Shown: positions 1 to 64,000 of the stretch, one piece after another | How the letters are laid out: the number at the start of each line of letters is the position of its first letter | Numbering within the stretch: position 1 is the first letter of the stretch | Assembly: GCF_006345805.1 (NCBI RefSeq) | Contig: NC_043007.1 | Span: 10,478,001 to 10,542,000 of the forward strand | Reading direction: 5' to 3' | Source: Octopus sinensis | Taxonomy: Eukaryota | DNA length: 64,000 nucleotides | The notes under the pieces: model-generated | What the model saw: the letters and a program-made list of their open reading frames with translations, nothing else | Databases searched by the model: none | Told to the model about the DNA's origin: nothing | Position numbers and translations under genes: made by a program

Positions 1-145
1 TTCGTGGCGGGCCAGAATGGAGCACTTGCTCTTCCGCTTTCTGTGGAAGGACGCGTCCTGCTGATCAGACAATCCATTTGCAGACAACATTCACTGCATA
101 GAGGACTGAGCATACTGTGGCAAATGATGCGCAGACACGCTAACC
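1..145 (+). mobile_element. Tx1/L1-like LINE ORF2 C-terminal relic (frameshifted)
   Basis: Translates as EHLLFRFLWK / GRVLLIRQSICRQHSLHRGLSIL, resembling the post-thumb FLW.G...R......P...GGL motif of L1/Tx1 RTs. Confidence 0.55.
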
Positions 146-168
146 GCCATTGATTTCTTACATAATAG

Positions 169-789
169 GGATCTTTTCGGTTTGATCGGCAGTTTTTAAC
201 ATAATTTCTATGTAACTAAAAAATTTTAAACTTCGTATACTGGCAGAATGTGTTTATAAAACATCTTTTTCTCTTGGCTTTATTGAGAAAATTCTATAGT
301 TTGTAAGATATTTGTTGTTTTTTTTTCTTCAATATCTACAATTTCAACCAATCAGTGACGTTGGATCTTTTCGGTTTGAACGGCTTTTAACATAATTTCT
401 AGGTAACTAAAAAATTTTAAACTTCGTATACTGGTAGAATGTGTTTATAAAACATCTTTTTCTCTTGGCTTTATTGAGAAAATTCTATAGTTTGTAAGAT
501 ATTTGTTGCTTTTTTTCTTCAATTTCTGCAATTTCAACCAATCACTGACGTCCATTAAGGTAAAAAACATTCTGTGCTGTATGAATATGTCCCTCGTTTA
601 AGAAACAGATTGGGTTTATTTACATTTTTGAAGAAAAAAAGATACCCTTCGCTCCACCCCTAACCCTAACCCTAACCCTAACCCTAAAAGCGATTGAAAT
701 GCAATAGATCGATTCTAGGGTCATAATTATGGGTGACAATTTCATATGACACCGCTAGAAAAAAACTGCCATTCAAACCGAAAAGATCC
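169..789. mobile_element. Non-autonomous TIR element (Merlin-like MITE) with internal telomeric repeats
   Basis: TIR GGATCTTTTCGGTTTGA...; 8-bp TSD CATAATAG at 161-168 and 790-797; (CCCTAA)5 at 658-687; first ~194 bp tandemly duplicated. Confidence 0.8.
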
Positions 790-933
790 CATAATAGTTT
801 ATAGTAACTCCATTATTGTAGGCGCAGGAATGGCTGTGTGGTTAAGAAACTTGATTTACAGCCAAGTGGTTTCCGGTCTGTCCCAGTGCGCGTCTTATAT
901 AGAACTCTTGTGAAAGAATTTGGAAGTCCACCT

Positions 934-1280
934 TGCAATGGCCCAGTGGCTAGGGCAACGGACTCGCGGTCATAGGATCGCGGTTTCGATTCCCAGACCG
1001 GGCGTTGTGAGTGTTTATTGAGCGAAAACACCTAAAGCTCCACGAGTCTCCGGCAGTGGGTGGTGGTGAACCCTGCTGTACTCTTTCACCACAACTTTCT
1101 CTCACTCTTACTTCCTGTTTCTGTTGTACCTCTGTGTCACGCTGAATATCCCCGAGAACTACGATAAGGGTGCACGTGTCTGTGGAGTGCTCAGCCACTT
1201 ACACGTTAATTTCACGAGCAGGCTGTTCCGTTGATTCGGATCAACCGAAACCCTCATCGTCGTTACCGACGGAGTGCTTC
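934..1280 (+). mobile_element. tRNA-derived SINE, family C head with family D tail
   Basis: A-box-like TGGCCCAGTGG and B-box-like GTTTCGATTCC; 3' part matches the tail of the SINEs at 19665-20286. Confidence 0.8.
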
Positions 1281-2033
1281 TTACGTGAGTGCATATTTGT
1301 GCGTTTTATCAGCTTTTGTTTAGTTTACTATTGGCAATATCAGCTTTAAAGAAAAAAGTAAGCGTGTTGAATTGTTCGACTAAACCCGTCAAGGCGGTGT
1401 CTCAGCATGGCCGAAGTCCAATGACTAAAGCAAATAAGATTATAAAAAAGAAGAAAAAACCCCGAGACTGCGAAGGAGCCTCGACGTGACAACAATTCAG
1501 CCAACCAGAAATAGCAACCGAACTTGCATCAACCTCAACTATGATTTTACAAGAACGCATTGGAAAAAGTGGTTTGGAGCGCAGAGTTCTGCACGAATAT
1601 AACATGTTGGTTATAGCTAGAGCGGTTATCTTAAGGCTGCCCTTAAAGTAAACAACAACAAAATCTACATAAATATTGTTAATGACCTTAATCTGCTAAA
1701 CCTGTTTTCAACAGGTTTCATAGAATTTATATAATAGCTGCTTTTACCGAACGAGTTGTTGGTTGTCATTGCTGGTGTTACTACTGTTGTTGTTGTTGTT
1801 GTTGTTGCAGCTACTACTGCTGGGCTTCAAAGGTATTATTAATCAGAACGTAGCAGTATTTTTTCAACACAAACACACACACACAAATACACGCACACAA
1901 ATACACGGTTTTATATATACATATACACACACACACAATAGCATTTATATATATATATATACACACACCACTACTTGACAACGTTATGTGGGTGTCTGCA
2001 TGTGAATTCATGCGGTTCTCTCTCTCTCTTTCT

Positions 2034-2091
<58 letters not shown>

Positions 2092-2143
2092 ATATATATA
2101 TATATATATACATATATATACATACACAATATATATATATTAT

Positions 2144-2188
<45 letters not shown>

Positions 2189-2325
2189 ATATATATATAG
2201 ATATATATATAATATATATATATTATATATACATATATATATCTGTGTATATCTAATCATTAAACACACACACAGATACACATACTTAGATAAATATACA
2301 TATATGGATAACATATATACACCAT

Positions 2326-2370
<45 letters not shown>

Positions 2371-2401
2371 TTATAATATGTATTATTATATATATAATTA
2401 T

Positions 2402-2432
<31 letters not shown>

Positions 2433-2817
2433 GGGGAGAGAGAGAGAAAGAGAGATACGTACAAATATCGAGTGTGTATATACGCAAGCACCTACACACG
2501 AACGCTCACGCATATTTGCATATGTCAATGAATGAATGGGTGTATACATACACATAGGTATGTGTCACTCTTTAAATTAAAGCGATACGTGACATATGGC
2601 CCATAGGTTCAAATTGGATATCGGCTCGCGTTTATTTTTTTTTATTTTTTGGCGGGGGGGGGGATGAAATTTAAGTTTGTTTTATCACACCTGCTAATCA
2701 TATATAAATGAGGATTTCCAGGTGTTAACTTTGATTTTTAATGAAATGTATTCATCCACAACTTTAATTATAAAAACGCCTTGTGTGTATATGTGTGTGT
2801 GCGTGTGTATGTGTGTA

Positions 2818-2851
<34 letters not shown>

Positions 2852-3028
2852 GGAGAGAGAGAGGGATAGATAGTGTATGTGTATGTGTTATATATCTACT
2901 ATATTATGCACTTTGGGTTCGATCCCAGTCCGAGGTAACTTGAGCAAGAGACTTCTATTATAACTCTTAGCTAAGAAACACGTGTAGCCTGGATTTTAAA
3001 TGCTCCATTCTCTCAATTTATATATAAA

Positions 3029-3226
3029 TATTTCTTTACTACCCACAAGGGGCTAAACACAGAGAGGACAAACAAGGATAGACAAAGGGATTAAGTCGAT
3101 TACATCGATCCCTGTGCGAAACTGGTACTTAATTTATCGACCCCGAAAGGATTAAAGGCAAAGTCGACCTCGGCGGAATTTGAACTCAGAACGTAACGGC
3201 AGACGAAATACCGCTAAGCATTTCGC
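3029..3226 (-). mobile_element. SINE family B (partial)
   Basis: Reverse complement of the element at 24533-24766. Confidence 0.85.
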
Positions 3227-3237
3227 CTTATTGAGAA

Positions 3238-3282
<45 letters not shown>

Positions 3283-3588
3283 GCTGTATGTATGTATGTA
3301 TGTATGCATGCATGTGCGCATCACTAAAACTCGAGAACTACCCAACTGATTTCATTCAAATTTTACACATGCTTTACATGGGGTCCTTGCAATGCCATGA
3401 GCCAAAACATTTTCAACTTCTTGCCTAATGCAAGCCCGGAGGATTCTCTTATCTCTTACACTGTTTCGGTTTTGCGTGTCAAAAGTGCAAAAATAACATC
3501 TCTATTGAATTGTGAAATAGTACATTCAGTTTTAATAGCTCCACTATTAATACTGAAACTATTATCTCACTTACATATTATTTATATA

Positions 3589-3631
<43 letters not shown>

Positions 3632-3654
3632 ATATAGAAGAGACTTCTTACAGG

Positions 3655-3715
3655 ACTAGAACTGTTTCATTCAAGAGAGAAGATTTCTCTTGAAGAAACA
3701 GTTCTAGTCCTGTAG
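3655..3715. repeat. Short imperfect palindrome
   Basis: TACAGGACTAGAACTGTTTC ... GAAACAGTTCTAGTCCTGTA. Confidence 0.8.
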
Positions 3716-3818
3716 AAGCTCCTTCTATATAATAAATTAATTTACTCTGCTATGTATTGAGTACCTTAATTACTGTGGTTAACTCCGAATCAACCCGGGA
3801 CCTAACATATATATATAT

Positions 3819-3900
<82 letters not shown>

Positions 3901-3951
3901 TGCGTGATATATGTGTATATACATCTGCACATATATATGTATGTATATATA

Positions 3952-4762
3952 TCTATATATATATAACGGCAGTTGTCTGTCTGTGTGTCTGTGTGTCTGT
4001 CAGGTTGTACCCTCACCCTGACCACGGCTTTCAACCGATTCTGATGAAACTTGACACACACATAGCCCAATGTCATAATTCAAAACTAACGCAGCGAAAA
4101 TTTTGAAAAGTTCCCCCAGTTCTGAAAACAAATCGATAAATTCGACATGGGGTCGAGAAAATAAGCTTTTTATATGCAACACATTTCCTACAGACTGTCT
4201 AGGGGACGGCAACTCGACCTTTTTAACTCTCGGAACACGTGGGGTAAGTATCCCAAAATGTATAAAAATGTACAAAAACGGCAAAAAAGCGGGCAGCAAT
4301 GTGAGTGACAACAACGAAAAAGTCAAAAGTGACCAACTGAACAAACGAATGGAAAAGGTTTTTTTGGTGCACACGACAAAAGCGGTTTATGATAAACCAA
4401 GAGTTTGCAAGTAGCGTCCGAGGACCCTTAGGGACGTCAAAAAATTTAAGGTAAAACGTTTGGGTGGTGGTAGTTATAAAGAAAGTGTAAACAAAAAAAG
4501 TATTCGAATAACTTGCGGCTGCAGCAGCTATTAGCAGAAGTGGCGATGTTGGGGGGTAAAGTCTCGAATGTAATTCTTCCTGGTAGGAATTGGTTGGGTT
4601 GAATTATCGATATCTGTTTGATAGTTATTTGGGAGTGAAGAGAGAAGACATTGCAACCTACACATGCGCCTTCGTTCCCTAGAGGGAAAGGACTAGATTG
4701 GGATTAGTCGTTGCCTACTAGGGGCCCTTACATACCCGGGCAACGCCGTGCTATGCTGCTAG
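3952..4762 (+). mobile_element. Non-autonomous Helitron
   Basis: 5' A|TC, 3' GC-rich hairpin (CCCGGGCAACGCCG) then CTAG|T; 5' ~250 bp shared with 32322-32675. Confidence 0.75.
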
Positions 4763-5019
4763 TATTATATATATGTACAAAAATATGTATGCATGTACAT
4801 ATGTATATATATATATGTATATATAGATCTATATGTATACATGTATATATATATATATATATAAATTTACATATATATATGTATGTGTGTATATGTATGT
4901 GTATGCGTATATATACGAGAGTGTATAAATATATGTATGTATAGTACAATAACTCACGAATACAGTACAATCTACATTTATAGGACCCAAATGACCCAAA
5001 GGACCCGAAGGACGCGAAG

Positions 5020-5370
5020 GCACTACAATCCCAGAGTCACAGGCAGTGAAAGGCTTAGAAATCAGTATGTGCAATGACGCATCATTTAATACGCTCATTA
5101 GCAGCGAAGTGCAGACAACTGGCTGGATGGATATTGAGGTCCTTTAAGACAAGAGACCAAGAAACTATGTTGACCCTGTGGAGAACCTTTGTCCTCAGTC
5201 GCCTGCACTGCTGCTTCCAGTTATGTTCACCACATAGTGCCACACTAACAACGGAACTTGAAGCAGTCCAACGCCACTACACTAAAATGATTTGAACAGT
5301 GCAGCGGATGAGTTATAGGGATAGGCTGAGAAAACTACAGTTTTACTCCCTGGAGCGAAGGTGTGAGAAA
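5020..5370 (+). mobile_element. CR1/L2-like LINE RT C-terminal relic
   Basis: WILRSFKTRDQETMLTLWRTFVLSRL...LEAVQRHYTKMI*...SYRDRLRKLQFYSLERR. Confidence 0.75.
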
Positions 5371-5374
5371 TATG

Positions 5375-5810
5375 CAAGGACTACTTCCGATGTATTCACG
5401 CGATAACATAACGAAAAATGAGGTTTTATTCATGGAAGATGGGGTTCCATGCCACACAGCGAAAAGGAATCAACACTGGCTGACTAAAAATTGGATCAAA
5501 AAGCTTCCTTGGCCTAACATAAACCCAATTAAAAATTTTTGGAGCATACTAGATAGCGCTATACTAATAACTCGAAAGAAACCTAAATCTAAAGATGAAT
5601 TTTTCGATTGTTGCATGAAAAGTGGGCAGAAATTTCACAAGAGACAATCACAAAGCTCATCATTTCAATGCCAAAAAGAGTTTCCGAAATAAAAACTGGA
5701 AAGGGAATGTCAACTAAATACTAAAGTATGTAGTCCTACCTATCGATTATAATTCACTTGTTCACTTTGCGTATTAAATAAAAGATTTTGAAAATTGAAG
5801 GTGTCTATTT
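5375..5810 (+). mobile_element. Tc1-like transposase 3' relic
   Basis: FMEDGVPCHTAK...LPWPNINPIKNFWSILD, a degenerate second D and E region. Confidence 0.7.
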
Positions 5811-5853
5811 ACTTCCTGCATATCTTTGTATATATACATATGTGTGTGTGTAA

Positions 5854-5899
<46 letters not shown>

Positions 5900-6600
5900 T
5901 TATATATATATATATATATATATACATATATATTATTTAATTGAACGCCACGCATCCATTTCTAAGTAAGTTTATCTTAACCTTTTTGATGCGACTCTAC
6001 TCTATACTGTTTTCTTCTCCATCCTTCTCTAATTCCCTTTTCTCCTCTTCACTGTTTTCTATCTGCCTCTGTCCCCCTATTCTCTTTTTCTCTGTCTCGT
6101 TGCTCACACGTGATCATCGTCCAACTTTCTTTTCTTCACGTGACCGTCTTTCTTTTCCTGCGAGACGTTCTAAGGACTGGAGTTTTCTTTCTCTCGTCTA
6201 TCTTTTCTCTTTTTAAAGAAATTATTCCCCACGGCGTTCACTAATTTCTTCTCGTTCTGGTCCTCCTTGTTTGTTTTCGCTCAGTTTTCTTGTATGTCTC
6301 CACTGTCCTGTTTTTGTTCCCAACTTTGACTCTCCATAAAATCCTTCATTTTACTTAAGAATTTATGGGAGCAGCTGTCTTTGAAGAATCATATTGTCGT
6401 TGTATGCTCGAAATGAGAAGTAGATAGATAGCAGACAACTGATGAAGGGTCCTTTGTGTTTATTTGTCCTGTTTACCATTTTTTCCCATTGTTTATGCAT
6501 TGAACTCGCTTGCTTACGCATTTCATGTCATTTGCACTGTTGGGTGGTATCCTGTCCCCATATATGCATGTATATATATATATATATATATCTAATATAT

Positions 6601-6643
<43 letters not shown>

Positions 6644-6670
6644 TATATTTATAATATATATATATATTTA

Positions 6671-6708
<38 letters not shown>

Positions 6709-7224
6709 TATATTTATATATATATATAATATATATTTATATATATATATATGTATATATAAGTAATATATATATATATATAATTATATATATATATTAT
6801 ATATATAATATATTATATATATGGGCAGGGGCTAATTCCAGCTTAGCTATAGTAAGTTGGTAATACTTATACAAATTTTTTTCTTTTATCATGTGGTCCG
6901 AATAAACTTAACCAGTTTACGCAATTTTCATATGTACATATATATATATATATTTGAAGTCCTCTTGTTACAAGAAAGGAAAGAAAGAAAGAGAGAAAGA
7001 AAGGAAGGAAGGAGAGAGAAAGAAGGAAGAAATAAAGGAAAGAAGGGAGAGAGGAAAGCCAACAAATGTTCACCTTTCATATTTGCTTCTTAAAATTGAA
7101 TTGGGACATGCCTGTCATGGGTTTGGTGTTTTACCATATATGCTCTGGCTGTAGATTATATATATGTATATATATATGTATGTATATATATATATATATA
7201 ATATATATAATGTATATGTGGTGT

Positions 7225-7260
<36 letters not shown>

Positions 7261-7608
7261 GTGCGTATGTGTGTGTGTATGTATGTTGTATATACATACA
7301 TTTATATTTATTTCTTTGTATATTTTTGTATGTGTATGCGAGCCTGCACAGGGGGAGAGGAGAGAACCACGTGAAAATAAACGTATAAAGCCGCTAACAC
7401 TCACCAGACAGAGCTCCATTAACTATCAGCTGATTTGATAGTATGCAAAATCAAGTCATAATATTCTGTTTAGCGTTGAGAAACCATAGTAATGATTCAA
7501 GTGCCTAGACATTCGCATCGAAACCGAAACACATTCAAAGATTGTGCCACCGTGAGGCCAACGCACCTCACACGCACACACGCAGACACGCATTATATAT
7601 TATATATA

Positions 7609-7659
<51 letters not shown>

Positions 7660-7787
7660 CTCTTTATAATTAGGGTTCAGAAAAATCAGGGTTCACCACA
7701 TACCGAAGTTTAGAAATGTCATGCCGAATTCTACTTGGTAAAATTACTGATTACTTCTTAATTAATTAATTTTTACCCTTTGTTATC

Positions 7788-7819
<32 letters not shown>

Positions 7820-7865
7820 CATACATGCATACATACATGCATACATACAGAGAGAGAGAGAGAGA

Positions 7866-7906
<41 letters not shown>

Positions 7907-7947
7907 GTACGTTTGTGTATGTGTATGTATGTATGTATGTATGTACG

Positions 7948-8740
7948 TATATTACCCAAAAGAAACCGGAATTTTCAAAATTATCTTATTCACTTAGTTT
8001 TACATGTTTACACTGTATTGCCTTCCAAGTATTCTGCACTTGAAGCAATGCACTCGTCCAGTCACGTTTTCCACTATTCGAAGTGTACTGGAACTGTTGC
8101 GAAGAGATGTCTTGTAACGTCGTCGTTTTAAACTTTGCCTCTTCCACATTTGCAAATTCCGTAGCACCAGCATTCGTCACCAGTGACAAACCTTCGAATA
8201 AAGGTCCGGATCAACTTCCAACTGTTCTTCCAGTTAACGACACGCATTCATTCGTGACTGCTTTTGATCTTCCCTCAGCAAGCGAGGCACAAATTTTGCT
8301 GCAACCCTTTCATTCGCAATTTCTCGCTCAAAACTCGTTGGTAGGAACTCCAGGACATACCAGTCATATCAACAAATTCGTCAGTTGTTCGGTGATGGTT
8401 CCCCCAATTTCTGTTCATGAGTTTTCATGACGTTTTCATTTGTTCTCGAGGTTGACGTTCGCCCTCAACGAGATTTGTCTTCAAGCGACAAGTGACCATT
8501 CCGAAAGCATGGAAACCATTCGTAAGCTTGTGTTTTGCTCATGGCAGCGTCCTTGGGTCAAGACAAAGAATCAGTCTTTCGTGAGGTCCCTGTGGGACTC
8601 CATCTCGTTTGTATGTTGAGGGCGAGAATGAAATCGTTGACCGCTTCGCTTTTCTTCGCAGCGTGATCCATAGCAACATCTGCACTAAGTCTGAAATTTT
8701 AAAATGACTTGGGTGTGTTAGGTCAGTTGTAGACTCACTG
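7948..8740 (-). mobile_element. Decayed, internally deleted mariner
   Basis: MSKTQAYEWF...RVAAKFVPRLL...VTGDECWCYG joined directly to the C-terminus (FANVEEAK...YLEG). Confidence 0.75.
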
Positions 8741-8825
8741 GACACATACATACATACATAGGTACCAAATCCAATATAAACCGGAGATCCGACCAAGGAC
8801 TGGTTACAGGTGCGGTATATGTATA

Positions 8826-9031
8826 AGGCGGCGAAATGCTTAGCGGTATTTCGTCTGCCGTTACGTTGTGAGTTCAAATTCCGCCGAGGTAGACTTTGCC
8901 TTTCATCCTTTCGGGGTCGATAAATTAAGTAGCAGTTACGCACTGGGGTCGATGTAATCGACTTATTACCTATGTCTGTCTTTGTTTGTTCCCTCTATGT
9001 TTAGCCCCTTGTGGGTAATAAAGAAATAGGT
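8826..9031 (+). mobile_element. SINE family B
   Basis: Matches 24533-24766. Confidence 0.85.
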
Positions 9032-9063
9032 ATATGTATAAAAGAAGACAAGTAATGTTTAAA

Positions 9064-9146
9064 ATTTACAACAGTTGTTTCTGAAGGATTCTATTGATGC
9101 ATTCTTACATTACACCATAGCGAAAATCCAGCATCTTCAGGTAAAT
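9064..9146 (-). ncRNA. Type I hammerhead ribozyme core (long stem II)
   Basis: atttac-CTGAAGA-[stem II]-GAAA-C AACT GT-T|gtaaat; perfect 6-bp stem I. Confidence 0.65.
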
Positions 9147-9332
9147 GTTTAAAGACATATGAACTGGTAAAGTGAAACTAGGAAATGACTTATTTACCAA
9201 CTAATATGATAACGATGAATTTTTTTGCCATTTTAGTTGGTAAATAGGGTATTTTCTAAGAATGTACCAATGAACAGTTGTACAAAGCAGTTGTAGTAAA
9301 TTTTAAACTCTACTTGAGCTTTCTTTGAGATA

Positions 9333-9420
<88 letters not shown>

Positions 9421-9442
9421 TATATATATATATATATATATC

Positions 9443-9708
9443 GCGGTCGTAGGATCGCATTTCGATTCCCAGACCGGGCGTTGTGAGTGTTTATTGAACG
9501 AAAACACCTAAAAGCTCCACGAGGCTCCGGCAGGGGCCGGTGATCCCTGCTGTACTCTTTCACCACAACTTTCTCTCACTCTTTCTTCTGTTGGCCTGCT
9601 CGCTTAGCCAGCGGGGTGGCGTCATTCGAAGGCTAAAACAATGCAAACGCATTGTGACCAGCGATGTGTAACTACATCTGATGGACTGGTCGGTCACGTG
9701 ATCACGTG

Positions 9709-9710
<2 letters not shown>
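9443..9710 (+). mobile_element. SINE, family C head with a distinct tail (G)
   Basis: Head matches 934-1130; tail matches the reverse complement of 42137-42260. Confidence 0.8.
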
Positions 9711-9741
<31 letters not shown>

Positions 9742-10768
9742 TGTGTGTGTATGTATATATATATATATATATTTATATTCATATATATATATATATACAG
9801 ATAGACAGATATCCATACACACACATACACACAATGGAGTGGGGTTTTTCTGTGTTAACGTTTGTGGTTGAATAGGTGTGCCTTCGTAAAAGAGACACGA
9901 CCACCCTGTTCATAGAAAAAGACTGTTGCGTGCCCTTCACATGGAGAGGGTTCACGTCTTCCGTACATTTACTCAATATATAAAACCCTATTCTTCTCGA
10001 ATTCTTAACCACCAGCAGCAACGATATCCGAACACATAGTTAAACGCGAGCGCAAACACCTACGTGTATATAAATTTACGTACACTCTCACACAGGTATA
10101 GATATATATATGTACACTCAGTTTGTGTGTGTGAGTGTACAAGTGTACAATATTTTTAGTAAAAGAATAAATAAATATATGATTAATACTGCAATTCGAA
10201 ATGGCCACCAGACGTACAAGGAAATGGAAAGTGTCTGAGAGGCGGATATTCACACGTGAGAAAATACCTTGAAAGAAGTTCAGGTACAAAATTGTTATAT
10301 ATATTAGACCCTACCTTAATACTGTGCGGACTAGATTTTCTGTTGTCAGGTCTTTTATATGTAGGTATCGGGATTTATATTTTCTAAGCGAAATTAACTT
10401 GTATTTGTTAAGTTAGTTAATGTTGTTTACAGCATAACAGGCCTCCGATACGAGAGTATCAGTAATTATATGTTACAAAGGGAAATAACTTATATGCTTT
10501 ATAAAAGTTTATGTTATTGAGGATATTATTAATCACATTTAATTTTAAAAGGTGCAGTCCACCCCATTATGTAAGTATTATGACTGAAAGCTTTGATCCG
10601 GTTATAAGAGGTGTGAACTGAACCGCCAGGGATTGCTCCTGTACATGACAGCTCTCAGCATTAATGATATTATACCAGGTAATGCCCATTAGATAAGTCA
10701 GAACCTCGTTAAATAGTTTCTGGTGGCTAGACGCGTCCCTATACTTTGAGCCTGATATAGTAGTTCAT

Positions 10769-11250
10769 ATGACACCGAAGAGAGCAAGTCTAAAGTTCGT
10801 AGGTTCTATAAATACTACAACAAAAGAAAAAAATATTTACGTAACTGAAATGGAATACAATAGCGTTGTTAACAAATGTGGAAAGGGAAGCGTAACTGTT
10901 TGTGCTGTGAAGTTTTATGTCATAAGGTATTTATATGCAATGAATGCAACGTGATAGGACATTTGTAAGATAGTTGTAAGCAACAAGTTTGCTATTGATA
11001 ATGGTTTATCGTTTAGCTGCAAGGTTCGTAACGCAGTTTGTGCAATACATTGCAATGAGTGTGGCGTGCAATATGTAGGACAAACTTCAAAACAGACATG
11101 GATAAATACATTTGTAAACATTTTAAGGAACCTAGTTCTAGGTTTGAAAATTTTAAAGTACAATTTACTGATAAAATAGGGGATAAAAGCAAAACAGTAA
11201 TTAAAAATATACCAGACAAATGCTTCTGAAGAAAGAAACGTTTTTAGACA
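10769..11250 (+). mobile_element. Penelope-like element GIY-YIG endonuclease relic
   Basis: 11015-11086 encodes SCKVRNAVCAIHCNECGVQYVGQT (N.VY.I.C..C...YVGQT pattern). Confidence 0.7.
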
Positions 11251-11755
11251 GGAGCACTGTGTAGTATTTACTATCCACTATGTGTGAATGGTAGGGTTTT
11301 AAGGTTCTGGAAATGCATCGGGTGAAAGTATTATTCACATCCCATATTAAGAAGACAACCTAACCACGATAGAAGGTTAAATAAGAAAATAAAATTTAGG
11401 TGATTTTGTTCCCTTTTTATACTTAAAATCTATTGGAAAGATTAAAAAGGACACAGCAGATGTTAGGCATTTCTTATCGATAGTTTTTTGCAGTTAGCTA
11501 TCTAAAGCTCCAGAAAAAACCCAAACAGTCAAAGCAGAATACATGGTAACACTTTTCATTAGTAAATCTATTGTTGAGATTAAACACTGTCGTTCTGTAG
11601 GCGACAGATTGGTTAATTAAAGCAGGTTTTTGTTGAGCATTAACTTGAAGAGTTAAAGAAGGTTTTGCCTTGGAACTTGCGATTGAGATAAGTCCAAATT
11701 CTGTTACAGTGGGGTTGGGCATATCCATATGTTGGTTCTAAATATCATTAACGAT

Positions 11756-11931
11756 TACTCTTTTACTTGTTTCAGTCATTTGACTGTGGCCATGCTGAAC
11801 CACCGCCTTTAGTCGAGCCTAGTACTTATTCTATCGGTCTCTTTTGCCAAACCGCTAAGTTACGGCGACGTAAACACACCAGCATCGGTTGTCAAGCGAT
11901 GCTGGGGGGGGGTACAAACACAGACACACAA

Positions 11932-12002
<71 letters not shown>

Positions 12003-12153
12003 TACGACGAGGCTTCTTTCAATTTCTGTCTACCAAATCCACTCACAAGGCTTTGGTCAACCCGAGGCTATAGTAGAAGACACTTGCCCAAGGTGCTACA
12101 CAGTGGGACTGAACCCGGAACCATGTGGTTGGTAAGCAAGCTACTCACCACAC
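11756..12153 (-). mobile_element. SINE family A with internal (CA)/(TA) microsatellite
   Basis: Reverse complement of 32959-33368. Confidence 0.9.
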
Positions 12154-12331
12154 ATTGCATATTTATTCTTAAAGTGTTCAGTAGGCTCTGATGCAAAATA
12201 TTTAAGTTCCTACAGAGTACGACATAGGAAAATAAATTCTCCCTTTTATTACAACAGTCTATTCAAAACACTTGGCTCACTGACGCACTTGGCTCTGGAA
12301 CACAAGTGTTTTGGACCTTTAAGCCGATTTA

Positions 12332-12902
12332 TATTGGGTTGTCCGGAAAGTTCGTGCCGATTTTTAAAGGAAAGAAAAAGGTCAATAAATACTTGCTATT
12401 ACATTTTTAATCAACCAAATATGAACCATTTTGTTGCACAATGCGTCTCCATCTTTCCTTTTTAACTTGAAAATACCCTCTTCCCAGAATTGAAGTGGTT
12501 TCATGGCAAAGAATTCATCAAGGTATCTTTTTACGTCATCCAAGGAATTGAAATTTTTACCATTAAGACGATTCTGTAGAGACCTGAATAAGTGGAAATC
12601 CGAAGGAGCAATATCTGGTGAATATGGAGGGTGGGGTAATACATCCCAGCCGAGCTGCAGCAATTTTTGTCTGGTTCCCAAAGCATCAAGTGCCGAAAAT
12701 GAACTTTCTTATCTTCCATTTTAAAGGGTTACACAATTAACACAGGTTATGGGAACATAAACCTTCTTCCATGAAAAGATAGCTTAAACTGTGCTCTAAA
12801 TGGAAGTGTAGTCAAATCCTATTTTATGGACTCAACCATGTTCTAAAATAAGTCGAAAGGTAAGCTCCTATAAATCGGCACGAACTTTCCGGACAATCCA
12901 AA
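12332..12902 (-). mobile_element. Non-autonomous mariner deletion derivative
   Basis: Both TIRs present (TTGGGTTGTCCGGAAAGTTCGTGCCGATTT); MEDKKVHFRHLML fused to the C-terminal region with HPPYSPDIAPSDFHLF. Confidence 0.9.
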
Positions 12903-12999
12903 ATTTTCAGAGAACAAATTATTTGCTGAACAGTGCGTTTACCTCCAGCCAATAAAATATTGATATAATAACGATATTTAAAATATTGTAAATGAGTAT

Positions 13000-13695
13000 T
13001 CGAGAAGGATAATCTGGAAGGGTACCGGTTAGTATAGATAGAGGAGGTTATCTTAAGCTCGAATAACTATTTTATAGTTTAGTTAAGACTTAAATAAAAG
13101 AGGAGAATTTTGAAAACTGAAGAAAGAGAGTAACCGGTTTATCACTGAGACAAACAAGGAGCATGAGCAGGATGATAGAAAAGAGTTAGGTTTTATTAAG
13201 CAAGAAGTTAAGGAATATATTAAAACATTGCAAAATAAATGCCTTTTAGTAGCAGCGAATAAGGCTGCGGGAATTTCGAAATTTATTTGTAAAAAATATC
13301 AGTTGGTTTAGGTAACGAATTAGGATTAAGAAATGACTTCAACTCTAAAGTTAATTGTACTTATATAGTAGTATATGACAGTATAAACAATTCAATAAGA
13401 AAATTAATACCTGACTTTGGAATACTGAGTGGTTTCAGCGTATAAGAGATAGACAATATTATTCCAAAGTTTTTCTTTTAACTCCAGCAATGCATAAATT
13501 TCCATGTAAGAATAGATTTATTGAGAGTGACAGAAAGTGCATCAATAAACAACTATGTTACCTAATAATACAATAAAAATTGTTAGTCGTCCTTTTTAAG
13601 GTATTACAAAATAAATGTTTTGCAATTCGGGTGTTAGCTTGTTTTAGTGTATTAGGTCTTATACTGAAATTTTCAAGAAACTGCGAAAGCTTAAC
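13000..13695 (+). mobile_element. Penelope-like RT N-terminal relic
   Basis: LLVAANKAAGISKFICKKY (ADK motif) and PAMHKFPCKNRFI (PK.HK...RFI motif), with frameshifts. Confidence 0.6.
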
Positions 13696-13710
13696 ATAGT
13701 TCAGGCCATG

Positions 13711-13988
13711 TTAGTTCTTTTGTTCCTTCTGGAGCCATGCCTGGCTCATTAGAGCAGGTTTCCCGGTTTCTTGGCGTATAGGTTCCCCACCTATAGATGC
13801 AGGAGGAAAGACCGAGAGAAAGTTGTAGCGAAAGAATCAGCAGAAGTTTCGCCATTATCGTCTGCCGGAGTTGCGTGGAGCTTAGGTGTTTCGCTCATAA
13901 ACACACACATCGCCCGGTCTGAGATTCGAACGCGCGATCCCTCGACCGTGAGTCCGCTGCTCTAACCACTGGACCATGTGCCTCCACG
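13711..13988 (-). mobile_element. SINE family C with tail E-like, TSD-flanked
   Basis: 15-bp TSD ATAGTTCAGGCCATG at 13696-13710 and 13989-14003; matches 22044-22350. Confidence 0.85.
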
Positions 13989-14387
13989 ATAGTTCAGGCC
14001 ATGCATGTGTATGATTTCTTTTCACTATATACTAATCTACAATTTTTAAAGATATAGAATGTATATTTAAAATTATTGATATGGTATTTAATAAATTTAT
14101 GAATATATTTCCATCAGAAATGTTGACTGATTTAAAAAATAATCAAAATGTAAGCTTAATGATTTTCTTTCTTTAAATAAGAGCCGAATAAGGGAGACGA
14201 TTAGCCTTAATTACGCATATATTGCTTCAACAGAGAGATATTTAAATAAATTATGGGTATTCCAATGGATGGTAATGGAAATTGCATGCCACCAACTTCA
14301 AAGATGGTGATTACTTATTTCTTCCATGTCTCTTTTGAAGGAAATGCAAAAAGGCAACAATATACACACATACATATTTAATGTGCA

Positions 14388-14609
14388 TCTATTATATAAA
14401 ACCCGTTCTGTCTGTCTGTCTGTGTGTCTTCTAGGATCTCGGGCATCCTCCATCCGATTGCGCTCAAATTTGATATGTAGATAGCGACGGTATCAGGGCG
14501 TGTATAAGTCTTGAAAAAATTACAAAAATCGATACCGGGTGAGAATGCGATCGATAAAGCCGTGGGAACGTACATTTGTACGCGCAAGTACATCAGCTGT
14601 TGCCACTAG
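14388..14609 (+). mobile_element. Short Helitron-like element
   Basis: 5' A|TCTATTATATAAAA, (TCTG)n, subterminal CGTAC/GTACG hairpin, CTAG end. Confidence 0.55.
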
Positions 14610-16027
14610 CTTTTCCATGCCCTTGAACATCCCGTAAGGTAAGTTAGCTCAAAATTAGTTACTTAGTTCCCTAGGTTGTTGCTTTTCATCAAAAATCGCT
14701 TCTAATTGATTTCCTACATGTTTTATCGGATAAACTTATTATTGTCTCAGGTACGTTCTCATAAATTCATCATACTTTTCCATCTAGATTTACCTCCAGA
14801 TAACCCATTTGTATGCATCGTTTTTGTCCTGCTTTTCTTCCGTCAACCTGTACAAAACTGCACCATCCATTTTTTGTTGTTTTTGTACTGCTTAAAGGCA
14901 CGTTTCTTTCCTGCCAAGTTTACTGTTTAAACAATGTTTGTGTTCTCCCAGTCAACAGCCTTATCATTACTGGTACTTTGAACTCTTCGGTTGCATATTT
15001 ATGTGAATAAAATCGTTTTTCTTTGGAATAGAAAAAAGTATATCTTTATTTCTTCTTTTGCTGGTGTCTCAAATTTAGGTTAAATCAGTGTTTCTCAAAA
15101 GGGAGGCCTATGGAACGGTCGGACAAGTTGTTTTGAGAAAATTTGGTTTAAATATTTGACAACTCAGCACCGTCCATTGGACGGTGGGCGTTTTGCTCGT
15201 ATGTACATATCAGCAAACCATTAATTCCGGTGAATGCATTCACTCTTTGACAAGTCTTATCTTTCATCCCGCAGAGTGTCCAAAATTACATTCTTCATCA
15301 AACAAACCTGGTAGAGTTGCCACGTTAGTAAAGATGATCTGACCATGCAATAAGTTGTACTGGGTTACATGTCTGTCTATCTATTGTGATCAGATATCTC
15401 ACAAGCACACATACACACACAATCATACATACTTGCATATATGTGGAGCCATTGCAACGGAATTTAAGAGGAGGATGGATATCCATCTTGGTCCCTTCAC
15501 TAATATGAAAAAATTACATAACACATCACCAGCAAAATTAATCCGGCAATTAAAGGACTAATAAAATCACTCCACTTCCTTGTCCATTATACAGGAAGCT
15601 TTTTCCATATAAGGTAGGTAGGGTAGCTGTGATTTATGTTCTATGGAAGCAGTTGTGGTTTTAGGACGCAAATCTTGTCCAATCAATAAACGTAAGGAGC
15701 AACTGATCCAATGCATACATCAAATTAATGAACATTTTTCTTCAGAATGCCAATACAGTTTATCTCCGACTGGTCTTGGTTTTGGGTAAACTACTTATAA
15801 TATATTTCAACTAGGTCTGTACCGGAATCTCTTATTTCTACTTCGTCGCTTTTCCTCCTCTCGTTTGACTAATATTTGATAGTACCGAGACCCCTATTGT
15901 AAAACTACCAAAGGGACATCCTACAGTAAGGCCACCTAGACCTGCAAAACTGGGGCCGAAACAACTACAACAGAGTTTTACACATATAAATAGATGTGTG
16001 TGTGTGTGCGAGCGAGTTACATGCGTG

Positions 16028-16443
16028 TAATATCTTTACTACCCACAAGGGGCTAAACACAGAGAGGACAAACAAGGACAGACAAACGGATTAAGTCGAT
16101 TATATCGACCCCAGTGCGTAACTGGTACTTATTTAATCGACCGCGAAAGGGTGAAAGGCAAAGTCGACCTCGGCGGGATTTGAACTCAGAGCGTAGCGGC
16201 AGACGGAATACCTATTTCTTTATTACCCACAAGGGGCTAAACACAGAGGGGACAAACAAGGACAGACAAACGGATTAAGTCGATTATATCGACCCCAGTG
16301 CGTAACTGGTATTTATTTAATCGACCGCGAAAGAGTGAAAGGCAAAGTCGACCTCGGCGGGATTTGAACTCTGAGCGTAGCGGCAGACGAAATACCACTA
16401 AGCATTTCGCCCGGCATGCTAACGTTTCTGCCAGCTCGCGGCC
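16028..16443 (-). mobile_element. Tandem SINE family B copies
   Basis: Two head-to-tail units matching 24533-24766. Confidence 0.85.
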
Positions 16444-17160
16444 TTACATGCTTGTAATATCTTTAATGTAAGCTAATGAAATTAAAATGAACCCAAGTCA
16501 CATATGCTTATTTTACTTAGTATGCACTGTGCGATATATGTTCAGTTTTTTTGTGTGCGAAGAGGTGTCTGTGTTTATGTTTATGCTTACCAGTTTGAAC
16601 TTGAACTGGGAGAGGTTTATTTCCGAACGGTTGGGATGAATGTTTTAAAGTTCTTTTATCTGCTATTATGAACAGTATACTTAAGCATACCCATCCTCTT
16701 TTTTTTTTTGTTTTACTTTTTGTTTTCTCTATTTTTTTCTCTAAGCCAACAATCCGTGTCTCTCCCTCTGAAAGGAAATCATTCGCAATTAGTTGACAAA
16801 TTCCTCATTGTTCTCTTAGACGCTTTCGCCATTTCCCCCTACCTTTCTCTGTTTATTTTTTTATTTTTCTACTTTGTTTACTAAGTAGAAAACAAGTTTT
16901 TCTTTTTTTTCTGTGCTGTTCTCCTTCACTTCTTGCGTATTTTTCAATCTTTCACATCAAGAATTTGGCAAATCAAATACAAAAACAAAAATATCTTTCA
17001 CCGTTGTTTACTAAACGATTAGCTTTCTAATCTAATTTAAAATTTATTTTACTAGCTATTTAATTCTTTGATGGTCAGTTGGTGCAGGTGTAGAGCACAG
17101 CCAATCGTCCACTTCGCCTACTTGTAATAAATAACTGAAAGAATGCAAAAAAAAAAAAAA

Positions 17161-17171
17161 AAAAAAATAAA

Positions 17172-17225
<54 letters not shown>

Positions 17226-17227
17226 TA

Positions 17228-17260
<33 letters not shown>

Positions 17261-17670
17261 TAATAATAATAAACTATGACGATGATAATAGGGTTACCTT
17301 GTTTTTCGCCAATATCAGATTCTGATATTTGTAAACATGATTTATTTTCAATAAGTCTTTCAAAACATGACCTAAAATGTGATTTTCATACTACTCAAAC
17401 TTGAAGAATAATCCTAATTCAAATGTCAAAAAACTTTTACACGAAAAAACTTTAATCCATGTCGCTGCTATAAATTACTTCTTTAAACATTAGAAGCGAA
17501 CCAAGCTGGATACATTCTAATACTATAGCTTTTCACTACACATATTTTTAGCTCCAAAAAAAAAAAGACTTTTAATTACACGTTTACAGAATCGTAAAAC
17601 GTATTTATTAAAATGACAACATAATAATAATAATAATAATAATAATATAATAATAATAATAATAATAATA

Positions 17671-17709
<39 letters not shown>

Positions 17710-17874
17710 TTTCATAGCTCACAGGCATTAGTTTTTTGCTGTTTTTTTTTTCTCAATCGCATAGCATTCCAGTACCTTGCATCATTAGATACAAGACTTG
17801 TCCCTTGACGTCACTAACTGAGATTCAGGTGCGGCTTGTAAAACCTAAAGCAAAGGCAAATAATAATAATAATA

Positions 17875-17930
<56 letters not shown>

Positions 17931-18080
17931 ACAAAACACTTACAGTAACCATCAAAGCACCACAACAAATCACAGCACACACCCAAGGCACACAGAGCTG
18001 CGCTCGGTAGTGAAGTGAAAGCACGCAATAAAAATAAAACTACAGAATAATAATAATAATAATAATGATAATAATAATTG
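17161..18080. repeat. Cluster of (TAA)n microsatellites
   Basis: Arrays at ~17165-17270, 17620-17710, 17860-17930 and 18045-18075. Confidence 0.95.
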
Positions 18081-18258
18081 TGGTGGTACAAGGATAAAAC
18101 AAGTGCTACGGGTGTCACATTTATTCTTCGACCTTATAAAATCAAAATGTCAATTTCACCAAGATTTTATATATAATTCTGGATTTTGTATTCGGTAAAA
18201 AAAAAAAGAAATTGTTAGTAAAAATAAATAAATAAATGGATAAAATAATACAAGGAAA

Positions 18259-18592
18259 ATGCTTGTGAAGTATTCTATTATTATTGGAATTATCCTTTTC
18301 GTTGATCCTGTGGCACTGGTTATCAGAGAAAGTAGTTGTGCACCATTAATTCTTTTTAACCGCTACAGATTACAGTTTCCTGTGTTCAGATATAGAGCAG
18401 AAATTAGAGAAACGTGTCAACGTTATGGAGGACATTGGTTGGAACGACGTTGCAGCTTAGCACCAGTGTTCAAAATCGAAATAGAATGTTGTCTCTTCGG
18501 TTCAAGGATTCCAGCTTCCCGCTGTAGGATGTCGATATGCGACAGAAAGGGAACGCGACTGACTACCTGGGAAAATGGGCCGCCATACAAAG
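18259..18592 (+). CDS. Candidate exon(s) of a small secreted Cys-rich peptide (unverified)
   Basis: Hydrophobic N-terminus MLVKYSIIIGIILFV; C-x11-C-x11-CC-x10-C-x4-C; AG acceptors at 18368/18375/18389; strong donor AAG|GTAAGG after 18592. Confidence 0.3.
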
Positions 18593-18619
18593 GTAAGGAA
18601 AAATTTCTTACATCTTGTA

Positions 18620-18975
18620 ACTTCTGTTTTGTTTCAGTCATTGGATTGAGGCCATGCTGGAGCGACGCCTTGAAGTGTTTAATTAAACAAAATTGATCCC
18701 AGTATTTATTTTTTAAAGTTTGGCACTTATTCTATTGGTCTCTTTGTCGAACCACGGGAACATAAACAAACTATCACCGGCTGATAAGTGGTAATGAGGG
18801 ATAAACACACAAACACTCACCACACATACACAGGCTTCGACGCAGTTCTTTTCTGTCTACCAAATTTATCCTTATGCCATTGAATAACTCGTAACTATAG
18901 TAGAAAACACTTGTTTAAGATGCCACGCAGTAGGACTGACCTTAAAACCTTGTGGTTCCAAAGTATGCTTCTTAA
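18620..18975 (-). mobile_element. Diverged SINE family A
   Basis: Degenerate reverse complement of 32959-33368. Confidence 0.75.
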
Positions 18976-19248
18976 CCACATAGACATACTTGTGCCAATG
19001 GAAAAAGAATTATGATCCGGTTCTCTAATTTTTAATTTATGTGGTTGATTTTAGTTTTTATGATCAAGCTTCACTGTGAACCCATTCTGTTGTTACTCGA
19101 ATATTTTATTCTTCGAAATAAGATGAGAAAACTAAATACTCCAATCAGAATATGTTCATCTTGGACGGCTTTAAAAATTACTACAAAAATACGTTGATGT
19201 CTGTGGGAAACATTCTTGCATAAATGTTACTACATATTTACATGGACA

Positions 19249-19296
<48 letters not shown>

Positions 19297-19664
19297 TGTG
19301 CATGATGTGTGTACATATAAATCAATATATAGGCATGCACATAGACATGCACATACACATATACGCATAAAAATATAGGTAAATAAATATACACAATCAG
19401 ACATACTTTATATTTATAACTGCCACACGTTATACCTCTAACGTAGCTGATGTTATACGTTGTATTAACAATAAGCGGCTAAGCTACCCACAAAGCGTTA
19501 AGATTAACAATATCCGTACACAAAACCCTAGACCGCAAGAGATATAAAGCCACTTAAATCGGACAGGCAACCAGCATCCCGAATATTAATACCGGGTTCA
19601 ATTCACCTTCCTTTCAACAGAACATGATTTTGATACAAATCCTGTGAACAGTAATGTTTCTGCG

Positions 19665-20286
19665 TGAAGGCGCGTGGCTTAGTGGTTAGGGCATTCGGCT
19701 CATGATCGTAAGGTTGTGAGTTCGATTCCCGGCGACGCGTTGTGTCCTTGAGCAAGACACTTTATTTCACGTTGCTCCAGTCCACTCAGCTGGCAAAAAT
19801 GAGTTGTACTTGTATTTCAAAGGGTCAGCCTTGTCACTCTCTGTGTCACGCTGATTATCCCCGAGAACTACGTTAAGGGTACACGTGTCTGTGGAATGCT
19901 CAGCCATTTGCACGTTAATTTCACGAGCAAGCTGTTCCGTTGATCGTATCAGCTGGGATCCTCGTCGTAGTAACCGGCGGAGTCTTTAAAAGGACATTCG
20001 ACTGACGATTGTAAGGTCGTGAGTTCGATTCCCGGCGATGCGTTGTGTCCTTGAGCAAGACACTTTATTTCACGTTGCTCCAGTCCACTCAGCTGGCAAA
20101 AATAAGTACCTGTATTTCAAAGGGCCGGCCTTGTCACACTCTGTGTCACGCTGATTATCCCCGAGAACTACGTTAAGGGTACTCATGTATGTGGATTGTT
20201 CAGTCACTTGCATGTTAATTTCACGAGCAAGCTGTTCCGTTGATCGTATCAGCTGGGACCCTCGTCGTCGTAACCGACGGAGTGCT
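19665..20286 (+). mobile_element. Two tandem SINE family D copies
   Basis: tRNA-like head (TGGCTTAGTGG, GAGTTCGATTCC), central GTGTCCTTGAGCAAGACAC block, unit repeated twice. Confidence 0.9.
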
Positions 20287-20602
20287 CCTATATATATATA
20301 TAATGTTTCTGATGATAACAACAGCCATGGTATTAAATACAAATATGTTAATCCTAACAACCATTTCGATAATAAGACTGGTGGTATTCTTAATGAACAC
20401 AGTGATGGCATTGAGCGCAGTAATCTGAAGCACACGCTACGTGGGCCCACAAATAGATTGTGTAATTGTAATAGTAAATGCCCTGCCCCACCTCGTGTCC
20501 ATTAGATAATATGTGTCTAGTCAGTATATTTTTATCAATGTGAAGTTATTACAAATCAGACAACATATTTTTACATAGGCCCTTCTTGCAAAGATTTTAA
20601 GC

Positions 20603-21491
20603 CAATTTCATATGACACCACTAGAAAAAATTGCCGTTCAAACCGAAAAGATCCGGATTTATGACAGAGAAAATATTATGCAATCGATGCTTATTATAAG
20701 TCACAATAATTCATCAAATCTATTAATAATACTTTCTATTATATTTACAAAGCCCGAAATTTTGTAGGAGGGAACTAGTCGATCACATCGAACTCAACTA
20801 GTACTTATTTTATCGATTCCGAAATGGTAAAAGGAAAAGTCAACCTCAGCAGAATTTGAATTCAATTGTGAAAACAAACGAAATGTCAGCAAGTATTATG
20901 TTCAACGTGCTAACGATTCTGCTAGCTCACCGTCTTATTAAATCTCATAATAATGCCATAATCTCTGTAATACATAGGTGATACTTATTATAACTCACAA
21001 GGAGATTTAAATCTGAAGTTAAAGCAAATTGCACATCTTTAACTAAAGTAGACTACACTATCAGATAGTCAATCGTTCAACGTGCGAAACCCAATAGCAG
21101 TTATAATAAGTATCCCCCATGTATTACAGAGATTATGGCATTATTATGAGATTTAATAAGACGGCGAGCTAGCAGAATCGTTAGCACGTTGAACATAATA
21201 CTTGCTGACATTTCGTTTGTTTTCCCAATTGAATTCAAATTCTGCTGAGGTTGACTTTTCCTTTAACCATTTCGGAGTCGATAAAATAAGTACCAGTTGA
21301 GTTCGATGTGATCGACTAGTTCCTTCCTACAAAATTTCGGGCTTTGTAAATATAATAGAAAGTATTATTAATAGATTTGATGAATTATTGTGACTTATAA
21401 TAAGCATTGATTACATAATATTTTCTCTGTCATAAATCCGGATCTTTTCGGTTTGAACGGCAAATTTTTCTAGTGGTGTCATATGAAATTG
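20603..21491. repeat. Fold-back inverted duplication, 393-bp arms, 103-nt spacer
   Basis: 20603-20995 is the reverse complement of 21099-21491 with about 11 mismatches. Confidence 0.95.
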
Positions 21492-21882
21492 TCACCCATA
21501 ATTATGACCCTTGTATCGATCTATTGCATTTCAATCTGTTTTAGGGTTAGGTTTAATTAGGGTTAATTAGGTTTAGGGTTAGGGTTAGGGTTAGGGGTGG
21601 GGGGAAAGGTATCTTTTTTTTTCTTCACAAATGTAAATAAACCCAATCTGTTTCTTAAACGAGGGACATATTCATACGGCACAGAATGTTTTTTACCTTA
21701 ATGGACGTCAGTGATTGGTTGAAATTGCAGAAATTGAAGAAAAAATCAACAAATATCTTACAAACTATAGAATTTTGTCAATAAAGCCAAGAGAAAAAGA
21801 CATTCTACCAGTATACGAAATTAAAAATTTTTTAGTTACCTAGAAATTATGTTAAAAACTGCCGATCAAACCGAAAAGATCC
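21440..21882. mobile_element. Second copy of the Merlin-like MITE with TTAGGG repeats
   Basis: Same TIR as 169-789, opposite orientation; 8-bp TSD ATAAATCC at 21432-21439 and 21883-21890; TTAGGG tract 21541-21594. Confidence 0.8.
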
Positions 21883-21937
21883 ATAAATCCTAATTCCCAT
21901 TATACAATACTAGTAACTTCCTCTTAATTTGTAGTTA

Positions 21938-22350
21938 AAGGCGACGAGCTTGCAGAATCGTTAGCATGCCGAGCGAAATGCTTAGCGGTGTTTCGTTTGC
22001 TGCTACGTTCTGAGTTCAAATTCCGCCGAGGTCGACTTTGCCTGTGGAGGCACATGGCCTAGTGGCTAGAGCAGCGGACTCGCAGTCGAGGGATCGCGCG
22101 TTCGAATCTCAGACCGGGCGATCTGTGTGTTTATGAGCGAAACACCTAAGTTCCGCGCGGCTCCGGCAGAAGGTAATGGCGAAACTTCTGTTGACTCTTT
22201 CGCCACAACTTTCTCTCAGTCTTTCCTCCTGCATCTTGCAGCTCACCTGCGACGGACCGGCGTCCCGTCCAGATGGGGAACCTATACGCCAAGAAACCGG
22301 GAAACCGGCCCTTATGAGCCAGGCATGGCTCGAGAAGGAACAAACAACAG
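21938..22350 (+). mobile_element. SINE B head followed by a SINE C copy
   Basis: 21938-22043 matches the family B 5' end; 22044-22350 matches 13711-13988. Confidence 0.8.
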
Positions 22351-23654
22351 CAATTTGTAGTTAATGATAGCTCTTCAGGTACCTTAATATTTCTTTGCTC
22401 ATGGCTAGTACAATAGCTATTTAACAATGTTCATGACATTCATCTTGCTTGGTTTTATTAACATGTATACGAAACAGGATTCTACATGACCTTTTCGTGT
22501 TGCTACTGCATGGCGGTGTCTTCATTCGGCTAACCCGTATCCTACCCAACACGTATGGAAAGGGTACTACGTTCACTTGTTACATCACTTATCCCTATTC
22601 ACTCTATTCGATTATACTTTTGGAATTTCTCCTTAGCACCTTAATTTTTAGCAGGTATGTTATATACATATATATAAAATTAGAAAAAAAAAACACGTTT
22701 TATCAATTCAAAATGAACAATTAAGTTACACCATCTAGAAAATTACATATAATAGAAAAGTTAAAATTTAAATAACAATAAAATGTAAAGATTAAGTAAA
22801 TTGCAAAAATAATAATAAAAACGTATATAATAGGTATATAATAAGTTTGGATTTTATTCCCTCAAATAATAATTATTATATATATATATATATATATTGC
22901 TTAAGGGTTTTATATTGTCATGTTTCTTTTGCACTTCACTTTTATACTATTGGATTTTCTATTTCTTCGGCGTATCATGTTACATCCTGCCAATTTATAT
23001 ATTTTTATCCACTCATATATGCGAGTTTACCTTTATCATTTTTTTCACACATACTTCATAGTTGCGTAAGACGCATGTTTCAGTTTTGTCTTAACTCTTA
23101 TTATCTATATCTTTTTTCTGTTTGTTCTTTCTTTACCTTTCAACGATCTTTAAACGTGTGGACTTTTGTGTATATGATTGTGTGCATGCTTCTTTTTTGT
23201 GTTTACTCATTTGTAACTACATTTCATTTTTGTTAACTTGTTTCATTTCGGCGTTTTATGTGTTACTGCTTTCTTTTGCCTATCGTTACATTTAGCATTG
23301 TGTCACTGCTTTACTTTCGATTGTCACATTTAGCAATATATATAAATTTATGTATATGTAAAAAAATACAAACTGGGACAAGAGCGCAAAACATTTAGAA
23401 GATGATACAAAAAACACGGACGGGACATACGAAGCCTTCAATCTTCAGTCAAGAACCGGATCATCCTCGCAATTTCGGCTGATTAATCTTGAGATCGCTC
23501 CGATCCGGCCAACCCCAAGGAAAAACTAAGCTACGAGCATTAGATTTCTTGGAAAAAGGATCGAATGTATACGAAACAAGGACAGAAAAACGGACGATGC
23601 CATGCGAATATAAATACAAAAAACAAAGAAAATCAGCAACAAGAATGACTCCGG

Positions 23655-23748
23655 TAATTTAGTACAATTGTTTCGCACTACATCATTTTATTAAAAGTTG
23701 TAAGTATTACAGCAGATTTAAGATGCTGAATGCTCATCAGCCAATTAC
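23655..23748 (-). ncRNA. Type I hammerhead ribozyme core (long stem II)
   Basis: aattgg-CTGATGA-gcat...gtgc-GAAA-C AATT GT-A|ctaaatt. Confidence 0.65.
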
Positions 23749-24212
23749 ATAGGTTTTCCATTAATATAAAAGCTTTCAAATCAAGTAGCAACATTATAGA
23801 GAAGGTAGATATACAGACAAAGATATAGATTTAAATTTTAAGAACATATGAGGTGGTGAAGTCCAACCACTGACTGACCACGCTATGGCTGTATCTAACT
23901 GCTATAATGTTAGAAGTAATAAAGATTTTTTAGTTGTAGGAATGGGGTAAAGGAGGTTTCAGAATACCATAAAAGGAATTCAAGTTGAAGACAGTAGTTG
24001 CCACTAACAAAATGCCAATTACTACTATTTGGTGAGAGAAACTAGGTGAATGTCAAATGGTCATTAATCCCCTTTACAGAGAGTAGGGAAAAAACCTATC
24101 ACTTATTATTATGAGTAGGCATAGTATTTTATATATATATACGTTTCTGTGTATTTACGGAGGTATTCGGAGTCATACTGTTTTCATTAGTATTGCACAG
24201 CAGATGCATTCG

Positions 24213-24532
24213 ATTGTAACTACTGGCGCTCCATCGGTTATGACGAAATGAATTTCAGTTGATCCCATCATCGGAACAACCCGATCCTGGAATTAACGTG
24301 CATGTGGTTGAGCACCCCATAAACACGTGTACCCTTAATGTAGTTCTCAAGAAGATTCAGCGTAACACAGATTGTGACAAAGCTGATCCTTTGACATACA
24401 GGTACAACTCAATTTTGGCAGCTGAGTGGACTGGAGCAAAGTGAAAAGAAAGTCTCTTGCCCAAGGACACAACGTGCTGCTGGAACTCGAACTCGTGATC
24501 TTGCGGTCATGAGCCGAATACTCTAACCACTA
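24213..24532 (-). mobile_element. SINE family D, head interrupted by a SINE B insertion
   Basis: Reverse complement of 19665-19985. Confidence 0.8.
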
Positions 24533-24766
24533 GAAGGCGGCGAGCTGGTAGAAACATTAGCACGCCGGGCGAAATTCGTAGCCGTATTTCGTCTGTCGTT
24601 ACGTTCCGAGTTCAAATTCCGCCGAGGTCGACTTTGCCTTTCATCCTTTCGGGGTCGATAAATTAAGTACCAGTTACGCACTGGAGTCGATGTAGTCGAC
24701 TTAATCCCTTTGTCTGTCCTTGTTTGTCCCCTCTGTGTTTAGCCCCTTGTGGGTAGTAAAGAAATA
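24533..24766 (+). mobile_element. Full-length SINE family B
   Basis: 17-bp TSD GAATACTCTAACCACTA at 24516-24532 and 24767-24783; tRNA-like head. Confidence 0.9.
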
Positions 24767-25113
24767 GAATACTCTAACCACTAAGCCTAATGCATTCATA
24801 CTCTAACCACTAATGCAATCAGTAACCCCTTTGAAACAGCTGTAGTGCTCGGCTACTTATACTCTTTTCATTTACAGACTTGATTATCGCATAATAAGCA
24901 ATATTTGTCGCTTTCAAATAAGAGCTGCATACCATATGTTATCTTATGGAAATTTCCTGTCTGATTTCAATATAACAAAGTGTAATTGATGCATTGATTA
25001 ATAAACTTTATTGATCGATTTTCGTTTCATTTGTGATTACTATACAAACCTTGTTTATGATAGAGATTAACTGTTGTTACCACGACTGACTGGTAATACA
25101 TACATACATACAT

Positions 25114-25144
<31 letters not shown>

Positions 25145-25149
25145 TACAT

Positions 25150-27640
25150 ACATACATACTTACATCATATCGGAACAATCTGCACTCGGAAATAAATCCT
25201 TTTACTGCGAAGCAACTACGCCAACAAGCAATATTTGTAGAACATAGGAAGAAGGTTAGTAACTGTAACTTTATCAAAAATCGAAAATTAACCTTCTTTA
25301 CAACTCTATAAACAAAAACGAAAATGTGAATGATGTAAAGCCACCAAGTGGTTTCGCGGCTAGTGATATTCCAACAGATTCCATAGTGTCTGCGAGCCAA
25401 GCTACATTACTGGCTCAAGTAACTGACTGCGGTCCCCTGTTATGACTATGGTAAATAGCAGGCAAAACTACAACGATTATTGTTGTAGTAGTGGTAGTCA
25501 AGATTATATACCGGTGAAAATGTTCCCTTACTGAAATTTTCTGAGAAAAAATAATTTTGGCTTTGAAGTACTCTCTCGAGGAGAGTGTATTCTTTACCAA
25601 AGTAAATAAAAAAAAAACCCCACCAGATATGGTAATTAAGCTGTTAACGAAATTGATGATGTGTATTTACAGCAAAGGAACCCACATACTGGCAGATTAA
25701 CGCCTGCAAAGCAGTACATGAAATCCATTCCAAAAGCAAACAAAACCGAAACAAGAAAGTACCATCATGGATTTTGAAGACAGAGAAAAAGATAACTGGT
25801 TTACGGAAGACCATCAGTCATGTAATGATACTTATTACGTACAAACAAGGAAATCACTATACGCCCCACCGACAGAAAGTAAAGAAGAAGATAGAAATGA
25901 TGTTTGGAGACAACAAAATGAGGACACTCACTTGCAAGCAGATTACCGTCAAGCATGAGCTAAAAGCTGTCAGTGAGAAACTTCGACATCAGATTAGAAT
26001 AACCGAGAGAACAATAAACAAAAAAATTAACCGGAACCAAGCAGCAGTATACAAATACATGAGAGGAGGAGCAATGAACATCACAGAAGCTCCTTCACGA
26101 GAAGACATAAACTCCTCCTCCTGGAGGAAAATCTGGATTGAAGAGATACTCTGTGTCCGAAAGAAATCTGAAGTTATTGCTCTTGCGTTACACCCAAGAC
26201 ATACAACATTAATGGTGAAACTCTTGTACCTGTGATCCTGAGTCTCCAGGATGGAGAAGCACCTGGAAGAGACTTGATTGTTGGATATCGATTGTAGCAT
26301 ACCACGATGCTCAGCTCTGACAGAGACAGAATTGATCCCCAAAAGCAGATCCACCCACATGACGAAAAACCACCGGTCAATTGCATTTCAGAACTTAATA
26401 TATAAGATATATATACAGCATGTTTAAACCTCTTCCTCCAGGGCCATTATGAAACCAATAACATCAATACAGCAGAACAAGCAGCTAGAAAGAAGAGAGT
26501 TTGTGGATGTACCGTGCAATTGTTAGTCAACAAAACTGAGATGTCAGAGGTGCGAGAGCATAGGATGAACCTAGTTTCAATATGGCTAGACTACAAGAAA
26601 GCCTTTGACTCTCTTCTCCACTCATGGATGCTTGAAGCCCTTCAACTTGCTAAAGTTCCAGCGCGCATAGTCAAAGCTATAGCTTACCTGACTTCATCAT
26701 GGGCCACCATCTAGAAATTAAACACAGAGTGACTGTATTATCACTGTCAGTATGCAGTATCGCAAAGGCCTATTCCAAGGGGACAGCCTCTCTGTGATGT
26801 TCATATTTTCCGCAAACCTCTTGTCATTCATGTTATGGAAGTCTGAAGGATATCTCACTGGTTCTCACGAAAGAGAAATACCAAAATTACACACTGTTTC
26901 TTTGTGGATGATTTGAAACTTTATGCAAAGAATATGCATGAGATAAAAACGAGCCTTGGCCTAATTACAACATTCTAAAAGGATGTAGGGTTGGAGTTTA
27001 GTCAGGATAAATGTTGTTATATAGTTGTGAAAAAGGGAAGAACTGTAAACCAGACTAGTAACATCTATATCAATGATTAGACTGTTTCCCTTATATCTGA
27101 CGAGGAATGTTACAGGTATCTAGGAGTAGATGAAAATATATCTTACAATGGCACTTGTAACAAAACACGTGCCACTAAAGAATATTACAGCCGCATAGAG
27201 AAGATTTGGACCTCAGAAGTCTCTGCATTCAATAAAACAGTGGTCCACAATGTCTTTGCTGTGCCAGTACTCATACCAACATTTATGCTGCTTGATTGGA
27301 CGCTTGATGAGATGCGAGTCATTGATATGAAAACCTGGAAAATACTAACAAGCACACATAATTTCCACATAAACAGTGACGTAGACCGCCTCTACCTAAA
27401 ATGAAAACAAGCCAACAGAGGCTTAACATCGATCCAAAATGCCATCGAATCTCGCATCATATCCCTTCTGCAACATCTTTTAACCACCATATGTCGAAGA
27501 GCATCCCTTGACCAAATTTGCATACTTGAGGCTGATAACATTATAAGACTTGGAATACAGATTCTTGAGCAACACTCTTTGTCTGATAACCTAGAAGACA
27601 TGTCCAAAGAAGTCGCACAACTCTACTGCAACGTATCAAA
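25150..27640 (+). mobile_element. Decayed R4/Dong-clade non-LTR retrotransposon RT
   Basis: WLDYKKAFDSLLHSW, FQGDSLS, FVDDLKLY, YRYLG and NSDVDRLYL motifs, with stops and frameshifts. Confidence 0.85.
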
Positions 27641-27732
27641 GGTTACAGTAGAGTTGTGCGACTATGCATGGATATCTTAGTTTTTGTCTATTGAAATAAA
27701 ACTGAACAAGTATATATATATATATTATTTTA

Positions 27733-27808
<76 letters not shown>

Positions 27809-27836
27809 ATATATATATATATGTGTATATATATAT

Positions 27837-27892
<56 letters not shown>

Positions 27893-27904
27893 TATTCTAT
27901 TTAT

Positions 27905-28428
27905 GCGCCCTTTTCAAGCCTAGCCAGGCTCCCGGTTTCTGTGGCGTATGTTTTCTCCCCAGCTGGACGGGACGCCAGTCCATCGTAGCGTTATTCAAGA
28001 AACAGGAAGAGAGACTGAGTGAAAGTTGGGGCGAAAGAGTACAACAGGGGTCGCTACCACCCACTGCCGGAGCTTTAGATGTTTTCGGTCAATAAACACA
28101 CACAACACTCGGTCTGGGAATCGAAACCGCGATCCTCCGACCGTGAGTCTGCTGCCCTAACCACTGGACCATTGCGCCTCCTGCACCCTTTTAAAGCCTA
28201 GTCAGGCTCATGGGCCCGGTTTCCCGGTTTCAATGGCGTATGTGTTCCCCAGCTGCGCGGGTCGCCAGTCCATCGCAGCGTTACTCATTTTTGCCAGCTG
28301 AGTGGACTGGAGCAACGTGAAATGAAGTGTTTTGCTCAAGAACACAATGCGTCGCCCGGTCCAAGAATCGAAACCACAATCTTACGATCATGATGCTGAC
28401 ACCCTAACCACTAAGCCACGCGCCTCCA
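27905..28428 (-). mobile_element. Adjacent SINEs: C head + E tail and D head + E tail
   Basis: Heads match 934-1130 and 19665-19800; both carry the GAAACCGGGA-containing tail. Confidence 0.8.
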
Positions 28429-28434
28429 CAATAC

Positions 28435-28470
<36 letters not shown>

Positions 28471-28683
28471 ATACATACATATATATTTGATGATACGTTG
28501 CAGTAGAGTTGTGCGACTTCTTTGGACATGTTTTCTAGGTTATCAGACAAAGAGTGTTGCTCAAGCATCTGTATTCCAAGTCTTATAATGTTATCAGCCA
28601 CATGCAAGCGTCCAATCGACTTAATCCGTTTGTCTGTCCGTGTGTGTCCTCTCTGTGTTTAGCCCCTTGTGGGTAGTAAAGAA

Positions 28684-28740
<57 letters not shown>

Positions 28741-28962
28741 TGTGTGTGTGTGTATGTATATGTATATATATATACATATATATGTGTGTGTCTGTGTATA
28801 TGTATAGATATATATATATATGTGTGCGTGTACATATATATATATATAAATATAAATTCAGTAAAAATTTAGATTCAGTTGAATATGGTACTTAAGTTAA
28901 AGGCACAAGAATTTTGTATGATATTATCCATATAATTCAAAATAGGGTGATTATAATCAAAC

Positions 28963-29290
28963 TAAGCAACAAGGATATCCAAAGGTAATGCAGTACGATC
29001 GTCTCATGCGACTTCATTTAATTAAACAATGCAAGTTTTAAAATGTAGAGCAATCTTCAGCTGTATATAAATATAGAATTTTAGTTAAATTGAAAAGATT
29101 CATTTTTATACTTATTTCATTTACCAATAAGCATAAAAATGAATCTTTTCAATTTAACTAAAATTCTATATTTATATGCAGCTGAAGATTGCTCTATATT
29201 TTAAAACTGATGTAATGCTTGCATTGTTTAATTAAATGAAGTCGCATGAAACGATCGTACTGCATTACCTTTGGATATCCTTGTTGCTTA
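28963..29290. repeat. Fold-back palindrome (Penelope-like terminal repeat)
   Basis: Arms ~28963-29109 and ~29133-29290; right arm has an ~11-nt insertion. Confidence 0.9.
29175..29265 (+). ncRNA. Type I hammerhead ribozyme core (long stem II)
   Basis: atgcag-CTGAAGA(29182)...GAAA-C GATC GT-A|ctgcat; 6-bp stem I; base of stem II mismatched; the mirror copy reads GAGA. Confidence 0.6.
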
Positions 29291-29315
29291 TTTTGATATA
29301 TATATATGTGTGTAC

Positions 29316-29356
<41 letters not shown>

Positions 29357-29490
29357 CAGCAGATGTGACAAAATGAATGAAGGATTGGTTTCCGTGCATT
29401 ACGCCAATCAAATAGATATACTCATATGTTGAGTTCTAGTTAGCCTGTTTGCTCTACCAAATATATATGAGTGTGTATGAATATGTATAT

Positions 29491-29530
<40 letters not shown>

Positions 29531-29689
29531 AGAAAGAAAAAGAGAGAGAGGGGGCTAGGGAACCTCGACATTGTGCAGAATGGACTGTAGCAATATAAAT
29601 AGTGCAGAATTATTCTTAATAAGTGTGAGTTTGGTTTAATAGAAGAGCATCATTTGCATTTTTGGAGAAAGTTTTCTCCAGTTTATAAA

Positions 29690-30075
29690 AGTCCAGTTAC
29701 GCACTGGGGGTCGATATAATCGATTTAATCCGTTTGTCTGTCCTTGTTTGTCCTCTCTGTGTTTAGCCCCTTGTAGGTAGTAAAGAAATAGGTATTTCGT
29801 CTGCCGTTACGTTCTGAATCAAAATTCCGTCGAGGTCGACTTTGCCTTTCATCCTTTCGGGGTCGATAAATTAAGTACCAGTTACGCATTGGGGGTCGAT
29901 ATAATCGACTTAATCCGTTTGTCTGTCCTTGTTTGTCCTCTCTGTGTTTAGCCCTTTGTGGGTAGTAAAGAAATAGGTATTTCGTCTGTTCTTATATTCT
30001 GAGTTCAAATTCTGCTGAGGCCGGCTTTGCCTTTCATTTCATGGTCGATGAAAATAAGTACCAGTTAAGCACTGG
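29690..30075 (+). mobile_element. Tandem SINE family B fragments
   Basis: Repeated body and tail units matching 24533-24766. Confidence 0.85.
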
Positions 30076-30649
30076 AGTTGATGTAACAGATTTACCCCAC
30101 CCCCTAAATTGCTGGCATTGTGCCAAAAATTTAAACCAATATTAAATTTTCTTTAAAAATAATTATTTAATGCTTTAGTTTTACTTTATTTCTTACGTAT
30201 CTGATTTTCTTTTCCAGAAATACACCAAAGACGACAATACCGACGTAGCAGCAGCAGCAGCAACAGCAGAAGCAGAAGCAGCAGCGTCAGTGGTATTAGT
30301 AGTAGTAGTAGTAGTAGTAGTAAACGACTTTGGCCCAGGAGTTCGAGGCTCTAGTATATACAATGAAGGCTGAAACAGAAAATATTAAATTCACGTAGGA
30401 TTTTAAATGTCAGATGGCAAAAGAGACATTTTGGATTGTCGATCGGTTCAATCGCTGCGAGGAAAAGAATCTTATATGGAAGGAAGAGAGGAGAATGTTC
30501 ACCTTGATGTCTGTCAAACCCTTCTTCTCAGCTGATTGCTAACCCGTACGGAGAGGGACAAGCACAAAAACATACTTGCATACACACACACATGCGCGTA
30601 CACACACACTCACAATCACAATCGATATACATATATCATTTATCTTTAA

Positions 30650-31035
30650 CTTGTTTCTGTTATTTGACAGCGAGCATGCTGGGGCGCCACCTTGAATAGT
30701 TTATTCAAACAAATAGAACCCAGTACTTATTATTTTTTAAGCTGGTTATTTAAACTGCCTCGCTTGCCGAACCGCTTGGTTACGGAGTCATAAACAAACC
30801 AACACCAGATGTCAAGCAATGGTCGGGTATAAGCACAAACGCACACATGCAAACATATATATATTTATAACTAGCTTCCATACATTTTCACCCTACCAAA
30901 TTTACGCACAAGCCATTTGTCGGCCTCCTGTGTTACAGTAGAAAAGATTTGTTCACGGTTCCATGCAGTGAGACTGAACAAAAAACCTCGTGTTTGCAAA
31001 GCAAGCTTTTAAACCACATAGCGATGCCTGTGCCT
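30650..31035 (-). mobile_element. Diverged SINE family A
   Basis: Degenerate reverse complement of 32959-33368. Confidence 0.7.
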
Positions 31036-31502
31036 ACAGATTTTTCTAACAGTCAATTCAAATGGTACTGTTAATAATGGAAACTTTTCATGAACCAAAG
31101 ATAATTGCCCTAAAACAGTACGAGTAAGTATTTGATGGTCAAAAGGCGTAAAAGAGTGAAATGTACCAGACTCGTTTTTATGGGTCGGAAATGAAGTGTA
31201 ATCATGCCACAACATTCTTTACATAAAGTGCAATGTATGTTGATTGGAATATACAGAGAGTATATATAAAGACTACCTCTATGCAACCATATAACTGCTT
31301 ATAAATTATCCTTTAATACCACAAATTTGTTCCTTTATTTTCTTTTGTTGTGTCGCTGTATTTCGTATTATTTCGATTCAGATGAACCCTAAGTAAATAT
31401 TTTATCGATCATCAAAGATGTTCCAAGCGTGGCCATCCCATCTTTTTGGCATACTATATCCAGAACAACTTACTTAATTCATACATACTTACATAGATAC
31501 AT

Positions 31503-31778
31503 ATTGGATCATCCCATAAATATTGCAGTTTTTTAATTGCATGAACTAAAAATAGGAGGGGTGCGGGATAAACTACCTGCATAAACTTGCTATAAAAACA
31601 GGTAGTAATTTGATCTTGTCCTTTTCCTTAGTGCAAGTTTTGAAGAGTGCAGCTTGATTCAACAGTTATTTTTTCAAAGCTATAATGGAAGTGACAAGCA
31701 TATTTTGCTTTATGGGTGCAATACAATAAAGGCAACAATGCAACGGAAAGTGCGGGGGATATTAATGCTATCTATGAA
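31503..31778 (+). mobile_element. Mariner 5' fragment
   Basis: TIR-like TATTGGATCATCCCATAAAT; NKGNNATESA..INAIY helix-turn-helix start. Confidence 0.6.
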
Positions 31779-31796
31779 TCACTCTCCAAAAATTCG

Positions 31797-31983
31797 TTGA
31801 CATAAAATTCTGGTTCAAAACTAAGCTCATGATCTACTTACTGCATTGTCGTTTTGTCACTATCTATTCACATTTGCAAGCATGTGCTTAATGCACATGC
31901 TTGCAAATGTGAATAGATAGTGACAAAACGACAATGCAGTAAGTAGATCATGAGCTTAGTTTTGAACCAGAATTTTATGTCAA
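31797..31983. repeat. Perfect hairpin, 91-bp arms, 5-nt loop
   Basis: 31797-31887 is the exact reverse complement of 31893-31983. Confidence 0.97.
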
Positions 31984-32321
31984 ATATATATATATTCACA
32001 CACATAGCTGTACATATTAATATATATACATATATACATATATATATATAGACATATAGATAGATACATACATACATACATATATTATATATATATATAT
32101 TTGGTATACGATAAAAATTTCAGATATTTGTCTTAAAACATTCGGACAAGCAAATTCATAATTCAGATGTATGACATGAGTTATTATTCCATTCGAATAA
32201 CCACATATTTATATTAAGAGTTAGATTATGACTATACAGAAATATAAAAAGAAAAATGCAAACATAAAAATGAAATGTAAGAATATAAACATAAAAAACG
32301 TAAAAAATAAAAACATAAAAA

Positions 32322-32675
32322 TCTCTCTATATATAAACGGCAGTTTGTCTGTCTGCGTGTCTGTTAGGTTGTACCCTCACCCTGACCACGGCTTTCAACC
32401 GATTCTGATGAAACTTGACACACACATAGCCCAATGTCATAATTCAAAACTAACGCAGCGAAAATTTTGAAAAGTTCCCCCAGTTCTGAAAAAAATTGAT
32501 AAATTCGACATGGTGTCGAGAATCAGAAACACAAACCACAGACTGTCTAGGGGACGCAACTCGACCTTTTTAACTCTCAAAAAATATTTACCATCATTTT
32601 TTTGCTATAACTCTCTAAAAATGCTTTATAGTTATTTCCCTTACAAACCCGAGCAACGCCGGGCGATACTGCTAG
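32322..32675 (+). mobile_element. Non-autonomous Helitron
   Basis: A|TC start, CCCGAGCAACGCCGGG hairpin, CTAG|T end. Confidence 0.85.
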
Positions 32676-32958
32676 TATAAAAATAAAAACTTAAAAATAT
32701 GTAACATATGTAAGAAAATAATTTAAAGGAGGCCATTGAAAGAATGAGCCAAAGCCTACAGCTGTTTCAGAAAAGTTTTAAGTGGTTGTACAAAGTAGTC
32801 CAAATTCAGCCCACTGTATTAAATCATTTATTTCCTCAAGGATCCTTTCTCGAAGTAAAATCCACAAAAATCCAGTAAGGCACTAAATGGTGTCAGTTCA
32901 GTTGAGGAAAATTCAGTTTAAAATTATTTCTGTTATTAAAATTAAAAACAGAAATATA

Positions 32959-33368
32959 GGCGCAGGAGTGGCTGTGTGGTAAGTAGCTTGCTTACGAACC
33001 ACATGGTTCCGGGTTCAGTCCCACTGCGTGGCATCTTGGGCAAGTGTCTTCTGCTATAGCCTCGGGCCGACCAAAGCCTTGTGAGTGGATTTGGTAGACG
33101 GAAACTGAAAGAAGCCCGTCGTATATACGTATATATATATATGTGTGTGCGTGTATGTTTGTGTGTCTGTGTTTGTCCCCCTAGCATTGCTTGACAACCG
33201 ATGCTTGTGTGTTTACGTCCCCGTAACTTAGCTGTTCGGCAAAAGAGACCGATAGAATAAGCACTGGGCTTACAAAGAATAAGTCCCGGGGTCGAGTTGC
33301 TCGACTAAAGGCGGTGCTCCAGCATGGCCGCAGTCAAATGACTGAAACAAGTAAAAGAGAGTAAAAAG
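32959..33368 (+). mobile_element. Full-length SINE family A
   Basis: A-box TGGCTGTGTGG, B-box GGTTCAGTCC, internal (TA)(TG) tract, (GTAAAAGA)n tail. Confidence 0.92.
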
Positions 33369-33610
33369 TAAATATATCAGTACAAAATGGAATATTCCAA
33401 TAGGCTATTAGTTACATGATTTACTAAAAGCTCACCTGTAAATCCTTTTAATTTTTAATCTAATCCTGGTGAAGATTATATTCTTATATCTTAGTCCATC
33501 CGATTTTATTTTCTCATTTTTATTTCGCCACTTATTCATCGATACTCAAAAACTGAACTTTCACCAATAGAACTGTTACTGGATTTAACTGGATTTTTTC
33601 ATCGAGAAAG

Positions 33611-33703
33611 GAGCCCTGAGGAAGGAAATGTTTTTATAGAGTGGGCTGAATTTGGACTATTTCCGACAACCCCTTAAAAATTTTCTGAAACGGCGGTAGG
33701 TTT
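33611..33703 (+). ncRNA. Type I hammerhead ribozyme core; mirror copy at 32752-32845 (minus)
   Basis: CTGAGGA(33616)-aggaaat...attttct-GAAA-C GGCG GT-A; mirror has helix III ACAGCTGT but TTGAGGA. Confidence 0.55.
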
Positions 33704-34082
33704 TGACTAATCCTTTCAATCGCCTCCTTTAATTTATTTTCTACATTCATGATATCCTTATATATTTTATATATTTCTAGGTGTTTCTTTTTACGCTTTT
33801 TATGTTTATATTCTTATATTTCCATATCTTTTTATATTTTTATATTTCTGTATTCTCATAATCTAACTCTTAATATAAATAGGTGGTTATTCGAATGGAA
33901 TGATAACTCATGTCATACATCTGAACAATGAATTTTGCTTGTCTGAATGTTTTAAGACAAACTTCTGAAATTTTTATCGTATACCAAATTTTATTAATCT
34001 TTTGCTCATATACGAGCGAAAAAACAGTTGTATTATATACTGGAGCTTTATCTCCATTAAAAATTTAAATTCTCGTATTCCG

Positions 34083-34115
<33 letters not shown>

Positions 34116-34141
34116 ATATATATTATATATATATATATATA

Positions 34142-34206
<65 letters not shown>

Positions 34207-34274
34207 GAGCTATGGGCTCTGTGTGGGCAGTCATCTAGAAGTTTTTGTGCATCTTGATGCTGACATAAGTTCCT

Positions 34275-34358
34275 GTTTTTCTGATGAGAAGGCGGCATAA
34301 TGCACCCTTATTCCTTCGAAATTAGGAATATGCAGCCTTCGAAACATATGTCGAAAAT
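34275..34358 (+). ncRNA. Type I hammerhead ribozyme, canonical core
   Basis: ttttt-CTGATGA(34281)-gaaggc...gccttc-GAAA-C ATAT GT-C|gaaaa; GUC triplet, cleavage predicted after 34352. Confidence 0.8.
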
Positions 34359-34398
34359 AAAGGAAATTTGTCAATTCGTCGTTCAACTCCATTCTTTC

Positions 34399-34450
<52 letters not shown>

Positions 34451-34452
34451 TA

Positions 34453-34484
<32 letters not shown>

Positions 34485-34921
34485 CTATATATATATATAT
34501 ATATATACATACATATATATATGTATATGTATATAATTTATACATGTATAGATGTGTATATACGTGCGTATGTATTTATACATATTAATATGTATGATGT
34601 GTATACCTATATATGTTTGCCTGTCTGTGTGTCGTGTTTCTCTGCAACAAGCATTAGACACTGCTAACCATAGTGGTTTGGCAAAATGGGGCCAATAGAA
34701 TATATACGTGGCTTTAAAATATGTACTGGGGTTGGTTTGTCTGACTAAACCATTCGGGGTGGTACCCCAGCATGACTGCAGTCCAATGACTGGAGCATTT
34801 ACGAAATAAAAAGATAAAATAAAGGGAAAATATTTAAACTTTAGGGATTTCGTCCCTTCTGTGCCTCTTTCATTCCTTTTTTACTAATCTTTCTTTAATT
34901 CTATACCCATGAGTATGTATC

Positions 34922-34959
<38 letters not shown>

Positions 34960-34963
34960 TGCG

Positions 34964-35012
<49 letters not shown>

Positions 35013-35597
35013 GTAGTATGATAGCCTTTAAATATGCAAATATGTGGGGTTATGTTCCTATGCAGAAGAATGTTTGATTCGATATAAAACCTTCTATGAA
35101 TGCAATTCGATATCCACACTCACATAATCTAAAACCATATTTGGAAATGAAGTGTGACGACATGACAGTGATCAGGTTTCTTTCAGTCTTTCATCCATAG
35201 CTTCTCTTCCTTGTCTTATTCTTTCTCACTTTTTCTTTTTTTATTTGACGCTCCTATACCGAAACTCTACAAGACGAATACCTTAATGTCCTTCAATGTA
35301 CATATATATATCTTTGCATACTACATGTGGATGTGCATACACCTGTGTGGGCGTGAATGAATGCACATATACAAATATAAATATTGGTATGAATGCATGA
35401 ATATGTGTGTGTGTGTGGTATGTGTTGCAATCGATAAATCACTCTTCAAAAATCTGTTGACATAAAATTCTGGTTCAAAACTAAGTGCATGATCTACTTC
35501 CTGCACTGTCGTTTTGTCACTATCTATTCACGTTTGCAAGCATGTGCTTAATGTGAATGTGAATGTACGTGTGGGTGAGTGTATGTAGGTATGCATG

Positions 35598-35994
35598 TAG
35601 GAGTGGCTGTGTGGTAAGTAGCTTGCTAAACTACCACATGGTTCCGGGTTCAGTCCCACTGCGTGGCATCTTGGGCAAGTGTCTTCTACTATAGCCCCGG
35701 GCCGACCAATGCCTTGTGAGTGGATTTGGTAGACGGAAACTGAAAGAAGCCTGTCGTATATATGTATATATATATATGTATGTGTGTGCGTCTGTGTTTG
35801 TCCCTCTAGCATTGCTTGACAACCGATGCTGATGTGTTTACGTCCCCGTCACTTAGCGGTTCGGCAAAAGAGGCCGATAGAATAAGTACTGGGCTTGCAA
35901 AGAATAAGTCCCGGGGTCGATTTGCTCGACTAAAGGCGGTGCTCCAGCATGGCCGCAGTCAAATGACTGAAACGAGTAAAAGAGTAAAAGAGTA
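35598..35994 (+). mobile_element. SINE family A
   Basis: Near-identical to 32959-33368. Confidence 0.92.
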
Positions 35995-36118
35995 ATATAT
36001 ATATATATATATAGTTATCCGTAATAATGAAGGGTGAAATTAATTAATTTGGAATAATTATCAATTACACCAAGTAGTCTTCGGCATGTAAAAGCCTCAT
36101 TCGAGGAAAATTTAAGTA

Positions 36119-36366
36119 ATACTAAGCAATAAGGGTTTAGCAACGAATTGCCTTACCACATACCGAATTTAGAAATAGCAGTCAAAGGGTTATAGCTATT
36201 TCTTCTACTAAAATTCATTCTCTCTTACCTGTTTGTGTCTGCCTTCCAAATGCTGTTTTTACTGAGATCTCCCTTTTTAGTAGAAGAAATAGCTATAACC
36301 CTTTGACTGCTATTTCTAAATTCGGTATGTGGTAAGGCAATTCGTTGCTAAACCCTTATTGCTTAG

Positions 36367-36369
<3 letters not shown>
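36119..36369. repeat. Perfect inverted repeat, 95-bp arms, 61-nt spacer
   Basis: 36119-36213 is the exact reverse complement of 36275-36369. Confidence 0.95.
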
Positions 36370-36394
<25 letters not shown>

Positions 36395-36398
<4 letters not shown>

Positions 36399-37657
36399 GT
36401 TGTCCGGAAAGTTCGTGCCGATTTATAGTAGCTTACCTTTCGACTTATTTTAGAACATGGTTGAGTCCATAAAATAGGATTTGACTACACCTCCATTTAG
36501 AGCACAGTTTAAGCTATCTTTTCGTGGAAGAAGGTTTACGTTCCTATAACCTGTGTTTATTGTGTAACCCTTTAAAATGGAAGATAAGAAAGTTCATTTT
36601 CGGCACTTGATGCTTTTCTTTTTCCGTAAAGGGAAAAATGCCTCACAAGCAACCAAAGAAATATGCGCAATTTACGTTGATGTTTCTTTATCCAAAAGAA
36701 CTGTACGGAAGTGGTTCGCAAGGTTCTGAGCTGGAGATTGTAGCCTTATTGATAAAGAGTGATCTGGCAGACCATCCACTACAGATGATGACGAAATCAA
36801 GTCGTCATTAATTGAGAATAACCCACATTGCACAACCCGAGAATTGGCAGAAAGCCTCAACCTATCAAAATCCGTCGTTCATGAGCACTAGGTAAAGCTT
36901 GGGTATAAAAATCGCTACGATGTTTGGGTGCCACATGAGTTGAGTGAGAAGAACCTTTTGGATCGCATTTCCATCCGTGATTCGCCTTATAAACGGAATG
37001 AAAACGCGCCTTTTTTAAAGTAAATTGTGACTGGTGATGAGAAATGGATTATCTACGAAATGGTCAGAGAAAGCGATCCTGGATTAAGCGACATGAGCCA
37101 CCCTTAGCCACCCCAAAAGCGGTTTTTCACCCTAAAAAAGTCTTGCTTTGTGTCTGGTGTGATTGGAATGGAGTTATGTACTATGCGCTTCTCCCAAATA
37201 ACCAGACAATTAATTCTGAGAAATACTTCTCACAACTGGACGAGTTAAAAGGTAATTCAAGAGAGACGTCCAGAATTGGGCAAAGGGAAGGGTGTTGTTT
37301 TCCAATATGATAATGCAGGACCGCACGTTTCTTTGGGAACCAGACAAAAATCGCTGCTGCTCGGCTAGGATTTGTGACCCCACCCTCCATATTCATCAGA
37401 TATTGCTACTTCGGATTTCCACTTATTCAGGTCTCTGCAGAATAGTCTTAATGGTAAAAATTTCAATTCCTCGGATGACGTAAAAAGATACCTTGATGAA
37501 TTCTTTGCAATGAAACCACATCAGTTCTGGGAAGAGGGTATTTTGAATTTAAAGGAAAGATGGAGACGCATTGTGCAATAAAATTGGTCATTTGGTTGAT
37601 TAAAAATGTAATGGCAAGTATTTATTGACCTTTTTCTTTCCTTTAAAAATCGGCACG
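36395..37657 (+). mobile_element. Near full-length mariner, transposase pseudogenised
   Basis: ATG at 36577 (MEDKKVHFRH); WVPHEL, VTGDEKW, YDNA and HPPYS motifs; stops and frameshifts; right TIR truncated. Confidence 0.92.
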
Positions 37658-37658
37658 G

Positions 37659-37691
<33 letters not shown>

Positions 37692-38625
37692 TGTATGTAT
37701 GTATGTATGTATGTATGTATGTATGTATGTATGTATGTATGTATGTATGTGTGTATGTATATATATATATATATATAATAATAATTGTATATATGTATAT
37801 ATATATGTATACATGTTTGTATATTTATCATAAACATATACGACGGGCTTCTTTCACTTTCCTTCTACCAAATCCACCCACAAGACTTTGGTCGGACCGA
37901 AGCTATAGTGCGATGTAGAGGGACTGAACCAGGAACCATGTGGTTCACATACACCCACACACAAACACATATACACACGGCCTCGCTTGGTTGGCCGGAG
38001 GTGGGGATTTAAATTTCAATTTTTTTTTCGTTCTCTGAATCCCTGCAATGCACCAAGCGTGTGTTACTTCCGTATCATCATTCCATAAAATGTGCTTAAA
38101 GGAAGAAACATATGGAAAAACATCAATACATGTGATAGTGACAAAGAAACGAGGATGTATTGGAAACAACAGCCAAATCGCCCTTAAATCACACACCTTC
38201 CCTTTTGAAAATATCTACATTCTTTTTTTTTTTAACGAAAAGGCTTATATCATGATTTTTCAGTGCGTAGTGCCAGAAAAATTGGCTAAGGAGGATGGGG
38301 CTGAAGTGAAGAAAAATCATGAATTTTCCAAAAAAATTTCATGAAAGCTCACCACCACCAACAACAACAACACATCACCTAGAAGGCCTGAGCGAAAAAT
38401 CAAATTCGAAAAATCCGTCAAAACAGAGAAAATTAGACATGTGGGCGTCCTGATCCGAAACTTTACCTCTATAATTTCTTCTCCTAAACAGCATGATTCG
38501 TAAATATATTGATTTTCATTTTTTTACCAACAAATTCAGACATCGAAAGTATATAGAGCAGAAAATTGCAGGCACAAAACGGTTCAAATATTTAGTTTTA
38601 AATATTATTGCTCGTTGATAAACCA

Positions 38626-39020
38626 TTTACTCTTTTACTTGTTTCAGTCATTTGACTGCGGCCATGCTGGAGCACCGCCTTCAGTCGAGCAAATCCACCC
38701 CGGCACTTATTCTTTGGAAGTCCAGTACTTATTCTATCGGTCACTTTTGCCAAACCGCTAAGTGACGGGGATGTACACACACCAGCATCGTTTGTCAAGC
38801 AATGCTAGGGGGACAAACACAGACACACAAACATACACATACATATATATATATATACACATATACGACAGGCTTCTTTCAGTTTCCGTCTACCAAATCC
38901 ACTCACAATGCATTGGTCGGCCCGGGACTATAGTAGAAGACACTTGCCCAAGATGCCACGCAGTGGGACTGAACCCGGAACCATGTGGTTGGTTAGCAAG
39001 CTACTTACCACACAGCCTCT
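38626..39020 (-). mobile_element. SINE family A
   Basis: Reverse complement of 32959-33368. Confidence 0.9.
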
Positions 39021-39169
39021 CCTTCTTGAAAAAATATATCTAAGGAGATAATGTTCTAAATTTTTTTTTATTATCTCCTACATAAAGAATGATAGTATAA
39101 GGTTGTGAGGCTAAATAATACTATGTATCTGGTTTAAAGTTATATCAATCATAGCGGGTGGGTCTCTTT

Positions 39170-39470
39170 AGTCTCCAGGCCACCAACACTTTTTAGCCAG
39201 TCCGCCACTGGGATTGACACTAGAAAGTTCCTCTTCGAGGCACAAGTCCGGACAAGGTTGTTTACGGAAGACCAGCAGTGGCCAATGCATACCAGCCTCT
39301 TCTCTCCACGCCACTGATGTTATCCAAAGGAAAGGCAAAGGCCGATACAGCTTGTCACCAATGACGTCGTAACTCATTCAGACAGCTGTGTGAATTGGAG
39401 CAACGTGAAATAAAGTGTCCGGGAACCGAACTCAATGCCTCCTAACTGCTAACCCGACGCTTGCGCCTTC
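39170..39470 (-). mobile_element. SINE, D-like head with another tail (F)
   Basis: CACTTTATTTCACGTTGCTCCA block shared with family D; unrelated 3' part. Confidence 0.6.
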
Positions 39471-39526
39471 AATATATATATATATATATATATTGTTTAT
39501 TTAAAGGTCACAATACATGTATTAAA

Positions 39527-39580
39527 GCGCTACAAATAGTTTCATATTTTGAGAAAATTCAAACATATTCCTCAGTCGCA
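39527..39580 (-). ncRNA. Type I hammerhead ribozyme core
   Basis: gcga-CTGAGGA-atat[tttga..tcaaa]atat-GAAA-C TATTT GT-A|gcgc; lies within a 31-bp inverted repeat (39503-39533 / 39692-39722). Confidence 0.55.
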
Positions 39581-39904
39581 AACCACCTATCATAACGAAC
39601 TAAATATGTGGTGTGCGCCTGAAGATATATATTCGAGTTTTCTCGACATATGAACTTATTAGTAGCGCTTTAATACATGTAATAATTATTAGTAGCGCTT
39701 TAATACATGTATTGTGACCTTTGAATAAAGAATATTTATCTCTCACTAAATGGAATAGTTTTTTTGTTAAATTTCCTGTCACGGATCAGTACATCCTTAC
39801 TGGGGAGTCTTTCCGTACGATTTCGCTCTAGGACTTGTTAACATCAGCTATAATGCATAGTACCGTCCACCTCGATTAATATACCCATTCTGTTTACAAA
39901 TGTA

Positions 39905-40305
39905 TACTCTCTTTACTCTCTTTTACTTGTTTCAGTCATTTGACTGCGGCCATGCTGGAGCACCACCTTTAATCGAGCAACTCGACCCCGGGACTTATTC
40001 TTTGTAAGCCCAGTACTTATTCAATTAGTCTGTTTTTTGACGGGGACATAAACACACCAGCATCGGTTGTCAAGCAATGCTAGGGGGACAAACACAGACG
40101 CACAAACACAAACACATACATATTTATATATACATATATACGACGGGCTTCTTTCAGTTTCCATCTACCAAATCCACTCACAAGGCTTTGGTCGGCCCGA
40201 GGCTAGAGTAGAAGACACTTGCCCAAGGTGCCATGCACTGGGACTGAACCCGGAACCATGTGGTTGGTAAACAAGCTACTTACCACACAACAACTCCTGC
40301 GCCTA
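39905..40305 (-). mobile_element. SINE family A
   Basis: Reverse complement of 32959-33368. Confidence 0.9.
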
Positions 40306-40859
40306 TTTGATAGGATTTAAAAGAAACCTTTCTTCAATACAACAATTCGATCCCGAGATTCCATAAACCTCAAACTTTATTTGTAAACAAAGAATGACGA
40401 GCTGTCAGTGACTAACTACTTTTTCTTTATTGTCGTTAACCCATACCTTCGCTTTTTCTTGGAAACTTTCTTTCTTTTTCTTTTTTTCTTTTGTTTATTT
40501 CACACCTCCGCATTTGCTACAACTCTGCAGTACTAAAACCATTATATCCTTATATGAACATGTACATATATATCTGATCTCTTTATGTGTGAGCATGCAT
40601 GAATGCATGTATGTGAAACTATATGTCTGAGTGCTTGTGTGTGTGTGTGTGTGTGTGCGTGTATGTGTGTGTGTACGTGTGGGTGTGTCTGTAGCTATTT
40701 ATGAGATACTCTTCAAAAATTCCTTAGCCCAAAGTTCCAGTTCAAAACAAACTACATTATCTGCTTAGATCATATTAATTTCTTCTTTCCCTTTTTCTCT
40801 GAATTCATTTTGTCGCTATTTGTACATATTTACATGCATGTTGTTTATGTGACTGCGAA

Positions 40860-40984
40860 TGTGAGTTCAGTCCCAGTGCGTGGCACCTTGGGCAAGTGTC
40901 TTCTACTCTAGCCTCGGGCCGACCAAAGCCTTGTGAGTGGATTTGGTAGACGGAAACTGAAAGAAGCCTGTCGTATATATGTAT

Positions 40985-41017
<33 letters not shown>

Positions 41018-41249
41018 TATATAATATATATATATATATATATAATATGTATGTATGTTTGTATGTTTGTGTGTCTGTGTTTGTCCCCCTAGCATTGCTT
41101 GACATCCGATGCCGGTGTGTTTATGTCCTCGTCAAAAAACAGACCAATAGAATAAGTACTGGGCTTACAAAGCCAAGTTGCTCGATTAAAGGCGGTGCTC
41201 CAGCATGGCCGCATCAAATGACTGAAACAAGTAAAAGAGTAAAAAGAGT
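40860..41249 (+). mobile_element. SINE family A, 5' truncated
   Basis: Matches 32959-33368 from the B-box onward. Confidence 0.88.
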
Positions 41250-41462
41250 ATATATCTTCATGCATGATAAAATGCCAACACGCATTCACATACGTAAAGT
41301 ATACACGCGCACACACAGTGGTCTAGCATATTAAAAAAAAATATCCGAAGATTTAAAAATTATATTACAATTCATAAGAGGAATGACCACTAAAGTGGAT
41401 TCCTAATATGCTAAAGATAGACGTCAAATTGCCTTACACACACACACTCAAACACACAAACA

Positions 41463-41521
<59 letters not shown>

Positions 41522-41960
41522 CACACACACACACATGTACACACGCGTGCACTATACACACAGATATATACACATAGGTAGGGTATCGAATTAATGAAAG
41601 AGTCGGGAAAAGGAGATTATGACACACACACACTTAAACACACACACATACTTAGAAATGGATGCGTGCGTTCTGTCATATAATAAATTTATAAACAAAA
41701 TAAAACATATGCATATATACATACATATATGTACGTACCTACTGCTACATGCATATATACATGCATATATGGGTACAGGACACCAAAAAAAAAACGTCGA
41801 ACACAATGAGAAACGAAAACATAAACACAAAACCAAGGAAATGGACATTTTTCTTAAACGACGAAAAAATAGAGTATATATATTTCAAAATGTGACCTCG
41901 TGTGTACCGTTGGCGATTTTTTTCCTCTGTTTTCCCTTCTCTGGATCTTTCCTTCTCCTA

Positions 41961-41996
41961 TGTTTCCGACGAAGAGCTCCGCTCGAAACGTTAAAC
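41961..41996 (+). ncRNA. Minimal hammerhead relic (U4C)
   Basis: gttt-CCGACGA-a gagc tcc gctc-GAAA-CG T T|aaac; sister copy at 46416-46452 has intact CTGACGA. Confidence 0.5.
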
Positions 41997-42091
41997 CCTC
42001 CTTCTTCCCTTCTTTCTTGAGCGTCCAATAATACTATATTTGTTCCACGTCCTCAAGTTGTTGTGTTTTTTTTGTTTTCTTCTTTGGATTA

Positions 42092-42133
<42 letters not shown>

Positions 42134-42377
42134 ATCACGTGATCACGTGACCGACCAGACCATCAGATGTTTTACACATCGCTGGTCACAATGCGTTCGC
42201 ACTGTTTTAGCCTTCAAATGATGCCACCCCGCTGGCTAAGCGAGCAGGCCAACATAAGAAAGAGAGAAAGAGTGGTGAAAGAGTACAGCAGGGATCACCA
42301 GGATAAGGATATTACTTTATCACTGTTCAAAAATTTCTGAACCTAAAACTTTGGTTCCACCATGTATAAAAGAATAT

Positions 42378-42612
42378 ATATTTCTTTATTACCCACAGGG
42401 GGCTAAACGAAGAGGAGACAAACAAGGACAGGTACAGGGTTTAAGTCGATTACATCGACCCCAATGCGTAACTGGTGCTTATTTAAACGACCCCGAAAGG
42501 ATGAAAGACAAAGTCAAACTTGGCGGAATTTGAACTCAGAACGTAACGGTAGACGAAATGCCGCTAAACATGTCACCCGGCGTGCTAACGTTTCTGCCAG
42601 CTCGCCGCCTTA
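42378..42612 (-). mobile_element. SINE family B
   Basis: Reverse complement of 24533-24766. Confidence 0.88.
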
Positions 42613-42808
42613 CGTATAAAAGAATATAATTACTCGGTTCTAAAGCAGTGACAAAGATTGACTGTACAGCAAAAGACAAAAAATGAAAGAAGACAAGCAT
42701 TGTTCTATCATTTCCGTAGAAAAATCCAGATTTTATATTTCTGTATACATGAAGAGAATGAAGGAAGTTATCAGCAAATTCAAACTTATTTTGTTATCAT
42801 TATATATA

Positions 42809-42854
<46 letters not shown>

Positions 42855-43057
42855 ATTTTATTTAATTTATATAAAATTTTTTATGTATTGGATTAAGTCT
42901 TTCTTTGTTTGATTTGCATAATAGTGGTTTTGTCTCTAATTAATATTATATATATATATAACGGGAAGGTTTACGAAAATAAACAAAAGACGGAGGCAGG
43001 TGGAGTACAAACAAACAAATGTATTAGTATAGTGCTCAGGAATAGAAATAGAACAAG

Positions 43058-43095
43058 TCTTTTACGTTTCGAGCATACGCTCTTCGACAGAAAGA
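43058..43095 (-). ncRNA. Minimal hammerhead relic (A6U)
   Basis: tcttt-CTGTCGA-a gagc gtat gctc-GAAA-CG T A|aaaga. Confidence 0.5.
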
Positions 43096-43908
43096 TACAC
43101 AGAAAAAAACAAGGAGAGAAACAAGGAGAGAAAAAAATGCGTGTAGGAGCTAACGATCTATCATGGCGTCCTGACTTCGGACAGTGGTCAGACGCGAGAA
43201 GGACAGTAGGGGAGATAACAGGGTCAAGTGACTTCCAAAACGAATGAGATAAAAATCCAAGGCTGTGAAAGATTTCCGAGCATTTATAAAGAGAAGGTCT
43301 TACAGTTGTTTCGGGATATTTTATATATCCCTTCATTGGAGACGGTGCGAGAAAATAGTTAAGCAATACTTATTCTAGAGAAGATATGAAATAGAGAGTG
43401 AAGTGGATGAATGAAAACAGACGTGAGATATTCAAGGATATTTTATCTGCAGTTCCATTATGTAAGCAGAATGGTATACATATAAGTTTCCTACACCTTG
43501 TGTGTATGTTCCAATAGTATTTTCTTTTGCGCCAAAAACAGAGCACACGGTGCAAATTTCGCTTCGTTCAAATTTACAATTCATAGCTTCATTGTTGATT
43601 CTAAAATGAGCCATTGTCATCATTTTCATCATTTTCATTTCTATGCTGGCATGGGTTGGACGAAATTTATTGCGGCAGAATTTCTATGGCCCGATGCTGC
43701 CAACTCTCCATGACTAATATTGAAATCAAACGATACCGCTAGTACGACAGATATACTTGTTTACAAATATTTATGCAATGTCAGACATTGGTGCCGGGTG
43801 AAGAGCCAAATCCCAAACTGAAGTGGTGATTAGGTTGTAGAGTGGGTTAGAGAGATAGACAGACAGACAGACAGACTGACAGACAGACAGACAGACATAC
43901 AGACAGAC

Positions 43909-43979
<71 letters not shown>

Positions 43980-44527
43980 CAGGCTCAGTAGAAGATCCCA
44001 CATTTCAATTAACAAGGGGCATCAAAGCACAGAAGAGGCTATTACGTGGAACATGACTCATTTAATCGTATAAATAGAATAGAGAAAACATATTTGGAAT
44101 TTGTTGTTTAACACTGAGAAGGTGAATTAATAAGATAAAAATGTTGAACAAGCACTTATGTAATCCGTGAGGTTAACTTGCTGAGATGCATGCGTAAATA
44201 TACATGCATACACACGCGCGCGTACGCACACATAACACATAAAAAGATACAAACATACATGCATATACTTACACACACACACACACGTGTGTATGTGTGT
44301 TCATGTCTACGTACGTAAATGTCGAACGATGAAATTGAGCGCCCAATACCTACATATGAAAATACCTGTATATATATATATATATACAAACTTACTTGGA
44401 GAAGAGAAACGAAGAGAAACGACGCGTGCGTTCGGTCATATAATAAAAAATATAATAAATAAATAAAATATATGCATATATACATACATATATGTACATA
44501 ATTACATCTACATGTATATATACAAGC

Positions 44528-44558
<31 letters not shown>

Positions 44559-44984
44559 TATATGAGTACAGGACACCACAAATAAACGCAGACCACAACG
44601 AGAAACGAAAACAAAATCAAACAAGGAAACGGACTTTTTTTTAACAACGAAAAAACAGAGTACAGGACAAACAATACAAGGAAAATTCCCCTTCATCAGC
44701 TGCCCCTGGTTCGGCTCAATGCGTGTTTCGAAGGTAATGACAGAACACGGCCAGGCCGAAGCAGTCCTTCTTGCGAAAGGAATTAAATAAAATTCTTTTG
44801 CAGAGGGGTAAAACAAGTGACAAGAACAGGACGTAAAGGCAATACAAATGAAGAAAAGACAGTAGAAAAAATAGTACAAATAAGGAATAACTGGACAGAG
44901 AACCAACAAGAAGGGCTTTTTTAGGCCTATACCGTGGAAAAATTAGTTAGAACGCATGTGAAAAATCGGCTTGCGAAAGACATA

Positions 44985-46141
44985 CAGAGGCTGGACAAAA
45001 TAATGGAAACACCTAGCATCATAGCATCATGATTTTGAAACATCTAAAGAACCGTCAAAAGCTTATTTATTTTTTGTTTTTTTATTTATTATTAGTGCTA
45101 CTTAATGTTTTGCAACAATTGCTGTTTCTTTTCAGATATCATCAGAAAAGGATAATTATAATTCATTAAAATGACAAATCTATTGGACTTTCAATAAGAT
45201 CAAATTGTTCGTGTTTGTATGGCAGACGCTAGCGTAACGAAAACAGCTGAAATGTTTGGGGCATCAAAAAGTAATATCACGAAAGTAATGACAGCCTTTG
45301 AGAAAGAGGGTAAAACCTCCTCAGAGAAACAAAACTCCGGAAGAAAACCATAACTTTCAGATAGGGACCGACGAACTCTTACGGGAATTGTTAGAAAAGA
45401 TCACGAAAGTACAGCTCCCCAAATTACTGCAAAGCTTAATGACCACCTCGAGAACTCAGTTTTCACAAAATCTGTTCGTCGGGAGCTGCACAAAGCCAGA
45501 TTTCACAGGAAGGATGCAATCAGAAAACCACTACTTTCAAAAACAAACGTTGCAAAGTGTTTAGAGTGTACTAAAACCTACAGAATTGCTCCCTAGAGCA
45601 TTGGAAGAATACTATTTTCTCGGACGATTCATCCTTTACCTTATTTCCGACCACCGGCCGAGTATACGTATGGAGACAGCCAATTCATGGCAGAATTAAT
45701 AGTCAAGACTATTAAAGCATTTTATCTGATCAAAATCATCCATTGATTGCGGAATTGTTTCCAGAGAGAAACACAATCTTTCACGATGATTATGTACCAT
45801 TTCACACAGCTAAAGTTGTTACTGAATGGCACGAGACACATTCTAGTGAAATTGAACATCTTATCTGGGCACAACAGTCCTCAAATCTCAATATTATTGA
45901 ACATTTATGGAGCACTTTAGAATAACAAGTAAGGAGCTGATATCATCCACCATCATCACTACAAGAACTGGAGACTATTTTAGCTGAAGAATGGACAAAA
46001 TTTTCTTTAGAACAATTCAAACTTTGTATGAGACCATACCTCGTAGAATTCAAGCTGTAATTACTACCAAAGACGGTCCTACCCCATATTAAAATAAATT
46101 TGTTTGAAATGTTATGGTGTTTCCATTATTTTATCCAACCC

Positions 46142-46144
<3 letters not shown>
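44985..46144 (+). mobile_element. Tc1-like element, decayed, with internal deletion
   Basis: TIRs (GGACAAAATAATGGAAACACC), TA TSD, IFHDDYVP...NIIE; same family as 50443-51724. Confidence 0.9.
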
Positions 46145-46238
<94 letters not shown>

Positions 46239-46247
46239 ATATATATA

Positions 46248-46302
<55 letters not shown>

Positions 46303-46553
46303 GAGGGGTTGGAGAAAATAATGGAAACACCATAGCATTTCAAAATGTGACCGCGTGTGTACCGTTGGCGATTTTTTTCCTCCGTCTTCCCTTCTCTGGA
46401 TCTTTCCTTTTCCTATGTTTCTGACGAAGAGCTCCGCTCGAAATGTAAAAACCCTCCTTCTTCCCTTCCTTCCTGAGCGTCCAATAATACTATATTTGTT
46501 CCACGTCCTCGCGTTGTTGTGTTTTCTCTTTGTTTTCATGTTTGGATTAACTT

Positions 46554-46597
<44 letters not shown>

Positions 46598-46608
46598 TAT
46601 ATATATAT

Positions 46609-47165
46609 AACGTCTTATCAATAAGTATCCGGACAGGTGTCAGAGTAACGAAGCTAAAATACGCAGAGTAAGGCCGCTTAGCAAAGATTGAGCTTTAACT
46701 CTGTTATGCATGTGCTCTAAGTTTTAACGTTCTAGCGCACTTCCGCTGTTTACAGCAGTGCTTCGATGGAAGGTGTGTAGCGTGTGATCGTTGCATTGAC
46801 CATGATAGAGAAAGTTATCATGGCGACACTTGCTCAGAGACCTACGCAAAGTTGCAGAAAGTGTATGGATAGGAGTGTATGAGCCAAACACAAGTGTATG
46901 AGTGGCTCAGACGATTCCAATAAGGACTAATCAAATGTCGATATTGTCGAACGTTCTGGGGTACACACAACCAGTAGAACTGAGAAAAATATGGCAGATA
47001 TGCGTGCAGCTGTGAAGGGAAATCGTCGAATCACCATCTGTGGGTTTTCAGAGAATGTGCAGATTAGTTACGGTTCAGTTCAGTTCAGTTCAGTTCAGTT
47101 CAGTCCATTATCACTGAAGATTTGGGTATGACACGTGTCAGCCAAGTTTATGCTGAAACTGCTTT
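46609..47165 (+). mobile_element. Mariner 5' fragment
   Basis: KLQKVYG*ECMSQTQVYEWLRRF...RVSAKF, truncated by a SINE. Confidence 0.7.
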
Positions 47166-47300
47166 CGCCTTTAGTCGAACAAATCGACCCCTGGACTTAT
47201 TCTTTGTAGCCTGGAACTTATTCTCTCGACCTCTTATGCCGAACTGCTAAGTTACGGGGACGGAAAGACACCAGTATCGGCATCAAGCGATGGTGGGGGA

Positions 47301-47349
<49 letters not shown>

Positions 47350-47350
47350 C

Positions 47351-47381
<31 letters not shown>

Positions 47382-47582
47382 CATACATACATACATACAT
47401 ACATACATACATACATACATACATACATACATACGACGGTCTTCTTTCAATTTCCGTCTACCAAATCCAGTCACAAGGCTTTGGTCGCCCCGAGGTTATA
47501 GTAGAAGCCACTTGTCCAAGGTGTCACGCAGTGGGACTGAACCCGGAACCATGTGGCTGGGAAGGAAGCTTCTTACCACACC
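47166..47582 (-). mobile_element. SINE family A
   Basis: Reverse complement of 32959-33368. Confidence 0.88.
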
Positions 47583-47661
47583 GTCATTCCTGCTATGTGT
47601 GTATGCGCGCGTGGATGTCTGTTTTTATATTTATGTATTTATAGATCTATTAACGTATGTG

Positions 47662-47704
<43 letters not shown>

Positions 47705-47725
47705 ATATATATATATGTATGTATG

Positions 47726-47776
<51 letters not shown>

Positions 47777-47914
47777 TATATATATATATACATATATCTA
47801 TACATACATGCATACACGCATACATACATACATACATACATACATACATGCATACACGCATACATACATACATACATACATATATACACACCTATATACA
47901 TACAGGTATGATTA

Positions 47915-48900
47915 AAGATATACGTTTGCCAAGAGGTTAGCAAAGAAATCTGACATTCTACCCTCAAGGTCATAGGATAGACCATCCAACCCAGGCGGTT
48001 TATTCCTTGTGCAATCACTCAATACTTCTGGCATCTCACTCGCTGTTATTGACCTTCAAATGAGAGCTGTGACAGACCGTCAAGTTTGGCAGTAAAGTCC
48101 ATGACCTATCCCTAACCCTGAACAGTGGAGCTACAAAACCGCAGCATTCATATCCTGAGAACCAGATAGCACGCACCCATCCTGATCCATCAAACCTGAA
48201 TTGTGACTTCTTTTTCCATGTCGTGCATCCACCTTCAGAGCCCTTCGAACAGTTTTCGTGTTTTTGTTTTAGCATATAACAACGAAGCCTTCCTGTTATG
48301 TGTCGAAAAGTAATGTCGAAAGATATTTGGGCCTCTAGCATGTTTGTTGCGTTGCCCTTTCTAATTGCCTCTTCCAGTTAATTAACGCCAATCCATTCCC
48401 CTCCAACACTAATTCTTTACTAAACGTTATTAAATTGTATTTAATCATCTCCAGAGTTCCAGACTACCTTTTGCTAATTATTGCCCCTTTCAAATGTTGC
48501 TTAACTAACTTGCTGATCCAGTCTCTGTAGTCACATGGCACCGGGAAAGATGCGTTCCACTTTTAATATTTTGATCCCTGTCTATGTGTTGTATCTAATT
48601 CGTGTGGATCACAGATTTTTGATCTGTGTTGCCGACCAATTTAAAATGATGCTACATGTACTGCTCTTACTTCAATTCACACTTAGAATCACAGACTTAA
48701 CTCCTCCAGGAAGATTGTTTATATCGCTAAACCTAATTATTTCCAAAAGCACTGCTACTCTACCGCCGACATCCATCAGACCACAAGATACGTAAACCTC
48801 ATAGTTGTGAAACACGGAGCTGATTGCATGTGTTCTGTGTGTGGTCTACGGTCTTTTCCGGGAGGTGTCCTTTGATAGGCCCTTGTACTAATAACTTGCT
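47915..48900 (-). mobile_element. Tx1/L1-like ORF2 relic (APE to RT domain 0)
   Basis: GGRVAVL near 48770 and [12 protein letters not shown] near 47975-48010. Confidence 0.55.
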
Positions 48901-49424
48901 TACAGTTTTTATCTAAAATCCCCAAAATTCCCCGGAAATTGTGTCAAATGAAATTTGACACAAGAATTAATAACGCGTATTTAGTTATTTTTCAAATACT
49001 TTATCTTTTGTTGTTATTTCCGATTTAACGGAAGTATCCTCTCAGATTCTAGGTATTCGGTGGAGTGTATTCAACTTAACCAGTCGCCACTCTCACAAAA
49101 CTATCGTTAAACACTTTTTTAAAACAACACCTCCACTCTACACACGCGTGACTATTCAAGTCGTACTTGAAGAAATTAGTGAGAGAAAGGCAGAGAAGAA
49201 AATGTCTCCTCAAACTTTTCAGATGAGTCCATCATGCAAACTCTTTCACCACATTAATCAAAGAAAACCTAATAAAACAATAACAAGAACAATAATAATG
49301 AATTATGTATATCATTTTATTAATTACTTTACAACAATCATAATAATAATTATATATTCTATCTCTGTGGCAAACTAATACAAAGTCAATTTATTACGCT
49401 GTTGTTTTTGATGTTGTTCTTCTT

Positions 49425-49425
49425 G

Positions 49426-49484
<59 letters not shown>

Positions 49485-49674
49485 CATTATTATCATTATC
49501 ATCATCATCATCATCATCATCTTCATCATCATCATCATCATCATCATCTTCATCATCGTCATCATCATCATCATCATCATCATTCTTCTTCTTCTTCTTC
49601 TTCCTCTTCTTCCTCTTCTTCGTCTTCTTCCTCTTCTTCTTCTTCTTCTTCTCTTCTTCTTCTTCTTCTTCTTA

Positions 49675-49706
<32 letters not shown>

Positions 49707-49710
49707 GTAA
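49425..49710. repeat. Compound microsatellite (TTA)-(TCA)-(TTC)-(TTA)
   Basis: Directly visible. Confidence 0.95.
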
Positions 49711-50442
49711 TCAGTTCTTAAAATTTTGTTCTAATCACTTGCCCAGTGCCCTAGGGCAGAGAAACTCACTGTATACATTGATAGGGCATTAAAATAAACA
49801 CGCCAGACTGTTCGTTTACAACGTTTGTGTAAAAAAGGGAAGAAAAAGTGGAAAAGGGATAAAGAAAGAGAAAGGGAAGTAAAAAAAAATACATGGCTTG
49901 GAATTGTTCTCACAGTGACAACGCTCTTCTCAATACGAGTAAAACAATCTTTTTCAAATTTTGTATGGATGGTTGTTGGCATCCTTTTTTTCTCGGAAGA
50001 CAATGGAGTTGCGCATAGAATAGTCTAGTCCGGCTTTTACATTTCATATCCTGATACATTTCCTGCTGTGGCTGTGTAGTCCTATCCTGGACAAACACTC
50101 CCTCTGTGAAACTCTGAGTAACAGTTTTTGTGATAATTTTGCTGCTTTTTAATAAAGCATTTATTCGAGTACTATTTTTTCAACGTTGCTTCGCATTTGT
50201 GTGCTTACTCTGGTCCGATCAACAGAACAACCGATTCGTTAAACTAATGTGCAAGTGGCTGAGCACTGCACAGACACGCGTACCCTTAACGTAGTTGTTG
50301 TGTTTTCTCTTTGTGTTTTCATGTTTGGATTAACTATATATATATGTATATATGTATATGTGTGTGTGCATATATATACATACATACATACATACATACA
50401 TACATACATACATACATACATACATACATACATACATACATA

Positions 50443-51724
50443 CAAGTGTTGGACAAAATAATGGAAATACCTACAATCATAGCATCATAATTTTGAAATA
50501 TCTATAAAACCGTCAAAAGCTTGTTTATTTTTATGATTTTTGATTTATTATTAGGGTTGCTTAATCTGTTTTGCTAAAATTGCTGTTTCTTTTCAGATAT
50601 CATCAGCAAAAAGTTACTTAAAATTCATTAAAATGACAGATGTATCGGAATTTCAAGGAGGTCAAATTCTTGGTACTCGTATGACAGGCGCTAGCGTAAC
50701 GAAAACAGTCGAAATGTTTGATGTATCCAGAAGTACTGTCTAAAAAGTAATGACAGCCTTTGAGAAAGAGGAAAAAAACCTCCTCATAGAAACAAAACTC
50801 CGGAAGAAAGCCAAAACTTTCAGATAGGGACCGTTGGCCTCTTACACGAATTGTTAGAAAGGATTACAAAAGTACAGTTCCCAAAATTACTGCAGAGTTT
50901 AATGAGCACCTTGAGAACCCAGTTTCCACAAAATCTGTTCGCCGTGAGCTGCACAAAACTGGATTTCACGTGAGTGCTGCAAACAGAAAACGACAACTTT
51001 CAAAAACAAACGTTGCAAAGTGTTTAGAATGTAGTAAAAGCCTACAGAATTGGTCCCTAGAGCAGTGGAAGAATGTTATTTTCTCGGACTAGTCATTCTT
51101 TACTATATTTCCGACCACCAGCCGAGTAAATGTGTGAAGACAGCAAAAAGAAGCATTTGACCAAGATTGTATTCTTCCAACTGTTAAACATGGAGGATGA
51201 TCTGTGATAATCTGGGGGGGGGGAGCTACGTCTTGGAAATCCGCCTGCCCAATGGATTCCCTTCATGGCAAAATTAATAGTCAAGACTATTTAAGCATTT
51301 TATCTGATCAAATTCATTCTATGTTTGCGGAACTGTTTCCAGGGGGAAACGCAATCTTTCACGATGATAATGTACCACTTCACACAATTAAAGTTGTTAC
51401 TGAATGGCACGAGGAATATTATAGAGAAGTTGAACATCTTATCTGGGCACAACAGTCTCCAGATTTCAATATTATTGAAAAACTTATGGTGCATTTTAGA
51501 ATAACAGGTAAGAAGTCCATATCCTCCACAATCATCACTACATGAAGTGAAGACTGTTTTAGCTGAAGGATGTACAAAAATTCCTTTGGAAGCAATTCAA
51601 ACTTTGTACGAGTCCATACCTCATTGAGTTCAAGCTGTAATTACTGCCAAAGGCGGTCCTACCCCATATTAAAATTAATTTGCTTGAAATGTTATGGTGT
51701 TTCCATTATTTTGTCCAACCCCCA
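50443..51724 (+). mobile_element. Near full-length Tc1-like element, pseudogenised
   Basis: TIRs; ATG at 50633; VIFSD, IFHDDNVP and SPDFNIIE (DD34E-type); stops and frameshifts. Confidence 0.9.
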
Positions 51725-51756
51725 TACATACATACATACATACATACATACATACA

Positions 51757-51889
<133 letters not shown>

Positions 51890-52378
51890 TGTATGTATAC
51901 TAAATTTAAACGATATTAAAGGGTACGAATTGACCACACAAATACGCTAGAAATAGCGATGGTCAATCCGCACCCTTTAACATAGTGATTTGTATAATTA
52001 TAAATTTAGTATAAAATGTTACCTACAAGGTTTTTTCTTTCATGCTGACCACTTGATAAAATCATTAAAATGAGCTGCATACGGATCGGACTGTTTACAA
52101 CATATCTTTGTACCATCAAATACTGGACATTAAATTCTTTGAATATTAATTTATTTGCAAATGGATCGCTAAATTATCAAATATATCTTTTAATTGACTT
52201 ATATAAAATACATTTTTGTTACATAATTTCATCCTTGAACGTTAATTCACTGATTTTACAATTTTGTTGTTGCGCTCAGACGTTCACTCCTTTTTACACC
52301 CAGGAATTTACCTGATCGTAACAATGCATATACATAAACATACATACATACATACATAAACATACATACATACATACA

Positions 52379-52430
<52 letters not shown>

Positions 52431-52588
52431 ATCAATTCAACAATGAAATAACGATGATATAATTAAATTATACCATATAGAAAAAACTTAAATATACAAT
52501 AAAATATATACCAATAATTAAGTAAAGTACAAAATAATAAATAAAAAGAATATAATTGGCAAAAACTACATATGTAATTATATATATA

Positions 52589-52642
<54 letters not shown>

Positions 52643-52643
<1 letters not shown>

Positions 52644-52920
52644 TTAGAGACAAAACCACTATTTTGCAAAACAAACAAGGAAAGACTTAATCAATACATA
52701 AAATTTTAATAAATAGTCAAAAAAACCGCCACTACAATCGTTTCTTGTCTTGATCGACAATCTTCAGGTGGATAACTGAATTATTGGAAGTCCACCTGAA
52801 GATTGTCTATCAAGACAAGAAACGATTGTAGTGGCGGTTTTTTTGACTATTTATTAAAATTTTATGTATTGATTAAGTCTTTCCTTGTTTGTTTTGCAAA
52901 ATAGTGGTTTTGTCTCTAAT
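52643..52920. repeat. Palindrome with 130-bp arms carrying mirror hammerheads
   Basis: 52643-52772 pairs with 52791-52920 with 1 mismatch; 18-nt spacer. Confidence 0.95.
52792..52834 (+). ncRNA. Type I hammerhead ribozyme core; mirror at 52729-52771 (minus)
   Basis: ccac-CTGAAGA(52796)-ttgtct atca agacaa-GAAA-C GATT GT-A|gtgg. Confidence 0.75.
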
Positions 52921-53007
52921 AATATTTTATAATATTTTACTATAAAATTGGATTTAATCCTAAATCTGATTTTTTTTCCCTGTAAATTTGGATTTATTCC
53001 CTAATAT

Positions 53008-53051
<44 letters not shown>

Positions 53052-53069
53052 TATATTAAATTAGAGATA

Positions 53070-53198
53070 AAACCACAATTAGGCAAATCAAACAGTGAAA
53101 AACATATGCCAATACATAAAATTAATCTAAAAATCTAAAAGTTAAAAATAAAAAAATTATTAAAATAATTTAAACTTATAAATTTTAAATATATATAT

Positions 53199-53237
<39 letters not shown>

Positions 53238-53596
53238 TGTATGTATATTTCTATATTTATATATTATTTTGTTTATTAATTAATTTATTTATTATTTATT
53301 TTTTTATTTATTTTTTTATATAAATATCAAAAGTATTAAAAGTTATCTTTTATTAAACTTTTAATACTTTTGATATTTATTAAAAAAAAAAAATAAATAA
53401 TAAATTAATTAATTAATAAACAAAATAATATAGAAATATAGAAATATACATATATATATATATTTGTATATATATATTTAAAATTTATAAGTTTAAATTA
53501 TTTTAATAATTTTTTAATTTTTAACTTTTATATTTTAAAATTAATTTTATGTATTGACATATGTTTTTCACTGTTTGATTTGACTCATAGTGGTTT
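53070..53596. repeat. AT-rich imperfect palindrome
   Basis: Arms ~53070-53344 and 53356-53596 around an 11-nt loop. Confidence 0.85.
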
Positions 53597-53876
53597 ATAT
53601 ATATATATATAATATTAGGGAATATTATTCCAAACTTACAAGGAAAAATTCAAGTTAGTAATACTAAATCAAATTTCACAATATATCATATATGTATATA
53701 AATTAGAGAAGAACCACCTATTATCAATTCCACAATGAAATAACGATGATATAATTAAATTATACCATATAGAAAAAAATTAAATATACAATAAAACATA
53801 TACCAATAATTAAGTAAAGTACAAAATAATAAATAAAAAGAATATAATTGGCAAAAACTACATATGTAATTATATA

Positions 53877-53932
<56 letters not shown>

Positions 53933-53935
<3 letters not shown>

Positions 53936-55051
53936 TGATCCCTCGCTACTTCGCGGTTCAACTATCGCGGATTCACGACTTCGCGGGTTTTTAGAATATG
54001 TATATATGAACACCTAAAATTTTTCATTAAATCCTTTAAAATATGTCCTGGCGAACCCGGTTGCTTCTGTGGATGCCGCCCCAGAAGACGAAAATTTTAA
54101 CTTGAAGGTATACTGGCGGTAGTACACAATTGCTACGTGCCTCCGAAATATCTAGAAAACATTGCAAGAAATGAAGCCTCCCACCATTAACGCGAGCTGA
54201 AAAAATTTGTGCTCCGAGGTTATTTACGACGACAAGAGATTTACACCTGCAGAAATCCAACACTCCGCAGTACAGAAAGCTTTGCAGTTGGCTGCGATCA
54301 TTGGAGGTGACGGATTTGCAGACATGACCACGGGAGACGTCGGTACATTATTAGACTGCCACTCTCAGCCGCTAACCGACGCAAACCTCGAAGACTTGAC
54401 GAAGTCGGCCAGCGAAGAAGAAGAAGAAACGCAGCAAGTTGTCGATCAAAGTGGCTTGACTTTGGAACGGCTGGCCAAGCTCTGCAACCTGGCTAAAGAA
54501 TTGAAAGAGGGATCACGGGAATGGGAACAACGATATGGTTCGTTCTGTGCAATTTTGCAACAAGGTCGACGAAGTCATGAATCCCTACAAGATGCTCTTT
54601 GAACAGAAAAAGAAGCAGCGGCAGCAACTTCCTATTACAATGCTTTTGTAGCCTCGCAAACAAGAGCCAGTTCCTGCTGCTACTACTAGGGTTGTACCTT
54701 CGGAAGAATTGGAAGGGGTGTCCCAGGAAAGGGCACCGCCGTCAGCTTCATCATCATCATTTCTACTGCACAGCAAATTCATCACCATTATCATTGAAAT
54801 TTTACTTCAACTTCTTTCGTGTTGAGTACAGTAAAAAATCTTTATTTTTTAAATCTAAAGTGTTATTGCTTAACAGTTGTCCTTGTTATTAATACACTAC
54901 TGTAATGGGGGTGTTGTTAACAGTACAGGGAGGGTTTCAAAAATTCAAATGTACGTTAAATGAATACTGTAAATATGGTGTCCCTACTTCGCGGAAATTC
55001 AGTTATCGCGACCGGTATTGGAACCAATCTACCGCAATAAACGAGGGATCA

Positions 55052-55054
<3 letters not shown>
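53933..55054 (+). mobile_element. Pogo/Tigger-like element, internally deleted
   Basis: TIR CAGTGATCCCTCG, TA TSD; GDGFADMTTGDVGTLLDCHSQPLTDANLEDL is a Tigger-type C-terminus. Confidence 0.85.
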
Positions 55055-55116
<62 letters not shown>

Positions 55117-55236
55117 ATAACGACTGAAATTCTCATTTTTTTATATATACGTTGTTATATATATTTGTTTTACTCTTACTTGAAAAAGTCGAAAAGACTA
55201 ACCGTTACAAAATGTAGTTGTAGTAGTAGTAGTAGT

Positions 55237-55305
<69 letters not shown>

Positions 55306-55615
55306 TTCACTTTCAGTATTAAACTACTGCGTAGAAAGATATGCGTGTACATATGTTTGTGTGTGTATGTGTGATTGAATAAATGTAATTACACGTATAC
55401 ATGTGAATGAGTAGTGTGTGTGTGTGTGTGTATGTGTATGAGTGGGTGAGATAGAGAGAGAGAGAGGGCGAGGGTGAGAGTTGGTGTTTTTGTGTCTCTG
55501 TGTCTATGTGGAGGTGAGTGAGTGTGGAAGTGTAAAGCAAACATTCTCTACTTCTCGTGTTTCTAAAGTGGCACAATGAAATGATATGTTTTAAAAGTAG
55601 AAAAATGCATTAAAA

Positions 55616-56015
55616 TCTATATATATATAAAACTGAAATTGTCTGTATATGGCAGGTTTGGCAGCCTTCAACTAACACTATCTCCTCCGAGACCCTGCGG
55701 TGCAAGTTGACCAAAATTGAGAGTATGATAGAAGAAGGCTTGCTCTTCCTTCCGTAGAAGAAAAAATTCAAATCGGACCATGTTAACACCAAAAATTATT
55801 TACATCAAAAAGGTGGGTTTTTTTCTATGAAAATCCATATTTTTTTACGATTTTTTGACTGCTGTGTTGCCATTTTTCGGTGTATTTCAACCAGAAAAGT
55901 GTTCACTTAAAGAGAATAACAAGCTACATAATGCAAAATTTTTACTTTTCAAAAATTCCACTTCTAAAGGGTCGAAAAGAAAACAAACCCGAGCAACGCT
56001 GGGCTCTACTGCTAG
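55616..56015 (+). mobile_element. Non-autonomous Helitron
   Basis: A|TCTATATATA start, CCCGAGCAACGCTGGG hairpin, CTAG|T end. Confidence 0.8.
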
Positions 56016-56325
56016 TACATGTTAAAACGAAATCTTTTACAAGATTAAATGCAAATATTTCCGAGTTGAGAAAATAGCGTTCAATTTATGTTAAGATTAT
56101 TGTTTTTACTATTGTTAACCTTTGAATCTTTCGGTAGTTTCAACATTCTCATCATTTTTAACTTTAACGAAGTTACATTTCAATTCTTACAATGTTTCAC
56201 TGCTTTATTATTGATTCGTTATTTTTTTATTTGTTTCTTGATATTGTTCTTTTTTTTTGTCTTTGTTTCTTCATATTGTTCTTTTTTTTTTTGTCTTTGT
56301 TTGATTTTTTATTTCCTAGTTTTCA

Positions 56326-57549
56326 TTAATTGGTCTTAAGGCTTCCTTCTTTTTGGACTTCCACCTTTTTTTCAAAACAGTGACAGATTTCCATTTGAAA
56401 TTTGCTTGGCAGCAAAAGCCTCTCGTCTAATTCTTCTTGACTATACGTGAATGATTCGGTTTCATCTTTTCTATAAAATGGTATCTTCTCTAATGGGTTT
56501 TCGCTTCCAGCTCCAAAATCAAAAACAGCTTTACAGAATATTTTCTCATGTTTTCCGTCCTGGTCATTTTCATCTTCATTTGTGCCTTTGTATTTATAAG
56601 ACCGATAGATTATATCCTTCAATTTCTTCCGGGCCTCTTTGAGACTTTCATTATCCTCATTCTTTAATATCTCCTCCAAAATACTATCTGTAAAATAAGT
56701 AAACTCCTTCATATCGTCGACCTTTTCGAAAATTTGTAGTTGTTCATTGGCAGAGTTGAAAACTTTATCAAGTAGTTTATTAAAAAGAAGAGCAGTTTTG
56801 TGTTTGCAAGCAGTTTTATGTTGTCGATATCGTGCATAAAACATATCATAGAAATTATCAAGACATTTGTCTCTGTAGCATATTTGATCACCTATTACTT
56901 TGGACATTTTCATCATTCTTTCGTGATCAAAGGATTTTCCAAAACCAAGAAAATGGGAATCTCTAGCTAGGTAATCCCATTTATCAACGTCGATGTTATA
57001 GGATTTATTGTTGATGATTTGGTAAAGAAATTTTGGTCTCTGAGATTTTTCTGGTTTACCAGTAATGAGATCTTTTATGAAATCAATTTCATTACGCTCA
57101 ACTTTAATATCTTCGTTCTCTTTAAAAAGATGCTCCAACATTTCACATGATGCATCTTCATGTTCCCACTCTTCACCTCCAGCTTTCTTGCGATACTCGT
57201 TGATAATTTCTTGAAAGACATGAGAAAAAGGCGCATGTCCTAAATCATGACATAAACCAGCAATTTCAACACAAAGCATATCTCGATCAGATATTTCCAG
57301 ATCGGGATTTTGCTGTTTAAGATGGCGAACCATTTTCCCAGCTAGGTAACACGTTCCTAGACAATGCTCAAATCTATTATGTGAAGCCGATGGATAAACG
57401 TAATTAACCAAACTTAATTGTTTTATATTACGTAATCTCTGAAATTGTGTTGTATTCATAATATCAACACAGAGTGGCGGAAGCTCCATAGATCCATGAA
57501 TAGCGTCCTGAAAAACCTGGTCCCATTTTGTAACACGTGAGTAGGCCAT
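56326..57549 (-). CDS. SAMHD1: SAMHD1-like HD-domain phosphohydrolase, copy A (407 aa, intronless, no SAM domain)
   Basis: DAIHG, TQFQRLRNIKQL, ASHNRFEHCLG, GLCHDLGHAPFSH, IDVDKWDYLARD, NFYDMFYAR and DFG..ENP....FY are collinear with SAMHD1; metal ligands H62/H101/D102/D189 intact. Confidence 0.95.
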   Translation of the reverse strand: MAYSRVTKWDQVFQDAIHGSMELPPLCVDIMNTTQFQRLRNIKQLSLVNYVYPSASHNRFEHCLGTCYLAGKMVRHLKQQNPDLEISDRDMLCVEIAGLCHDLGHAPFSHVFQEIINEYRKKAGGEEWEHEDASCEMLEHLFKENEDIKVERNEIDFIKDLITGKPEKSQRPKFLYQIINNKSYNIDVDKWDYLARDSHFLGFGKSFDHERMMKMSKVIGDQICYRDKCLDNFYDMFYARYRQHKTACKHKTALLFNKLLDKVFNSANEQLQIFEKVDDMKEFTYFTDSILEEILKNEDNESLKEARKKLKDIIYRSYKYKGTNEDENDQDGKHEKIFCKAVFDFGAGSENPLEKIPFYRKDETESFTYSQEELDERLLLPSKFQMEICHCFEKKVEVQKEGSLKTN

Positions 57550-57685
57550 TATTAAATTATCAGGAAAATATCTAACTTACTTTTTGGGTTGCCGTTTATG
57601 TTGCTTTTGTTTTGCTGGTGGTCGTCCTGTTGATGTTGCAGTGTGTGTTGGTTTTGAAAACTGGAGTAGAAATATAAATCAATCA

Positions 57686-57800
57686 GATATGTTCAGTACG
57701 ATATTTCTAATATCTGATTTGAAAGATCTCAGTCATATTGGCATTTGGATGTCGGAATGCCTCAAATAATGTAACGGATCCAAATGTGTCTCCGTGGTTG
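57686..57800 (-). promoter_or_regulatory. Conserved upstream blocks shared by both SAMHD1-like genes
   Basis: TTAGAAATATCGTACTGAACA (57690-57710 / 62060-62080) and CAACCACGGAGACAC (57786-57800 / 61970-61984) are identical in both copies. Confidence 0.5.
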
Positions 57801-57975
57801 GAAGCAAGACAATGGAATAAACAATGTTGCTATGTCAAAAGTTTATTTAAAAGTAAACCCAACAACCGTCACTAACAACACCACCACTGCCACCATCACC
57901 ACCACTATCACCACCACTGTTAATACTAAACAGCAGTAAAAATCAGTGACTGTGAAACTAAAAATGAAACTTGTA

Positions 57976-58160
<185 letters not shown>

Positions 58161-58587
58161 TTTGCGCAGTTTATATCTTAAGTCAGAAACTGAAAGTGCT
58201 GTTAATGGTAGCTCAGGATCAATCTCTACTCATGAACTGTTTAGCAAATGTTCACCACAATGTGCTGAGTCAAACTGGAGATTACGTGATAATAGCCTAC
58301 AGTACTGAAATCATCGACAGCATTGTGGTTGTCTGCTCGAAACACGCAACAAACGAATACAAAACTGGACATGACTGAATAAGTCAGTAACTACATTAGA
58401 ACATCTGTCGTCATTATTACATTCCCCTGCCTAAATACTGGTATGAATACCACCCGAAACCTATCACAGATACTATCATCAGCTACTATTCTGTTGGACT
58501 TTACCATCCGTACTGGTAGATAGATGCCGATTGAACTTGGTATAGTTTTGAAGCTGTAAGTTAAACTTGTACACTACTACTACTAAA

Positions 58588-58639
<52 letters not shown>

Positions 58640-58649
58640 GTAGTAGTAG

Positions 58650-59770
58650 TATTTTCAGCCTTCTATTTCAATTTGTTTTATCATTTCTCTTTTAGGTAAT
58701 GCTGTCCCTGCTAGGAATAGTACCTTGCTTCTTTCTAGGTACTTTATAGTACACTTCTAGAATCTGAATTCCATTCTAATGTCAGCGCTAAAACAGTGAA
58801 CTGTGTTTACTACGGAACTGACTTTTGCCTCATCCATTTTATACACCTTCAAATCGTCCATGAAGAGGAAGTGATTGATTGTTTGAGATTTTCCATTTAG
58901 CTGATATCCAAGGTTCATTTTCCTAAGTACCAGGGCCAGAGGAATCATGCAGAAAACAAAAAGCAATAGAGATAAGCTATCTCCCTGAAAAAATTCCTCT
59001 TCTGATTCCCAGACTGCCCAAGCTTTTTCCGTAGGCTGTCGACTCAGTTTTCCACCCAACCATACTTCTCTTCAGAAAATATGTTACATTCCTCGCAGTT
59101 CCAAACAGATTCAAGCATAATCCATGAATGTGGAAACATGTCATAAGCTTTGCTATCGTCAATCCAGGCCATTCCCAAATTCGTTCTCCTTCCTTTACAA
59201 TCTTGCATTACCATTTTGTCTATCAATGATTGGTCTTTGGTACCTCTACAACTCCTTCTACAACCCTTTTTGTTCCGTTGGTAACATATTGTTCTCATCA
59301 AGAAATGTGCACAGTTCTTCTCAAATTCCTCCTGACAGTAACTTTCACATTAATGGCAGGCAAGGAAATTGGCTTGTGGTTGTCAGCAGCATTTATATTT
59401 AATGCATCCAGGCACAACACAATCCATCCTTTTGTCAACTAACCCGAGATTTTTTCTCCATCGATCAATGCATTAAATTGCACTGCGATCACTTTATGGA
59501 ACCTACTGATCTTTTATTCATCGAAATCCCAGTACATCAAGCCCTGGGCTTATCTTTTTACTCTTCTGTGAAGTGGATAGCCTCTTGCTGAGGATAAGTT
59601 GTTTGCTTTCGGCTGCAGAGCCCATTCAGATGGAGTATTATGTTGTTCTTGCTTACTCCATCTCTTACCCTAGAACTATCGACTTACATCATCATCAGGA
59701 ACTAATCTTTCACGTTCTATAAGTTCTACTGGGCACTCTGTTCTAATTTCCCTTATATTCCTATTGAAGC
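58650..59770 (-). mobile_element. R4/Dong-clade LINE RT core relic
   Basis: DQSLIDKMV...WID, FQGDSLSLLLF, HFLFMDDLK, MEF. Confidence 0.85.
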
Positions 59771-59789
59771 CTTCTGATACTGTTCCCCA

Positions 59790-60760
59790 AGGACCCAACA
59801 ATAACTAGCACTATCTTCATCTTCATTTTCCATAGCCGGGCTATTTCTTACTTAAGAGGGTTGTATCTGGCTATCTTTTCATCTTGCTTTTTGACTATTC
59901 GTGGGTCAAAGCGGCATCCAACATCAACTATATAGCACACGTGGTACATCTTGTCCACCACAACTAGGTCCGGTCTGTTATGCTCTAGCACCTGATCTGT
60001 TTGGACTGGGAAATCCCAGAGGATTTTGCTAGTCTCCGACTCCGCCACGCTCTGTGCTTTGTTCTCATACAACGCCTTGCCTCTTTCTAACCTCTGCCTT
60101 TCGCACAGTTTTTAATGTAGCACTTTCGCTACCTAGTTGTTTTGCTACAAATTGTAGTGTTTTGGGGCAAGTGCAGGGCATTCGTTCGTAATATGGGCAA
60201 TGGTTTCATCCACTCTATTGCAGATGTGACACAGCGGAAACACTTGTTCATTCCTAAAGTTGACCCTCCAGTTCGTGACCTACGCTTGGTCTTGCACTGC
60301 CAGTATAGTGTTTTCGGTCTCTTTTTTTTTTTTAGGGTTCCTTTCATCAGCCAATCTCACCTATTTTTCCAGCAACTTCTGTTGTGGCTACATAGAATTG
60401 ATTGTGTATTTCCTTCTTACGTAATTCTTCTTCATGTCCTTTCTGTACTTCTTCCTCTGTTTTCATTTTTTTTTCTGCTCTCAATACTCTCTCATTCCTA
60501 ACTGTCACTAGCAAGGTTTCCTTACTTTGGGCTAGGTATTTCTTTAAGTTCCCGAGTTCGATACGCACGCAATCTTCCACTCTTATCACTCCCCTTCCTC
60601 CATTTGCTCTCTTCATGTATAGGCGATCAGTAACTGCACGTAGATGATGGGCTCTATGCAACGTTAGAGGCTTTCTTGACTTCCTGTCCATCTCCTTTAG
60701 CTCCTCTTCTGTCCACTTTAGGATACGAACTACTGCGACTGCGTGCGAGTTTATTGTGAA
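59790..60760 (-). mobile_element. R4/Dong-clade LINE 3' part (thumb, CCHC finger, RLE endonuclease)
   Basis: INSHAV...MDRKSRK...DRLYMKRANGGRG; ILWDFPVQTD...HNRPDLVVVDK...IVDV. Confidence 0.85.
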
Positions 60761-60806
60761 ATTATGTTGCCGAAATTGTGTTTCCTTTCCTTGCTTCCTG
60801 GCCAGT

Positions 60807-61450
60807 ATGTCGGGTTTAAAATTAGGTTGTATAAATGTACGTGGCCTGGTGTTGTCGTAGAAGCAAGGACGCTCGTGCAACATACAGGTGGTTAAACCTG
60901 GATGTAATAGCCGTCAGTGAGACCAGGATCGCGGGCACATAGGCCTTGGATCCCATTTTCGATGACTTCGAGATTTTCGCATCTCTTAGTCGACTGGAAA
61001 TGGTAGGGGGCAGTGTCGTTCAGAAAAGGCCAGGATCTCGAGATACGGTCGATCTTTCTGGATCCGGAAGATAAGACGCTGGTCCGGGATATGAACGATA
61101 ACGAAGGCAGTCCTTTTAGACTGGTCGCAGTGTACTCACCGACTGGAGTCGGGCAGCCGGCGTTCTTCAGACCTTTGTAAGAACGACTCGCTCTTTAGTG
61201 TTAGTGGGCGATTGGAATGCTATATTGGAGGCACATTTGGATTGGGTGGGGATAGTGGATGGGAATGTAGGGTGCGCAAGCCTCGCAAACCTGCGCAGTC
61301 GTTTCAAGCTGGCGGACAGGTTCAGATTCGATTTCCCGAATACTCCAGTGTGGACATGGGGAAATTGTGTCGAGAGATCCATATCATATCTAGATAGGGT
61401 ATGTGATAGACCAGCAGATAGGAATACCATAGGTTATCCACAAATTGAAT
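60807..61450 (+). mobile_element. Tx1/L1-like APE endonuclease relic
   Basis: MSGLKLGCINVRGL, DVIAVSET, RLVAVYSP, LVGDWNA, TPVWTW and SYLDRV, with frameshifts. Confidence 0.8.
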
Positions 61451-61480
61451 TCCTCGAATAGTAGCAGTAGAAGAAGAAGA

Positions 61481-61525
<45 letters not shown>

Positions 61526-61541
61526 TGTGGTGGTGGTGGTG

Positions 61542-61573
<32 letters not shown>

Positions 61574-61698
61574 GGTGGTAGTAGTAGTAGTAGTAGTGTA
61601 GTAGTAGTAGTAGTAGTAGTAGTAGTATCATATAACTTTCACTTTGAATTTCACATCCGCACTCAAGGTTTACTATAGAATAGTATCAGCAGCAATAA

Positions 61699-61735
<37 letters not shown>

Positions 61736-61739
61736 GGTG

Positions 61740-61790
<51 letters not shown>

Positions 61791-61825
61791 TGGTGGTAGT
61801 GGTGGTGGTGGTAGTAGTAGTAGCG

Positions 61826-61867
<42 letters not shown>

Positions 61868-62213
61868 CTGTTTTTTATGGTGGTGAAGTGGTGGTGGTGT
61901 GAGGAGGTTGTGTTTATTTTTGAGCCATCATTTGATATAGCAACACCGTTTATTTTCTTGTATTGCTATCAACCACGGAGACACTTTTTGATGACTTATG
62001 TTATTTCAGACATCAGACGTCTAAATGCCAATGGAACTGAGATCTTTTCGAATCAAATGTTAGAAATATCGTACTGAACACGTCTGTATAATTGTTATTT
62101 TTTCTCCATATTTCAAAACCACACGCACAACGACAACGAGGCCACAAGCAGCAGCAACAACAATATATAAAACAACTAAAAAGTAAGTTAGATACTTTCC
62201 TGATAATTTCATA

Positions 62214-63455
62214 ATGTCCTACTCACGCAGTACATATTGGGATCAGGTTTTTCAGGACGCTATTCATGGAGCTATGACGCTCCCATCACTCTGTGTAGAT
62301 ATTATGAATACAACTCAATTCCAGAGATTGCGTAATATCAAACAATTAGGTTTGGTTTATTACGTTTATCCATCAGCTTCACATAACAGATTTGAGCATT
62401 GTTTGGGGACATGTCATCTTGCTGGCAAAATGATTCGCCATCTTAAGCAGCAAGATCCCGATCTGCCAATATCTGATCGAGATATGCTTTGTGTTGAAAT
62501 TGCTGCTTTGTGTCATAATTTAGGACATGGTCCCTTCTCTTACGCCTTTCAAAAAATTATCAACCAACATCGAGAGGAAAATGGAGGTGAAAAGTGGGAA
62601 AATAAAAATGCAACGTGCAAAATGCTGGATCATCTTCTTGAAAAAAACCCACATATTAACGAAGAACTTAAGTCTGATGAGATTGATTTCATAAAAGATA
62701 TTATAATTGGTGAAACAAGAAATTCTCAGAAGCCAAAATTCTTTTACCAAATTGTCAACAATACAGGCTATAAAATCGACGTTAATCAATGGGATTACCT
62801 GGCAAGGGATTCCCATTTTCTTGGCATTGGAAAATCCTTTGATCACGGAAGGATATTGAAAACGTCCAAAGTAATTGATGGTGAAATATGCTACAGAGAC
62901 AAAACTCTTGTTAATTTCTATGATATGTTTTATTCCCGATATCGATTACATAAAGCAGCTTACCAACACAAAACTGTTCTCTTGTTTAATAAACTACTTG
63001 GCGAGGCCTTCAGATCCGCAGATAAACACATGAAAATTTTCGAAAAGGTCGATGATATGAAGAAATTTACTTATTTTACAGATAGTATTTTGGAGGAGAT
63101 ATTAAAGAATGAGAATAATGAAGGTCTCAAAGAAGCTCAGAGCAAATTGGAGAGTATGTTTTACCGGTGTTATAAATACAGAGGTACAGACAAAGATGGA
63201 AATAACCGAGACGGAGACCAAGAGAAAATATTCTGTGAAGCCAATTTGGATTATGGAGCTGGAGAGGAAAACCCATTGGAGAAAATACCATTTTATAAAA
63301 AAGGTGAGAAGAAATCCTTCAAGTATAATCAAAAGGGATTAGAAGACAGGCTTTTGCTGCCAAAAAAATTTCATTTGAAAATCCGTCATTGTTTTGAAAA
63401 GAAAGTGAATAACAAAAATGAAGGAAGTAAGAAGAAAAAAGAAAGTGATTTTTAA
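62214..63455 (+). CDS. SAMHD1: SAMHD1-like copy B (413 aa, intronless), predicted pseudoenzyme
   Basis: Roughly 70% identical to copy A by eye; motifs read ALCHNLGHGPFSY, WENKNA and IDVNQWDY instead of HD, SH, HE and DVDK. Confidence 0.95.
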   Translation: MSYSRSTYWDQVFQDAIHGAMTLPSLCVDIMNTTQFQRLRNIKQLGLVYYVYPSASHNRFEHCLGTCHLAGKMIRHLKQQDPDLPISDRDMLCVEIAALCHNLGHGPFSYAFQKIINQHREENGGEKWENKNATCKMLDHLLEKNPHINEELKSDEIDFIKDIIIGETRNSQKPKFFYQIVNNTGYKIDVNQWDYLARDSHFLGIGKSFDHGRILKTSKVIDGEICYRDKTLVNFYDMFYSRYRLHKAAYQHKTVLLFNKLLGEAFRSADKHMKIFEKVDDMKKFTYFTDSILEEILKNENNEGLKEAQSKLESMFYRCYKYRGTDKDGNNRDGDQEKIFCEANLDYGAGEENPLEKIPFYKKGEKKSFKYNQKGLEDRLLLPKKFHLKIRHCFEKKVNNKNEGSKKKKESDF

Positions 63456-64000
63456 AAACGAACAATAAATAATGAAAAAAATAACAGATAAGAAAGAATC
63501 TTGAGAAAAAGCAATAACAAAACAATCAGATCGAATATGAGGAAACAAAGAAGAAACGGATGTGTGAAATAAGAACTAAGACATTCTGAAAGATAAAAAT
63601 AATACAAGTATATCGAAACTATTGACAGGTTCCAAGGTCAGAAATAACCATATAGAAATTAACATTTTTGTTTTCACTAGAAAATATTTTCTTTTAACCA
63701 AATCTTTTCAATTTTCCAATTTTTGTTTTAATTTGAAACATGTAATTTTATAACGCAACGTTAGAAATGTATATGAGGAAGTAAAGGAATTTTGTTCAAG
63801 ATTTGGTAAAAGCTAGAAAAGGAAAGAAATATATTGAAACTACTGAAAAATTCAAAGGACATTTCTAAACGAACGATAATCTTTTTGTAAATTAAACGTA
63901 TTTTTAATATAAGATATTTTCCTATAACTAAATGTCTTAGATTTATAAAAAAAAAACATAATTCTTTGCTTTTAAATTATACCTACTCATTGGGTCACGT

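What the first reader, a model, noticed from the sequence alone, without database searches (positions are those of the whole stretch)
56326..57549. Copy A keeps the HD quartet but has a remodelled substrate pocket
H62, H101, D102, D189, H105, H110, H130, K190 and Y193 are intact. However, human Y374/Q375 read C248/K249, D218 reads Q113 and G151 reads S46. Y374 with L150 forms the steric gate against 2'-OH substrates in human SAMHD1, so A may accept ribonucleotides or other nucleotides. B retains YQHK, so the two paralogs have lost complementary features.
Basis: partly seen in the sequence, partly recalled or inferred. Interest (0 to 1): 0.7.

Follow-up and report, generated by a model that had tools for sequence, protein, structure and literature searches.

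The report
Octopus SAMHD1 paralog with cysteine-type pocket
This is an intact, single-exon octopus copy of the nucleotide-degrading enzyme SAMHD1 that keeps all its catalytic residues but has three point changes in its substrate pocket; the key change (Tyr to Cys) recurs naturally in about one in nine relatives, so it is an ordinary family member whose specificity is untested, not a clear case of a new one.

Summary
The ORF at 56326-57549(-) encodes a 407-aa HD-domain protein from Octopus sinensis chromosome CM016869.1. G151S, Y374C and Q375K are single-base changes found only in the 'A-type' lineage: O. sinensis, three O. vulgaris copies and O. bimaculoides. D218Q is shared with neighbouring paralogs.

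The residue shown experimentally to exclude ribose 2'-OH, L150, is kept as L45, and S46 adds bulk beside it. Human Y374A/F/I mutants are dead, not broadened. Cys at this position occurs in 30 of 255 homologs, with about 22 switches on the tree, and nearly all of those homologs have complete catalytic sets. The other one-step replacements of Tyr are almost never seen.

A is under purifying selection (omega 0.44 against its O. bimaculoides ortholog). It keeps 12 of 12 catalytic residues and almost all allosteric residues. Its model matches SAMHD1 structures at TM 0.86-0.88.

A is most likely an active, nucleotide-regulated dNTPase-like paralog with altered base and sugar-face contacts. Every A-type copy lies head-to-head with a catalytically dead, still-constrained B-type copy. 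Interest is modest.

The parts
56326..57549 (-). Copy A: single-exon CDS, 407 aa plus stop. SAM-less SAMHD1-family HD-domain protein of Octopus sinensis, at CM016869.1 about 10.534 Mb.
   Evidence: ORF. Pfam HD domain, E 2.3e-14, no SAM domain. phmmer to human SAMHD1, E 1e-76. 100% identical to the annotated 407-aa product in GCA_006345805.1. AF2 model pLDDT 93.3, Foldseek TM 0.86-0.88 to SAMHD1 structures.
57244..57249 (-). HD motif codons H101-D102 (human H206/D207). The other quartet members are H62 (57364-57366) and D189 (56983-56985).
   Evidence: mapping.
57412..57417 (-). L45 (TTA, human L150, the ribose 2'-OH steric gate, retained) and S46 (AGT, human G151). Every non-A-type paralog has GGT at this position.
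   Evidence: role of L150 from PMC5207538.
56797..56808 (-). C248-K249-H250-K251 (TGC AAA CAC AAA), equivalent to human Y374-Q375-H376-K377. All other octopus paralogs read TAC CAA CAC AAA.
57211..57213 (-). Q113 (CAA), equivalent to human D218, the partner of the general acid H215. Shared with B-type copies and some live paralogs.
   Evidence: role of D218 from PMC7311409.
57454..57456 (-). N32 (AAT), equivalent to human D137, the guanine-reading residue of allosteric site 1. It is N in every cephalopod copy examined.
   Evidence: Human D137N switches the activator from GTP to XTP.
57550..58103 (-). 5' flank of A, homologous (about 80%) to the 5' flank of B and of the other copies. The roughly 45 nt before the ATG are nearly identical in all copies.
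   Evidence: blastn, (window 56342-58103 against the B region); alignment.
62214..63455 (+). Copy B: 413-aa paralog lying head-to-head with A, 69.5% identical. Catalytic residues D207N, H215Y, H233N, D311N and K312Q are lost. The pocket motif G151/YQHK and the allosteric residues are kept.
   Evidence: Purifying selection among B-type copies, omega 0.32-0.41.
58757..59301 (-). Degraded reverse-transcriptase fragment (retrotransposon remnant) in the A-B intergenic region, flanked by microsatellites.
   Evidence: Weak RVT_1 match, E 0.002, below the Pfam cut-off; ORF list.

Best explanation
Copy A is a functional member of an octopod-specific, tandemly amplified cluster of single-exon, SAM-less SAMHD1 paralogs.

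Shown:
- It keeps the full catalytic apparatus: the Fe/Mg-binding H..HD..D quartet; H210, H215 and H233; and R164, K312, Y315, D319 and R366.
- It keeps the 3'-OH and 2'-gate residues Q149 and L150.
- It keeps nearly all allosteric-site residues.
- It folds like SAMHD1 and is under purifying selection.

Inferred:
- It is still a nucleotide-activated, oligomeric (deoxy)nucleoside triphosphate triphosphohydrolase.
- The three A-type-specific point changes (G151S, Y374C, Q375K) rebuild the wall that in the human enzyme stacks on the base, touches the 2'S (arabino) face of the sugar and hydrogen-bonds the base edge. They do not touch the ribose-excluding L150 side.
- The expected effect is therefore on base and sugar-face contacts and on the substrate-sensing conformational switch (kcat/Km, analogue tolerance), with 2'-deoxy preference kept.
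- The Cys state is one of two naturally permitted states of this position in the family.
For: - Residues and mapping.
- Catalytic residues: 12 of 12 are kept in all A-type copies, whereas sister B-type copies lost 3-5 of them over the same time.
- Selection: omega 0.44 for A against its O. bimaculoides ortholog (25 synonymous and 49 nonsynonymous changes, p 0.0015). None of the 41 amino-acid differences falls on a catalytic or pocket residue.
- Allosteric residues Q142, R145, D330, R333, R352, K354, N358, H376, K377, R451 and K523 are all kept.
- Structure: AF2 pLDDT 93.3, pTM 0.91; Foldseek TM 0.86-0.88 to human, pig and fungal SAMHD1.
- Cys at Y374 occurs in 30 of 255 homologs, including teleosts, a crinoid, a bivalve and Argonauta. 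There are about 22 switches on the tree, and 24 of 29 Cys-type sequences have complete catalytic sets.
- Of the six amino acids one base change away from Tyr, only Cys recurs: C 30, F 1, and H, N, D, S 0.
- Bulkier residues at 150/151 accompany Cys: 11 of 29 against 21 of 220, Fisher p 2e-4; about 5 to 0 in independent pairs.
- Roles of L150, Y374 and Q375: PMC5207538, 10.1101/296624 and PMC11074143.
Against: - In the human enzyme each changed residue matters. Y374A/F/I are inactive, Q375A/N lower kcat 15-20-fold, and D218A lowers it about 40-fold. By that yardstick A could be a very poor enzyme.
- The recent paralogs A and A2 differ with omega about 0.9.
- The O. vulgaris reference copy carries a 1-base homopolymer frameshift after codon 10.
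- No transcript or protein evidence specific to A was found.
- The compensation signal is only suggestive once phylogeny is allowed for (sign test median p 0.06).
Confidence: 0.5

Rival explanations
1. Loss of the Tyr374 side chain opens the sugar pocket, so A has become a hydrolase of ribonucleoside triphosphates or of other non-canonical nucleotides (neofunctionalised specificity).
For: - Some structural papers name L150 and Y374 together as hindering ribose 2'-OH (PMC7311409).
- Three pocket-wall substitutions arose on the single A-type stem branch and are kept in all five A-type genes.
- Cys-type sequences were seen only in SAM-less 'SAMHD1-like' paralogs in this sample. The six SAM-containing orthologs all have Y-Q. 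That pattern fits specialisation after duplication.
Against: - L150, the experimentally supported ribose gate, is retained, and G151S adds bulk next to it.
- Q149 and D319, which read the 3'-OH, are retained.
- Human Y374 mutants lose activity rather than gain substrates.
- Cys is frequent and flips back and forth in the family, which is not what a rare specificity switch looks like.
Confidence: 0.15
2. A is catalytically crippled and works mainly without catalysis. It might act as a nucleotide or nucleic-acid binder, or as a subunit of mixed oligomers with the adjacent dead B-type protein.
For: - Human data predict large activity losses for changes at D218, Y374 and Q375.
- Allosteric and nucleic-acid-binding residues are better conserved than the pocket wall in both A and B.
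- B-type copies are clearly dead yet constrained, so non-catalytic roles exist in this cluster.
- Every A-type copy seen, at four loci in two species, sits head-to-head with a B-type copy.
Against: - A-type copies keep 12 of 12 catalytic residues while sister B-type copies lost 3-5. This is hard to explain without selection for catalysis, although the chance of 0 in 12 changes at about 15% per site is still roughly 0.14.
- 24 of 29 natural Cys-type homologs also keep complete catalytic sets.
Confidence: 0.2
3. A is a redundant young duplicate drifting towards pseudogenisation, and the pocket changes are tolerated damage.
For: - Omega is about 0.9 between A and A2.
- The O. vulgaris reference assembly has a frameshift at codon 11.
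- There are many paralogs within 0.5 Mb.
- No expression evidence for A was found.
Against: - The 407-codon ORF is intact in 34%-GC, repeat-rich DNA.
- The CK/S state and all catalytic residues are kept across O. sinensis, O. vulgaris (three copies) and O. bimaculoides.
- Omega 0.44 against the O. bimaculoides ortholog is significantly below 1.
- The A-A2 differences are concentrated in the C-terminal lobe and one loop, not in the core.
- The frameshift sits in a T5/T6 homopolymer and may be an assembly error.
Confidence: 0.1

Closest known systems
Human SAMHD1 (dNTP triphosphohydrolase; e.g. PDB 7UJN, 4BZC, 6TXC)
   Same: HD-domain fold (TM 0.86-0.88). About 37-38% identity. Identical metal quartet, catalytic histidines, phosphate-binding R164/K312/R366, Y315 and D319, the Q149/L150 sugar readers, and nearly all residues of allosteric sites 1 and 2.
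   Different: No SAM domain and no C-terminal tail beyond about human residue 560, so no T592 region. G151S, D218Q, Y374C, Q375K and D137N. Dimer-dimer residues H364Y and R372T. Single-exon gene in a lineage-specific tandem cluster.
Engineered human SAMHD1 D137N (PDB 6TX0/6TXA)
   Same: A, B and every cephalopod copy examined naturally carry Asn at this allosteric-site-1 position. 6TX0 was the top phmmer hit.
   Different: In the human mutant the change switches the activator from GTP to XTP. What activates the octopus proteins is unknown.
Natural 'Cys-type' SAMHD1-like paralogs: teleosts such as Gadus, Poecilia, Conger and Paramormyrops; the crinoid Antedon; the bivalve Mactra; Argonauta
   Same: Cys at the Y374 position with an otherwise intact catalytic set. 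Mactra P0087 has the same C-K-H-K motif.
   Different: These are independent origins. Many pair Cys with Met, Phe or Ile at L150, whereas A pairs it with Ser at G151. I found no report that any of them has been characterised biochemically.
Rhizophagus irregularis SAMHD1 (PDB 9MR6; PMC12042053)
   Same: SAM-less eukaryotic SAMHD1 and the best Foldseek match (E 2e-32, TM 0.86). It is a tetrameric dNTPase needing a guanine-nucleotide effector.
   Different: Fungal orthologue at 36% identity, with no lineage-specific expansion. I did not read out its residue at the Y374 position.
Canonical-pocket octopus paralogs in the same cluster (e.g. O. vulgaris L006, L005, L007, L008 copies; P0008-P0016)
   Same: Same octopod clade (100/100 support), same single-exon architecture, same N at D137, and an intact catalytic set.
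   Different: They keep G151 and Y374-Q375. Some carry a long repetitive insert in the C-terminal lobe.

Membership tests
SAMHD1 / HD-domain dNTP triphosphohydrolase family | HD domain (Pfam PF01966) and significant sequence similarity to SAMHD1 | tested here: met
   Pfam HD E 2.3e-14, above the cut-off. phmmer E 1e-76 to human SAMHD1 chains.
SAMHD1 / HD-domain dNTP triphosphohydrolase family | H...HD...D metal-binding quartet (H167, H206, D207, D311) | tested here: met
   H62, H101, D102, D189.
SAMHD1 / HD-domain dNTP triphosphohydrolase family | Catalytic and phosphate-binding residues R164, H210, H215, H233, K312, Y315, D319, R366 | tested here: met
   R59, H105, H110, H130, K190, Y193, D197, R240.
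SAMHD1 / HD-domain dNTP triphosphohydrolase family | H215-D218 general-acid dyad | tested here: not met
   D218 is Q113. In the family this position is D 173, E 57, Q 14. Human D218A loses about 40-fold in kcat. Q is shared with other octopus paralogs.
SAMHD1 / HD-domain dNTP triphosphohydrolase family | Deoxyribose pocket: Q149 and L150 plus Y374 and Q375 | tested here: inconclusive
   Q44 and L45 are kept. Y374 is C248 and Q375 is K249. The Y374 position is Y 220, C 29 in 258 homologs, and Q375 is variable, so Tyr is typical of the family but not strictly defining.
SAMHD1 / HD-domain dNTP triphosphohydrolase family | SAMHD1 three-dimensional fold, including the C-terminal lobe | tested here: met
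   AF2 pLDDT 93.3, pTM 0.91. Foldseek TMq 0.85-0.88 to human, pig and Rhizophagus SAMHD1.
SAMHD1 / HD-domain dNTP triphosphohydrolase family | Allosteric site 1 (D137, Q142, R145, R451) and site 2 (D330, R333, R352, K354, N358, H376, K377, K523) | tested here: inconclusive
   All are kept except D137, which is N32. In the human enzyme D137N changes activator specificity from GTP to XTP.
SAMHD1 / HD-domain dNTP triphosphohydrolase family | dNTP triphosphohydrolase activity and nucleotide-induced tetramerisation | not testable with these tools
   Needs purified protein (HPLC/MS, SEC-MALLS).
Vertebrate-type SAMHD1 orthologue (SAM + HD architecture) | N-terminal SAM domain | tested here: not met
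   No SAM hit in Pfam. The ORF starts 10 residues before the HD-domain core, with an in-frame stop 11 codons upstream. In the tree, A belongs to an octopod-specific clade separate from the clade holding canonical mollusc and mammal SAMHD1.
Vertebrate-type SAMHD1 orthologue (SAM + HD architecture) | C-terminal regulatory tail (human 584-626, T592 phospho-site) | tested here: not met
   A ends at the equivalent of about human residue 560. The alignment of A 343-397 to human about 505-558 is the last matched stretch.

The most novel reading that the evidence does not exclude
The A-type proteins (live, Cys-type pocket) and B-type proteins (dead catalytic site, intact allosteric sites) work as an enzyme-pseudoenzyme pair. 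In this reading they are co-expressed from a shared divergent promoter region and assemble into mixed SAMHD1-like oligomers. Both carry the natural D137N, so their activator specificity may differ from the GTP of vertebrate SAMHD1. The Cys-type pocket would give this complex a substrate spectrum different from the canonical-pocket paralogs in the same cluster, as part of an octopod antiviral or anti-retroelement nucleotide-depletion arsenal.
Probability: 0.12. Interest if true: 0.65.

Novelty: new member of a known kind. Interest (0 to 1): 0.3.

Why it matters
If the Cys-type pocket does change what the enzyme degrades, it would be a naturally recurring second 'setting' of SAMHD1's substrate site. 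It arose about 20 times in animals. That would bear on how nucleotide-depleting immunity diversifies and on how SAMHD1 handles nucleoside-analogue drugs.

As the evidence stands, the gene is an annotated SAMHD1 homologue with a common natural variant and no functional data.

The more unusual points lie around the gene. First, the octopod tandem expansion contains three classes: live with canonical pocket, live with Cys pocket, and dead but constrained. Second, live Cys-type and dead copies are consistently paired head-to-head. Third, all cephalopod copies share Asn at the guanine-reading allosteric residue.

Tried and rejected
- Pocket geometry. I wanted to measure distances from C248 and S46 to the sugar C2' in the AF2 model. 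Model coordinates are not exposed to scripts, so only fold-level comparison was possible. The first fold search failed.
- Expression evidence. An exact-protein look-up of A returned only the genome record. The octopus skin-mucus proteome (PMC11431876) detects SAMHD1-like proteins, but the one whose length is listed (A0A6P7U4P1, 534 aa) is a longer paralog; nothing links any detected protein to A.
- Literature. I found no paper on an octopus or cephalopod SAMHD1 expansion, and none on a Cys-type SAMHD1. That library is incomplete.
- Source species. I first took the window for O. vulgaris (99% protein hit; 98.5% nucleotide identity). It is 100% identical to O. sinensis CM016869.1.
- Pair duplicated as a unit. 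A simple version is rejected because A-A2 dS is 0.056 but B-B2 dS is 0.34. The 5' ends of the two members of a pair are homogenised, so gene conversion or repeated re-pairing must be involved.
- 'Hard-wired' A-to-I RNA edit. TAC to TGC is the change that editing would mimic. This cannot be tested here, and it is not needed, because fish, bivalve and crinoid homologs also have Cys.
- C248 as a redox or metal ligand. Only human C350 of the three redox cysteines is conserved (read from the alignment). There is no evidence either way.
- P0001 (O. sinensis 'isoform X1') as an orthologue. It is a 29.5-kb chimeric gene model joining a B-like copy to A's 3' part.
Full report
**What is there**

The window is eukaryotic, with 30-44% GC, dense microsatellites and retroelement debris. 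Positions 46326-64000 are 100% identical to Octopus sinensis assembly GCA_006345805.1, chromosome CM016869.1, at about 10.53 Mb.

The finding's ORF, 56326..57549 on the minus strand, encodes 407 aa. That exact product is annotated in the assembly and present in NCBI/UniRef. It and its neighbour B (62214..63455 +, 413 aa) are the only long ORFs in the 64 kb. The next longest is 178 aa. They are also the only two SAMHD1-like copies in the window (tblastn).

**Check of the observation**

| Copy A | Human SAMHD1 |
|---|---|
| H62 | H167 |
| H101-D102 | H206-D207 |
| H105 | H210 |
| H110 | H215 |
| Q113 | D218 |
| H130 | H233 |
| D189-K190 | D311-K312 |
| Y193 | Y315 |
| L45-S46 | L150-G151 |
| C248-K249-H250-K251 | Y374-Q375-H376-K377 |

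- R59 (R164), D197 (D319), R240 (R366) and Q44 (Q149) are also kept.
- B keeps G151 and YQHK but reads N, Y, N, N, Q at D207, H215, H233, D311, K312.

**Family and fold**

- Pfam finds only an HD domain and no SAM domain.
- An AlphaFold2 model built on 102 homologs has mean pLDDT 93.3 and pTM 0.91. C248 lies at the end of a long helix, as Y374 does in the human protein.
- Foldseek against the PDB returns SAMHD1 from Rhizophagus, human and pig, with query-normalised TM 0.85-0.88.
- A's closest relatives are Octopus proteins, then Argonauta, then SAMHD1-like proteins of fish and invertebrates.
- In a maximum-likelihood tree the short octopod proteins form a clade with 100/100 support. That clade is separate from the one holding a canonical Argonauta SAMHD1, other molluscs and a mammal.
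- Inside the octopod clade, an A-type group (window A, O. bimaculoides P0003, O. vulgaris A2; 100/99) groups (91/91) with a B-type clade (window B, O. bimaculoides P0005, O. sinensis P0001; 99/97) and O. vulgaris B2; the branching among these three is unresolved.

**The cluster**

In O. vulgaris (OX597824.1, 24.95-25.42 Mb) and O. sinensis I read 16 copies or fragments. They fall into three classes.

| Class | Pocket and catalytic state | Where seen |
|---|---|---|
| Live, canonical pocket | G151, Y374-Q375; catalytic set intact | L005, L006, L007 (two copies), L008 |
| Live, A-type | S at 151 and C-K at 374-375; always all three together | Window/L004, L001, L002, L010, L003 |
| Dead, B-type | D207N, H215Y, H233N/K, sometimes also D311N, K312Q or H210Y; G151 and YQHK kept | Window/L004 (three copies), L001, L002, L010 |

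- At the DNA level the A-type state is three single-base changes: GGT>AGT, TAC>TGC and CAA>AAA.
- D218Q (CAA) is not A-specific. B-type copies and both L007 copies have it.
- Every A-type copy with readable flanks lies head-to-head with a B-type copy, 2.7-4.7 kb away (L004/window, L001, L002, L010).
- L010 is a 98-99% identical copy of L002 spanning nearly the whole 21-kb locus. It is either a recent segmental duplication or an uncollapsed haplotype.
- About 550 bp of 5' flank is shared between A and B, and the last roughly 45 nt before the ATG are nearly identical in all copies. The copies therefore spread by DNA-level duplication that carried the upstream region with it.

**Selection**

| Comparison | dS | omega | Notes |
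|---|---|---|---|
| A vs B | 0.41 | 0.40 | |
| A vs O. bimaculoides ortholog | 0.12 | 0.44 | excess of synonymous change, p 0.0015 |
| A vs A2 | 0.056 | about 0.9 | differences concentrated in residues 321-407 and the 146-153 loop |
| Among B-type copies | | 0.32-0.41 | p 1e-4 to 4e-6 |

- None of the 41 amino-acid differences between A and its O. bimaculoides ortholog touches a catalytic or pocket residue.
- The A-A2 pattern could mean relaxed constraint or diversifying selection on the C-terminal lobe.
- B-type copies have dead active sites but are still constrained, so they are functional pseudoenzymes rather than junk.

**How unusual is the pocket?**

I aligned 258 homologs, from a 5.8-billion-protein word search and a full HMMER scan of 1.84 billion representatives. 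Counts at the four changed positions:

| Human position | Residue counts in the family | Copy A |
|---|---|---|
| Y374 | Y 220, C 29, L 3, F 1, I 1 | C |
| Q375 | Q 168, then T, K (12), S, N, H and others | K |
| D218 | D 173, E 57, Q 14 | Q |
| G151 | G 236, S 9 | S |

- The flanking H376 is invariant, so the alignment is secure at this point.
- Cys-type sequences include teleosts (Gadus, Poecilia, Pundamilia, Conger, Paramormyrops, Anoplopoma, Pseudochaenichthys), the crinoid Antedon, the bivalve Mactra (also C-K-H-K) and Argonauta.
- 24 of 29 Cys-type sequences have all 12 catalytic residues. Several of the rest are truncated gene models.
- I built a tree without the trait columns. On it, Cys versus non-Cys changes about 22 times, with at least 14 independent contrasts on supported branches. 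Most Cys-type leaves are scattered; the deepest all-Cys clade is 0.38 substitutions per site.
- Tyr can reach six amino acids by one base change. Only Cys recurs (F once; H, N, D, S never), although TAY>CAY (His) is also a transition. The position therefore passes through a selective filter that admits Tyr or Cys.
- Cys goes with bulkier residues next door: M, F or I at 150, or S at 151. The counts are 11 of 29 against 21 of 220 (Fisher p 2e-4, uncorrected). In independent pairs the trend runs about 5 to 0 (median sign-test p 0.06). A shows this pattern with S46.

**What the residues do in the human enzyme (from the papers)**

- L150 is the steric gate against (2'R)-2'-OH/F, that is, ribose. 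L150A/V and Y374A/F/I are all inactive. Y374 faces the (2'S) side, and the authors conclude it may not act as a steric gate like L150 (PMC5207538).
- Y374 and Y315 make van der Waals contacts with 2'S substituents (10.1101/296624).
- The base is sandwiched between H215 and Y374 and hydrogen-bonds Q375. Q375 is a 'transducing' residue, and Q375A/N lower kcat 15-20-fold (PMC11074143).
- D218 holds the general acid H215, and D218A lowers kcat about 40-fold. The same paper repeats that L150 and Y374 together hinder ribose (PMC7311409).
The experimental weight puts ribose exclusion on L150, which A keeps.

**Allosteric sites**

From the alignment and the family columns:

- A and B both keep Q142, R145, D330, R333, R352, K354, N358, H376, K377, R451, K455 and K523.
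- They differ from human at K116Q, N119Q, H364Y and R372T/A.
- They also differ at D137N. Asn at D137 is present in every cephalopod copy examined and in 26 of 250 family members.
- The engineered human D137N is activated by XTP instead of GTP (PMC7311409 and PMC10711556). That mutant (6TX0) was the top PDB hit for A.
- A therefore probably still needs nucleotide activators and oligomerises. The identity of its site-1 activator is open.

**Verdict on mechanism**

- Most likely (about 0.5): A is an active, nucleotide-regulated dNTPase-type enzyme. Its base-stacking and 2'S-face wall and its base-edge contact are altered, while deoxyribose preference is retained.
- Rivals: a shift to rNTPs or other nucleotides (0.15); a largely non-catalytic role, possibly with B (0.2); a decaying duplicate (0.1).
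- None of these can be settled without an enzyme assay.

**Novelty**

- The gene is annotated as a SAMHD1 homologue, and its hallmark substitution is a common natural variant. I therefore class it as a new member of a known kind.
- I found no paper describing the octopod expansion, the Cys-type class or the live/dead pairing. These context features are the more interesting leads.

Noticed in passing
window 62214-63455 (+), copy B; further B-type copies at L004 26882-28102(-) and L004 10001-11221(+): B-type paralogs have lost 3-5 catalytic residues (D207N, H215Y, H233N/K, sometimes D311N, K312Q or H210Y). They keep all allosteric-site residues and are under purifying selection (omega 0.32-0.41), which suggests a constrained SAMHD1 pseudoenzyme.
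   Followed up: partly
window 57454-57456 (A N32), the same position in B, and all copies in L001-L010: The guanine-reading allosteric residue D137 is Asn in every cephalopod SAMHD1-like copy examined, including a canonical-type Argonauta protein (P0053). In human SAMHD1 the engineered D137N switches the activator from GTP to XTP.
   Followed up: partly
L001 9797-9830 (O. vulgaris OX597824.1, orthologue of A) against window 57515-57549: The O. vulgaris reference has T6 where the window has T5, 30-35 nt into the CDS (codons 10-12). This shifts the frame, so the annotated product starts at M73. It could be a real polymorphism or an assembly error.
   Followed up: partly
L004 10001-39553 (O. sinensis): The RefSeq 'isoform X1' (P0001, 409 aa) is a chimeric 29.5-kb gene model. 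It joins a B-like copy to the 3' part of A, skipping two other copies on the opposite strand.
   Followed up: yes
L002 and L010 (O. vulgaris OX597824.1, 24.97 and 25.01 Mb); window 57550-57640 and 62130-62213: Within each head-to-head pair the 5' ends are homogenised. For example, A2 and B2 share a 28-nt deletion that gives both the N-terminus 'MAIYHDAIHG'. Yet A-A2 dS is 0.056 while B-B2 dS is 0.34. This points to gene conversion between inverted neighbours.
   Followed up: partly
window 57550-57600 and 62165-62213; the same in L001 and L002: A roughly 45-nt block just upstream of the ATG is nearly identical in all copies (AAAAAGTAAGTTAGATAnTTTCCTGATAATTTAATAATG). It contains a GTAAGT donor-like hexamer and a TTAG. 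It may be a 5'-UTR splice or regulatory element.
   Followed up: no
P0009, P0010, P0013, P0014 (O. sinensis and O. vulgaris; L007): Some live, canonical-pocket paralogs carry an insert of roughly 150-200 aa made of tandem 'SESKMQxNIEGxIxGKIL'-like repeats in the C-terminal lobe.
   Followed up: no
L007 17392-21092 (O. vulgaris): An annotated 512-aa product combines HD and trypsin Pfam domains. It is probably a fused gene model, but it could be a real fusion.
   Followed up: no
window 58757-61430: Degraded retrotransposon pieces (weak RVT_1 hit, E 0.002) and long mono-, di- and tri-nucleotide repeats fill the A-B intergenic region. The O. vulgaris L002 pair lacks most of this, with a 2.7-kb spacer.
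   Followed up: partly
O. bimaculoides L003 (P0003): The A-type orthologue has Q142W in allosteric site 1 ('FWRLR'), a position that is Q in 243 of 250 homologs. The contig has N gaps, which explain the odd RefSeq model.
   Followed up: no

What the first reader, a model, noticed from the sequence alone, without database searches (positions are those of the whole stretch)
62214..63455. SAMHD1-like copy B is an intact-ORF pseudoenzyme facing its catalytic twin
Copy B carries N102 (human D207), Y110 (H215), N130/K131 (H233/E234), N191 (D311) and Q192 (K312). Two of four metal ligands and most catalytic residues are lost; D207N and D311 substitutions are standard inactivating mutations in human SAMHD1. 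The 413-aa frame is unbroken and predicted oligomer/allosteric residues (Q142, R145, R333, R352, K354, N358, H376, K377 equivalents) are kept. Clustered loss at the active site is not what random decay predicts. Because SAMHD1 works as a tetramer, B could be a regulatory or dominant-negative subunit, a nucleotide or nucleic-acid sensor, or a decoy for viral antagonists. These roles are hypotheses.
Basis: partly seen in the sequence, partly recalled or inferred. Interest (0 to 1): 0.9.

Follow-up and report, generated by a model that had tools for sequence, protein, structure and literature searches.

The report
Octopus catalytically dead SAMHD1 paralogue
An octopus gene copied from the antiviral nucleotide-degrading enzyme SAMHD1 has lost its catalytic residues, yet it stays intact under selection in three Octopus species and a near-identical copy is made as protein, so it is a natural "dead enzyme" that probably still binds nucleotides or partner subunits.

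Summary
Window 62214-63455 (+) is an unbroken 413-codon SAMHD1-like frame carrying N102, Y110, N130/K131 and N191/Q192 at human D207, H215, H233/E234 and D311/K312. Copy A (56326-57549, -) keeps all six. The genome is Octopus sinensis.

B is not a lone twin. It belongs to a "B-type" clade within a family of at least 15 SAM-less, single-exon SAMHD1-like genes. The clade has three near-identical copies within 24 kb, one divergent copy and one fragment. Intact counterparts exist in O. vulgaris (99% identical, same six substitutions) and O. bimaculoides (86%, four of the six).

The loss is targeted. Six of the seven changes at 63 ultra-conserved positions are catalytic. No allosteric-site position has changed.

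Inside the B-type clade dN/dS is 0.45, and neutrality is rejected (p = 2e-9). The AlphaFold model is confident and matches SAMHD1 cores (TM about 0.86). A 97%-identical O. vulgaris B-type protein was detected by mass spectrometry in skin mucus.

So B is a selected pseudoenzyme. Its actual role (regulatory subunit, nucleotide or nucleic-acid binder, or decoy) remains untested.

The parts
62214..63455 (+). Copy B coding sequence: 413 codons plus stop, single exon. SAM-less SAMHD1-like HD-domain protein of the catalytically dead 'B-type'.
   Evidence: AF2 pLDDT 91.9; TM 0.86 to SAMHD1 cores
62517..62519 (+). Codon AAT = N102 at human D207 (metal ligand). GAT in all catalytic-type paralogues.
   Evidence: D207N is a laboratory-inactive mutant (PMC5872582)
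62541..62543 (+). Codon TAC = Y110 at human H215 (general acid). CAT in catalytic-type paralogues.
   Evidence: H215A has no detectable activity (PMC7311409)
62601..62606 (+). Codons AAT AAA = N130 K131 at human H233 (Mg3 ligand) and E234.
   Evidence: H233A lowers kcat about 300-fold
62784..62789 (+). Codons AAT CAA = N191 Q192 at human D311 (metal ligand) and K312.
   Evidence: D311N is used as an HD-domain mutant
61916..62213 (+). About 300 nt upstream block duplicated together with the gene. It is about 80% identical to A's upstream and 97-100% identical to other B-type copies. Presumed promoter/5'UTR; it contains a GTAAGT 25 nt before the ATG.
63464..63469 (+). AATAAA, 8 nt after B's stop codon (candidate poly(A) signal).
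56326..57549 (-). Copy A coding sequence (407 aa). Catalytic-type paralogue that keeps H167, H206, D207, H210, H215, H233, E234, D311 and K312, but has Q at D218 and N at D137.
   Evidence: the exact protein is in NCBI's O. sinensis annotation; peptide KDETESFTYSQEELDER detected in mucus
57550..57844 (-). A's upstream block, homologous to B's.
56308..56313 (-). AATAAA, 12 nt after A's stop codon.
57978..58160 (.). (CTA)61 microsatellite about 430 nt upstream of A. It reads (TAG)n on A's coding strand.
61459..61867 (.). (TAG)~136 microsatellite about 350 nt upstream of B, in the same orientation relative to the gene as the one upstream of A.
58757..59301 (-). Degenerate reverse-transcriptase fragments (decayed retroelement) in the A-B spacer.
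   Evidence: RVT_1, E = 0.002, below the Pfam cut-off

Best explanation
Copy B is a member of an Octopus-specific clade ('B-type') of SAMHD1-like paralogues. These have lost dNTP triphosphohydrolase chemistry but are kept by selection and are translated.

Shown here:
- An ancestor of the clade, older than the O. bimaculoides / O. sinensis split, acquired D207N, H215Y and H233N.
- Individual copies then lost further active-site residues: E234K, D311N, K312Q, H210Y, R366L, R164I.
- Over the same period the fold, the structural core and every allosteric-site residue stayed fixed.

Inferred: B still folds like SAMHD1. It still binds nucleotides at the two allosteric sites, and probably in the crippled pocket. 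It therefore acts as a non-hydrolysing, nucleotide-binding subunit. Most likely it assembles with itself and/or with the co-expressed catalytic paralogues (such as neighbour A), modulating the activity of the complex rather than catalysing.
For: Active site dead.
- N/Y/N at D207/H215/H233 in all B-type copies. B adds K/N/Q at E234/D311/K312.
- In human SAMHD1, H215A has no measurable activity and H233A is about 300-fold down. Both mutants still tetramerise, and H215A still binds substrate (PMC7311409).
- D207N and D311N are standard inactive mutants (PMC5872582).

Loss is targeted.
- Six of the 7 changes at 63 ultra-conserved positions are catalytic (p = 2.7e-4).
- 9 of 19 catalytic/substrate positions carry B-type-novel residues, against 0 of 18 allosteric positions (p = 7e-4).

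Retained.
- B-type is monophyletic with 100% support.
- Intact copies exist in O. sinensis (3 plus 1), O. vulgaris (at least 3) and O. bimaculoides.
- Pairwise omega for Os_B vs Ob_B is 0.40 (LRT p = 9e-5).
- Branch-model omega within the B-type clade is 0.45. Omega = 1 is rejected (LRT 35.7, p = 2e-9). This is no higher than in the catalytic paralogues (0.63).

Fold kept. AF2 gives pLDDT 91.9 and pTM 0.90. TM is 0.85-0.87 to human, pig and fungal SAMHD1.

Translated. O. vulgaris OctVul6B005787P1 (all six substitutions, 97% identical to B) is a high-confidence master protein in skin mucus. It has 24% coverage, 9 peptides, 15 PSMs, 6 group-unique peptides and 1 protein-unique peptide. An A-specific peptide is in the same dataset.
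Against: - No transcript or peptide evidence exists for B itself in O. sinensis. Its exact protein is absent from the public collection, whereas A's is present.
- The peptide-level proteomics table was truncated, so I could not see which peptides support the B-type group.
- Tetramerisation and allosteric control are inferred from the human enzyme. A fungal SAMHD1 is active as a monomer and is not allosterically regulated (PMC12042053).
- The whole octopod family has N at AL1 residue D137, so the activating nucleotide may differ.
- Omega of 0.45 is only moderate constraint.
- Gene conversion among tandem copies is visible as 100%-identical stretches. It violates the single-tree assumption of the branch test.
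- No test of A-B interaction was possible.
Confidence: 0.6

Rival explanations
1. B-type proteins have a stand-alone, non-catalytic job that does not involve catalytic SAMHD1 paralogues. Examples: binding single-stranded nucleic acid, sequestering dNTPs, or acting as a decoy for pathogen factors that target the catalytic copies.
For: The evidence for retention, fold and translation is the same as for the best explanation. Three near-identical B-type copies sit in tandem, and copy-number amplification would suit a stoichiometric binder or decoy. Substrate-pocket residues Q149, L150, Y315, D319, H370, Y374 and Q375 are kept.
Against: Strict conservation of all AL1/AL2 residues is most simply explained by nucleotide-driven assembly, as in SAMHD1. 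B-type and catalytic-type genes sit head-to-head twice in the cluster (A/B and L007/L002), and both types are found in the same mucus proteome. No signal of positive selection was looked for or found. No cephalopod virus antagonist of SAMHD1 is known to me (own knowledge).
Confidence: 0.22
2. B is still an enzyme. Either coleoid A-to-I RNA editing recodes the mRNA back towards the catalytic residues, or the altered site carries out different chemistry or uses a different substrate.
For: Three of the six changes are G-to-A at first codon positions: GAT>AAT twice and GAA>AAA. Inosine at those positions would restore D207, E234 and D311, and CAA>CIA would give R at K312. Coleoids recode heavily (own knowledge). 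H167, H206, R164, Y315, D319 and R366 are kept.
Against: H215Y (CAT>TAC) and H233N (CAT>AAT) cannot be reverted by A-to-I editing, and H215A alone abolishes activity. Different B-type copies lose different further active-site residues (H210Y, R366L, R164I, K312Q). That looks like relaxed constraint on the pocket, not a newly optimised site. No editing data were available.
Confidence: 0.1
3. B is a young, functionless duplicate that has not yet been broken. The apparent constraint is an artefact of gene conversion from functional neighbours.
For: B is not in NCBI's protein set for O. sinensis. There is mosaic identity among tandem copies. The family contains truncated and fragmentary copies. 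Omega is moderate (0.45).
Against: The defining losses are shared with O. bimaculoides (dS 0.19) and with the divergent L007 lineage (dS 0.33-0.39), and frames are intact throughout. Gene conversion from catalytic copies would restore the catalytic residues rather than preserve N207/Y215. 48 of 49 non-catalytic ultra-conserved residues are intact. A B-type protein is detected by mass spectrometry.
Confidence: 0.08

Closest known systems
Human SAMHD1 (dNTP triphosphohydrolase; e.g. PDB 6TXC, 4BZC)
   Same: Same HD-domain catalytic-core fold (about 37-40% identity, E = 1e-74, TM 0.86). H167, H206, R164, Y315, D319, R366 and nearly all AL1/AL2 allosteric residues are conserved.
   Different: B has no SAM domain and no C-terminal regulatory tail, and is about 75 residues shorter within the core. 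D207N, H215Y, H233N, E234K, D311N, K312Q, D218Q and D137N differ. It is single-exon and one of many tandem paralogues.
Engineered inactive human SAMHD1 mutants (D207N, D311N, H206R/D207N, H215A, H233A)
   Same: B carries the very substitutions D207N and D311N that are used as 'HD-domain dead' controls (PMC5872582). It also lacks H215 and H233. The alanine mutants at those positions lose activity but still tetramerise, and H215A still binds substrate (PMC7311409).
   Different: Those are laboratory point mutants. B is a natural gene lineage carrying several such changes at once, and it has been maintained for at least the age of the O. bimaculoides / O. sinensis split.
Catalytic-type octopod SAMHD1-like paralogues (copy A, L002, L003, L008, L009, the long-insert copies L011-L014, Argonauta hians P0013/P0017)
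   Same: Same SAM-less single-exon architecture, the same upstream block, N137, and Q/E218. They are 65-75% identical to B.
   Different: All keep the full H..HD..D tetrad plus H210, H215, H233, E234 and K312.
Teleost SAMHD1-like paralogues with a single metal-ligand substitution (P0051 stickleback D207N; P0101 dragonet D311N/K312H; P0114 cod D311N)
   Same: These are sporadic losses of an HD metal ligand in lineages with expanded SAMHD1-like families.
   Different: Only one or two positions are changed, and H215 and H233 are kept. I did not test them for selection, orthology or expression.

Membership tests
SAMHD1-type dNTP triphosphohydrolase | HD-domain catalytic-core sequence and fold | tested here: met
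   phmmer E = 1.7e-74 to SAMHD1 chains; Pfam HD domain; AF2 model TM 0.85-0.87 to SAMHD1 structures
SAMHD1-type dNTP triphosphohydrolase | H...HD...D metal-binding tetrad (H167, H206, D207, D311) | tested here: not met
   B has H, H, N, N. 99 of 102 distant homologues have HHDD.
SAMHD1-type dNTP triphosphohydrolase | Catalytic histidines H215 (general acid) and H233 (Mg3 ligand) | tested here: not met
   Y110 and N130. 101 of 102 homologues keep each His.
SAMHD1-type dNTP triphosphohydrolase | Allosteric nucleotide sites AL1/AL2 (Q142, R145, R451; R333, R352, K354, N358, H376, K377, K523) | tested here: met
   All conserved in B and in every core B-type copy. Exception: D137 is N across the whole octopod family.
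SAMHD1-type dNTP triphosphohydrolase | N-terminal SAM domain | tested here: not met
   Pfam finds only HD. B's residue 11 aligns to human residue 116. The same holds for all octopod copies, including the canonical-like one on C18.
SAMHD1-type dNTP triphosphohydrolase | dNTP hydrolysis and nucleotide-dependent tetramerisation | not testable with these tools
   Needs recombinant protein; no multimer prediction was available.
Pseudoenzyme (retained, catalytically dead paralogue) | Homologous to an active enzyme family but lacking residues essential for catalysis | tested here: met
Pseudoenzyme (retained, catalytically dead paralogue) | Intact frame conserved across species after the loss | tested here: met
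   O. vulgaris (413 aa, 99%), O. bimaculoides (402 aa, 86%), and O. sinensis paralogues
Pseudoenzyme (retained, catalytically dead paralogue) | Purifying selection after the loss (dN/dS < 1) | tested here: met
   omega 0.40 pairwise (p = 9e-5); omega 0.45 for the clade, omega = 1 rejected at p = 2e-9. Caveat: gene conversion.
Pseudoenzyme (retained, catalytically dead paralogue) | Expressed as RNA or protein | tested here: inconclusive
   Met for a 97%-identical O. vulgaris B-type protein (9 peptides, 6 group-unique). There are no data for B itself in O. sinensis, and the peptide list was truncated.
Pseudoenzyme (retained, catalytically dead paralogue) | Measured absence of the ancestral activity | not testable with these tools
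   Inferred only from human mutant data.
Decaying duplicate (unprocessed pseudogene) | Frame disruptions, dN/dS near 1, and substitutions spread evenly over conserved positions | tested here: not met
   No stops or frameshifts; omega significantly below 1; 48 of 49 non-catalytic ultra-conserved residues kept

The most novel reading that the evidence does not exclude
Octopuses have evolved a two-component SAMHD1 system. Dead B-type subunits keep both allosteric nucleotide sites and co-assemble with catalytic paralogues into mixed tetramers. Those paralogues are encoded head-to-head beside them, twice in the cluster. In this reading B-type acts as a genetically encoded rheostat or dominant-negative regulator of dNTP depletion in an expanded antiviral/anti-retroelement family. 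A more exotic variant adds A-to-I editing at N102, K131 and N191 to tune the site, but this is very unlikely to restore activity because Y110 and N130 cannot be edited back.
Probability: 0.3. Interest if true: 0.72.

Novelty: new variant of a known kind. Interest (0 to 1): 0.58.

Why it matters
SAMHD1 is a central regulator of dNTP pools and a restriction factor for retroviruses, DNA viruses and retroelements. Its dNTPase-independent functions are debated, and they are usually probed with exactly the point mutants that B carries naturally (D207N, D311N, loss of H215/H233).

A lineage that has kept such a dead protein under selection for millions of years is a natural experiment. It keeps every allosteric residue, sits in several copies beside catalytic paralogues, and is made as protein. 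That argues that the non-catalytic SAMHD1 scaffold is useful in its own right.

It also gives a tractable pair (A and B, each about 410 aa, single exon) for testing how dead subunits affect an allosteric tetrameric enzyme. Finally, it flags an unreported large SAMHD1-like expansion in octopus innate-immunity or genome-defence biology.

Tried and rejected
1. Transcript evidence. B's exact protein, and those of the neighbouring B-type copies, are not in the 15-billion-protein collection. No Logan or transcriptome-derived members exist in their 90% clusters. So there is no RNA evidence either way.

2. Peptide-level proteomics. Twelve B-type tryptic peptides were searched in the supplements of PMC11431876. 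The only hits were in the protein table, because the peptide table was cut when stored.

3. RNA-editing rescue. Editing could restore only D207, E234 and D311, not H215 or H233. Kept as a low-probability rival.

4. Retrogene origin. Rejected as the explanation for the single-exon structure. The canonical-like octopus copy on C18 is also one open frame. The duplicated unit carries about 300 nt of upstream sequence, which indicates DNA-level tandem duplication.

5. A/B pair duplicated as one unit. The second head-to-head pair (L007/L002) shares only the gene units with A/B, not the spacer. In addition, dS for A vs L002 (0.06) differs from dS for B vs L007 (0.33). Not supported.

6. Literature. 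Searches for 'SAMHD1' with pseudoenzyme, cephalopod, octopus, or paralogs/expansion found no description of dead SAMHD1 paralogues.

7. Branch model. The first run failed numerically. It was rerun with clipped probabilities.

8. Multimer prediction of A4, B4 and A2B2.
Full report
WHAT IS THERE. Window 62214-63455 (+) is an uninterrupted 413-codon frame. A paralogue, copy A, is encoded at 56326-57549 (-), 407 aa, 70% identical to B. The two genes are head-to-head. The 4.66-kb spacer holds trinucleotide microsatellites and decayed reverse-transcriptase fragments. These are by far the longest ORFs in the 64 kb. A 413-codon open frame has probability 8.6e-14 at this base composition.

B matches human SAMHD1 chains at E = 1e-74 over residues 11-326, plus a weaker C-terminal stretch. 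Pfam finds only an HD domain, with no SAM domain. An AlphaFold2 model built on a 59-sequence alignment is confident (pLDDT 91.9, pTM 0.90). It superposes on human, pig and fungal SAMHD1 catalytic cores with TM 0.85-0.87.

I took the residue mapping from the HMMER alignment to PDB chains and verified it in a script. The result:
- N102 = D207
- Y110 = H215
- N130/K131 = H233/E234
- N191/Q192 = D311/K312
H167 and H206 are retained. The codons in B are AAT, TAC, AAT, AAA, AAT and CAA. In every catalytic-type paralogue they are GAT, CAT, CAT, GAA, GAT and AAA.

Copy A keeps all six residues. One correction: AL1 residue D137 is N in B, in A and in the whole octopod family. In human SAMHD1, D137N switches the AL1 activator from GTP to XTP without harming catalysis (PMC7311409).

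CONTEXT: A LARGE FAMILY, NOT A TWIN PAIR. The window is C11:10478001-10542000 of a 2.72-Gb genome. A six-frame search finds at least 46 SAMHD1-like pieces. They fall into these groups:
- a tandem cluster on C11 from 10.534 to 10.712 Mb
- copies on unplaced contigs
- a long-insert subfamily (about 530-675 aa) on C16, C12172 and C13395
- one more canonical-like copy on C18 (45% identical to A)

All are single open frames without a SAM domain. The duplicated unit is about 1.6-1.85 kb. It comprises the CDS, about 300 nt of conserved upstream sequence and a short downstream stretch. This points to DNA-level tandem duplication.

THE B-TYPE CLADE. Tabulating the catalytic positions across 23 octopod sequences gives a clean split. 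All 14 catalytic-type copies keep R164, H167, H206, D207, H210, H215, H233, E234, D311 and K312. This group includes two Argonauta hians homologues of the expanded family and the canonical-like copies from both genera. Nine sequences share D207N + H215Y + H233N/K:
- O. sinensis B
- L004 (C11:10545777-10547015, +, 93% identical to B)
- L006 (C11:10562640-10563878, -, 92% identical to B)
- the divergent L007 (75%)
- O. vulgaris P0001/Ov_B (99%), Ov_B2/P0124 (97%), P0123 and P0006
- O. bimaculoides XP_052834274 (86%)

Protein and nucleotide trees recover the core B-type clade with 100% support. The nucleotide tree separates all B-type copies from all catalytic-type copies with 100% support. So the triple loss arose once, before the O. 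bimaculoides / O. sinensis-vulgaris split. Argonauta has only catalytic-type copies, so the loss came after the split from that lineage.

Later losses are scattered among copies: E234K, D311N, K312Q, H210Y (L004, P0123), R366L (Ov_B) and R164I (P0123). This looks like continuing erosion of a pocket that is no longer used.

The same six substitutions appear in the independently assembled O. vulgaris genome, in the same gene order (A orthologue, B orthologue, next B-type copy). That excludes an assembly artefact.

IS THE LOSS TARGETED? In 102 non-octopod SAMHD1 homologues (fish, amphioxus, corals, bivalves, fungi) each of the six positions is at least 98% conserved. I defined 63 ultra-conserved positions: at least 95% identical in those 102 sequences and invariant in 13 catalytic-type octopod copies. 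B differs at seven of them. Six belong to the 14 catalytic positions. The seventh is the conservative S237T next to H233/E234. Forty-eight of the 49 non-catalytic ultra-conserved residues are intact (Fisher p = 2.7e-4).

Across core B-type copies, 9 of 19 catalytic/substrate positions carry residues never seen in the catalytic paralogues. The figure for allosteric positions is 0 of 18 (p = 7e-4). Residues fixed specifically in B-type cluster at human 207-237.

SELECTION. I wrote a Goldman-Yang-type codon likelihood with F3x4 frequencies. Pairwise comparisons that run entirely inside the B-type clade give omega of about 0.40:
- Os_B vs Ob_B: dN 0.074, dS 0.185, LRT against omega = 1 of 15.3, p = 9e-5
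- Os_B vs L007: omega 0.47, p = 7e-5

On a 12-sequence tree, a three-ratio branch model gives these estimates:
- omega 0.45 within the B-type clade
- omega 0.47 on the stem
- omega 0.63 among catalytic paralogues
Fixing B-type omega at 1 is rejected (LRT 35.7, p = 2e-9). B-type is, if anything, slightly more constrained than the catalytic copies (p = 0.047).

Caveats: constraint is moderate, and mosaic stretches of 100% identity among tandem copies show gene conversion, which a single tree ignores. Conversion from catalytic copies would restore the lost residues rather than preserve their absence.

EXPRESSION. B's exact protein is not in the public protein collection, whereas A's is. NCBI's O. 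sinensis model P0002 is a chimera. It joins residues 1-283 of the B-type gene L006 to the C-terminal 135 residues of A. The junction lies in a 9-residue identical zone where a GT..AG splice is formally possible.

Direct protein evidence comes from a TMT proteome of O. vulgaris skin mucus (PMC11431876, Suppl. S1). OctVul6B005787P1 / A0AA36FCK9 is a B-type protein of 413 aa, with all six substitutions, 97% identical to B. It is listed as a high-confidence master protein with these figures:
- 24% coverage
- 9 peptides and 15 PSMs
- 6 peptides unique to its protein group
- 1 peptide unique to the protein

An A-specific peptide (KDETESFTYSQEELDER, residues 361-377) and several long-insert paralogues are in the same dataset. 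The stored peptide table was truncated, so I could not see which B-type peptides were observed.

MECHANISM.
Shown: the fold is retained, the catalytic residues are lost, the allosteric residues are retained, selection acts on the clade, and a near-identical paralogue is translated.
From the literature on the human enzyme:
- H215A has no detectable dNTPase activity, yet it tetramerises normally and binds substrate.
- H233A is about 300-fold down and still tetramerises (PMC7311409).
- D207N and D311N are used as enzymatically inactive HD-domain mutants (PMC5872582).
Inferred: B cannot hydrolyse dNTPs but can still bind nucleotides and oligomerise. It therefore functions as a non-hydrolysing subunit or nucleotide-binding protein. 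Because the allosteric sites of SAMHD1 are built at subunit interfaces, their strict conservation in a dead protein favours nucleotide-dependent assembly, with itself or with catalytic paralogues.

Two things temper this. A fungal SAMHD1 works as a monomer without allosteric control (PMC12042053), so the human paradigm may not transfer. And copy A itself has Q at D218. Human D218A is about 40-fold down, and no Q occurs among the 102 homologues. Its kinetics are therefore uncertain too.

RIVALS.
(a) Stand-alone binder or decoy. Cannot be separated from the heteromer model with these tools.
(b) Still an enzyme via A-to-I editing or new chemistry. Editing could restore D207, E234 and D311 but not H215 or H233. 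The heterogeneous further losses argue against a re-optimised site.
(c) Functionless young duplicate. Contradicted by shared losses across species, omega below 1, the targeted pattern and protein detection.

NOVELTY. The genes are annotated only as 'SAMHD1-like' or 'hypothetical'. Full-text searches found no description of catalytically dead SAMHD1 paralogues or of the octopus expansion. Pseudoenzymes are a well-known category, so I rate this a new variant of a known kind. Single metal-ligand substitutions in three teleost SAMHD1-like paralogues hint that this may recur where the family expands.

Noticed in passing
G000 C11:10.534-10.712 Mb, plus C12284, C12172, C13395, C16:7.556-7.565 Mb and C18:515032-516306 (loci L001-L020): O. 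sinensis carries a large expansion of SAM-less, single-exon SAMHD1-like genes: at least 15 long copies and many fragments. Several are truncated or broken. One more canonical-like copy (45% identical to A, D137 and D218 kept) sits alone on C18.
   Followed up: partly
L011, L012, L013 (C13395, C12172) and L014 (C16:7555500-7565499): A subfamily of 530-675 aa carries a 150-270 aa insert rich in imperfect repeats (motifs like SESKMQSNIEGTIKGKILGT) between the HD core and the C-terminal lobe. One copy also has an N-terminal (KSPD)n run. Its O. vulgaris counterparts are among the better-covered SAMHD1-like proteins in skin mucus (PMC11431876).
   Followed up: partly
window 56326-57549 (copy A) and all family members: The whole expanded family has N at AL1 residue D137 (human D137N is activated by XTP instead of GTP) and Q or E at D218. 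A has Q218 and C374, so the 'catalytic twin' may itself have altered regulation or reduced turnover.
   Followed up: partly
L022:5113-5263 (O. vulgaris orthologue of A): The O. vulgaris assembly has one extra T in a T5 run at about codon 12 of the A orthologue. This shifts the frame, and the annotated protein starts at an internal Met (335 aa). It is either a homopolymer assembly error or a real lesion in the catalytic neighbour.
   Followed up: partly
C11:10562640-10563878 (L006) joined to window 56326-57549 (A): NCBI model P0002 ('SAMHD1 homolog isoform X1') is a chimera of a B-type N-terminal 283 residues and A's C-terminal 135 residues. The join lies in a 9-aa identical zone where a GT..AG intron of about 27 kb is formally possible. 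B and L004 would lie inside that intron on the opposite strand. It could be a real spliced transcript or a mapping artefact.
   Followed up: partly
C11:10690216-10695302 (L007 minus strand, L002 plus strand; locus L024): This is a second head-to-head pair of one B-type and one catalytic-type gene, mirroring A/B. The spacers share no homology beyond the gene units, so the repeated arrangement is unexplained.
   Followed up: partly
window 57978-58160 and 61459-61867: Long (CTA)n and (TAG)n microsatellites lie 350-430 nt upstream of A and of B. On each gene's own coding strand the repeat reads (TAG)n. L009 has a similar trinucleotide run upstream. The repeat seems to travel with the gene unit.
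   Followed up: no
window 62180-62213 and equivalent positions in all paralogues: A strongly conserved AAAAAGTAAGTTAGAT..TTTCCTGATAATTT.ATAATG block lies immediately 5' of the start codon. It includes a consensus 5' splice-site hexamer (GTAAGT) 25 nt before the ATG. Its meaning (UTR intron remnant, promoter element) is unknown.
   Followed up: no
C11:10549247-10549510 (L018) and L022:18901-19161: An N-terminal B-type fragment (residues 1-88, 91% identical to B) lies downstream of L004. It is conserved at the same place in O. vulgaris, so it is an old truncated copy.
   Followed up: no
window 52001-54000: A 2-kb stretch has only 19% G+C and is packed with AT, ATAC and TA microsatellites. The rest of the window upstream of A has no ORF longer than 172 aa and no Pfam hits among the ORFs tested.
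   Followed up: no
proteins P0051 (Gasterosteus aculeatus), P0101 (Neosynchiropus ocellatus), P0114 (Gadus morhua): Among 102 distant SAMHD1 homologues, three teleost 'SAMHD1-like' paralogues carry D207N or D311N. These may be independent dead paralogues in other expanded families.
   Followed up: no
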